This document shows, in pieces, positions 1 through 64,000 of a stretch of 64,000 nucleotides of DNA. The DNA lies in the NCBI GenBank assembly GCA_951406725.2, contig OX597822.1, positions 112,964,001 to 113,028,000 of the forward strand, given 5' to 3'. A program made the position numbers and the translations under genes. The DNA is from Octopus vulgaris. Its lineage: Eukaryota. Positions within the stretch are counted from its first letter, which is position 1, and each line of letters opens with the position of its first letter. Below the pieces are notes generated by a model. It worked only from the letters and a program-made list of their open reading frames with translations, was not told the DNA's origin and did no database searches.

Positions 1-381
1 CAGTTTTGATTTATTTGCATATTATATTTGAAATTTTTTACTTATATCTCTTTATCTTTTTACTTTTACTATTACTGTATATCTCATTTCATTTTATATA
101 TTGCCTTTACTCATATGTAATGGTGTATTAAAGTATGGATTGAGTATCATCGGATAGTTGATGTTTTACTGATTTAAGTATGTTTCTCCATTCTCTAATT
201 TTGTAGTATTAATTTACGGTAATATTATTACCTTTACCCATTTAATACAATAGATGAACTGATTGCTTGACAATTTTTAACATCTATGTATTAATTTTGT
301 TGGGTACCTATCTAGCAGTATATTGGATATATATTATCCCATGGTGGGTTGAATTTTCAACCCCTATCTCATTTTATAACC

Positions 382-469
<88 letters not shown>

Positions 470-474
470 TATAT

Positions 475-767
475 GTGGAGGTTAGGGCAGAAGCCTCGAG
501 GTCGCAGGATCGCGGTTTCGATTCCCAGACCGAGCGTTGTGAGTATTTATTGAGCAAAAACACCTAAAAGCTCCGTGAGTCTCCGATAGGAGGGGGGCAT
601 CCCTGCTGTACTCTTTCTCCACAACTTTCTCTCACTCTTTCTTCTGTTGGCCTGCTCGCTTAGCCAGCGGGGTGGCGTCATTTAAAGGCTAAAACAATGC
701 GAAGCGCATTGCGACAAGCGATGTGTAGCAACATCTGATAGCCTGGTCGGTCACGGTGATCACGGTG

Positions 768-768
<1 letters not shown>
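475..768 (+). mobile_element. tRNA-derived SINE (family A)
   Basis: B-box GGTTTCGATTCCC; body closely matches 46117-46416; ends in (CACGGTGAT)2 followed by (TA)n. Confidence 0.85.
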
Positions 769-844
<76 letters not shown>

Positions 845-1344
845 TAAAGTTTCACCTCAGAGCTGCGGCCATGCTGATGCACCGTTATTACTAGGAGCCT
901 CCTCTAATATGTGGCAATTGATGAAGAATGGAGTTTGATATAGCTACCCTCATTTGCACCTCTTGCCGTGAGGTGGGCTCATCTGGGACTCTCGACAGGA
1001 AGAGGTCCAGCTTTGATTTAAAAACCCCTACATCTCCTTTGTGCAAGTACCTCAGACTCTTTGGGAGAATGTTAAAAAGCTGTGGGCCCTTGAAACCCAG
1101 GGTGTTGCAGTAACTGGTTCTGAAGCGTGTTGGCATTGCTGGGATCTTTGGCACCATGCAGTGTCGTCTCGTTCTGCCCTTGGTGTAGCTTACATTGCCA
1201 AAATTTGGCACAATTCCACCCAGGATCTTCCAGATATATATTACTGCATACCTCGCCCGTCTTCTCTCCAGGGAGTACAGGCTTAGCTGTTTCAACCTTT
1301 CCCAGTAGCTGAGCTGTTGCAAAGAGACGATCTTCTTTGTGAAT
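845..1344 (-). mobile_element. 3' end of a CR1/Jockey-group LINE (ORF2 C-terminus + short 3' tail)
   Basis: LSYWERLKQLSLYSLERRRARY...GPQLFNILP...FKSKLDLFL is a typical CR1-group ORF2 C-terminus; the stop is followed by a short tail abutting (TA)n. Confidence 0.85.
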
Positions 1345-1418
1345 CTGAGCGTCCAATAATACTATATTTATTGCACGTCCTCGCGTTGTTGTGTTTTTTT
1401 GTGCTCTTATGTTTGGAT

Positions 1419-1575
<157 letters not shown>

Positions 1576-1633
1576 TATACATATATATATATACATATAC
1601 ATATACATATATATATATAATATATATTTATAC

Positions 1634-1671
<38 letters not shown>

Positions 1672-1675
<4 letters not shown>

Positions 1676-3622
1676 TAAATTAGAGATAAAACCACTACTA
1701 GGCAAATCAAACAGTGAAAAACATAAAGCAAGACATAGAAATAAAATTAATTAATATAAAATACAAAATATATAAAATATAAAATTCAAAATTTAAATCC
1801 ATAGAAATATGTTACAAAAAGAAAATAGAAACTACACGTGGAAATGTAAGGGAAAAGTAAGAAGAAAAATAAGCGAAAATGCACGTTGGAAATTAAAAAA
1901 TTAAAGGCTTTTTATGAAAACTAACGATAGATATATACAATTAGCAAAACTGAGGTAGGAATAAAAGTAATAAAATTCATTATTGTGAATTGTTAAAGGG
2001 ATTCAAAAGCATACCGGTTTCGTGAGTATATTAATAATTGCTTTGAATTCACACCGATTTATGAACTGTGTCAAGTCTGCTACGATTATGTGTAAGGGAG
2101 GTATGTAGTTCTGGATTTGGTGCAATTAGGGTAGATATAATGTAATGTGAATGATGTATGGAATGAATGGGGGTTAGTGGTATTAATTAAAAGGTTAGTA
2201 GTGTTCTGTATTATGTTATGTATTCATATTGAGTTGGGGAAGATATTTATTGATGTAAGTTGCCTCTTTATTCATTCTTTGTTGTACTGAGGTGTTCTGT
2301 GAACATTGTTAGAAGGGGAAAATTAGGAAATTACGATTAAGATTGCTAGCACACCTTTCTATGTGTTTACTAACCTGTATCTGTCTGTTTTGTGGGTGTC
2401 GGATTTGTTCTTTCTGGCGAGTGATTCTTCGACGGAGTGATATTCCTGTTTGACCAATATAATTATTACCACACCCTAAGCATGTAATGGCATAGATTAG
2501 ATTTTCTGAGGTAAAGGTGAAATTTGACTTGATCTTGTTTAAAGTGGAATTCTGAACCCTCCAAAAGGTGGGAGCATGTACCACAGTTAGGTCGACCACA
2601 TTTTTCTCTTTTGGTTCTGTTGTTAATGGATATAGTCTTGGGCTGCTTAATATTTTTTCAATGATTGAAGTTGCATTTTGCTCTTGATAATTTTGTGTGA
2701 GCCTAAAATTTTGTTCATTGTTTATCTCCTGTGAGGATGGAAAGATTTTGGATGATAATGTTGAAGGCTTCGTTGTTTCTAGGGTAGCGTGTGGAGATTA
2801 TTGGGAGTATTTTTAAGTCTGGTTTGGTATTTCGGTTGACTTCCCTTAATGTTCGCATATCTATTTCCATAGCTCGTTTAATGCCATCATTTATTAATGA
2901 TATTGGGTAATGTCTTTTGATTAGTATTGATCTGAGTTCAAGGAGTCTTCGTTCACGAATATTGGTGTCCGAAACTATGGTACAGATTCTTTTCGCTAGA
3001 TTATAAGGTATATTAATTTTTATGTGTTTGGGGTGGCATGAGTTGAATAATAGGTATTGTTTAGAATCTGTTGGTTTATAGAAAATGTCCATTTCGATGT
3101 GGTTATTGACTATTTCAATTAGGATGTCAAGAAAAGGGAATTGTTTATTGCTGTGCTCCATGGTGAATTGCATGTTGCTATTAATATTGTTAAGCATTAT
3201 TTTGAAATCGAGGAGTTTGTCCATGCTGTCTTTCCAAAGTATGAAGCAATCGTCCAAATATCTCTTCCAGTTCCCCATAAATAGCAATGAAATGAGGTGC
3301 CATACTTTTGTAGTGATGATTAATATATTTTAAGCTCTAGGTAACCCATTACAAGGTTCGCAATCACTGGAGTAGCTCGGGTTCCCATTGCAATTCCCCA
3401 TTTTTGTCGATAGTAAATTGTATCGAACATGAAATCGTTGTTCAGTAGGATGAATTTGAGTGCTTCGATTATGAATCTGTGGTTAATACGTCCTGGGATC
3501 TCTTCTGGGTATTTTTCTGGCCAGAAGGTGATCGCTTCTATACCATAATCGTGTGGGATATTGGTGTACAAATTCACTACATCGAATGATACTAGCCGGG
3601 TTCCTTCATTTAATGTCTCCAT
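1672..3622 (-). mobile_element. Penelope-like retroelement, 5'-truncated and frameshifted (RT, Cys-rich linker, C-terminal GIY-YIG, 3' UTR)
   Basis: RT motifs SFDVVNLYTNIPH, GIAMGT, RYLDDCF, PFLDI; linker KCGRPNCGTC (alternative frame near 2600-2570); GIY-YIG NLIYAITCLGCGNNYIGQTG; 3' end abuts (TA)n. Confidence 0.92.
2001..2049 (-). ncRNA. Decayed type-I hammerhead motif in the Penelope 3' region
   Basis: ATTCAAAGCA-[ATTATTA in place of CTGATGA]-ATATACTCAC-GAAA-CCGG-TA-TGCTTTTGAAT. Stem I, GAAA, palindromic stem III and UH site are retained; the core is eroded. Confidence 0.55.
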
Positions 3623-4662
3623 ACTCCATATATAAAGATTTCCAGACCAATTGATCTCAAATTGCAACCGATGGTTGCAGGAACAGCGTCCAGCACCTAA
3701 ATATTAAGCAGCCTGCTGGATATAATTTTAAAACCTCTATTCATAGTAGTTCTTAGTTTCATCAGAATAGACTTTACCCAGAACGGGTAAAGAGATAGTA
3801 CTAGTTGGCTTTGACTTAACTAGTCTCTACACAAATATTCCCCATATATATGGACTAAAAGCGGTAACATTCTGGATAAACAAACATCCACAAAGAATTT
3901 GGGAGAGATTCTCAAAAGAATTTATACCTGAAGGTTTACAGATAGTATTGGAACACAACTATTTCGTCTTTGATAACTAATATCATCTAAAAATACTAGG
4001 CACTGCGATGGTGACGAAAGTCGCACCGTCATTTGCCACACTAGTAATGGGATACCTAGAAGAAAAAAGTCTACGCCCTATTCAGAACTACTTTTGACCA
4101 CCACTTCCAAAACTACCTTATAGGAAACTGGAAAAGATTCTTAGATGACTGCTTTAAATTTTGGAACTGAAGTAAGGAGGACTTACAAAATTTCTCAAAT
4201 TAACAAATAAAATTCATGTCTCAATCCAATTCACTATGGGAATAAACGAAAAGGAACTCCCCTTTCTGGAATCCTGATAATTAAAGAAAATGAGATAGTT
4301 ACAACTTACCTCTACTACAAGAACACAAGCACAAACCAATATTTAGATTTTAGATCTTGCCACCATTCCCATACAAAACGAAACATACCATCTAATATGG
4401 TAGGGCGCATATGCTCAATAGTCACAGATACTGTTAGACAAGAGAAACGACTGGCAGAACTTAATATATTCCTCCAGAAACAAAATATCCCAACAAGTTA
4501 ATTCAAGATGCTATAACAAAAGCAAAGGAAATCCCGATCTCTACCTTACGGGGAAACACTCAGGCTAGGTGTGAAAATACAAATACAAATACTCCGTTTG
4601 TAGTCACCCACAATCCTAGAAACCACAACATCCTGCACTCAGTCAAAAGATACCACCCAATT
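3623..4662 (+). mobile_element. Second, divergent Penelope-like RT fragment (pseudogenised)
   Basis: By-eye translation across stops and frameshifts gives GFDLTSLYTNIPH, GTAMVTKVAP, RFLDDCF, FRSCHHSHTKRNIP, THNPRN; ends at a (TA)n run. Confidence 0.85.
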
Positions 4663-4899
4663 ATATATATATATATATATAAGTAATGAGTATAAGCTTG
4701 TTGGTTATCGAGGAATTTCTTTAACTAATCTTGTTTATACAAATTTATACGCTTATGATAAGCAGTTTACAGAGCATATATATTTGTGTGTTTGTGTATC
4801 TACAGGTACTGCAACTTTTGTAGCAGCTGTTGGAGAAACACACATACTTACTTACATATACATGAAAACTCACGTGTGTGTTACTCTGTATGTTTATAT

Positions 4900-4941
<42 letters not shown>

Positions 4942-5113
4942 CCAGGGAAGGCTGAAATCCCGTAGTCTGGTAGTCTCGGCAGTGGCGGTGGCAAATGATT
5001 TATCTCCCCGCTGCGATGTGTACAAGAGTGGCCTCGTGCAAAATAATGTGGAATAAAATAGTACTCGAATACTGAAGGTAGAGTAATATAAAGCTGCAAC
5101 GACATCACAAAAG

Positions 5114-5153
5114 AACTGTTACTCAGTTTCACGTTTCTGTTCGTGGGACAGTT
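5114..5153 (-). ncRNA. Hammerhead-like motif, CCGAYGA family (decayed copy)
   Basis: AACTGT-CCCACGA-ACAGAAACGT-GAAA-CTGAG-TA-ACAGTT; motif and flank are homologous to 46941 and 53106. Confidence 0.55.
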
Positions 5154-7138
5154 GTGATCAAGATCGGAATAAAATAATTTTTTATACAAGGTGGAACGAA
5201 ATCCAAATCACAACAATTGTTTTGTGCATTTGCATCAGTTGTTTGTTACTGGATGCTTCTCATATATATTATTATATAAATATGATCCAGAAATAGCTGT
5301 GCACCTGCACGTCGTCAGGTGAGTGGCTTGGAAACATTTATGTCCTACATAAGACAACGATCTGGCAAAATCATTAGGACACCAGACAAATTGCTTAGCA
5401 GCATTTCGTCAGCCTTTGTGTTGTTTTAAAATTCCATCGAAGTCGACCTTGCCGTTCATGCGTTAAGAATCGAGGAAAAAAGTATATGTTGAGCATTTGA
5501 ATCCATTTAATCGACTTACCACTCAAGTGAACTTGTTGGTGTAATGTGAAAATTTGTAACCAATATTTACATCTTACTTAAAACATGGATGTATTATTAG
5601 AACACCGCATTACTGCAGTATTCACTTTGAGAGAGCCTCTCATGTGCAATACTAAAAGCACAGACGGGTCGTTAGCAAACGCGAATCATTTAGTATACTT
5701 TGCGATATCAATGACTGATCAGTCACTGTTTTTCTATGGAATGTTGGCGTTGAAATTTGGCTGCCGCACTGCGAACATAACGTGCTACCGATTAAGCATA
5801 TGCACATAAAATTACGTGATTTTGTTGTTTCGCTGTCTATGCTGTGGCGAATATTGGAAAGGTGTATATATAAGAAAGAAATTTGTTCGAGAGGGGCTTT
5901 TAAAAATGGAAACGAAAGAACTTTTATTTAAAAGAATGCGATCCGAGAGAACAAATTACTAGTGAACTTCGATTAAATCAAGAAATTAGAAAAAAGAAAT
6001 GAAAGTTGTTCAATCGAGATTTCTGAAACAGGCGTGTTAAGATCGATATAGGGGCATTCGTGTAGGTGGTAGTCTAAGAAACTAGCTGAATATTATTGTT
6101 TAGATGGATTATAAAGGAAATTAATATATGGTTGAAGAGATCGGAAAAGGAATGGATTTGGTGTTGGTAAGAGAAAGAGATAAGCTGAAAATGAAAGAGT
6201 ATCACAGAAAGCGAAGAAAGTGTGCGAATAAGAGGCATTTAAATCGAAAAGAGAATTGTGCAGCTGGTGTAGACAGGCGAGCCATACAGACAATGTCGGT
6301 CTTCGACCGGAGAAGTAGGCAGGCGAAGGCATTCACTTGTGCAGCTAATACGTAATGCTAAAACAGCCGTGTTTGACATACAGTTGGGGAGTTGGCTGGG
6401 AGACAAGAAGCGAGAGAAAGATTTTAGAGAAGATTTCACTGAAATGAATGGTTTCAAAGAAAATTAATCAGAATATAGTGTCATTTACATACATAGGGGT
6501 TTTACATACAGTAAACAACATAATCACACAACTATGCATATATATGTGTGTGCGTGTACTCGTTTATGTATATATGTGTATATATGTGTTTATTAATATC
6601 CATACGCACACACATGTATTTAATACATACACAACTGTGAATATACATATGCATACGAACAAATACCTACATACATATATACACACTCACACAAAGATAC
6701 ACATATGTGTATGTGTGTATGTATGTGTGTGTATATGTGTGTGTGTAAACAATTTTAGGAGTCCGCACATACAAACATTTATACACATTTATACATAAAT
6801 ACATACATACAAACTGACATATGTGTGTTTATCTATACACGTAATATATACATAATATACATATAATATATACACATAAATATATGTATATAACCGGGCA
6901 CAGACATGGCTGTGTGGTAAGCAGCTTGCTTCCCAACTACATGATTCCAGGTTCGGTTTCGCTGCATGGCACCTTGGGTAAGTGGTTTCTACCATATTTT
7001 CGGGATCATCAAAACCTTGTTAAATAGATAGACAGAAACGGATGGCGTGTGTATGTTTGTCCCTCACTACCACTTGGTGTGTTTAAACCCCCGTAACTTA
7101 GCGATTCAGCAGAAATGATGGATAGAATACGTACAATA

Positions 7139-7205
<67 letters not shown>

Positions 7206-7272
7206 GGTCCCGGGTTGATTCGGAGTTAACCACAGTAAGTAAGGTACTCAATACATAGCAGAGTAAAATTAA

Positions 7273-7395
7273 TTTATTATATAGAAGGAGTTTACAGATA
7301 GTACTGTTTCATTCAAGAGAAATCTTCAGGAAGCTTCCTGAAGATTTCTCTTGAATGAAACAGTACTAGTCCTGTAGAAGCTCCTTCTATATAAT

Positions 7396-7398
<3 letters not shown>
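7273..7398. repeat. Fold-back palindrome (perfect 35-bp arms at 7299-7368 plus outer 18-bp arms)
   Basis: Centre AAGCTT at 7331-7336; each arm reads CTGAAGA-TTTCTCTTGAAT-GAAA-CAGTACTA outward. Confidence 0.9.
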
Positions 7399-7490
<92 letters not shown>

Positions 7491-7499
7491 GTATATATA

Positions 7500-7727
7500 A
7501 CGGGAAGCTTTATGAAAATAGACAAAAGACGAAGGCAGGTGGAAAATAAACGAACAATTGTATTAGTATGGCGCTCAGGAAATATAAATAAAACAAGTCT
7601 TTAACGTTTCGAGCCTACGCTCTTCAACAGAAAGATACACAGAGAGAAAAAAAAACACAGAAAGAAGGAGAGAAAAAAAATGCGTGCAGTAGCTAACGAA
7701 TCAACATGGCGATCTACATGGCGATCA
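7500..7727 (-). mobile_element. Short hammerhead-bearing element (family H1; motif at 7598-7635)
   Basis: TCTTT-CTGTTGA-A-GAGC-GTAG-GCTC-GAAA-CG-TT-AAAGA; homologous to 32641-32829, 38372-38590 and 57103-57228. Confidence 0.75.
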
Positions 7728-7892
7728 TGTATATATATATGTATATATATATAAAATGCTAGGGAAAACGTTTTTGTCGAATGAATCGACTCCAGAAGTT
7801 ACTCTTTTTAAAGACTGATACTTATTCTATCCATCATTTCTGCTGAATCGCTAAGTTACGGGGATGTAAACACACCAAGTGCTAGTGAGGGA

Positions 7893-7972
<80 letters not shown>

Positions 7973-7973
<1 letters not shown>

Positions 7974-8927
7974 TGGGTTGTCCGGAAAGTTCGCGCCGAT
8001 CTATAGTAGCTTAGCATTCGACTTATTTTAGAACATGGTTGAGTCCATATAATAGGATTTTACTACACCTCCATTTAGAGCACAGTTTAAGCTATCTTTT
8101 CGTGGAAGAAAGTTTATGTTCCTATAACCTGTGTTAATTCTGTAACCCTTTAAAATGGAAGATAAGAAAGTTCATTTTCGCCTCTTGATGCTTTTCTTTT
8201 TCTGTAAAAGGAAAAAAATGCCTCACAAGCAACCAAAGAAAGATGCACAGTTTATGGTGATGTTTCTTTATCCGAAAGAACTGTACGGAAGTGGTTCCCA
8301 GGGTTCCGAGCTAGAGATTGTAGCCTTATTAATAAAGAGTAATCAGGCAGACCATCCACAACATATGATGACCAAATCAAGTCATTAATTGTGAATAACC
8401 CACATTGCTCAACCCGAGAATTGGCAGAAAGCCTCAACCTATCAAAATCCGTTGTTCATGAACACCTGGTAAAGCTTAGGTACACAAATCGCTATGATGT
8501 TTGGGTACCACATGAGTTGAGTAAGAAGAACCTTTTGGATCGCATTTCCATCTGTGATTCGCTTCACAAACGGTATGAAAACGTGCCTTTTTTAAAGCAA
8601 ATTATGGCAGGTGATGAGAAGTGGATTATCTACCTCAATGTTCAGAGAAAGTGATCCTGGAGTAAGCGACATGAGCCACCCTTAGCCACTCCAAAAGCGG
8701 ATCTTCGCCCTAAAAAAGTCTTGCTTTGTGTCTGATGGGACTGGAAAGGAATTCTGTACTATGAGCTTCTCCCAAGTAACCAGACAATTCTGAGAAATAC
8801 TGCACACAACTGGACGAGTTAAAAGCAACAATTCAAGAGAATCGTCCAGAATTGGCCAACAGGAAGGGTGTTGTTTTCCAACATGACCGCACGTTTCTTT
8901 GGGAACCAGAAAAAAAAATTGCTGCAT
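7973..8927 (+). mobile_element. Mariner transposon, 3'-truncated pseudogene
   Basis: TA followed by TIR TTGGGTTGTCCGGAAAGTTCG; MEDKKVHFR..., WVPHEL, GDEKWI motifs with frameshifts and stops. Confidence 0.92.
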
Positions 8928-8977
8928 ATGTTATGTGACAAAATGAATATAGAATTTAATACTTACTTTATATCATA

Positions 8978-9360
8978 CTAGCAGTATCGCCCGGCGTTGC
9001 TCGGGTTTGTAAGGGAAATAACTATATAAGCAGTTTTAGAGATGTAAAATATAATAGCCATCTCAAAGGGGGGTGTTACTGTAGCTTTTTACGTTCGGAG
9101 ATTTAATAATACATTTTTAGAGAGTTACTTCCCTTATATATTAGCAAAAATGTGCATTAAAAATGGGAAAAAATGATGGTAAATTTCTTTTTAAATCGTA
9201 GACTCATCGTAGATGCGCGCTAATACCCAGACGGGCTCGATATGAATCAGGACTATAAGATACCCGGTTTTGGTTAAACTGCACCGCAAAATGTGGGAGT
9301 AGTTAGGAATCTAAATCGTAGGAGACAGACAGCACACAACCTCACTTTTATATATAAAGA
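8978..9360 (-). mobile_element. Complete non-autonomous Helitron
   Basis: 5' TC, subterminal hairpin CCCGAGCAACGCCGGG, 3' CTAG, inserted between A and T with no TSD. Confidence 0.88.
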
Positions 9361-10102
9361 TTTTAGCTAATTGTCAATTTCGTATATATCCACATCATCT
9401 TAGTTCACTCTTTCCTTTTTGAAGTTCTATCTACTCCTGTAACTAAGATGGCGAGACCTATCCACTACATCTTTAATAAGTTTAGCGTTCGGCTCCCAAG
9501 AAATGCATGATGCTCCCCTTCTTGTAATTGCTTGTTTAGCGAGAAGACGATCGGTGATCGTTTCGGCCTTCAACCTATTAGTGAACTTTGTCTTGGTGCA
9601 ATTTACTTGGGAAAACATGCGTTCCACGGACGCTGATGAATGAGGTAACACAGTTAAATTAGTCATGAATTATGATAGCCTCTCAAATTTAGAGTAGTGA
9701 AGCCCGTCTTTAAGATTACGTATGGTATATCAGAATTCAAGGAGGCTATTTGAGAAAACAGGTATATCTTTGTATTGCCGAAATAATTTCCACTCATCGT
9801 CTAGTTCATCAAGTGTGTTTTCTGGTGCAAATTGCTGGGAAGTTTGATGCCAAAGGAATTATTGACTGAGGAGAGTTAGTGGATCGCGCGCTACTTTTGG
9901 ATCAAGTATTTCTAAGAGGGAAAACACTCCAGCTTCATCGAGAGGAAAGCACATTTTTATTTGAGAGCAGAATTCTATTAAAAAATTTTTGCAATCAGTT
10001 TTTGAATCTAGCTGAGTCACCAACGATGGGGTTTTGCTCTAGATGTCTCATTGCGCGTCCACCAAAGTAAATATCACTCATATCTTTGTGATTTGTTGTG
10101 TT

Positions 10103-10297
10103 CATCATCATCATCGTTTAACATCCGCTTTCCATGCTAGCATGGGTTGGACGATTTGACTGAGGTCTGGCGAACCAGATGACTGCACCAGGCTCCAATC
10201 TTGATCTGGCAGAGTTTCTACAGCTGGATGCCCTTCCTAACGCCAACCACTCCGAGAGTGAAGTGGGTGCTTTTACGTGCCACCGGTACGAGGGCCA
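10103..10297 (-). mobile_element. SINE/RTE-type 3' fragment with (GAT)n tail inserted in the hAT element
   Basis: Homologous to 20007-20155; tail GCGGATGTTAAACGATGATGATG. Confidence 0.7.
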
Positions 10298-11249
10298 TAA
10301 GATCAATATCCTCTTTTATAAAGCAACCAAGGATATTTTTATATTCACTGGATTCGAGTGCATGCAACAGATGCAGTCGAAAGTGTTCCGAATGAAACTC
10401 GACATTAAGAGTGTTTACTTACGTTAATATAAAATGTAAAAAGAGCAGCATCTGCTTCGTCCCTTTGTTAATCATTGTTTCATAGATTCATTTTGCTCCG
10501 TCCACTGTTTCTACTTTAGCCTCAGATTCAAAATAAAGTACAAGGGCATCCCACTGTTCTATTATAACGTTAATTACTTTTTCACTCGACAACTATCTAG
10601 TTTGCAAAAGCTTTGGAATATTGTTTTCCTTTGTGCCAACAGCACTTTGTATCATATTGAAGTCAATTTGACGTTTGCCACTTCGAGAAAAGTTAAGTCC
10701 TTTAAAAAAGGGCTCGAGATACGAAGGTAACACCCTCACTGCATGACTTGAACAAAGCGCAAACGAATGGCAAACACAGCCTGTTGTAAATACAGTCGGA
10801 ATATCATTTCTCATTAACTTTTGAAACCTGCCCTTGTTACCCGTCAATGTTGAGTAATTAACACAGGCAAATCCAAGTATGCTGCTTATAGTTGCATCTT
10901 CTTTTGTAAGCGTAGACTTGACAGCATCGTTCAAACCCTGAGACGAACCATTTACAATTGCATCCAGAAGATTGTTCATCAAAAAGAACGAACAACTATT
11001 GCTAAGATTTGTGTCCGTACTCTCATCTATCAATACTGAAAACTTTTGTTTCTTGAGAATTTCCGAGATTTCGTTTCGTTCATAAGGTGCAATTCCGTCT
11101 TGCATAATGTATGTTTTGTTTTTTTAATTTGTAGATTTTTAGCTATTTCACTATCGGGAAAGCTTTTTCACAAATTTCATTCAAGTGATTTATATAACCT
11201 GTTAGTAGCAAGTCTGCTTTAGCTACTCTTTCCATTTACACGCATTTTC

Positions 11250-11634
11250 TCTTTTTACTCTTTTACTTGTTTCAGTCATTTGACTGCGGCCATGCTGGAG
11301 CACCGCCTTTAGTCGAGCAGATCGACCCCGGGACTTATTATTCTTTGTAAGCCCAGTTTTATTCTATCGGTCTCTTTTGCCGAATCGCAAAGTAACGGGG
11401 ACGTAAACACACCAGGGGGACAAACACAGACACACAAAGACATACACACTTATATATATATACATATATACGACAGGCTTCTTTCAGTTTCCGTCTACCA
11501 AATCCACTCACAAGGCATTGGTCGGCCCGGGGCTAGAGCAGAAGACACTTGCCCAAGATGCCACGCAGTGGGACTGAACCCGGAACCATGTGGTTGGTTA
11601 GCAAGCTACTTACCACACAGCCACTCCTGCGCCT
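11250..11634 (-). mobile_element. tRNA-derived SINE family B (dominant family), full length
   Basis: Head AGGCGCAGGAGTGGCTGTGTGG...GGTTCAGTCCC, CORE-like CTTGGGCAAGTGTCTT segment, internal microsatellite, tail (GTAAAAGA)n. Confidence 0.9.
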
Positions 11635-12532
11635 ATGTATGTATATTTAATGTATTATTTTAAACAATAAACGAATTTAATTTAATCGCAGATTTCGCAC
11701 AATCAAAATCTTTCTTGTGTTTGGTGGTGTTTTTATGAGCTAACAGCATTGATTTGTTAACATTTTTCAACACAACGTTGCAACAAACGCAGTAGGAGGT
11801 ATCAGGATTTCTATCATCTTGTGGTACCGAATCTTTAAGCTAAGCATCTTCCAGCCGCGACGTCTTGGAATTTCGGGTGTACCACTTCCACTTTTTTGAC
11901 ACACTATTGTCTGTCATTACTTCGCAAAGGGTTACATAACAAAAACACTCAAAATGTTATTAAACAAATTTTAAATCGCGAGTAACAATCGAAGCGTACA
12001 CCATCAACACAGTCAAGTTGTCAACTGGCGGTGTCAGAGATTCAGACAAGTCTACAAGCGGTCACCAACGCGTTGTAACTTGTAGTTGCCCGATATGATA
12101 CAAGTATAAACAAATAATGAACGTGTACGATCGGTAATTACGTCACATACAATATTTGTATCGATAAATTCATTAGGTGAGATGATTATGGCTGATATAT
12201 AGAAAGTTTACCAAGTATGAGAAGAGCTGCAACTTCGGTACATATTGCATACAAAGAGTATGGCACCGAATTCTTCTTAAAATATAAATTTGCAGCCAAA
12301 ACTAACTTAAAAACCTAGATTTAATGTAAATTTGGAAATTAAAACCCATAAACCCATCATTGCTCCCAAAAACCCAGATCTGGGTAGAAAAACCCATCAG
12401 TGGCATCCCTGATTGCTTCAAGTGGCTTCAAGCGATGGAAGCCTGGACTACAATGGGTTTATCCCACAGAGAACTCGTCCGGTTATTTTTGGATACTCCT
12501 CGTATTTATATGTATATATGTATATATGTATA

Positions 12533-12574
<42 letters not shown>

Positions 12575-12577
<3 letters not shown>

Positions 12578-12692
12578 TAATATATGTGTATATTAGAATT
12601 TTCTCTGACTTCTCAGATTTTTTGTATGCTGGATTACTGGTTTTAAATTGATATTAAAATTAATATTAATTTATCTCCTCATTATTTAAATA
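12575..12692 (+). mobile_element. 5'-truncated copy of the 3' end of the 49655-50262 hammerhead element, with a short inverted 5' segment
   Basis: 12591-12692 is nearly identical to 50161-50262; 12575-12592 is the reverse complement of 50151-50168. Confidence 0.8.
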
Positions 12693-12731
12693 TATATATA
12701 TATATAACAAAGTGGAGTTGTGGGGTATATG

Positions 12732-12794
<63 letters not shown>

Positions 12795-13029
12795 GTAAGT
12801 ATGTATATATATATATGTGTGTATGTGTATGTGTGTGTGTGTGTGTGCGTGTGTTTTGTCCTCTGATAATGGCGGTTCGATGAATGAAGCTGCTACAATA
12901 ATTACCAGGCATTAAAAGAATATAACTACTGTGGTCGTTTAGAGACTGAAGTTTTTCAAGGTCGTGCATGCCCCCAATCTAACGACTGAAACCAGGACAA
13001 CAGAAATGAATAAAAGAATAGAATAACTA

Positions 13030-14030
13030 ATTACTTAGAAAGGTTTTGACCAGTATTGGCCCAGGCCATGTCTAACTTAATAGCACCACCTAGCGAAGTC
13101 TTTCAATTCAGGATTTGGGCACCAAGGCCCATTCGAGCAGAGAGTAATTGTTTGCGGAGACATATCCGGGTGTGGGTGGTTTGTCCGGGACTGTTTGAAG
13201 GAATTTGTCCAAAGACTTCTTGAATTTTGTGTGGTTAGTTACTGTTTTGACGTGTCCTGGTGTAATGTTGAAGAGAGCGGGTCCAATTGAGGTGAAATAA
13301 TTGTGATGTATTGTTGTTATGAGATGCAATTTAGATTTTTGTTTTGGACGGATGGCACGGGGTCCAAGTCTTGGATGTATTTTGAAGGTGATGCCAACAT
13401 CATTTGGACAGTACTGATGGAATATTTTCCACATCATACAGATATTGTAGAGTTCACGGCGTCGTTGGAGTGAATACAGTTTCAGCTTCTCTAGTCTACC
13501 CCAGTAGTCAAGGTCTGACATGCCATCTATCTTTTTTGTGATTGACCTTTGGGGAGCTTCTCATAATATTTTGTTTCGTGTAAGGAGACCACAGTGGACA
13601 GCATTATTCAAGGTGGGGTCGGGCAAAAGTGGAGAAGAGAAGGATAATAGTGTGGGAATCTCTCGACTGGAAGGTCCTGAGAAACCAGGAACACATCCTG
13701 CGGGCCATGTCAACTTTGCTGCTTATATGTGTAGCCCAGCTTATGTTGTTGTCCACAGTTACTCCCAAGTCTCTGGTATTTTTAGACACCATGAGAATTT
13801 CACCAGAAAGAAGGGAGTATGGGAGTTTCAGAGCGTCCTCTCTTCCAAAGTGGATCAGTTTGAATTTGTCTTCGTTTAGCAACATGTTCTTTTCCGCCCA
13901 TTGGACAACAGCCAGTAGGTCTGACTGAAGGCTTATCCGGTCATCCACGCCATTGGTGACCTTCTGGAGCTTGGAATCATCAGCGAAGATTCTGATGTTA
14001 ATGTGTTTGATGATGTCAGTAATGTCATTT
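13030..14030 (-). mobile_element. CR1/Jockey-group LINE 3' fragment (RT C-terminus)
   Basis: IRIFADDSK, TRDLGVTVD, FARPHLE, LDYWGRLEKLKLYSLQRRRE; one frameshift. Confidence 0.9.
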
Positions 14031-14174
14031 AATATTACATATATGTATGTATCTATGTACCGATGAGTGTGTTAAATAATAAGGCACTAAAAGAGAATGA
14101 CTCTCCCCAGACAATAAAATATGCTTCAGCTCACGAATTCACATAATAAATCTTGTACACCAAATACAAAAACG

Positions 14175-14231
<57 letters not shown>

Positions 14232-15710
14232 CATACATACATACAGACATACATACATACAGACAGACATACATACATTCATACATATATACATATATAT
14301 GTATGTATGCATGCATTCATATATGCCTTGTATCCGGTAGTGGAGCTCTGGCACGGCAGTTGCAGAATGTTGAGGTGTGTGGAACACATCTAAGACACTA
14401 TTGTTCTCAGATCTACTCTGACCCGGAGTAGTAGCACTTGTCCGCTATGGTTTAACTAGCATCTGTGATGACGATCAATCTGACCGCGGGGGCACAGAAA
14501 TGACTTTGTTTGGTGTCAGTGCACACAGTAAAACCGACGTGAGTGAGGGATCTCTAGCTGTTGTCACAACATCCTTCCAGGAGTAGGACATTCTGATGGA
14601 CAACCTGCAGTTTCAGATGATTACTAGTTACCTCGCTTCAGCATGTCACTAGGTACTAATCGTAGAGAAGAAGACAGTAGTACTCATATTGCACAAGCAT
14701 TTATCACTATAATCCAATAACATAGAAATGTCTCCTTATGGTGACCTCATTTGTCATTCCATCTACTGAAAGTTCCATGGTTCAGCAAAAGAGACCGATA
14801 AAATAAGTACTAGGCTTACAAAGAATAAGACATGGGGTCGAGTTGCTTGACTAAAGGCGGTGCTCCAGCATGGCTGCAGTCAAATGACTGAAACAAGTAA
14901 AAGAGTAAAAAAAAGTGAGTAAGACTTTTCCTGGCCAATATAATTTGTATAATGAGTTAAGAATCAATTCAAGACATAAACAATGATGGCAATCGATCCC
15001 CTCTCAGTATCGATGATGATCATTCAGGTATCCTATCAACTGAACTACTTACTCGTCAAACTGAAGTGTAAATGGTTGACGGATCCAAAAGTACGTATAC
15101 TCATAAAATAATTTGAGGGCGGAACCCACGTGACGAAGGTCGATTGTTTGAATTGCAGACACACTCCAGCCGACATGCCTTCCCAGTTTCCGTCTTTACG
15201 AGTTCACTGACTAAGATTAAGTCGACTCAAAGGTGTAGGAAAATAAACTTGCCCAAGATAACATATACTAAGATCGATCCTGGGAAGTCATGATCGTGAC
15301 GTCATAAGTCTGACATCATAAATGCGATGTCATGATTGTGATGTCATCATTGCACTTAAGCTCTTGCTAACAATTACTGCTAAACTATTTTCTGTAATGA
15401 AGTCAACGGTATGAATTAGAAGCGTTAAGGGCTGGAAAACCCAAGGTCTTCCAGATTTTCACTTAGACATTTACTAACAAAGCAAAGTGCACTGATTATT
15501 ATTGGTATAAACGTGAGTTTATAATCTGAATATAAAACTGAAGGTTTCGAAGCAGATGCCCGTAATATTCTCTTTTTCTTTTATTTTCAAAGAGGCGTTC
15601 AGATCTGACAGGACATGTTTTTTCTTTTCTCTCCCAAACTGCAATTATCCGATCTGTTCTGCATGAACTTACAAACGGTTTTGATGGATATGTTCCATCA
15701 ACATTCCATA

Positions 15711-15915
15711 TGCTGGTGGGACAAAATTCACGCACCAAAATATTTGCTGTTTTATTTATATTACGCTATTATTATACATTTCGTTTATCATGTACAAGTA
15801 TGCGTATATTCATCAATATTTTTGTATTTAATTCAATTTTAGAAAAATTGAAGCATGTCTTTGACAATTCCGGAGTGCATTGAACTTATTTTGTGCGTGA
15901 CTTTTGGCCCAAACT
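15711..15915. mobile_element. Probable Tc1/mariner-type MITE
   Basis: Imperfect TIRs GGGACAAAATTCACGCAC / GTGCGTGACTTTTGGCCC, flanked by TA. Confidence 0.5.
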
Positions 15916-15926
15916 ATATATATATA

Positions 15927-15969
<43 letters not shown>

Positions 15970-16127
15970 GCGTAGGAGTGTTTTTGTGGCGTAAGAAGCT
16001 TTCCTCCTAACCACTTCCGGCTTCAGTCCCAATGCGTGGCACCTTGGGAGAGTGTTTTCTATTATAAACTCGGTCCGACCAAAGCCTTGTGAGTGGATTT
16101 GGTAGACAGAAACGGAAAGAAGCCCGT

Positions 16128-16172
<45 letters not shown>

Positions 16173-16174
<2 letters not shown>

Positions 16175-16380
16175 GGTCCGGTAACCGCGTGTGTATCGTT
16201 GGCGATTTTCTTTCTCCGTCTTCCCTTCCTTTCCTTTTTCTATGTTTCTGACGAAGAGCTCCGCTCGAAACGTTAAATCCTCCTTCTTTCTTTCCATCTC
16301 TGAGCGTCCAATAATACTATACTTGCTCCACGTCCTCGCGTCGTTCTGTTTTCTCTTTGTTCATGTTTGGATTAACTATA
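16173..16380 (+). mobile_element. Short hammerhead-bearing element (family H2; motif at 16244-16278 with canonical core)
   Basis: GTTT-CTGACGA-A-GAGC-TCC-GCTC-GAAA-CG-TT-AAAT; its 3' tail also occurs at 1345-1423 (+) and 42120-42183 (-), each ending on (TA)n. Confidence 0.75.
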
Positions 16381-16439
16381 GATATATATATATATTGGTG
16401 GGTACGTACTTACATAGTTAGGTAGCTAAATCGATGACA

Positions 16440-17250
16440 AATGGCGGCATCAGGAATTAAACAAACGCCAGATCAACAAAAATCAAATGGAGATAGGCAG
16501 TAAATATTTTAGTTTGAGGCTCAGTGGAAGTTCCGATGGAAAATCAACGACGTAAAAACACAACATTTCGAGCATGGCTCTTCGTCGGATAGTGAAAGAC
16601 AGTTCAGATAAAGGAAAAAGGAGAAGAAAGGGCCTGTCTGGAGAAAAGCACGTCGGTGGCTACGTCGTCAAGAAATAACTGACAGGACGTTGGACGAGAA
16701 GTGAAATATAATTTTTAAAGGTTTGGGAGTGACTAATTGGCCCCTTTGTATGTGTGTGTATATGTGTTTATATGTGGGTGGGGTGTACTTAAACGTGTAA
16801 CGTATATGTATATATGTGTGTGTATGAGTTTGTGTGTACAAGCGTGTGTGTGCGTGTATGTGTCGGAGCATTCTTTGTCCGTGCTTATAATTATGTGCAA
16901 ACGTGTGTGTGTGTATGTGTGTGTGTGTATGTGTATGCGTCTGAGTGTGTGTGGACGTATGTATGTGTGTACAGTAAATATGTGTGTTATTTGAGGGCGT
17001 AAGTTTAAGTTAAGCATGTAAGTGTGCAGAAGATTTACAAAAAAGTGGATGGTATTGAGTCCAAAACGTCCATGGGTCCGCAGTGAGGTGATGTAGATTG
17101 GTCTTTATAAAGTTTGAAAGTTGCTAATCCACTGTCTAAGGTCAAGCTGAACACTGTGAGGTGTTGGGTTGAGTGATTGGCCAAGCAGAAGTGAAGTGTT
17201 AGGTGCAGTGATTGGCCAAGCTGGAGTATGTATCCCGAGGCAGAAAGCAC
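16440..17250 (-). mobile_element. 3' end of a Penelope-like element: GIY-YIG C-terminal remnant plus 3' region with a hammerhead motif (16560-16594)
   Basis: LHFCLANHSTQHLTVFSLTL...GLN-like remnant at 17250-17037; downstream CCGACGA-A-GAGC-CAT-GCTC-GAAA-TG-TT and a CTGAGC...AATATTTA segment homologous to family H2. Confidence 0.55.
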
Positions 17251-17278
17251 TCATACACACACACACACACACACACAC

Positions 17279-17478
17279 ACTTGTTTCAGTCATTTGACTG
17301 CGGCCATGCTGGAGCACCACCTTTAGTCGAGCAAATTGACCCCGGGACTTATTCTTTGTAAGCCTAGTACTTATTCTATCGGTCTCTTTTGCCGAACCGC
17401 TAAGTTACGGGGACGTAAACACACCAGCATCGGTTGTCAAGCAATGTTAGGGGGACAAACACAGACACACAGACACAC

Positions 17479-17509
<31 letters not shown>

Positions 17510-17681
17510 CATATATACGACAGGCTTCTTTCAGTTTCCGTCTAGCAAATCCACTCACAAGGCATTGGTCGGCCCGGGGCTATAGCAGAAGTCACTTGCC
17601 CAAGATGCCACGCAGTGGGACTGAACCCGGAACCATGTGGTTGTTTAGCAAGCTACTTACCACACACCCACTCCTGCGCCT
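17279..17681 (-). mobile_element. SINE family B, full length
   Basis: Near-identical to 11250-11634. Confidence 0.9.
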
Positions 17682-18161
17682 ATTCTTCTATATATATATA
17701 TATATATATATATACGTACATAACACACACATGCGCACACACGCACACATATTTATAAGTACATACATACATTTATTTATAAATATATATGTCTGCTTGC
17801 ATCTGTGCAAGTGTGTGTATGTGTGAGTGTGCGCGCGTGCGAGTGTGTCTGTTTGCGTGTGAGCGTACGCGTGTGTGCTTGGTATGTCCTGCAGAAACGA
17901 AATGCATGCAGAGGTTACCTAAGTTGCGTGCACAGAGCGAATCCCTTCTTATAAATATTCCGTTTACGTGAGACTAAGGTAGAAAAGGGGTATTTCGGTG
18001 TGTGGTAAAGTAAGATTTTTTTTACTGAACCCTAATTATATAACGTAATGTTTTAAATATACCGTAAATGGTCTTTTTACATACTGAACACTAATTGGTA
18101 AAATTATTAATTAATAATTAATTAAGTTTACCCTTTTATTATTGACTATATATATATATAT

Positions 18162-18225
<64 letters not shown>

Positions 18226-18343
18226 TTGTGTATAAATGTAAAACAAACAATTATTTGTGTTTTTTCTTAGAAGCGTCTACAGGTGTATTGTACGATACAA
18301 ATACGATGATATTTTTTCCGAACGCAGAGTTACCATTAGAAAA

Positions 18344-18411
<68 letters not shown>

Positions 18412-18422
18412 TATATATATGC

Positions 18423-18453
<31 letters not shown>

Positions 18454-18583
18454 GCATATACTATAATGTATATGTATATACGTATATATGCATGTACACA
18501 CACAGATACACATGTATATATGTATCAACGTGAGTGTGTGTTAAAAGTGTGTACATTTTAAATTTTGTTAATAATTTTTATAA

Positions 18584-18910
18584 TCTTTATATATAAAAGT
18601 GAAGTTGTGTGTCTGTCTCCTACGATTTAGATTCCTAACTACTCCCACATTTTGCGGTGCAGTGCAACCAAAAGCGGGTATCTTATAGTCGTAATTCATA
18701 TCGAGCCCTTCTGGGTATTAGCGCGCGTCTACGATGAGTCTACGATTAAAAAAATTTTTTACCATAATTTTTTCCCATTTTTTAATGCATGTTTTTGCTA
18801 TTATATAAGGGAAGTAACTCTCTAAAAATGTATTATTAAATCTCAGAACGTAAAAAGCTACAGATAACCTACCTCCGGCAAGAGGTTGCAAATGAGAGTG
18901 GCTATTATCA
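18584..18910 (+). mobile_element. Non-autonomous Helitron, 3'-truncated copy
   Basis: A|TCTTTATATATAAAAGTG start; highly similar to 8978-9360. Confidence 0.85.
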
Positions 18911-19372
18911 AACTCCATTCTTCACCAAGTGCCATATATTAGACGAGGTTCGTCGCAATAACAGTGTAGCACAAAACGGCGGTGCATCAGCATGGCCGCA
19001 GCTTTTTTATAATTCTAGAAAAGAAAAAAAAATGAAAAAAAAAAAAAAATATATATATATTTAGATAGATAGATAGATATGTGATAGATAGATAGATAGT
19101 GTGTGTGTGTGTCTGTGTGTATGTGCACGTGACATGTCTGTGGCAACCGGTGCTGGTATGTTTAGATCCCCGTAATCCGTAATCTAGCGTAACGATGGAA
19201 TAAGTACCTGGCTTAATAAGTAAGAATGTACCTGTGTCGATTCATTCGACTAAAATCCCTCGAGGCGATGCCAGTATAGCTGCCGTCTAATCACTGAAAC
19301 AAGCTAAAATAGTATGTCTGTGTATGTGCGTGTATGTATGTATGTGTGCGTATCTATCTATCTATCTATCTA

Positions 19373-19946
<574 letters not shown>

Positions 19947-20222
19947 CATGGAAAGCGGGCGTTAAATGACGACGATGATGATGATGATGATATATATATA
20001 TATATATCATCATCATCATCATCGTCATATAACGTCCGCTTTCCATGCTGGCATGAGTGAGACAGTTTGATAGGAACTGTTAAGCTGGAGAGCTGCACCA
20101 GGTTCCAATCTGATTTGGTATGGTTTCTATGGCTGGATGCTTTTCTTAATGCCATATATATATATATAGAGAGAGAGAGAGGGGGGGAGAAAAATATACA
20201 TACAAACACACAAACACAGATA

Positions 20223-20436
20223 CAGGGTTAGCCAAGAGCCACCCGACAGTAAATCAAATTTCTATAAATATTTAATATTCAATTTTATTTATTCATTCCA
20301 ATTATGAATGTTTAATAATCGAATGTTGTGTGCTAAAATCACCGTTTCTTTTTTAACTTTTGTCTATTTATTAGTGAAGTCTCAGATAAAGTAATTTTTT
20401 TTAAATCTTGGAATTAAATGGTTTTGGCCAACCCTG
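20223..20436. mobile_element. Tc1/mariner-type MITE
   Basis: TIRs CAGGGTTAGCCAAGA / TTTTGGCCAACCCTG, with TA on the left. Confidence 0.65.
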
Positions 20437-20476
20437 TGTGAGTGTGTGTGTGTGTATATATATATATGTATGGATG

Positions 20477-20566
<90 letters not shown>

Positions 20567-20692
20567 TATATAGATAGATAGAGAGAGAGAGAGATAGATA
20601 GATAGATAGATAGATAGACACATACATAAATACACGCATACATACATACACACATACGTACATACACACGCATACATACATACATACATACA

Positions 20693-20723
<31 letters not shown>

Positions 20724-21292
20724 CAAAGGTCATTGAATCATGCCTGCTAAGATAATAAATGGATATTCATGAGGGGGTGAAAGTTGCGATAAATACACTC
20801 TCACTTTATAACCTCGTATGACATACACCGATATATATATTCGAGGTCCAATAGGCCAGTTCTATCATAAATTATTAGCTCCACCTTCTATGACTGCACC
20901 ATGAGGAATTAATGATCTTAGCTACGCCTTTCTCCAGGATTGAAAGTGCAAAATGTTCCGTGTAATTCCGAGTGTTTCTCCATTCTTTATATCTCCTACT
21001 CTTTGTCAGGGTTATCATACAGTAGGAGTTTGCTGCAACTGACTCCTCTGCGATTGTCACCAACAGCTTTCGGTTTTTACTGCACCAGACACAAATTTCA
21101 TCTCGGTTCAGCAGCAACGTCAATTAGATACAAACTCCTCCTGCTTTTCCAGCAGCCATTCTGCAGTAATTATAAACTCCACCTCCTTTCCGTTTCTATT
21201 GTACTTTCACATCAGCCCTCTCGGTAAAATACGATGGACATAGTCTCTATACAAAACTAACAACAATTGTCGAATGTAACCGCCATACAACA

Positions 21293-21715
21293 TTACTCTT
21301 TTACTCTTTTACTTGTTTCAGTCATTTGACTGCGGCCATGCTGGAGCACCGCCTTTAGTCGAACAAATCGACCCCGAGACTTATTCTTTGTAAGCCCAGT
21401 ACTTATTCTATCGGTCTCTTTTGCCGAACCGCTAAGTGACGGGGACGTAAACACACCAGCATCAGTTGTCAAGCAATGCTAGGGGGACAAACACAGACAC
21501 ACAAAAATATACACACACAAACATATGCATATATATACATATACATATATACGACAGGCTTCTTTCAGTTTCCGTCTACCAAATCTACTCACAAGGCATT
21601 GGTCGGCCCGGGGCTATAGCAGAAGACACTTGCCCAAGATGCCACGCATTGGGACTGAACCCGGAACCATGTGGTTAGTTAGCAAGCTACTTACCACACA
21701 GCCACTCCTGCGCCT
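21293..21715 (-). mobile_element. SINE family B, full length
   Basis: Near-identical to the other family B copies. Confidence 0.9.
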
Positions 21716-22205
21716 TGTTATTTTTTATTATATATATTTATTGTTCTGCATATTTGTATATTTTTTCTTCTACATTTTTTCTATCTTGCTTTTTACTCTT
21801 ATAACTTATAAAAATCATTACTTTCGTTATTAATTAATTCTGTTGCTGCTGTAATTATCGTTTAATTATAGATAAGTCTTTTCCCTTTCTTCATTCGTAT
21901 TTTCTCTCTTCATTCCTTCGTATATATTGTTATATTTTGAATGAGTAATTCCACGATGTAATTGCTTGTATTATTACCATTATTATGCTCTTCATTAAAC
22001 AGTCTAGTTAATGTCACAAGATATATATATTTAAGCAGTACACTTACTATTCCTTAGATAGGGCATAAAAATCTTGAGACTTTATCATTTCTAAGATACA
22101 CATTTCACTTTTAAATAATCTTGCATATATGTAAAACAGTTTTCGGATCTAGAGTTGCATTGATTAATTTAATATTCAACGTTGCGTTACCAATATTTAG
22201 AAGTG

Positions 22206-22414
22206 CAAGTGGATACTAAAAAGTTCCTGGTGATGGTTAAAAGAAAATACAAGCGGATCAGTTAATTATATTCAATATATTCCTTCTTAAATTCACACAC
22301 TTATTGCAGCGGTTCTTCAGTTTTCTAAGCTCTGTAAAAGAACTCAGGAAGTTGGACCTCGAACCAGGCTTTTCGCGAGACCCTTAAAGCCTGGAATTTT
22401 TCAGCATACTCTCG
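22206..22414. mobile_element. Mariner-derived MITE
   Basis: Imperfect TIRs ...ATACTAAAAAGTTCCTGG / CCTGGAATTTTTCAGCATACTCTCG|TA. Confidence 0.55.
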
Positions 22415-22853
22415 TATTGTTCTAATTCGTAAGGGGGTGCCTTGAGTTATTCATATTCTTTTAAAGTACCATAATAGCTACTTGCTAAAATTCCTAAGAT
22501 ATATATATTTAATTATACTTTTGCCATTTTAAAATCCTCTTCAAGCTTCTATAGGTGTACATTTTCAAATAATTTACTACAATATAATCGATATCTAAAC
22601 CCCTATTACCAAATTTCAAATACGCGACAACTTCAATTAGATGTATTATATCAAGTCGATTTGTTATTCGTTTAGTTATAAATCGCAGTTTTTTTTCCCA
22701 ATAGCGTCATTGTTACAAATTTCCAACAAGAAGTCATGGTGGAACTGTATTTTTGACTGTGGAAGTGGAACATGTCTGTAACTCGTGCAGAAGTAATATC
22801 TCAAAGGACTTCTTTCATAAACCATCGTTTTATTTTTTTCTTGTTTACATGCT

Positions 22854-25800
22854 TGTAAGGAATTAGTAATAATGGTGCATCCCTCCCACGTGACGAATAA
22901 CCTAGTCACTATAAGTAAAAAGAAGTACGTAAAGTACCAGAATACGTAGTAGGCGATCAGGGGTAGTCATGTCTTTACTGGTTTTTCTGAGTATACTGTA
23001 TACTGAAGTGGGTGTTATAACAATCCAATATTTTAAAGGATATAACAGTGGTGACGAGGATTTAAATAACTCACGAGTAATCAATAAATTCGCCGAAGAT
23101 TTAAACAACCCACGAGGAATTAGTAACCTCGACGAGGGTTTAATCAATTCACGGGAACACAAATCTGACTAGGATTGAAACAACTTACGAGGAATTAAGA
23201 AACTCGAAGAGGAGTTAACAAACTCACAAAAGTTTTCGTTCGAATTTTACGAAAAAGTCGTAAAATTATAGAAAATTTGTTGGCTGGTTTGCTCGAGTTG
23301 CAAAAACATCAACAACAGCAACTAAAAGAACGACAGCAGCAGCGGATACAACTGCAAGAATGAACAACAACTGAAGCAACAATAACACCAACAACAACCG
23401 AAAGAACAACAACAACTGCAAGAGCAACAACAGAAGCTACAACAACAACAAATGATAATTCGGCAACAAATGCTGCAATTACTGAAGTCGTCAAGAAAGT
23501 CAGAAAATAAGTGTTCTCGACAGATTGTGTTGCAAACTCCATAACAGAATTCAAATACGAACCTGACCAAAGAGTTATCTTCGAAGCATACTACAGGAGA
23601 TATGAGCAAATCTTCGAGAAAGACTGTAATGATTGGGAGAACGTGATGAAAACGCGCTCAGTCTTGAGAAAACTGGCGGCAACAGAAGATGAACGATACA
23701 GTAATTATGTACTCCCAAGAAAACTTTCGAATGTAAACTTTAATGGCACAACAGATATATTGTGAAAGGTTTTAAGTGAAAAGAAGTCCTTTGTTCAACA
23801 CACATTGGAAGTGTCTGAACATAGAGAAAAACAACGGCAAAGACTACATCACGTATGCTGGTTAAATAAACAGGGAATGCAAGAAGTTTAAGCTCGAAGA
23901 ATTAACGCCAAATTCCTGAGTTTTACACTGGGACTTACTGTTGAAAAGGAAGCAGAAGTTAGAACTAGAATTGTTGCAAAGGTGGAACGAAATCAAGATG
24001 TAACCCTACAAGCAAGTGTCAGAAGAATGTGAAAGGATTAAGACACGACACAGAGGAAATTGAGCGTAAAGAGTGTTTCCAAGTAAAGCGAGTGCGAAAT
24101 AGTTACAACAGAGATAAAGTGTTTCCTAAAAAAAAACGACAAAAATCAGGAAAGAAACCCATGTTTTGCATGTGGAAGTATACAGCCGAGGAAAAATTAT
24201 CCAATTAAAAAAGCGGAGTGCTTTCTTTGTGGAAATACAGAACATATAAAACGCACTGTAGAACGAAGATGGCAAAACGTTAGAACATACGAAAAAGAAT
24301 AAACAGTATGTCATCGGAAGAAAGTGGTCATATAACGATGAGGAAATTCGTGAAGGGGAACATCAAAAATACAAGTGTTAAAATGCAATTGGACATATTT
24401 AGTGATATCACTATTATAAACGAAAGAACTTGGAGATATATCGGTAAGCCGAAATTAATTATATCTAAAGAGGTAGGACATGGTGTTACGGGAAAAAGAT
24501 TATATTTTTCCGGTAAATGCGTATGTAATGTAACATTTCGAGGTCAAACGAAAAAGGCGAAGTCATATGTATTAAAAAGTTCACTTAATCTACTCGGCAC
24601 AGAGTGGATGGAACTATTCAAAGTATAGAATACGCTCAAAAGTGTTTTGTGTGGAAATATAATTGGCGGCGAGCTGGCAGAGTCGTTAGCACGCCGGGCG
24701 AAATGCGTAGCCGTATTTCGTCTGCCGCTACGCTCTAAGTTCAAATTCCGCCGAGGTCGACTTTGCCCTTCATCCTTACGGGGTCGATAAATTAAGTACC
24801 AGTTACGCACTGGGGTTGATGTAATCGACTTAATCCGTTTGTCTGTCCTTGTTTGTCCCTTCTATGTTTAGCCCCTTGTGGGTAATAAAGAAACAAATAT
24901 AAATAAAGAATAAATAAAATAAAAAAACAAATATAATTGGTTCAGTCGAAGGTTCGAATGCGGCCGAGGAACTGAAACAAAAAGTTCCAGTAAAACAAAG
25001 TGGAACACATTTATGTAAGCCAAAATGAAATGAAAAGTTGCCCACGATAAAAGTAGACATAGTTCAAAAGTAGATATTCCGTGGTCTAAATTCCACATCG
25101 ATTTCGCTGGTCCTTTAAATGGTTCTTACTACTTAGTGGTAGTTGACAGCTTTTCGAAATGGCCTGAAATTTGCAAGTGTTAAAGACCAACCTCCTCAAC
25201 TGTGATAAATTTTTTATACGAATTTGGTAAATTTTTTACATGATTTGGTAATCCAGACAAGATAGTATCTGACAATGGAACACAATTTGTATCTAGCGAA
25301 TTAAAACAAAATTGTGAAACATTCGCGTAGAACATATAACTACGGCGCTATACCATCCCAGATCTAATGGACTGGCAGAAGGCTTTGTTGGTACCTTCAA
25401 AAAAGCTCAAAGAAAATCGAATAAGGAAGTCACGGATGAGGTAGCTTTACAACAATACACCAAATCCGAATACAGCAGCAGGTAGCTCACCAGCGAAGCT
25501 GATGTTTGCAAGGAAAGTAAAATCAGTGTTTGATTGCTACTAAAAAAGTGCCAGGGAAGACATAGCAATATTCTTTAAAGTTGGTGAAAAGATGTATATG
25601 AAGGCATACAAGAATGGAAAGCAGAGTTGGGAAGATGACGTAGGTACCAAATGCATTGGTAAAATGATGTATCGTGTAAAAAGTAGAAAAGGTATACAAA
25701 AGAGATGCAGGAACCAACTGAAAAAGAGGTTCGTGGAAAGTGAACCAAAGAAGTTGGAGGAACCGATGGAATGGTTGTACGATACGTTCCAAGTACCAAC

Positions 25801-26187
25801 GCCACGGCAGGTGACTGAACCCAAGCATACAAGTAAGGGGAAAAGAAAACATTCAAAGTTCCTGAATATAGATGCCAAGCGCAAAAAATATTAAATTCTA
25901 CGAAAAAAAAAGGGAGGTGAGTTAAATAAAAAAAAGTATTGCTAAACAAAATGGACACTTCCTAAGAAAAACTTGAAAGGGAAGATTTGTAGGGAATTAG
26001 TAACAATAGTAAACCCCCTCCCACGTGACGAATGAAATAACTTAGTCACTATAAGTAAAGAGAAGTATTTGAAGCACCAGAGTACGTAGCAGGTGGTCAG
26101 AGATAGTCGTGTCTTTACTGGTTTTACTAAGTATACTGTATACCGAAGGGGACGTTATAGCAATCCAACATTTTAAGGATTATAACA
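22854..26187 (+). mobile_element. Gypsy (Mag-like) LTR retrotransposon, internally deleted (no RT/RNase H)
   Basis: TG...CA LTRs at 22854-23047 and 25988-26187; 5-bp TSD ATGCT; PBS TGGTGACGAGGAT (23049-23061, tRNA-Ser(GCU)-type); purine-rich PPT before 25988; gag FEAYYRRYEQIF, decayed CCHC pair, protease QLDIFSD, integrase HIDFAGP...VVVDSFSKWPE. Confidence 0.93.
24665..24928 (+). mobile_element. tRNA-derived SINE family C inserted in the Gypsy element
   Basis: GGCGGCGAGCTGGCAG head, GTCGACTTTGCC..CATCC central domain, A-rich tail, 12-bp TSD AAATATAATTGG (24655-24666 / 24929-24940). Confidence 0.88.
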
Positions 26188-26854
26188 ATGCTTCGCTGAT
26201 ATACAACGGCGAATGATAAACACACACACACACATACAGTAGTGTGTGTATGTGTGTGTGTGTGCGTGTGTGTGTGTATGTAATATACGACTGGCTTCTG
26301 TGCAATTTCTTTCAACCAATTTCCACTTAAAAAGCATTGGTCGTTTAGAGGTTATTAACTCTTGTCCAAGTAACCGCGAAGACGTATCAGACCAAGAACC
26401 GTCAAACTTCTTAATCTTACAGCAATGCTTTTGCCCATTTACTGCACTTGAAATGATGCATTTGACTATTAGCATCAATACATGTTCTTACCTTCCTTTT
26501 TTACGCCAGTTGACCGACGAACGGCTCTTGGTAACTTTCTTGACAAATACAATGTGATCGTTGCATAATTTCCATCGGAGAATACAATACCTTTCTTCAG
26601 GGATGTTTTACATGACAACATCCTATCAGCTAGATATGCACACAATTTCTTCGCGTATATCTGGGCATCTAAAATGCTGGAACGATCTTCATCAACAATT
26701 TTGTGTGACCGTTCAAGCAATACCACCAACCCACCATCCTAGAAATATTATTTCCACCCCGGGAATATAATAGGTAGAATTTGAGCTCAAAGCTAAAGAG
26801 CATAAGTCATTTAGTCACCACTCAAACGAGTCATTTAATTCGCGGTGTTTTATT

Positions 26855-27712
26855 TTACTAATAAGATATAATTATTATAGCTAGGTGATTGAGTTATCAT
26901 TAATACAATATAATTTATCATAAGTAGGTAATTTATTAATTGATAAGAGAATAATTATAACTTGGTGATTGTTTTATTAATAAGACTGTTATAATTAGTA
27001 AATGACTCATTTATCATTAATAAAATATTTTCTATTATAATTTGACGATTTAGTTATCATTAATACCGTACACTTCCTTACGAGATAATTAAGCTAATAA
27101 CTCTGTGTAACACGGATTTTGTCCTTGGGTAGCAACTGTTATTTCCTGTTTGATCACCCCCAGACGGTATGAAAAATGGTTAATATTTTCTTCAAACTTT
27201 GCTTTTGTTACATTTATTCAAACCCCGAAGAATCAACACATGGCTATGATGCTCCCCCACTACACCTGCTCATGATCAGAGACGCACATTTTGTCAGCCT
27301 CTAAATGAAAGGCTCAAGTGGTTATAGTCAATCAACTGACAAGTAAATCTGTGATATTGAGCAGAATATTTACTGCAACGATATTTCTGCGTAAGCAACT
27401 CAGTGCTGAATCTATTAGTAATGTAATGGAACATAGTTTAGTTTCAAAACATTGGTGTCCAGGTCACAGTAAAAGTCTGAAGGGGTTACTAGTCATTTCT
27501 TTTGATTTCTAGATAGAAACAAATAGAAAATAATACTTACTGACCAAAGACAAAAACATAAAAATTTGTTACACGGTGTAATTAATGGTATAATTATTAC
27601 TACTAGGTGATTGAGTTTGCAATAATAAGCTATAATTATTATACTAAGTTAATTTAGTTATCATTAATTATAAGATACAATTATTACAGCCAAGTCATCG
27701 AGTTATCCTTGA
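26855..27712. repeat. Degenerate ~40-bp AT-rich minisatellite interrupted by a ~0.5-kb dispersed repeat (27100-27576)
   Basis: Recurring TAATAAGATATAATTATTATA.CTAGGTGATTGAGTTATCAT-like unit on both sides; the inserted part is homologous (inverted) to 54530-54690. Confidence 0.5.
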
Positions 27713-27889
27713 TATATACTGCAATCTAGTGGTGTACATCAACCATCAATATATGTTGCCGCCATTTGATATCTTGTTAACACTACATGAATACTACGCC
27801 TAAACTGGTGAATGAATTAATGTCATGTTTCTTCTGTTAAACTATTACAAAAAGAAATGGTTTAAAATTAAACTTAGAATGATGTCGTA

Positions 27890-28935
27890 GTAGCAACAGG
27901 GACTCTACAATGCAACAGGGGCTCTGCAGTGCAAGAGCAAAACATTCATTTTCGGCGTACTTTAGTCATCTAGGAAACTTGCTCAACGATGTTTGAAGAG
28001 GAACACAGCTCATCATCATTATATCTTTTTAACTTCTATCAAAGATTTTATTTTGACAAGGTTAATGAAATGAGACAGTGTGATGAGCGTGCCTTTCTCA
28101 GGCATCGTAGTTCTACATCACGAGGCTAATTATAAAAAAAACATACCCACTATGTAATACCTCCTGTTTTATTTTCCATCAACGTATTGCAAACTTTATA
28201 ATACAACAATTGCATTAGATTTTATATCTACCATGAATACTATTCTCTTAATCTTTTCCAAAAGTTCTTACACCAATAGAGCAACAACATCTGAAGGAAA
28301 TGTCAAATGTAATATTTGTTACGGGATTTCTTCTTCAATGGACTTTCAATGTCGCAACACGAGTTGAAGAAGCAGGATGGTTTTAACTGGGATTAACTTG
28401 AGGTTTAACTTTTCTGGAGAAAAGCTGGCCAAGAGCAATATGCCTCAGGTAAATTGGCCAGGGCGATTTGCATTTCGTTGGAACTAGATATAATTGGTAT
28501 ATAGTAACAGCTTGCAATCAGCGCTGGAGTAACCATTAAGCAAATAAGCACATACTTAGAGCATCGAGGGAATGGTGGGGAGGGCACCACAGAAATGGTA
28601 AAAGGTTTACGGCACAAAAAGAATCACTTTTAACTTGCTAAAGTAATATTCATGAAGCCTCACCTCTACAAAGTATAGATGCAGATGTGTTGCGTAAGAT
28701 TAATTTTGCGGATCTAAAGAAAGACTTTGCAATTAAAAAATTTTGAGAAAACGTTTCAAATATAAATAAAAAGTATACAAAAATACATTATTTTCCATTT
28801 TACTGTTAATTTTCTTTCATTTTGAAAAATAAAGATTTACTGTATAGTTTATTATTATATTTTGAATTTTATATATATGGAAGAACCAGAATCCTTTGAG
28901 TGCTTAGGGCTTCAATGGGTCTTAATCCAGACCTG
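27890..28935 (+). mobile_element. Rearranged hAT transposon remnant (3' end)
   Basis: C-terminal SIDADVLRKINFADLKKDFAIKK and a terminal TCTTAATCCAGACCTG TIR-like end; left boundary uncertain. Confidence 0.5.
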
Positions 28936-29316
28936 CTTAGGACGTAATGATAGCACTATGTGTATAATGCTGTTCTTGTCGCTGTTGTCGTCGTTGTTGT
29001 TGTTGTTAAAGATGATGATGATGATGGTGGTGGTGGCAGCAGCGGTGATAAATAAATGTTAAGAAATCAAACATCAAAAGTCAATTGTCACATGGAAAAT
29101 TATTTATTTTAGCTCATGGTTTTCAGATTCAAATAGGAGAAAAGATTTTAGTAACCGTTGGTTTAAGGTTACTTGATTGTCTGATAAGAGCTATCTATGC
29201 AGAAAATTAGCGGTGTGTGTATGTGATACATAGACACATATACATTTATTGATAAATATACATCCGTATATACTTGCACATACTTATATATGTACAAGTA
29301 TATATATGCGTAATAA

Positions 29317-29347
<31 letters not shown>

Positions 29348-29360
29348 CATACATATACAT

Positions 29361-29459
<99 letters not shown>

Positions 29460-29587
29460 TTGTTATTATTTTGCAGTGTTTTTCAGTGGATTCTGAGTAA
29501 ATGTAAATTTATGTTTGTCCAAGAATATGATGTTGCTGTCTCTAGTATTTACCGAAAATAAGAGTCGCCGGTAATCAGGTTCCATCG

Positions 29588-29682
29588 CTAATTGGTTGCA
29601 GAATTCGGAAGTAAACCGAGGAATGGTCGCCGCCGGACACCCAGACTTTCCCATTTCACCCAAGACAATCTGGCAGTCAAAT
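29588..29682 (-). CDS. Fer2: Fer2/PTF1-family bHLH transcription factor, terminal coding exon 2
   Basis: Polypyrimidine acceptor ttttttttctttttacag|AT at 29683/29682. Joined to exon 1 it reads (G|AT) DLTARLSWVKWESLGVRRRPFLGLLPNSATN*, which completes the conserved Fer2 C-terminal WNTSDLTARLSWxxW motif. Stop codon TAG at 29590-29588. Confidence 0.9.
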
Positions 29683-29947
29683 CTGTAAAAAGAAAAAAAA
29701 AGCCAAATAATAATACAGAAGAACAAAAAGATTCGTACCATATACACAGTTCCACCCATTTTTATGGTGTTTGGGAGGGTATATTTGATTATATTGATTT
29801 GGGTGTTTTTTACTAGTTGTACCATTACTAGAAATATTTTATCAAACCTAGAAATAAGAAAATCTTTTCAGAAGTAAAGAATTGAACTATGACTTTATAT
29901 CATTTAGTTCGCTGCTCTAACTTAAATTTATTGTTTAGTTAATATTA

Positions 29948-30182
29948 ATTTCTTATTTCTTTACTACCCACAAGGGGCTAAACATACAGGGGACAAACAA
30001 GTACAGACAAACGGATTAAGTCGATTACATCGACCCCAGTGCCTAACTGTTACTCATTTAATCGACCCCGAAAGGATGAAGGGCAAAGTCGACCTCGACG
30101 GAATTTGAACTCAGAACGTAACGGCAGACGAAATACCGCTCAGCATTTCGCCCGCCGTGCTAACGTTTCTGCCAGCTCGCCG
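29948..30182 (-). mobile_element. SINE family C, full length
   Basis: Homologous to 24665-24928. Confidence 0.88.
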
Positions 30183-30215
30183 TCTATGTTAATATTCATT
30201 GCAACGAGGCTAGAT

Positions 30216-30465
30216 CAATGATTCTCAATCGGGAACAATATGGCCCTTAGGGGGTCTATATCAGACTTTGTGTTCAAATTTATCTGCAATAAACTTATAA
30301 TTCTACAATTCGCAAAAATATTTCAATAATTTTTTATTTTATTCCTAATATTTAATCATAAAAATATAATATGACTTTTTAGACATTGAATAGCTAGTGG
30401 GTCCCATCCGAGTAAAATATGAATCAATGGGGTTCATAGGTAACAAAAATGATCGAGAAACACTG
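30216..30465. mobile_element. hAT (Charlie-type) MITE
   Basis: TIRs CAATGATTCTCAA / TCGAGAAACACTG; degenerate 8-bp TAG-centred TSD. Confidence 0.6.
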
Positions 30466-30689
30466 GATTAGTTCGACATTTTTTTCTTTTATTGAAAGTC
30501 AAGCTCTGTTGAAAATAGAACTAAGGCCGTAAAAAGACACTGCTGCTCTAGGGCTTCAGTTATTCAATGCCCAAATATTAATAATTCTTTCTACAATAGG
30601 CACAAGGCCTGAAATTTGTCCATCTAAAGCCGGCCTTCCACGGTGAAATATAGAAGCTCGTTACAATGGTGACTTACTCATTACTACTT

Positions 30690-31330
30690 ATCTGTTGTTC
30701 TTCTCATAATTATTTCATTCATCTTTACATTCATCTGCTTCATGGCAATATTTCTGTTTATCCTCTTATAATATTTTATATTTTTCCAGGTTTTATAAGT
30801 GTCCAGGAGAACACGTGGATACCATAAGAATGAAACAAGAACGAAAAACAAGAACGATAGTGATGTGGTCCTCCTGACGCAGGAGGGCCTCTAGAGATAA
30901 TCGAGTAACCCCACCGTCCAAGATGTCCCTGAATACCAAAGGCAAGTGCCTTCTCCAATTTCTCTTCTCCAAATCACGGGTTTACACGTAGAGCTGTACC
31001 ATCCACTCTTACTATTTTGGCAACCCTCACCTACCTTTCAATAAATTCACTCGATGACAGCACTTCTCCAACCACCCTCATTTTCCTTCTGAAGTTTCAC
31101 TTGAAGAAGTCGATGAGGGCTCAACCAAAGAGGGATGTCTCTGTTTTCAGACTTTCCAGCCTCTCCCACCAGACAACCTCTTTCTCCACGGCCACATGGC
31201 AGGGGAAAATTGTCTAATTTTCCCAATTAAAGGAAAGCGGTGGGGCAATCGTTACGATGGACTTAACCTCAGAAGCCATATGAGACGTCATCAACGATGG
31301 GAAGACCGAGCATAAGATGTTTCTTATAAT
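30690..31330 (-). mobile_element. L1/Tx1-like LINE 3' fragment
   Basis: Minus frame VAVEKEVVWWERLESLKT...FFK*NFRRKMRV..EVLSSSEFIER* resembles a Tx1-type ORF2 C-terminus and is followed by an A-rich tail. Confidence 0.55.
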
Positions 31331-31741
31331 GAATGATCACGTGTCGACTTCTTAGTAGTATTAGTGGTTATGACATACAAAGCAAATGTAGGCAAAGTCA
31401 TAGGAGGCATAGGTTTATGTAATTTGTGGCCTCGGTGCGTTTCACCGATTTGGTTGTTTAGAACGACAGCACTGGTTTCTTAACCAAAAGAAACAGTAAG
31501 GGAACACTTTTCATCTCTTCAACATAAAGCAATAAAGTGTCCCCCCTCTGATGATCCGTTGTGTTAAGTGTCCAGTCGTACTGGAACGGCTCACGCCGTC
31601 GTTCCACAACGGCTGAAAATGAATGGCGAAGAAATAATGTAAATTTATGTTTATCATAATTTTTCTTAAATATTGTATATATATCTATCTATCTATCTAC
31701 CCATCTATCTATATATCTATATTCACACTCACATGCGCGCG

Positions 31742-32462
<721 letters not shown>

Positions 32463-32566
32463 ACTAGCCCGGATTTGTGTGTGTGTGCGTGTACATATAT
32501 ACATGTAGATAGATAGATAGACAGATAGATATATAGATAGATAGATAGATAGATAGATAGACAGAC

Positions 32567-32640
<74 letters not shown>

Positions 32641-32829
32641 GGAGAGTTTACGAAAAAAACAAAAGAAGAAGACAGGTGGTGTACAAAACAAACAGATGTA
32701 TTAATATAACTCTCAGGAATAGAAAAAGTCTTTTATGTTTCGAGCCTACTCTCTTCTACAGAAAGGGACACAGAAAAAACAAGGAGAGAAAAAAAAATGT
32801 GTGTAGTGGCTAACGATCTATCATGGCGA
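32641..32829 (-). mobile_element. Family H1 hammerhead element within a (GATA)n tract (motif at 32729-32765)
   Basis: CTTT-CTGTAGA-A-GAGA-GTAG-GCTC-GAAA-CA-TA-AAAG; homologous to 38372-38590. Confidence 0.75.
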
Positions 32830-32834
32830 TAGAT

Positions 32835-33048
<214 letters not shown>

Positions 33049-33055
33049 ATAGATT

Positions 33056-33133
<78 letters not shown>

Positions 33134-33350
33134 CACACACACAAACACACACATGTCTATACGCATATAGACATTATGCATATATATATATATATTCTCA
33201 TTCATTTACTCATTTACTTGTTTCAGTCATTTGACTGTGGCCATGCTGGAGCACCGCCTTTAGTCGAGGAAATCGACCCCAGGACTTATTCTTTGTAAGC
33301 CTAGTACTTATTCTATCGGTCTCTTTTGCCGAACTGCCAAGTTACAGGGG

Positions 33351-33465
<115 letters not shown>

Positions 33466-34839
33466 TAATGTCTATATGCGTATAGACATGTGTGTGTTTG
33501 TGTGTGTGTATTATAAACACACGCTAATAGGTATTCCCACAAAAACAAAATGATATATATTTAAACTGAATACCTTTAATAATGCTAGATGTATATTTAT
33601 TTATAAGAGTGTAACACATCTTAATAATAAGAAGTTCTAATTTATTGTTGAGCCACCCCTTTAAAAAAAGACGTGATTGGCGGAAGAAGTAGGCGATTCT
33701 TCAGTCTTTGTGGTTTACCGCAAATAAATATGTCAAAGAGATTTTTATCGCGTGGCTTCTGAAGAAAACACGTGCACATGTTGGCAGCATTACGGCACTA
33801 ATTGGTTTGCATCACTGAACATAATGGTGATGGTAATGAGTCAACTACAACTAGATCCTTCCGCTATCTAATAAAAAATAATTACGTCCAACAATACGGT
33901 AATAGGAAAATCAAAGAAATATTTTGTTTTTATGAAGAGAACACTGAAAGTTATAAAGTGAATCACGGAACAGGAGTGAACTGAGCGTGCACCGTTACAC
34001 AAATGTCTGCTAAATACGACGTGTTTATTTCTTTTTATTTTAATTTCTTTTAGTATTGCCTGCGGTCCAACCGCCATGAAGCCAGTGAGTTGTAGATAAG
34101 TGAGTTGTGAGAAATATGTATGAAAGGCACGAAATATGTTAAAGAAAGGAAATGAATGCTTTAATACAATAACAACCATCAAATAATTCATGTGGTAAAC
34201 TTTAATTTCAATTTTCCTTCCTCTTATTTCCTTATTGATCGTGATTCAGAGTAAGATGTGTTATCTTCTCGACAACAATGACAAGTTAAATCTCTATGAC
34301 AAGATGGATTTATCAAGGAAACAACATCAAGTACTATTTCGTTACAAAGGAAGCTGAACATGGCATTATGTTTTATTGTGTGGTTTGTTCAATCTGCAAT
34401 ATTTTCAGTCAGTTACTGTATACTGAGTTTGTCAGCTTTTGTTAAACAACCTATAGTTGTGTGACGTAATCTAGAATTAAACTCACTTTCTTTATTTTGG
34501 CATTCAGGCCACTAACACAGAGGGGACACTCCAAGGACAGACACAATACCACAGTGGGGACAATAAACATAAAACGAATGAGTATGAATATTATATAATA
34601 ATGAAAGATGAAATGGCTGCATGGGCCCCACTCCTCATGCGGTACCATTTAAACGTTTGTACACACAGTCTTGTCACTCTATCTGTTATTTTTATTTCTT
34701 TCCCTAATTTTTCTCTTTCCTTAATTAAACTCACTGTCACAATGATAACCTGAGACACGATTCAGTAATGAATGAGAAATAAAATGCCTACTGTTAAAAG
34801 TCACAGTTGGCTGGTCTAAAATACATATTACTTGGACTC

Positions 34840-36665
34840 TGTAGCTGGTCGGAGCTCCCATAGATTTATGCTGATTATCCCTAGCAACCACGACCCATCA
34901 GAAACAACTTCATCAATAACTGAAGATATCCTTTTGCGTATGTTACTTCCTCCCCACCCCAAAAAAACCTTCAGTCCCCAAAATGGAGTCACACTGCAAA
35001 ATAAACAAAATATAGTGTCTGGAGAAAGTTATCCAATCCCCCAAATTTACCCAACAACGTAACCCTTACAAGTCCTCTGAACCATAGCTGAAGGTTTCAT
35101 ACTTGGCACAGCCCTAAAGCTATCACGCTGCCCAAACAACAGCAAATCCTTCTGGTCAGTTGCCAAAAATGACCTCCACCAACTCTGGAGAGTCTTCTTT
35201 TCCTTCACTTCTCAACAACGATTGTTCTGTCTGCAAATAAGCCTCAACCTTCACTGCCCCCTCTGCATTCAACTTCACACTACATGCACTTGGCAATTCT
35301 CAAAATAAATCTTCTTCCATCTCCTCATCATGTTCCCCCATATCGCATCCACACAAGACCAGTGCGGAAATACCTTCGTTTGTTTTTAACGGGCGCACCA
35401 GCCTAGACAATGACCTTTCTCAAACATTGACCCCCAGAATGTGCTCTTTTACTCACCGAATTCTTCAATCCTCACCCCCTAAATGAACATACCCTGATCT
35501 ATGGAAACATCGTACCGTGAGTCCCATTCTCAAGAAATACTGACGTCCAACAAGTGGAGCGACAGTGAGGGCCCCAAGTGAGTGCTGTTCCTATTCGAAG
35601 TGTGAGTGAAAATGCAAAGATATTTTCTTCATATATTTTAGATTTTATGTTGCTGAAAGAAGTAAGATTGACATGGATGCAGTAGAGGATGTTCTATCGC
35701 AGCTATTGCACTCATTCGAAATATCTCATACGAGAGAGACATTAACAACGATCTCACCCAACATTTCTCATTCCCTCACTCTCTTTATCTCTACCCTCTC
35801 TTTCTCTCTCTGTCTTTCTCTCTGTCTCTCTCACTCTCGCTCTCTCTTTAATGACCACCAGTACCACTTGCATAAAGCCACATTCACTGGACACCTACTC
35901 TCCTTCGTCACCTACCAGTGGGTTCTGTTGTAGAGATACAATGAAAACAATAATGTATCGCTCGGCATTAGCAAAGCATTAAACCGTATCTAGCGTCTAA
36001 TCTCCTATCGAAACTTCCTGCCAATGAGCTCTGTCCCTCTCTAATCTTGTGGATCAAGAAGTTCTCATCAGATCTTACTCTCGTAGTGTGTGCCCGATAC
36101 TATCAACTTCGGAATGCCGAGGGTTTCGGTTCTGTCTACCCCCTCACACTGACGAAGATGGTGCGATCCTTCATTCCATCGTAACCTTCCCAAACCATGA
36201 TAACCAGACACCACACGCTAAACTTACACTGGTTCTATAGACAGAAACTTTAAGGTCATACTCTACTGGGGCCATGCGAATCTTGTTTCTTTCAACAGCA
36301 AAACACCCAGGCTCATAAAAAAATAACTCCACATCCTCCATCACTTTAAACATCACAATTACTCATTTAGAACCCACACGGTCGCTCCATACGTAAGCTA
36401 TCATTATCATCAAAGGGTCTGTTCTGATGAAAAGGTATTGTTAACATAGCTATGGCTACATCTCAAATATTGTACCTTCTCTTTCAGCACAGAATTCCCT
36501 AATTATTACTGATAATCTAAAAACCTCAAGCGAGGCCCACAATGAGGCATTGTTCTCATATCTGAAATAATAGTGTAACGGTTACACCATTATTATACCA
36601 GACAGATGCCCCAGACTAGAATCAGAAAAAGACCTCTTGATCGATTGGCATTATATCAATCATGA
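34840..36665 (+). mobile_element. Old, heavily decayed Jockey/CR1-group LINE RT region
   Basis: Remnants resembling WK.A.V.PI.KK, L.D.QYGF, ALDISKAFD (VSLGISKALN) and G.PQGSVL (GMPRVSVL), in the expected order. Confidence 0.55.
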
Positions 36666-36881
36666 GCATGCTCCCGCATCCGGCCCGCAGGCATGACGTT
36701 CTCCCTCTCCCTCTCACACACACACATACACACACACATGCACACACACACACACACTAACGCGCGCACATATATATATATTCACATATACATACATAAA
36801 TATATTGTCTGTATTTATATTTATATATATAAATATATAATATATATATATATATACACATATATATATATATATATATGT

Positions 36882-36925
<44 letters not shown>

Positions 36926-37678
36926 AAGAGAGAGAGGGGAAGGGAGAGAGAAAGGCAGTAGGGGTATACAAAGTTAAGACATGGAAGGACTTTGAAGTTA
37001 AGCTGGAATCAATCTTTAGATCAGCAAATAAACTTTTATGGCAGACCATCTGCTGACTTCGTAATAAGAAATCCCTCTCCACGCCTGCTATCAGGAACTC
37101 GTCTGGAGTTCTCTCTGAAGAGAGGTGCATCCTTGCGTGGTGGGGAGAATACTTTGCTGATCTCTCAAACCCAGCCACAACCGAGGTTACAAGAACAATT
37201 AAAGAGCTCAAATGTGGCAAGACCTCTGGAAAGGATGAAATTCAGCCCGAGATGTTCAAGTCATTAAATAGCGACGATATTCTCTGCCTGATGTGTGTGT
37301 ACAAATTGGCCTGGATCCTTGGGAGGGTACCTGAGCAGTGGCAATCAGGAAGTGATAATCCCAATTTTCAAAAAGGGGGGAAAAGAAGAATTACTCGAAT
37401 TATAGAGGAATTTCCCCATTGAGCCTCCTCGGTAAAGTCTATGCTGGGCGTTTAGCAAAGAGATGTAGGGATATTGTAAATTCCAAGGTAGCTGACAAAC
37501 ACTGTGGTTTTTTCCCCGGTCGCATCACAACCGACTAAATAATGGTACTGCAACAGTTCTTCGGGAAACTGTGGGAATACGGTCAAGAGGTGTATATGCT
37601 AATTTCATAGAACTCAAAAAGCATCCGAAAAGTATATGGAGGAAGTTCTGCAGGAATATGGGATCGGAGGACAGCTTC

Positions 37679-37820
37679 GTATTTCTTTACTGCCCTCGAG
37701 GGCTAAACATAGAGGGGACAAACAAGGACAGGCAAATGGATTAAGTCGATTACACCGACCCCAGTGCGTAACTGGTACTTAATTTATCGACCCTGAAAGG
37801 ATGAAAGGCAAAGTCGACTT
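37679..37820 (-). mobile_element. 5'-truncated SINE family C inserted in the RTE element
   Basis: 10-bp TSD GGACAGCTTC (37669-37678 / 37821-37830). Confidence 0.88.
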
Positions 37821-38371
37821 GGACAGCTTCTTGTTGCCTTAAAGTCCCTCTACAAATGCCCTAATATTTGTGTTCGGATAAAAGGGGCTAAGTCGAAGCC
37901 ATTTAATATGGATGTTGGACTCCACCAAAGGTGCGTGTGTTGTCACCTCTTCTGTTCATAAGTGTCATAGACAGGACTGACATGCGCAGCCAGGTTGGAA
38001 GCGTAACGAGAGCAGCGGGCGTAGGATCAGTCGGCTGGAATTTGCAAATGGCATGGTACTGCTCGACTCGTCGGAAGGTGAACTCCAAGATGCTCTTGAT
38101 ATGTTTGATGCTGAGTGCTGCTCGGCAGGAATGAAAATCAGTGTTGCGAAGACTGAGACATTCGTCCTTTCAATGAAGCTTACACAGTGCATTCTACATG
38201 TGAGTGGAGTTCCGATGAAGAACGTGGAGAAGTTCGAGTGTCTCGGTTGTTTTCTTGAGTGATTGAAGGTGACAGACTGAGTTAAATGCAAGAATTGCTG
38301 GAGCTGATGTATTAATGCATTCAGTCATCACAAGAAGGGAAGTAGGTGCAGAAACCAAACTAGTAACCTTC

Positions 38372-38590
38372 TGTCCGAGTCAGTCGCCATGATAGATCGT
38401 TAGCCACTACACACATTTTTTTCCTCCTTGTTTCTCTCCTTGTTTTTTTGTCTGTGTCCCTTTCTGTAGAAGAGCGTATGCTCGAAACGTAAAAGACTTT
38501 TTCTATTCCTGAGCGTTATACTAATACATCTGTTTGTTTTGTACACCACCTGTCTTCGTCTTTTGTTTTGTTTTTTTTCGTAAACTCTCC
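38372..38590 (+). mobile_element. Family H1 hammerhead element inserted in the RTE element with a TSD (motif at 38460-38495)
   Basis: CTTT-CTGTAGA-A-GAGC-GTAT-GCTC-GAAA-CG-TA-AAAG; flanks CTAGTAACCTTC (38360-38371) / CTAGTAATCTTC (38591-38602). Confidence 0.8.
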
Positions 38591-41440
38591 CTAGTAATCT
38601 TCAGTAAGTTCAGTGTTCGTGTCTATCCATAACTATGGTCATGAATCTGGGTAGTGACCGCAAAAATACGATCGTGAATACAAGCAACCGAGATGGGATG
38701 CCTCCGAAGAATCTTTGGGGTAACGTTACTCGATAGAGTGCAAGGCTCGGAGACCAGAGAGACGCTGCACTTAGAGCCACTACGTTTTCAAACTGAGAGA
38801 TCACGGCTCCCATACTATGGACATGTGGTAAAAATAATATCTCGGGAAAGAATCATCGGAAAGGTTTTGCGGACAAAAACCAACCGACAGGAGACCCAGG
38901 GGCAGACTGCAAATACGATGGCATGATAACATCCATGAGTTTAGTTGGTCTCGCTTGAGTATACAGCCTGATCAATTGGAGACGGTAGCTTCTAACAGAA
39001 CCCGATGGAAGTTATGCTTGAGGACTTTGCCCCCAAAACTCTCTGATGAATGAGCGGGCAAAGAAGATAATATTAAGATGAAAATATATCACTACAAACA
39101 CACACTCACACACAAATACACACACATCGAAAAACAATATTTGTGTGTGTGTATGTAAATACATACCTGTGTGTGTGTGTGTGTGTATGTGTGTGTGTGT
39201 GTGTGTGTGAATATACATGACTATTTTTGTATGCATATAATGCTCATACCCTAGCGATATGAGAGATTACTAGACGTGAACGCTTTATTACGCGATTAAA
39301 ACACGTCCATAATTATATTATGCAAATCCAAACTATGTTCAAAACATTTTCCTGTTATTATATCTAGACTAATTAGTGAGGCTAAATTTAACTTTACCTT
39401 GATGAATACTGAAGCTCAATTTTATTTTATGGTTTAAACATTGATGTTATGTAGAACATAGATGCTTATTATTCACTAAATATCATTCTAATAACGTGTT
39501 CGTGTTATTTAGCTATTTGAATTGTGTAATAGTTGTTTACCTAACTACATACAGTTATTTTATAATATTTTTGTAAGTTTTATGTAATTTTATTGTTATT
39601 AATCACAAAGATATTTTCAGAAATTATATGCGTTTCTAGATATTTACTCATTCAGCTTTGTTAACTTTACATTTACCAAATCTGATTAAGTTAACCTTTT
39701 TCATATATTTTGCTCAGTCAAAAAAATGTTCTTAATATCAATAATAATTTAGAAATAAAATAAAAGAAAAAGGAAACAAATAAAAACAATAGTTATTGTT
39801 TTGGAAATTCGTCAAAAATTCAGATTATAGAAAGCTGAGCAAAATCTTGTTGAGGGCTTTGACACTTGCGAGAAACCCACTCCGTCTCTAATAGAAATTT
39901 AATTCCAATTAAAGTTTTACAATGGGATTTCAAAAGACTGCATCAATGTCGCTTTTTAGATGAGTGACAGCACATCACGCCTTATTACTCAAGAAGCTCT
40001 ATTCTTTCCATCAAATGCAACGTGTTATGGGAGGATCCTTTATCGGATCTCAAGCGCTTATCATCGCTTTAAACAATTAATTTGCTTTTTAATTTTATTT
40101 TTTGGTGCTGTGATTTATGTCACATAATGCAAATCTTTGTTTGAAGCATTTTTATCGAAGCTAACGCCTGCAAAGACAGAAGGAAGATCAAGAGGTGCCC
40201 CCTCGCAGACAATTCTGCTCTCCCTTCAGTTGTTTCGGCAGAAACCCCTTGGGGTTTAAAAGATGAAACGAATAAACATACTTAACTTTTGTTTCAGTAT
40301 TTTTATTGAACAAAATTGGCTTATGTTTGTGTGCGGGGGGCGACGAAGACTTAAATCTAAACGTGTGTTCTGTTAGTTGAGTAGAAAACAGAAGGGAGAA
40401 TGATTCTGCTTTTCAAAGATGAAAGGGACCAGATTAATTTATTTGAGATATTTATAAACTACACTATTTTAATATTCGAACAGGGTTCTTGTTATGCAAC
40501 TTCTATTTTATGGATTCTTTTGCTATGAATCGAAGCTTTACTAGAGGTAATTTCTTGTTCAAACAAAAACATGAAGTTTCAGAATAAACATATAACTAAT
40601 CTTTTATGCTAATCCTCACTTTTATGCTAATCAGGACCGAATGAAATAAAGAATTGCATCAAATATATTATGTATGAATTTTATATAACACGAAGAGTAT
40701 TTAATTTTGGAATTAATGTGCAATCATTTAAGCTGAAAAAAATATTCTTTACCCTTTTCCTAAATAATCGTTTTAAAGTTTCAATGTAGGTGCCAACTGT
40801 CTTAGAAACTAAATATTAGCTGAAATATTCTTAGTCGGCAGGAGAAGAGTAATAAAAGTGTGAAATGTGTAGTTCTCAACTCCGGGAATAAAAGAACTAA
40901 TTTATCCGTGAGTTAATCAACCAAACTTATCTCCAATATACAAATAGTGTACAAACCAAGTTGTTTTCGGATCAACAGTTTATATACAATAATTCTTGGT
41001 AAATCAGCAAAGCAGAACTCAACCAGTTATTAACCGATTACAGCAGATATTTTTATTTTTATTTTCAGATAGAAATAGTAAAATGTTAGTTGAGATATCA
41101 AAAAGATCTCAATAATCTATCACTTTTAATATTATATTAAAAAATATTTCAGCCTTGTGTTTTTTTAGAGATCAGACTCAAAACCTTGGTTTTGTGCGCG
41201 TATTTAACAGACCGTATTAAATTTTTCGTCATTATATTGTTATATAACACAAAAAAATTTGTCAAGATTAGATATTTTTCTTAATGTACAGAAATACTTT
41301 AATAATTGTTTGACAATCAATAAATATATACAACTATATGGGTACACATATACATATACTCATATATATACATATACTCATATATATATAATACATATAC
41401 TCATATATATATACATATACTCATATATATACATATACTC

Positions 41441-41480
<40 letters not shown>

Positions 41481-41633
41481 ATAAAAGTGTATATATATAT
41501 ATATATTTATTTATTTATATATGTATATATATATATGTATGTATATATATTTTCATATATATATAGAGAGAGAGGAACATATACAAATAGATAGATAGAG
41601 AGACAGACAGACAGACAGAAAGAAAGAAAGGTG

Positions 41634-41705
<72 letters not shown>

Positions 41706-41903
41706 CACAGACAGACAGATAGAATTCAGTACAAATTTAGGTTCCTTTTTAAAATTACCTGATTAACTAAATGCTATAATTTGTAGAATATGCTCGAATA
41801 ACTGTGAGAAAAGGCAAGAAATACAAGTACAGATATATACATACGTAGTTAACTAATTAAAAAGAGTAGCTTACTAGCAATTAGAACCTAAAAGCAAAAT
41901 TAG

Positions 41904-41947
41904 TAACTCAAAAGCCACAAACTCTCTGCCTTGTGGCTTTTGAGTTA
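41904..41947. repeat. Perfect 17-bp inverted repeat with a 10-nt loop
   Basis: TAACTCAAAAGCCACAA-actctctgcc-TTGTGGCTTTTGAGTTA. Confidence 0.9.
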
Positions 41948-42086
41948 TGTTAACTCTTATCTTTAGCTAGTCAGTACTCTGTGTCACTTTTGTGACTACT
42001 ATTAATTTTACATATATATGTATACATGTATATATGTAAGCATGTATGTATGTACATATGTATGTGTGTATGCATATGTATGCATA

Positions 42087-42123
<37 letters not shown>

Positions 42124-42487
42124 TAATCCAAACGGGAAAACAGAAAAAACAACAACACGTGGAACAATTACAGTATTATTATTAATATATATATATATAG
42201 GGTAAGCAACAGATTGCTTAGCCACATACCGAAAATTTAGAAATAGCGGTCAAAAACCGCTTATTTCTATTTTCTACAAATATAACTCCACATATAACAT
42301 ATGCATGTAACTCACATATGTAAAAAGAATGGAAAATAACGAAAACGAAGTCTTCGGTCAGTTACGGACGCGTTTCTGGCTTAGAATTATAAATAACTCA
42401 TTCCCGTATGTATATACATGAGTATATGTATATATTTGCCCATATAGTTGTATATATTTATTGATTGTCACACAATTATTGAAGTAT

Positions 42488-42543
<56 letters not shown>

Positions 42544-43193
42544 GTTCAATAACAGGAAATCTTTCTTACAAATATTTACCCCTCTGACTTATCAGTGGTA
42601 CATGACAGTAAACAGTAGCGTGTAAATTATATGTCGCTTGAGATGGCCTTCAAAATTATTCTGATGAGAAACTTCGAAACAAATTCGCTACGCACGGACA
42701 TAATATACAGCGTACATACAGGGCAATAGTCGCTGACGTATACAAAATAAAATACAAGTGTATATAGAGACATGAATATAAAAGTTTATACTCAAAATAT
42801 GTTCTAATTACAAGTATTTTATTCCAACCAATAAAAGTTTATATATATATATATATATAGGAAATGAAGAAAATGCTGACAAAATAATTTAAGTAATTTT
42901 AGTAATTTAATTAGGTGAAGTTCTTTTTACCGGTTACGCATTTGTTATGCTTATCAAAAGATGTTTTTTTTAAGAGAGATAGAGTTCCTTTCTGATAGAT
43001 TTTTTCCTCTTATCTGTATATATATATATACATATATATACACACACACATATATATATATAAACATGCATACATACATATATACGTATATATATACATA
43101 TATATATACACTATATATATATATATATATATATAAGTGCATATTTATATGTGTATGTACATTTATATAGACAGATATAGTTATGTATATATT

Positions 43194-43249
<56 letters not shown>

Positions 43250-43864
43250 CATGTATATGCACAAATATATGCAGATGTATACATATATGACATATATATT
43301 ATGCGTGTATATATAAATCTATACCTATCTATCTCACTATTTATGTATATATGTATATATGTGTGCGTGTGTGTATGTATGTATGTATGTATGTATGTAT
43401 GTGTATGTATGTATGCATGTATGTATGTGTGTATGTATGTATGTATGTATGCGTGCATGCATGAATGTATGCGTGCATGGAATGCATGTAGTGCTCTGCC
43501 GAACATCAAAGTATATTTATGTTTCTGCACTGAATTATCATTTTTAGAATCACGTGGTAATCAATTAGTTTGCTTAATATTTTTAAAAATGGTTTCAAAT
43601 TTTGAAGCAAAATCAAAAATTTTAGGGGAGGGGATATATTGCCCCCCCCCCCCCACTATTCAAGGGGTACCTATTTGATCGAGGCGAAAAGTTGAAAGAC
43701 AAAAAGAAGAGAAATGCTGTTTTGCATTGTGTGCCATGAACGACTTTAATTATGAATTCGTATCGGTTATTACTGGGTGTGTATGCATACGCATGCCTGC
43801 GTGTGTGCATATGTGTACGTGCATGTGGGTGGGTGTATGCGTGTGCGTGTAATATATATGCATG

Positions 43865-43913
<49 letters not shown>

Positions 43914-44062
43914 AATTGTGGTTGAAGATTGCCTCCCGACCACATGGTATCGCGCTTAGACCCTCTGTGTGATACCTTCGGCAAGTATCTTTTCTACTAT
44001 AGCTTCATACTGACCAACACTTGTGAGTGAATTTGGTAGACGGAAACTGAATAAAGTCCGTC

Positions 44063-44125
<63 letters not shown>

Positions 44126-44137
44126 CACACACACACA

Positions 44138-44230
<93 letters not shown>

Positions 44231-44233
<3 letters not shown>

Positions 44234-44569
44234 GGCGCATGGCTCAGTGGTTAGAGCGTCGAGCTTACGATCGTGAGGTTGTGAGCTCGAATCCCGGACC
44301 GGGCTGCGTGTTGTGTTCTTGAGCAAGACACTTTATTTCACGTTGCTCCAGTTCACTCAGCTGTAGAAATGAGTTGCGACGTCACAGGTGCCAAGCTGTA
44401 TCGACCTTTGTCTTTCCCTTGGATAACACTGGTGGCGTGGAGAGGGGAGGCCGGTATGCATGGGCGACTACTGGTCTTCCATAAAACAACCTTGCCCAGA
44501 CTTGTGCCTCAGAGGGTAACTCTCTAGGTGCAAACCCATGGTCACTCATGACCGAAGGGGGTCTTTACC

Positions 44570-44573
<4 letters not shown>
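44231..44573 (+). mobile_element. tRNA-derived SINE family D, full length, within (TA)n
   Basis: A-box TGGCTCAGTGG, B-box GCTCGAATCCC, central TTGTGTTCTTGAGCAAGACACTT domain. Confidence 0.88.
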
Positions 44574-44645
<72 letters not shown>

Positions 44646-45049
44646 CGATTCTCATGCCGCATTTGTTCTATGAACATGCTGTCGTTTTAACTGAATATAA
44701 TAAAATATAATAAGATCCCTAATAAGCTTGGAAACATTCTAAACTTTTGTTTGCTTATTACTTTTATCATTTCTCCTTTTCATTTTATTTGTATGCACGT
44801 TCTACAACAAAGAAGAAAAGTAAAAAAAAAAGGCAATTAGGGATTTTTGAGAACTAAGATGCAGGATGCAAAGGAGTCGTTTTGGCTGCAGCCATGCCGG
44901 TACCACTACCTTGAAGGTTTTTAGTTGAGCAAATCGACCCCAGGACTTATTATTTAAGCCTAGTACTTACTATAACTGCTAAGTTATAGGGACGTAAACA
45001 CACCAACACTGGCTGTCAAACGGTGACAGGGTAACACACGCACACACAC

Positions 45050-45215
<166 letters not shown>

Positions 45216-46064
45216 CTCCGTATTTCACAACATAGTGAAGACATGACTCGATGTAGGTAAAGAAATTTGAAAAATTTTGAAAAAAAAATACGAAACCGGG
45301 TATTTCTCCAAAAACTATGTTACTATACGCAAAATATTATAACATTTTTCTAACATAACGACTTAAATATATTCTTTAACCTTATAACACAAGCCGTCTG
45401 TAGTTTTTTCACGCTTTTCTTATTTTTTATTTTATATACATCCAACCACGTGCTTTCACATACCAACTCTCTCACCTTATTAAAAATTGCAATAATAATA
45501 AAGTGGCCAACATATATAACCTAAATTTAGCAAATATACAATTAAATTCCAAGATATCTGTTATTGCTTTTGTGGCTTATGCAAAGGTAAACCCTATTGT
45601 TACTATATTCGTTGCATTCACCATGCGTGCTTCTTAATAGTGAGAAATTTGTGGCTTTGGAGTGTTGACTCCTATTTCGAGCAAGCTGGTATTTTGGTAC
45701 AACTTGCCCAAGATGACACACCGTGGGACATATGTCTATAAGAAATATATATGCACACATATATATATATACAGTGTTTATCTCAGGATTTAACGCAAAA
45801 TGTCTGAAAAATTACTGGACCCAATAGTTGTCGAGTGAAAATTCTCTTAATTCATAAAAGCCGTGTTTCTATATTTTAACGTGTCACAACAAAGTTCTTA
45901 ATAATTCTGAATGTATAATAACATGGGACTTATTGCAATAATATTTCGCCACGTCTTGACACGCATACATACATTCACACACAGGCGCGCGCACAGATAC
46001 ACACATGCATGTATGTATGTATGTATGTATGTATGTATGTATGTATGTATGTATGTATGTATCC

Positions 46065-46116
<52 letters not shown>

Positions 46117-46120
<4 letters not shown>

Positions 46121-46412
46121 AGGCGCAATGGCCCAGTGGTTAGGGCAGCGGACTCGCGGCTTCGATTCCCAGACTAGGCGTTGTGAGTGTTTATTGAGCG
46201 AAAACGCCTCAAGCTCCCCGAGGCTCCGGCAGGGGGTGATGGCGGTCCCTGCTGTACTCTTTCGCCACAACTTTCTCTCACTCTTTCTTCTGTTGGCCTG
46301 CTCGCTTAGCCAGCGGGGTGGCGTCATTTGAAGGCTAAAAAACAATGCGAAGCGCATTGTGACCAGCGATGTTTAGCAACATCTGATAGCCTGGTCGGTC
46401 ACGGTGATCACG

Positions 46413-46416
<4 letters not shown>
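46117..46416 (+). mobile_element. SINE family A
   Basis: A-box TGGCCCAGTGG, B-box TTCGATTCCC; matches 475-768. Confidence 0.88.
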
Positions 46417-46461
<45 letters not shown>

Positions 46462-46772
46462 GCACGTGTTTGTGTGTGTATGTATGAAAATAATTTATAG
46501 GTGCATATGTACTTGTGAGTTTGGATGTGCAATAATGTAACTATAATTGTTTCTGATTTAAGCACAGAGCCAGGAGTTTCGTGAAGATGAGTCTACTCAA
46601 AACTATCGGCCGCAATACAGTAGAGGTACTTTACTTTATCAACCCAGAAAGTTATGAAAATCAAAGCTGACCTCGGCAGGATATAAACTCAAAACGTAAA
46701 GAGCCGGAACAAATGTTGCAAAGCAGTTTTATCCATGACTCACTCACTCACTCACTCACACACACACACACA

Positions 46773-46839
<67 letters not shown>

Positions 46840-46929
46840 ATACTAACATATGGATATACATATCTATCTCTGTGTGTATGCGTGCGTGCTTGCATGTGTG
46901 TAAGTGTGTGGTTGCGTATATATATAGAT

Positions 46930-47081
46930 TCTAGCAAAAAACTGTCCGATGAACGGCAACGGGAAACTCAGAGTAACAGGTCTTGTTGAATTTTCTGCTG
47001 CTTTAAATAAAGCATATTACTCTACGATTGGTATTTGAGTACTCTTCTTTCCACCTTGTTTCACATTTATGTGTTTACTCC

Positions 47082-47083
<2 letters not shown>
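46930..47083 (+). mobile_element. Short hammerhead-bearing element (family H3; motif at 46942-46979)
   Basis: CTGT-CCGATGA-ACG-GCAA-CGG-GAAA-CTCAGAG-TA-ACAG; ends on (TA)n. Confidence 0.7.
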
Positions 47084-47130
<47 letters not shown>

Positions 47131-47383
47131 ATAAATATAAGTTAAATTTAAAATTAAAGAATTCAGGCTTTGAAAGGAGACATTAAATGGAGTATCCAAA
47201 CCTTGCTTCAGTTTAAGTCCCCGGTAGTGTGCTTGCAGAGCATGCACACCAATTATGGTTAGCAAGCGTCATTAGCGTTACTATGCGTTCGCCTTTGGAT
47301 CTTTGGTCAAGAATTCCGAGGTGGACGTAGGGTATATTTTAAATGATTGATACGGAAAACGGAGTGTAACTAGAAGCTTCATT

Positions 47384-47491
47384 CGCACAACAATCGTTTC
47401 GGCTTCATTCTGCACTGCTCCCTAGTAGACGTAAGACGATGTAAGGACATCAGGTGCAACACACAGTATAAAAGAGCCTCATCAGGTGACG
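47384..47491 (-). ncRNA. Type-I hammerhead ribozyme candidate with canonical core and long stem II
   Basis: CAC-CTGATGA-GGCT...(~70 nt, partly paired with G-U)...AGCC-GAAA-CGATTG-TT|GTG; predicted cut between 47389 and 47388. Confidence 0.7.
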
Positions 47492-47637
47492 TAACATGCT
47501 TCAAATGTTACCAGACTTACATTTCATCATCGCTCCTGAGTATAAGCTGATGGTGGGGTCGTAACAGTTCAAACACATTTGGTTAAGCTTCTGGTTGCAC
47601 TCTGTCTTCCGAATCAATTGTTTAAAATAGAGATTAA

Positions 47638-47918
47638 TCTTTATATATAAAAGTGAGGTTGTGTGCTGTCTGTCTCCTACGATTTAGATTCCTAACTACT
47701 CCAACATTTTGCGGTGCAGTTTAACCAAAAGCGGGTATCTTATAGTCGTGATTCATATCGAGCCATTCTGGGTATTAGCGCGCGTCTACGATGAGTCTAC
47801 GATTTAAAAAAAAAATTACCATCATTTTTTCCCATTTTTAATGCATTTTTGGCATATATAAGGGAAGTAACCCTCTAAAAATTTATTATTAAATCTCAGA
47901 ACGTAAAAAGCTACAGTA
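47638..47918 (+). mobile_element. Non-autonomous Helitron, 3'-truncated copy
   Basis: Near-identical to the 5' part of 8978-9360. Confidence 0.85.
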
Positions 47919-48769
47919 AAATACCGCTAAGCATTTCGCCCGGCGTGCTAACGATTCTGTCAACTCGCCGCCTTTCACCTTGAAATATTAATTACTAATT
48001 CCTGAGAATTTCTTCTGAGTGTCATAAAAAAATTTAATGGTGTGTATTTACATTGAACCTGAAATTTTAAATAATGCTACTGAGTTGCTTGACAACAATT
48101 CTTTGGTTATAATTTTCAATCACTTTGGATTTGACTTACTAGACGAAAAGTTTCATGAATTTATGTTGATACATGTATATTGCAATAGTGAAAATGAACC
48201 TTTTCAATGAACAGGTATATAGTGACATTTTAGTCATTCTAAAAGTGTTCGAAACGTAGTTTGGTTTAATTTTATGAGAATGGATCAAAAGGGATTTTTT
48301 TAAAATCTGTTTCATATTTGCGAATTGAAAGTGACGGAATTGGCTATTTTGTGGTAAGATTCCGAGAAATCTGAAAGAAATTAGTATACTTGAATCATAG
48401 AGAAATGGTAATAAGAGACTGAAGGTATTAGCACGTTGGTAAGTAAGCTTTATGTCCGCTTTATGTGCTTCGTATACTCTTGGAGGAATCATGAAGCAAG
48501 GAGAAGATAATTCTTCAATAAGCGTTTAGTCTTCGTAGGAAGTTGGAGTCTTACATAAAAATAATTATATATGCACATATTTATAGCCTGGATGTATACT
48601 TGGAATGTATACTTTATTCCAACATATATTATTCGGATATGTTTAATACTAATTTACAAAAGAATTTCGTCCAGAACAGTTCGATGTATGTGTGTGTGTC
48701 TGAGTAGATAGATTTTTATGTGTCTACGTATTGCATGTATGCATGATTCCTTGACCATAAGGCTGATAA

Positions 48770-49410
48770 CATCATAAGACTTGGAAGGCAGCTTCTTGAG
48801 TAACATTCTTTTCCTGATTACCTGGAATACATGCCCAAAGAAGTCGCACGACTCTACTGCAGCGTATCATCAGATGAAAGGAAGAGCCTATGTGAGTAGA
48901 TGATTATGCATGGATATATTAGCAGAAAGCTCCGAGATGACAGCAACATCGATGTTCAAATGATAACCCCGAGAACAAAGAAATAAGAACCCACAGTATG
49001 GTAGAAGCCATAGCCACCCATAGTAAAAAGGGGTACTGGTGGAATGTCCCAGTGAAGACCTCAATAAAATGTAAGCACAACAGACCTGTTATAATGATTT
49101 GGGATAGAGAAGAGAAACTGTGCACAGTTGTGGAAATTAGCGGATGTTAACATGAAGCCAAAGATCAGTGAAAAAGAGAACACCAACGCTTAGCTATTGA
49201 TAAATCCGTAGATACTCTATCCAGATTACAAGTTCAGGTTTATACCTGTAATTATTGGGGTTCTGAGATATTTAATACACTGCCTAATTACGAATCTTGA
49301 AAAATTAGGCTTCTCAAAATCAGAACGGAGAAAGCAAATTGGAAGACTACAGATCGAATCCATCACTGGAACTGTAAAAATCTGTAAAACTTTCCAGAAG
49401 TTTATCATTT
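48770..49410 (+). mobile_element. RLE-type (R2/R4/NeSL-like) non-LTR retrotransposon C-terminal fragment
   Basis: KCKHNRPVIMIWDREEKLCTVVEIS (PD-(D/E)xK-like), FIPVIIG, GTVKICKTFQKF*. Confidence 0.7.
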
Positions 49411-49594
49411 AAATATATGTTAACATTTCTAGATATGCGACTATATGCATGAGAATGTATACATAAAGCAAAACACAAATCTACTTTGTTGTTGATGTTG
49501 ACAGTCCAATGAAAGATCTTTGAATCTAGGTTAGAAATCGGCGCTTCCTCTATTGGCAAGCAAGAAATCTTGAAAAAAAACTTAACATACATAC

Positions 49595-49654
<60 letters not shown>

Positions 49655-49658
<4 letters not shown>

Positions 49659-50257
49659 ATATTGGCAGGGCTTACTGCTAGGAAGTCGGCCGTATGCTAG
49701 AAACAGATCATCAACGATCAAACTACAAGGAAATTCTCTAGTAGTAAGCACCAACCGCAGTGAATTATTTACTGCAGCCCTTCGCCTCAGGAATTTTTTA
49801 GCGCGCCAGAACCAAGACATTTGAAATTTTATCCCTAGTGTAATCGGTAAAACTAAGCACGTGTCTGTCCTGGCACGGAAAGCTGGGGTTAGTTTTTTAG
49901 TTTACATTTGCAATGAACGAATGCACTGAAGAAGCACGGACATTTGAATTACGTAAGTAATTCTTTTGTTAAAGGCCGAAACCGAGGTATGCATTTAATT
50001 CTGTTTTTTATATAAATTTTCATCTGTCCTGCCCGCCAAATTTGGTTCTGGTGTTCGCTGAATTATTCCTCTAGAGAATTTCCTTCTAGTTTGATCGTTG
50101 ATGATCTGTTTCTAGCATACGGCCGACTTCCTAGCAGTAAGCCCTGCCAATATACACATATATTAGAATTTTCTCTGACTTCTCAGATTTTTTGTATGCT
50201 GGACTACTGGTTTTAAATTGATATTAAAATTAATATTAATTTATCTCCCTCATTATT

Positions 50258-50262
<5 letters not shown>
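49655..50262 (+). mobile_element. Structured hammerhead element (family H4) with 87-bp inverted arms
   Basis: Arms 49655-49741 / 50071-50157 (one mismatch); internal rod-like pairing; 3' end shared with 12591-12692; ends on (TA)n. Confidence 0.8.
49919..49996 (+). ncRNA. Type-I hammerhead ribozyme candidate, intact core
   Basis: GAATGCA-CTGAAGA-AGC...GAATTAC-GTAA-GTAATTC...GCC-GAAA-CC-GA-GG-TA|TGCATTT: 7-bp stem I, GNRA-capped stem II, short stem III, GUA cleavage triplet (cut after 49989). Confidence 0.8.
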
Positions 50263-50315
<53 letters not shown>

Positions 50316-50345
50316 CATACATACATACATAGATACATACATACA

Positions 50346-50379
<34 letters not shown>

Positions 50380-51074
50380 ATCAGCGGTAGTCTAGGAGTT
50401 ATTATGGTGTCAAAGCATTTAGAAATAATTTACACAAATATGTAAAGAAACGTAGTTAATCAGAAAGCAGGCAGGTAGTCCAGCGGAGTCCTTCGAAAAT
50501 AGGTAAATAACAAAATATTTCATACTCGATAATCATGGATATGGGAAAAGGAAATACGTGATATGTAAGCAAAATTCACATATGCAACTTTTAACAGCTG
50601 TAAATGACGATCTTGAATTCATTGGATATCTATCTATTCGTGAAGGACCACTTTGGCTACTTTCCTGTTTGCTGCTGAATTATCCTTCCTTGCGTATTTG
50701 TATAAATTATTTTTAATTGCTTCGATGCCTCAAATAATTGTTTTTCCATCGTTTACTTTATTCTCATTAACTCGATCGATGTGTTTCTCATAACCAATTC
50801 TACTTTGGCTCTCTTTCGTTTCCCACCATTTGACCTTGGATTTATAAGATGTGGTCAGGTCTGAAATCTAATCTGCTTGTATCTATTCTTTGCCATTTGT
50901 CGCTCTTGCCTATAATATATATGTACATATATGTATGTGTGTGTATACGTACGTACGTACGTGCGTATGTATGTTCATGTGCGTGTGTGTGTGTATATAT
51001 ATATATATATGCTCCAGCATGGCCACAGTCAAATGACTGAAACAAGTAAAAGAGTATATATATATAATTCCTCT

Positions 51075-51665
51075 TTTTCTCCTCCTTTGTACCGGCTACA
51101 CCTCGAATACTGCTGTCACATGTGGTCTCTCCACACAAGACAAAACATTTCTAAAACTGAATCACCGTAGAGGGCATTCACTAAAACAACTAAGGGCATG
51201 AGTGACCTCGATTACCGGGACCGCCTTAAAGCATTGACACTCAGTTCTTTCCAGCGCCGCCGTGGGTGATATATCATTTGCACAATGTGGAGAATACACC
51301 ACTAACCTTGCCCAAACCTCCTCAACATTAGTTTCAGAATTCATCCAAGGCCAGGATCGCGGGCCATACGTCCCCTACACAATTCAGAACCACAACACAT
51401 AAATACACTGCAATCCAATTTCTTTTCCTCCAAAACAAATCAAAAAGGAAAAAGGTCCTATCACCTTTAAACAGAATCTGAACAAATTTCTTTAAGGGAT
51501 ACCAGATAGGCCACTCATACCTGGCTACAGTTCACTCAACAAGAACTCCCTACTAGAATGGACCATGATACCACAAAACTAGATTTTAAAAAAAGATTTA
51601 GCAAACCCTATCAGGTCGTGCTATTAAGTCAGATATGACCTGGCCCAATCTTTGGTCGAAACATA
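51075..51665 (+). mobile_element. Two adjacent CR1/Jockey-group LINE 3' fragments
   Basis: RLHLEYCCHMWS remnant, then FRIHPRPGSRAIRP...IPDRPLIPGYSSLNKNSLLEW, homologous to 13108-13521 including the 3' UTR. Confidence 0.75.
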
Positions 51666-52202
51666 TCTATATATATATATATATATATATGAAGCGAGCG
51701 TCCTCATAAATCGACTAGTTTCCACTCACAATTTATGAGAGGTTCAAATAATGGGAGAAGGCACTCGGACAAGGTTACATGCATTGAGATCTAACGCGGT
51801 ACTACATGGATACGAACATTATAGTCTCTTTTTACTTCATGAATGCAGAATTCTTAAACGTTCATACATCCTGCTAAAATTTAAAATATTAAAATGATTA
51901 CAGGAAATTATTGCCCCAATACACTGATGATGATGTAAACGTTTGTTGCTGATTATAAATGGAAACTCCTAAATGTTAGCGTTTGGGATTTTCTACTCAT
52001 TAATAAAAACTTAAAAAGAATAGCCTCATGTATATATATATATTTATATATATATATATACACAATCATAAGGTGAGAGGTGAATATTATTTAACCGCAT
52101 GACTTCCGATGGATTACGGGCGCTTCGAAACCTGTTCATCGAATTTTTGAGAGAAGCTTTATGCGATAACCGTACCATTCATTGAATTCACATCCTCTAC
52201 TA

Positions 52203-52325
<123 letters not shown>

Positions 52326-52346
52326 GGATATAAATATATATATATA

Positions 52347-52403
<57 letters not shown>

Positions 52404-52495
52404 TTTATAGATTTTCCTTTCTTCCCAGACGTTAAACTAATTCACCTGGTTGTTGTTCCTACATTTGTCTTCGTCTTTTGTTTTCTGTAAATTTG

Positions 52496-52595
<100 letters not shown>

Positions 52596-52600
52596 TTTTT

Positions 52601-52992
52601 TCTCTTTTACTTGTTTCAGTCTCATTTGACTGCGGCTCATGCTAAAGTGCCTTTAATCGAGCAATTCGATCCCGGGACTTATTCTTTTGTAAGCCCAGTA
52701 CTTATTCTATCGGTCTCTTTTGCCGAACCGCTAAGTAACGGGGACATAAACACACCAGCATCGGTTGTCAAGCAATGCTAGAGTGACAAACACAGACACA
52801 CATACACTCATATATATATACATATATACGACGGGCTTGTTTTCTGAGTTTCCGTCTACAAATCCACTCACAGGGCTTTGGTCGGCCCGATGGAGATCTA
52901 TAGGTGAAGACACTTGCCCAAGGTGCCACGCAGTGGTGAACCCGGAACAATGTGGTTGGTATATATATATATATATATATACAGCCACTCCT
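52601..52992 (-). mobile_element. SINE family B, near full length, indel-rich
   Basis: Homologous to the other family B copies; a (TA)n run interrupts the head. Confidence 0.85.
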
Positions 52993-53014
52993 ATACAAAC
53001 ATATATATATACTT

Positions 53015-53245
53015 TATTAATAAAGTTGCAAAGTCATCAAAAAAGCTGTTGCTCACAGTTTCACGTTCCCGTTCGTCGGGCAGTTTTGGTTTACAATCCA
53101 AAGCCAAAACTGTTCGACGATCGGAAACGTGAAACTCTGAGTAACAGTTTTTTGAGATGTCTTTGCAGCTTTATTAATAAAGCATATTACTCTCCCTCCG
53201 GTTTTCGAGTACTGTTTTTTTTCCACTTTGTTTCACATTTATATA
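53015..53245 (+). mobile_element. Family H3 hammerhead element with an inverted 5' duplicate (motifs at 53041-53087 - and 53106-53151 +)
   Basis: AAAACTGT-TCGACGA-TCGGAAACGT-GAAA-CTCTGAG-TA-ACAGTTTT, and inverted AAAACTGC-CCGACGA-ACGGGAACGT-GAAA-CTGTGAG-CA-ACAGCTTT. Confidence 0.75.
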
Positions 53246-53264
53246 TGCTGTTGTTTGCTCCTTC

Positions 53265-53527
53265 CCTAGCCATGCCTGGCTCATAAGAGCCGGTTTCCCG
53301 GTTTCATTGTTGTAAAGGTTCCCCACCTGGACGGGACACTGGTCCGTCGCTGGTGAGCTGCTAGTTGCAAGAGGAAAGTTGGTAAAAAAGTCACCATAAG
53401 TTCGCCTTTAGCTGTGTGGAGCTTAGATGTTTCGATCATAAAAACACACATCGCCCGGTCTAAGATTCGAATTGCGATGCCTCGACCGCGAGTCCGCTAC
53501 GCTAACCACTAGGTCATTTGCCTCCAC
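53265..53527 (-). mobile_element. tRNA-derived SINE with a family-A-like head and a different 3' tail
   Basis: GTGGAGGCAAATGACCTAGTGGTTAG...TTCGAATC head; tail GAAACCGGGAAACCGG...AAACAACA. Confidence 0.7.
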
Positions 53528-53687
53528 TATATATGTGTGTGTGTGTGTGTGTATGTATGTGTGTCTGTGTGTGTGTATGTAAGTGTGTCTGCATACATGT
53601 ACATATATGTATGTATATATGCATACATATATATATATAAATGTATGTATATATATGTGTGTGTGTGTGCATGCGCTCGCACATGTT

Positions 53688-53783
<96 letters not shown>

Positions 53784-54519
53784 CATATATCGTACAATAC
53801 ATACACGTTTATATAAGCATTTGTATATCTATATATGAAATGATAAATGAATATCGACCAGACTTTTCGAACATGTTGTTCGATCAATGGAATTACCTGT
53901 AATTGAGTGAGTATTCCACAGACAGGTGTTCTCTTTTTGGAATTGTCAGACAGAATAACAGAGATAGTATGGAAGATAGGGTGAAACTTTGAATTACATG
54001 TGCAACCCAACCGATGGGATTCCATACGGTCTCCATCAAACCAATTTTACATGCACGATATGGGTCAAAATCATCGGAAATATAATTTGCCAAGATGCTA
54101 CAGCGTGGCATCGAAACGGGGTCCTCACCATTGCGTTGCGCGTTTCTTAACCATTCGGCTATAGTGCGCCTACATGTATTCTTTTATTCTTTTATATGTT
54201 TCAGCCTTGAGGCTGCGGCCATACTGGGGCACCGCCAGTAAAAATTTAAAAAATAATAATTAAGATGGTTTCAAATTTTGACACAAGGTCAGCAGATTTT
54301 GGAGGAGGAGCCCAGTCGGTTAAATCGAACTCATAGTACAACTGGTCCTTATTTTATGGGCTCCCAATTAATTGATCCCAGTCGTAAAGACAAACGAAAT
54401 GCCGTCAAAAATTCCACTCGGTATGCTAACGATATTTCCAGCTCGCCGCCTTCGTAATAATAACAGTGTGACTCTCATGGATTCTGAATCTTAACTGATT
54501 GGAAGTGCAAACATGTACA

Positions 54520-55236
54520 CGTTTCGATGGGCCACAGCAAACATTCTGTTCAATATCGCAGATTTGCTTGTCAGTTGCATGACCTTAAACAGTTGAGCAT
54601 ATCCAATAGTGGCTGATGATATGTGCAGCTCTGACCACGAGCATGAGTCGTGGGGGACATCCATAGACATATGTTGATGGGGATGCTTTGTGATTTGAAT
54701 AGTTCACCCCTGGAAACATGGATGTTTCGTTCATCACCCTTAAACGACCCTTATTCAGGAACCTTTCTCAGCAGGTTGGGTTACTTGAAGGAAAATTCTA
54801 AATTCCATTTACAAGGTCATGCGCTGAAAATCTTGATATGAGGTCACTATGTGGTTGTGATGCATATGCCTGTTGTACCTTTATAAGGTGAATACTCTTG
54901 ATGGCTATATTGGGTTTCAAATACTAGTACCGTAGCTTTAATTTCATTGCGTGTGCTGCTCTATCACTCAATAATAATGCATCATTCCTAAACAACCCTT
55001 ATTCAGGGACCTTTTGAGCGGGATGAGCTACTCGACCTGAAGAAAATTCTAACTGGGCACCATCTGCAAGGTCATGTGCTGTTTATCTTGATATCAGACC
55101 ACAATGTCGCGCACATATGATTATGATGCATGTGCCTGGTGTACCTTTATGAGACTGGTAGTCATGATGGGAATATTGGGCTTCGTTTAGTTGTATCCTA
55201 GTGTCACTCTGATGGCATGCGCTGCAATCTCACTTA

Positions 55237-55303
<67 letters not shown>
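54520..55303 (+). mobile_element. Two tandem copies of a dispersed repeat ending in (AAT)n (54740-54978 and 54987-55303)
   Basis: Both start AAAC.ACCCTTATTCAGG and end TCACT.A.TAATAAT; the upstream part is homologous to 27240-27380. Confidence 0.65.
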
Positions 55304-55304
<1 letters not shown>

Positions 55305-55544
55305 TTCTTCTTTAGGCACAAGGTTAACAATTTTGAGGAAAGGCGTTAAATCGACACTCGTTGTCCAGTACATTATTTATACTATATTTTATCACATACA
55401 TACACTAGCGCCGCACACATATACACATTTCTATTTGTATATGTAAGTAAATATGTATATGTATGTTATATATATATATATCATGTATGTATTTATATGT
55501 ATATATATACTATGAATGCATATATATATATTTTGTATATGATT

Positions 55545-55610
<66 letters not shown>

Positions 55611-55789
55611 TGTGTATTTGTGTATAAATATATGCGTATATATAAAGACACATACATACATATATATTTACATCTATCTATCTATCTAAATGTATGTAGG
55701 TATGTATGTGTCTCTATATATATATCTATATATATATATATATATATATATACATACACATTCATAATACATACATACTAGCATATATG

Positions 55790-56160
55790 TAACTATAGAC
55801 GAAGAATACCAAGTTAAAACACAGCCGTCCAGATATTGTTGTGTAGGATCATAATGAGAAGATATGTTCTGTTGCGGCACTTAGCTGCCCTCGAGACACT
55901 AATGTGGTTCGGAAGCTACAAGAGTCAGAGGTCATTTATGAAGCATTAATAAGGAGTTTGCAAATCCAGTACCCGAGATACACTTTCAGTTCCATACCTG
56001 TTATTGTTGGAGCAACAGAATACATACCAATCGGTCTGGAGGAAAATATGGCCGAACTTGGTAATAATGGAGAGGGAATTCAAGTCTGTAATTCATACTG
56101 TACAAATGATCACGGTATCATGGACAATAAAAATCTGCAAGACATTCTTAAGATTTAAAG
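55790..56160 (+). mobile_element. Second RLE-type non-LTR C-terminal fragment
   Basis: KHSRPDIVV, LSCPRDTNV, SIPVIVGAT, KICKTFLRF. Confidence 0.7.
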
Positions 56161-56193
56161 GATGATGAACAAAATAAGATGCTTTCTTATATA

Positions 56194-56482
56194 TATTGTA
56201 TGATACAAATAAAATGATATTTTTTCGAACGCAGAGTTGCCATTACAACAGCAGAAATATTGAGTAAATTAGCCTTACAAGGCGGAGAAATTTGTCAACC
56301 ATTAGCCATGGGACGCGAACCCATATCCTTTAAAGACTCCACCTAAGTGCTTAACAATTGAGGTAAGCCACTAATTGATGAAAACATTTTCCGCCTCGTA
56401 AAGGTGATTTACCCAGCATTTCTGGTGTTCCAACGTCAACTCTGCGTTCGAAAAAATATCACCTTATTTGCATCGTACAATA
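56194..56482. mobile_element. Fold-back element with ~110-bp imperfect arms around a tRNA-like spacer
   Basis: Arms 56194-56305 / 56371-56482; the minus-strand spacer has a T-arm ATGGG-TTCGCGT-CCCAT; a single arm also occurs at 18255-18345. Confidence 0.7.
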
Positions 56483-56578
56483 CACATTTTGACGCTTTCA
56501 ATATAAAAAAAATAGGTTGTTTACATTTATGCATGCATACATGCATAGATACATATATATATGTGCGTGTGTGTGTGC

Positions 56579-56663
<85 letters not shown>

Positions 56664-56956
56664 GTGTGTGTCCTATTTTTAGCTTTATTGTTTTTTGTAT
56701 TTTATATTCGTGTGAAATCATCGTCCGTTTTTCTGTCCCTGTTTCGTATACATTCGATCCTTCTTCCAAGAAATCTAATGCTCGTAGCTTAGTTTTTCCT
56801 TGGGGCTGGCCGGATCGGACCGATCTGAAGATTAATCAGTCGAAATTGCGAGGATGATCCGGTTCTTGACTGAAGATTGAAGGCTTCGAATGTCCCGTCC
56901 GTGTTTTTGTATCGTCTTCTAAATGTTTTACGTTCTTGTCCCACCTTGTATTTTTC

Positions 56957-57029
<73 letters not shown>

Positions 57030-57102
57030 GTATGTATGTATATATATATATATATATATTCATATATATGTATATATATATATTCATATATATATATATA
57101 TA

Positions 57103-57228
57103 GTTGAAGTTTATAGAAAAACAAAAGACAGATGTATGAACAACAAGCAGGTGTATTAGTTTGATGCTTGGGAAAGTGAAAAAGTCTTTTACGTTTCGAG
57201 CCTACGCTCTTCAACAGAAAGGAATATG
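57103..57228 (-). mobile_element. Family H1 hammerhead element, 5'-truncated (motif at 57186-57221)
   Basis: CTTT-CTGTTGA-A-GAGC-GTAG-GCTC-GAAA-CG-TA-AAAG. Confidence 0.75.
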
Positions 57229-57288
57229 TACACATACATACATATATATATACAGATATATATATATACATATATTTATATATATATC

Positions 57289-57402
<114 letters not shown>

Positions 57403-57664
57403 TTATGTACATGTACATATACATACATACATACATAAATACATACATGCACACAGGCACACACACACACACACATGTATGTATGTATGCATGTATGTCG
57501 AAAGGTAATATTTATCCGCAGTTAAACGTCGATGTTCTGTCAGAACAAAATTTACTAAGATAGATACCATGAGAGAAATTCTCATGCTGGCTTTTGGTGC
57601 AAAAAGCACGCTTGAGTATGCATATGCATACATACATGCATACATTCATACATACACGCGTACG

Positions 57665-57721
<57 letters not shown>

Positions 57722-58174
57722 ATATGTATGTACATATATGTGTGTGTGTGCATGTATATGTATGCACACATATTTATGTGTATATATATGTATATGTGTA
57801 TATGTATTTATATGAGTATGTGTGTGTGTGTGTATCCGTGTGTGTATGTGTGTGCATGCATATATGTATATATATGTATATTGACATATTATGGTTGAGG
57901 AAAAATGTCTCTAAGAAGTGCTTTTGTTTCTCATACAGTATATAAGTATGTAAATATTTCAGACATGTTATATGTTGAAGTGAAAAACTTTGATTAGCAG
58001 AGATTTTGCATGCAAATAGCAGATAAAAACTCCCGAAGTTTCTGTTTAAAGATTGTAAACCACAAAATACACGGATAATTCCAACAATATCATTCAACTC
58101 AATTTGTGAGAGTATGTACGTATGTATGAATGTATCTGTATATATGTGTGTATGTGCACGTATACGTGTGTATG

Positions 58175-58460
<286 letters not shown>

Positions 58461-59128
58461 TAGAGTATTACGAGTCAAAAAGGTCATTATTATTGATGAT
58501 TATAAGAAGTTAATAATAATAATAATAAGGTAACAGACTGAAACTAACCAATTGGTTTTTGCGTTAGCTATTCATCGTTTGAATAACACTGGTTATATAT
58601 ATATATATGCATATAACATATTTTCATACACTTTATTCCTGCGCATATTTTGTATGAATATATATAAAGAGGTAGGTTTTGGTATGCAGAGCAGAATGAA
58701 AACAGGTATAAGTGGGAGTTCTAGTTCTACTTAAAGGAGTATTTGATATGTTATATCTCATGAACCCATCCTTTATGTTCGTACTATTGCAGTCTTTATC
58801 CCGCATGGAACTCATTTCAGATGTAAAATCAACAGTTTCTTACGCGAGCACAAAAACTGCTCATCTGTAAATGATGCGCCAAGTTGGTGACACGCTGACT
58901 CCAACATATGGAGAGAATGAATTCACCATTATGGGACAAGATAGGATAATAGCTATTGGACGATTTGAAACGGGAACGTAGACTGGAAAAATGAAAAGCG
59001 TTACTTCATTAACAGGTAATAAAAGTAGCTGATTTACAGAAAGGTAGGACTACAGTATTAAACACCTTGCATGATATGAAAGTAAGTGGGAAGTATCGGG
59101 AGTAAGAAAGAGAATGAGAATGAGAGAA

Positions 59129-59161
<33 letters not shown>

Positions 59162-59342
59162 CGGACAGAAAGAAAGAATGAAAATGAGATAGATGAGTCC
59201 TATACTTGTAAGAAATAATTCAGAGTTCTAGACATGACAGCCAATATGTTGCATAAAAAACCCAATGAGTTCTACAAAATACTTTTCGTCCCAAGACACG
59301 TCTGTGTCACTAAATCATATTCTGATGATTAAGTTACGGCAC

Positions 59343-59375
<33 letters not shown>

Positions 59376-60508
59376 TGATAGAAGTGTTGCCGACGTAGGC
59401 CAATAGCAAGCTCTTTCGAGTTTGTTTGATCGTACAAATATACATACATATATACATACATACATACATACATACATACATACATACATACATACATACA
59501 TACATACATACATACATAATACATACATACATACATACATATATACACGCAAGGTCATAGGCACACACATAAATATACATAAAGTTTTTTTTAAATAAAT
59601 GTTTGATGCAGTCACAAGATTTGAAGATTCTCTTAAATTAAAAATCATTAATAACACGTGTGTGTGTGTGTGTATGCATGTATGTATGTATGTATGTATG
59701 TATGCATGTATGTATGTATGTATGTCTGCATGTATGTATGTATGTATGTCTGCATGTATGTATGTATGTATGTATGTATGTATGTATGTCTGCATGTATG
59801 TATGTATGTATATATATATATATGTATGTATGTATATATATATATATGTATGTATGTATGTATGCATGTATGTCTGCATGTATGTATGTATGTATGTATG
59901 TATGTATGTATGTATGTATGTATGTATGTATGTATGTATGTATGTATGTATGTATGTATGTATGTATGTATGTATGTATGTATGTATGTTTTTGTGTATC
60001 TATATGCACGTACTTACAGATACATGCCTCGTTATGCATGAAAACAGAAATACTTTTCTATTTTCTTATAAAATCTAATATTTGTTGTTTTATCAATATA
60101 ATGACAAAAACTAATATCATAAATATCTTTTAGAGGACTATGCAATATTTATCCGTGTATCTTAAATATTACTGATATTGTTAAAGAGTGTACAATGATG
60201 TAATGTTCTAAGTACAGAAATGGTAGAGCTAATGTTTGTAGATTGCAGGCATCTTACATTGATATATAATACAGTATACGCTTTATGTTAGTTTGTTATT
60301 CATGTAAGTTTGAAAGAGTATATATATTTACGCTTGAGAGAGTGTATGTATTTAATAGTGGTATATATTAGTGTTTGTATTTCACGTTGCTACAGTGTAT
60401 ATATTTGATGTTGCTGCAATACATATATCTAATATTCAGATTGGTCCATATTTTAAAGAAAATTTACAATAAAGTAGCCAGAGTAGATAAGCAAAAGAGT
60501 ATACGTAC

Positions 60509-62504
60509 CACTTGTGTTCCATACAGCTTTCATCTTGCTGCCAGTTCCCTGTCGGAGCGAGTTTTCAACATATTCAAGGGGATCGGCCCCTGACATAAGA
60601 ATTTCCCTGAGCAGGGCAATATAAGCAATAGCCAAACGTAAAGTGTCAATCTTGGAAAGCCGTTTCTCGTACGGGAATGTCGGAACATGACAACGGAGTT
60701 CTTCAAAGGCAGAGTTGATACTCAACATTCTTTTCCTCTCTCTGATGTTAGCTGCATGCCTCTGTATTTGATATGGGTTCGGGGTGAGGCAACGGCGCTT
60801 TCTAGAGCTCGTCTCTTCACAACTAACGCCGCCCCCTATCTCAGACATGGATGCACAGCCCACTCCGCTAAGTCCTATTCCTCCTACTCTTACTCCTCGT
60901 CCTTCTGCTCCAGAGCTTACACTTACCCCTTCTGATTGACAATAAACACCCCCTGCACACATATGTGTACGGCTGTTGCTGCAGCTTTGCAGAAGAGAAG
61001 AATGGAAGTGACCACTTTGGGTTGCATTCACTACTGCCTGTTCCTCTCTCTCACAATCTAGTTTGAGATGTGATTGGTGGTTAGGGTGAAGATGGAAGGA
61101 TGAAGAAAGATTAGACGATGTAACAGATGGCGTTAGCGGTGATTCTTGGTTGCAGTGCTCGCTAGATGAACAATGAGGAAGATAGTAATGGTATTGGTGA
61201 GTTGAATCCTGGTTGCTGCTTTCGTTTGAGATTGTTTGGTTACTGTACGAGTTCACTTGCTCTTTTGTTCCTTCTTCGAAGTTAGTAGTTGGGTACATAT
61301 AATCATTTGTAGGCAGTTCCTCTTTCGCCACTTCTATATTAGAAGGACATGGGCTAACCCTGTTTTGCGATAACTCTAGATTACAGTAAGAATTCGACAG
61401 AAAGAAATTACCTCCTTCCACTTCCTCGTCTTTCTTCTTTTTCTTCTTCTTCGCTTCTGTATTTGAATTCTTACTTTTATCAACTGCCTTTACGAGGTAT
61501 TTTTGCTTTGAAGGTTGCAGTCTACACTCTGGCGATTCTAACAGCAAACTGGCGTAATCCGAAATAATACTGGCTGTTAAAATATTTTCTACAGTATCAG
61601 TGCTTTTTGTATCCTGACTGAGTTCACTGTCCAAATATTGAGAGTGCCATGGAGAAAGTTCGTTTTCTTGTTCTTGGTGCAGATCTTGATGTTGATTTAA
61701 TTTTTTAGGATAATTAAGATTATCACTTTCGTTATTGCAGACCTCACTATGGTAAGCCGTATGGTTGCAATTGTCAGTTCTGTCTGTTTTCTCTTGCTGC
61801 AATGGTTGTTGTTGTTGTTGTTGCTGTTTTTGATTATGCTGCAATTGTTGGTGGAGGTGTTGATGCTGTTGTTGGTGTCGTTGCCGTCGCAGGCCGTTTA
61901 CATTATGGTAAGAACAATGTGAAAGATCCTGATGAACACATTCAGGGCCGTTGTCTTGTTGCTGGTACCTCTGGGGTTGATTTAGCTCCACATGCAAATA
62001 CACTGATGCCGCCAATTTCTCGCTCTCATCATGTTGGTGTGGATGCAGGTGGAGGCTTTGCTGTTCTGTTTTCTGCTGACACTCTCTATCCACTTCGTCT
62101 CCGTCTGCACGCGGGTTCTGTCGCTGGTCGCAGACATAGTTGCGTGATATAAAGAAATAAGGCTTTCGACTAGTTCGCTGCTGTCGCTGCAGCCGTCTGC
62201 ACCACTGCCGCCGTTGTGATGGGCGGGGGTCGCTGCTGTAACTGCAGCCATCATTGTCAACAGTATCTCTACCAGTATCTATGCAAAGAATTTCCGTCAT
62301 TTCATCGTCCATCCCTACATTCCCGCTACTGCTGCTACTCGCTTCTTCTTCGGGTAACTGAATATCGGAGGAGAATTTTCTTGCATCATATTCGAACTCT
62401 GATCCATAAACATCTACTATAGAGTTACTTTCCTGCCAAAGTTCACGGTTAAATTGAAATGTAGTGAAAAGAGCACCCAAAGGTGGCATGACAGTCGATG
62501 TCAT
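60509..62504 (-). CDS. Fer2: Fer2/PTF1-family bHLH transcription factor, coding exon 1 (665 codons + 1 nt)
   Basis: The ORF contains [56 protein letters not shown] (bHLH, ~60764-60595), followed by DPLEYVE...WNTS as in Fer2-type proteins. A phase-1 splice donor follows WNTS: AGT G|GTACGT at 60509/60508. The N-terminal ~580 aa are low complexity (Q, H, S, K runs), so the true start codon is less certain. Confidence 0.9.
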
Positions 62505-63039
62505 TGCTTTACTGACTTTTTCTTAATGTAGGTACATTTTGGTATCAAGTTAACGATCAGCTGATAAAGGAACTTTTAATAGGCAGCCTTTTACAGATGT
62601 TTCCTGTGGAGAATTTACTAAAAGGAGAATTACTGTGAAGAATTTACTAAAAATTCTGCGGCGAAGGTTGTTGAAATTAGTCACTGAACTAATGTGAAAA
62701 CAAAAAACATTACTTTGAAGTTTGTTAGGAATAAATTGTTTTCTGCTAGAATAATGCTTTTCCTCAAGGTTTTAAATTTTAATAAATACGAAATTAAAAA
62801 TTTATCAAGGGTAGAAAATGGCATTAGATAAAGATCTATGGATAAAAAAAAATTTAATCTGATTGCTAAAAAAGAATTAAGAAGTTATGCGAGAAGAGAC
62901 TGACACTGTCAGCTGTATGATCGACTTCAATAAATTTTGTGAACCACTAATCCGTTGATATTTATAGAGAAATCTCGGTGCTGCGGCTGCGTTCATTTGT
63001 TCTCCGACCTCTTTCTTTCTTTTCTTACTCATCTTCATC

Positions 63040-63129
63040 TTCTTCTTCTTCTTCTTCTTCTTCTTCTTCTTCTTCTTCTTCTTCTTCTTCTTCTTCTTCT
63101 TCTTCTTCTTCTTCTTCTTCTTCTTCTTC
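63040..63129. repeat. (TTC)n/(GAA)n trinucleotide tract upstream of the Fer2 ATG
   Basis: About 30 direct TTC units. Confidence 0.95.
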
Positions 63130-63239
63130 ATATTTTACGTCTGTGGTTCTAGATATTTCGGATTTCCTATTTCACACCGGGTGTCTAGTATTCGACCGCT
63201 GTGTCCCTTCCGAAAAAGAATTTTTTCCTCCCAAAGAAA

Positions 63240-63420
63240 CGGAAGAGTAAATAATGTGAAGGACATCCACGTGACTGAACGACCCTGGAGCTGTTGGGAT
63301 ACGCTCGGGAGTAGGGTCACACGTGTCGCTAGCCACGTGGGCGGGTTTCGTTCTCCCCCTCTCATTATCCACCTCCCTGCCTCTGCTTCCTTCGATAGCC
63401 GTATAACGTCGCAATCAGCA
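63240..63420 (-). promoter_or_regulatory. Candidate Fer2 promoter/proximal enhancer: GC/CpG-richer patch with clustered E-boxes
   Basis: CACGTG at 63268-63273, 63320-63325 and 63334-63339, plus GGGCGG at 63339-63344, about 0.8 kb upstream of the ATG and bounded by microsatellites. Confidence 0.4.
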
Positions 63421-63604
63421 GCATTGATTGTTCTCTAATATAGAATCACAGACAGAATCATGATATAGTCACCGAAAAACACATACACAGATGAACCGAT
63501 AAGCAAATAGACAAACAAACAGGCACGTGTGTGTGTATGTGTGTGTGTGTGTGTATGTGTGTGTGTGTGTATACACACACACACACACATATATATATAT
63601 ACAT

Positions 63605-63641
<37 letters not shown>

Positions 63642-63724
63642 TATATATATATATATATATTTGTATATATACACACACATATATATATAGTACATATATA
63701 TATATATATATATAAATATATACA

Positions 63725-63770
<46 letters not shown>

Positions 63771-63922
63771 TATAAAAATATTTAAAATATATATATATAT
63801 GAAAGAAAATAATAAAATGTATGTATATGATATATATATACATATATATATATATATACATATATACATACATAGATACATACGTACATATATATATATG
63901 TAAAAAAATGTAGTACTTATGA

Positions 63923-63984
<62 letters not shown>

Positions 63985-64000
63985 TATATATCTATGTGTG

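Follow-up and report, generated by a model that had tools for sequence, protein, structure and literature searches.

The region at positions 49655-50262 of the window carries a hammerhead ribozyme motif in a rod-like predicted fold and is bounded by a long inverted repeat. The window is the whole 64,000-nucleotide stretch of Octopus vulgaris DNA analyzed here (contig OX597822.1, positions 112,964,001 to 113,028,000). The question is what kind of element this is and how it came to be inserted. A preliminary description took it for a non-coding, structure-selected, hammerhead-bearing mobile element of the retrozyme type. Our analysis agrees with this assignment: the core is conserved, the fold covaries and hundreds of copies are present. 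The bounds given earlier capture the region, but the retrozyme unit itself starts at 49734 and ends at 50264. Based on genomic sequence, we conclude that the element is most likely a copy of a family of non-coding animal non-LTR retrozymes with a unit of ~545 nt. The family is likely mobilized in trans by the reverse transcriptase/endonuclease (RT/EN) of a Penelope-like element, probably from a circular RNA.

The genome contains many related copies. An 18-mer of the rod has 525 exact genome matches, and an exact 23-mer of the ribozyme has 76; the reversed-pattern controls gave 0 for both. Close copies of the inner part are found in the 2.8-Gb genome at 93-100% identity (40 full-length matches scored of 1,251 candidates). 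A survey of copy number and tandem arrays, which had been proposed earlier, thus revealed a dispersed family of hundreds of copies, some of them tandem. For the analysis of loci, 144 stretches were fetched, representing 140 distinct loci after removal of duplicates. The dropped rows are L028, which is the same locus as L029, and L116 and L130, which apparently arose from L115 and L129 by segmental duplication. L031 consists of two short separate pieces and was also left out of the counts of divergence, of end sites and arms, and of arm content and collinearity with Penelope-like elements (PLEs). The counts of (TA)n flanks and arm overlaps left out only L028. Because the loci were found through motifs internal to the unit, the statistics on truncation are biased.

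In other loci, the sequence continues from 50264 via a 13-nt linker into 49734, with periods of 545-546 nt. The unit is therefore ~545 nt long and circularly permuted. The main arm of the window copy, at 49734-50264 on the plus strand, is nearly a whole unit without the ~13-nt linker that joins end to start in tandem copies. More than one unit is present in 58 of 141 loci and more than two in 2, the longest array reaching 3.9 units. Most copies are dispersed and span 0.3-1.7 units. Unit ends are permuted and are not LTRs. The GC content is 36% (196/545), and the longest ATG-initiated ORF round the unit circle has 15 codons on the plus strand and 35 on the minus strand. The longest such ORFs of the region as first described have 15 (plus) and 55 (minus) codons, in line with the earlier statement that no meaningful ORF is present. 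Subfamilies range from ~90% to 98% identity to the window copy, and the youngest has a mean internal pairwise identity of 98.6%. Two sister families, B (542 nt) and C (a 537-nt period in one locus, L171), are 60-70% alike and appear to share the layout and end sites of family A, to which the window copy belongs.

The hammerhead of the window copy is of type I and is located at 49919-49996 on the plus strand. Its core is present as first described, with CTGAAGA at 49926-49932, GAAA at 49978-49981 and GTA at 49987-49989 (CUGAAGA/GAAA/GUA in the RNA), and the predicted cut follows 49989. The 7-bp stem I (49919-49925/49990-49996) and the hairpin capping the long stem II (49946-49963) were likewise recovered. 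A regex filter found no other hammerhead-like site with 5/5 stem I pairs in the window. Rfam did not detect it at the gathering score or at E≤10, where the only matches were microsatellite-driven. Stem I is extended (49915-50001, plus strand) by a conserved C/AA internal loop and a 3-bp outer helix (49915-49917/49999-50001). The C/AA loop is a candidate for a tertiary contact with the internal loop of stem II. Stem III comprises 2 bp around a self-complementary CGAG and is of the dimer type. The predicted duplex between two such loops has an energy of -6.6 kcal/mol, and the predicted pairing probability in the monomer is 0.01. As modeled, a stem III of this kind is typical of ribozymes working as dimers.

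The preliminary description regarded an A-C pair at the base of stem II as the only defect. A49933 is indeed opposite C49977, but this pair is the family norm rather than specific to this copy, and stem II also lacks one base. Stem II is one base shorter in the window's subfamily than in the others. The predicted pairing probability of stem I in the window copy is 0.00 in the full unit and 0.43-0.59 in the isolated segment 49900-50010. Stem I pairing is predicted to be low in the unit context across units as well (0.00-0.24). For the window copy, the earlier ranking of this site as the best candidate for activity is doubtful: besides the low stem I pairing, it has a 2-bp stem III needing a partner, a 1-nt deletion in stem II and a single hammerhead.

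The hammerhead core is conserved in the family. Among 30 copies, the core columns are invariant or identical in 29/30, with the exception of the free position 7. The pair 10.1/11.1 is A·C in most family A copies, which makes it the norm of this family. Family C and a few older copies have G-C at this position, and family B has U·U. Family A may possibly be read instead with an extra A preceding a G10.1-C11.1 pair, as in PLE hammerheads described in the available text of PMC4209133. Stem II reads GCC/GGC, GTC/GAC or CTA/TAG depending on the subfamily, which fixes its register. In stem I, 5/10 pairs have changes on both sides, and the C/AA internal loop is kept. The core and both internal loops are preserved across families that are only 60-70% alike. 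According to these comparisons and the predicted pairing, the core is placed in weak contexts: A·C in family A, U·U and C4 in family B, and low stem I pairing. The natural core variants (A·C, U·U and G-C at 10.1/11.1, and C4) constitute a small allelic series for hammerhead biochemistry.

The sister families have features of their own. In family B (L093:2096-2575, minus strand, and L145-L169), the core reads CCGATGA, with C at position 4, in 22/24 hammerheads. It has a U·U at the base of stem II and a palindromic ACATGT stem III. In family C (L171, L174 and L186), the basal pair of stem II is a canonical G-C.

By regex, 8/141 loci carry a pair of complete hammerheads spaced by one unit. Two consecutive complete hammerheads are what Li et al. 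use to call a retrozyme 'active'; the family contains such copies. The window copy is not among them: it is shorter than one unit and has one hammerhead.

The ends of the copies are highly constrained. Main arms end at one of two sites in 127/140 loci. The first site, S1 (50154-50163, plus strand), terminates the main arm in 37/140 loci; in copies whose main arm ends at S2, the inverted arm usually has its outer end here. S2 (50259-50264, plus strand) is located ~105 nt after S1 and is the main-arm end in 90/140 loci. Both sites are putative RT start sites. A second arm in inverted orientation is found at the truncated end in 73/140 loci, and its length is variable. Among two-armed copies with both outer ends at S1 or S2, the two arms use opposite sites in 53/54 (Fisher p 8e-13). 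The window copy follows this arrangement, its S2 arm being ~530 nt and its S1 arm 88 nt long, with an 8-nt overlap at the join. Its inverted arm, at 49654-49741 on the minus strand, is a copy of 50071-50158 (88 bp with 1 mismatch, first reported as a near-perfect repeat of 87 bp) and would have been primed from the other DNA end at S1. The 8-nt microhomology joining the arms (49734-49741, no strand) is also the position of the helix that closes the predicted rod.

The variation of the arms, together with their placement at opposite sites, indicates that the outer repeat is a Penelope-type insertion scar and not a pair of terminal inverted repeats (TIRs). It had been viewed as part of the RNA rod; it is rather a by-product of insertion, its length and junctions varying among copies and 67/140 copies having no inverted arm. 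These observations also bear on an ordinary MITE, with 88-bp TIRs around a chance hammerhead-like motif. The window copy alone would fit such an element, its near-perfect outer inverted repeat being flanked by TA. Across the family, the varying arms and the many copies without an inverted arm argue against it; in addition, the right repeat is followed by another ~105 nt of the element, and the family combines a conserved core with tandem, permuted units. The copy survey, which found neither fixed TIRs nor uniform ends, leaves this explanation with a negligible probability. Fold-back copying of the first cDNA was considered as another origin of the inverted arm. In 15 of the 73 two-armed loci, the inverted arm holds at least 30 nt missing from the main arm, and fold-back copying is therefore ruled out.

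Copies are found preferentially next to (TA)n. (TA)5 is found beside 68/83 3' ends, 33/39 inverted-arm ends and 27/44 plain 5' ends, compared to 10.5% of background windows. The window copy is flanked by (TA)n/(TG)n on the left (49595-49653) and by (TA)n/(TACA)n on the right (50261-50378), neither with an assigned strand, which are probably the two sides of the target microsatellite. Any target-site duplication (criterion >4 bp) is hidden by (TA)n on both sides. Truncation points are scattered round the unit, with 4/213 within 3 nt of the predicted cut site in a sample biased by the choice of loci.

Together, the 5' truncation, inverted 5' copy, one-sided tail and microsatellite target form a Penelope-like footprint. 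An inverted 5' copy, a tail at one end and a (TA)n bias are described for PLEs in the available text of PMC8557442, and that of PMC11167929 explains them by two internal RT start sites and the extension of both target strands. The EN+ PLEs covered by these sources and PMC4209133, as far as their accessible text goes, share with the octopus family the 5' truncation, partial tandems, inverted 5' copy and microsatellite targets, as well as a 'tail' at one end set by two internal RT starts with both target strands extended. Unlike them, the octopus unit is free of ORFs, the equivalent of the tail is ~105 nt rather than 30-40 bp, and the hammerhead is extended rather than minimal.

In L1 twin priming, the second DNA end primes an internal copy, which results in a 5' inversion joined at microhomology. 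The octopus family differs in that both arms would be primed at fixed sites and overlap in sequence.

The predicted fold of the RNA was compared to dinucleotide shuffles, an analysis suggested earlier. The whole region gives z -25.4 on the plus strand and -12.9 on the minus strand; these low values are mostly due to the DNA inverted repeat. The plus-strand preference holds when the inversion is excluded (49742-50070, z -4.7 plus and -1.4 minus). The nested helices described initially are present at 49789/50065, 49804/50042 and 49816/50012. They form a rod that encloses the hammerhead (49789-50070, plus strand, with the same z of -4.7 vs -1.4), and its inner part has compensatory changes relative to family B. 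The outer and outermost rod is not retained in the aligned columns of family B. A second structured domain (50079-50264, plus strand, z -3.5) holds both fixed 3' end sites and has covarying helices in the RNAalifold consensus. When units were folded as circles, z was -4.4 (plus) and -2.4 (minus) for A, -3.5 and -1.4 for young A, and -3.6 and -0.4 for B. The circular monomer is predicted to be ~60% paired.

The structure of the window copy was placed on a 28-sequence alignment. In total, 90.3% of the cells are paired, compared to 35-48% in slid controls, and 17/77 pairs are changed on both sides. RNAalifold yielded two-sided changes in 28/104 pairs. The alignment suggests that the plus-strand fold covaries with a sister family of 60-70% identity, mostly through one A/B split and not through many independent events.

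The size, the hammerhead and the highly paired plus strand are also what an endogenized fragment of a self-replicating viroid-like RNA would exhibit. Such an origin is highly improbable: hundreds of DNA copies bear footprints of reverse transcription and form graded subfamilies and sister families, and the minus-strand fold is near chance. An excess of A>G, which would mark RNA editing written into DNA, was not seen either (0 of 10 variants that are private to one locus and present in two of its passes or arms, a small number). The architecture may be called viroid-like, as in the preliminary description, with regard to shape but not with regard to the mode of spread, which is via DNA copies. 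An additional RNA-level cycle of the retrozyme is possible.

Repeats within a locus provide information on the template. With AT-rich end zones masked, they differ by 1.5% in tandem (136/9243) and by 1.8% between inverted arms (181/10085). The same positions differ between loci, across subfamilies, by 6.8% (tandem) and 7.7% (inverted). Within-locus comparisons are below the between-locus median in 45/52 tandem and 55/60 inverted cases. Repeats within a locus thus agree far beyond those of different loci, and each insertion therefore seems to have been copied from a one-unit template for more than one round. A circle would be the simplest such template; alternatively, template jumping could have taken place on a linear monomer. 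In the longest array (L085), there are 0 differences between units and 3/410 relative to its own inverted arm; later local expansion, homogenization or assembly collapse is possible at this locus.

The template could also be linear. PLE-driven insertion would then use read-through multimers, or a monomer with template jumping, and the hammerhead would be weak or protein-helped and not required. Several observations point in this direction. Non-canonical 10.1/11.1 pairs and C4 are tolerated in spreading subfamilies, the subfamily with the stem II deletion still made copies of more than one unit (L004, L015 and L016), and ends do not pile up at the cut site. In addition, hammerhead cleavage is dispensable for insertion by a purified PLE, which inserts uncleaved RNA according to the available text of PMC11167929. 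The preserved core and internal loops of the distant families speak against a linear template, as does the agreement of subfamily alleles inside each locus, which requires a one-unit template in each generation. We consider the linear template unlikely and favor the circle.

None of the database records with family sequence is listed as RNA. Contigs of seven runs of guessed or unknown kind, with no silent-stretch control, were compared with the family, and we do not count them as evidence. In run X13, for which RNA is only a guess, a 573-nt contig has the same 30 bases at both ends and spans one whole unit, as expected of a closed circle but equally of tandem repeats in DNA or RNA. In runs X1 and X9, one inverted-arm junction is present at high depth, which is compatible with read-through of one locus.

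The octopus family resembles the animal non-LTR retrozymes of coral, mussel and axolotl. In the accessible text of PMC7229834, PMC7761336 and a bioRxiv survey (10.64898/2026.07.22.740005), these are likewise non-coding, with one type I hammerhead per unit and both tandem and dispersed copies. Low GC (36% here), a weak stem III and a self-paired predicted circle are also shared. Axolotl HHR_Amex2 has a U·U mismatch at the base of stem II (PMC7229834, text as available), a precedent for the A·C here. The 545-nt unit exceeds the 150-450 bp range given in the parts of PMC7229834 consulted, and lies within the 51-972 bp of the corresponding parts of the bioRxiv survey. Unlike the animal non-LTR retrozymes portrayed in these texts, the octopus family occurs mostly as dispersed copies of 0.3-1.7 units. 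Cleavage and circles are demonstrated for the former, whereas the octopus family is known from sequence alone. Prediction is no guarantee of activity: of the 9 predicted retrozyme dimers in the Xenopus part of the bioRxiv survey, as available, only 1 showed cleavage in vitro. The Dolichopoda pDo500 satellite (PMC2837043, available text) is similar in having a hammerhead repeat of ~500 bp, in which compensatory changes occur and for which a double-hammerhead mode has been proposed. It differs from the octopus family in forming a satellite array instead of dispersed two-armed insertions, and in keeping canonical 10.1/11.1 pairing by compensation.

Animal retrozymes are thus known, and in the available text of the three sources above their copying back into genomes by PLEs has been inferred mainly from co-occurrence and from homology to pseudo-LTRs (pLTRs). 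Here, the Penelope footprint is read directly at retrozyme insertions, with the nearly strict opposite-site rule. No description of such a family was found among the papers listed by searches on hammerheads, retrozymes and cephalopods (in the broadest of them 40 of 4,262, none containing 'retrozyme'); the supplements of PMC7229834 and of the bioRxiv survey may still list it. The main text of PMC13282606 contains 0 mentions of hammerhead, retrozyme or ribozyme. We therefore propose that the family is a previously undescribed member of the animal non-LTR retrozymes, which would work like a non-autonomous PLE.

Penelope-like sequence is abundant in the genome, with ~16,095 candidates (150 scored, with one PLE query). 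The query was a broken Penelope-like RT/endonuclease fragment in two frames at 2309-3329 of the window (minus strand). An intact candidate driver is found at L225:2587-5019 (minus strand). This young element has an 811-aa ORF, a minimal U3-A8 hammerhead and (TA)n flanks. It contains an 857-bp partial tandem at 99.2% and two 3' end sites ~47 nt apart, and an inverted copy at 99.7% is found in L229. The RT/GIY-YIG label of L225 and the PLE labels of the window fragments are our assignments, from motifs recognized by eye. With Pfam, neither of the PLE fragments in the window gave a match, and L225 gave an RVT_1 match below threshold only. The CxxxxCxxC linker makes L225 'Neptune-like', a placement by description in the available text of PMC8557442 alone.

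No sequence is common to the retrozyme unit and the 3' end of the candidate driver, which weighs against mobilization in trans by it; incidental fragments were seen in 3/46 PLE loci, and no driver sharing 3' sequence with the unit was found among the candidates scored. Another possibility is that the unit is the pLTR of an autonomous PLE and the copies its 5'-truncated remains. Type I hammerheads occur in PLE pLTRs, and these yield truncated and inverted copies (PMC4209133), and vertebrate retrozymes derive from pLTRs (bioRxiv 10.64898/2026.07.22.740005), both according to the accessible portions of these sources. The PLE protein search, moreover, scored only 150 of the candidates. An autonomous PLE has an ORF for RT and GIY-YIG between its pLTRs. 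The octopus unit instead closes on itself in 58/141 loci and is ORF-free between repeats, and PLE protein matches occur in only 6/193 retrozyme loci, none of them collinear upstream of the main arm. A pLTR origin of the copies is therefore very unlikely, and mobilization in trans is preferred.

A few loci combine the family with other sequences. At L055:487-1721, a retrozyme arm is located head to head with a 3' piece of an L225-related PLE (82% nucleotide identity). The PLE piece takes the place of the second arm and is connected via a short inverted retrozyme piece. This single case may be a later nested insertion. In L003, L017 and L113, the second inverted arm seems to come from other (TA)n-ending repeats. 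The four loci suggest occasional two-template insertions.

Mobilization of the retrozyme in trans by a PLE could proceed as follows. The rare copies with two hammerheads (8/141 loci) would be transcribed. The two ribozymes would excise a 545-nt monomer, probably acting as a dimer because stem III has only 2 bp and is self-complementary, and a host ligase would close the circle. The Penelope-like protein would then make a double-strand cut in a (TA)n run, and the resulting DNA ends would serve as primers, one for copying the RNA from S1 and the other from S2. Copying would stop at different distances, in many cases only after passing the ribozyme site and completing more than one unit, and the two cDNAs would be joined head to head at a microhomology.

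A more specific scheme can be offered tentatively, and we hold it to be rather less probable than its negation. The family may be a still-active circular-RNA parasite of an intact, (TA)n-targeting PLE of the L225 type. One enzyme dimer would copy the 545-nt circle from S1 and S2 at once, one per DNA end, and would switch templates, as at L055. The hammerheads would be detuned (A·C or U·U, C4) so that circles survive and only dimers are cut. If true, this would provide a ready driver-passenger pair for reconstituting retrozyme retrotransposition, which is so far only proposed in the literature available to us. The presence of a young subfamily and an intact candidate driver in one genome makes an in vitro test feasible.

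The window copy itself is located antisense inside a 30.8-kb phase-1 intron (29683-60508) of a bHLH gene on the minus strand. The HLH domain of this gene corresponds to aa 587-638 of the 60453-62522 frame, and the second exon starts at 29682. We take the gene to resemble PTF1A. With one hammerhead and an antisense intronic position, the window copy is not a likely source of new copies and probably represents a dead end.

The segment 50243-50262 was considered as an snRNA-type PSE, based on a PSE consensus. This is unsupported, since inspection by eye of the upstream regions of 12 U2 and 10 U6 loci did not find the motif. As a separate observation, L241-L252 contain at least 48 full-length U2 snRNA matches, which have several different upstream sequences and are in some cases arrayed.

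Additional CTGANGA...GAAA motifs are found in the window at 7307-7360, 16248-16270 and 56825-56845, including an inverted pair at 7307/7338. The pattern has 8 matches in the window, compared to 3.0 expected. These other sites are probably minimal hammerheads of other Penelope-related repeats.
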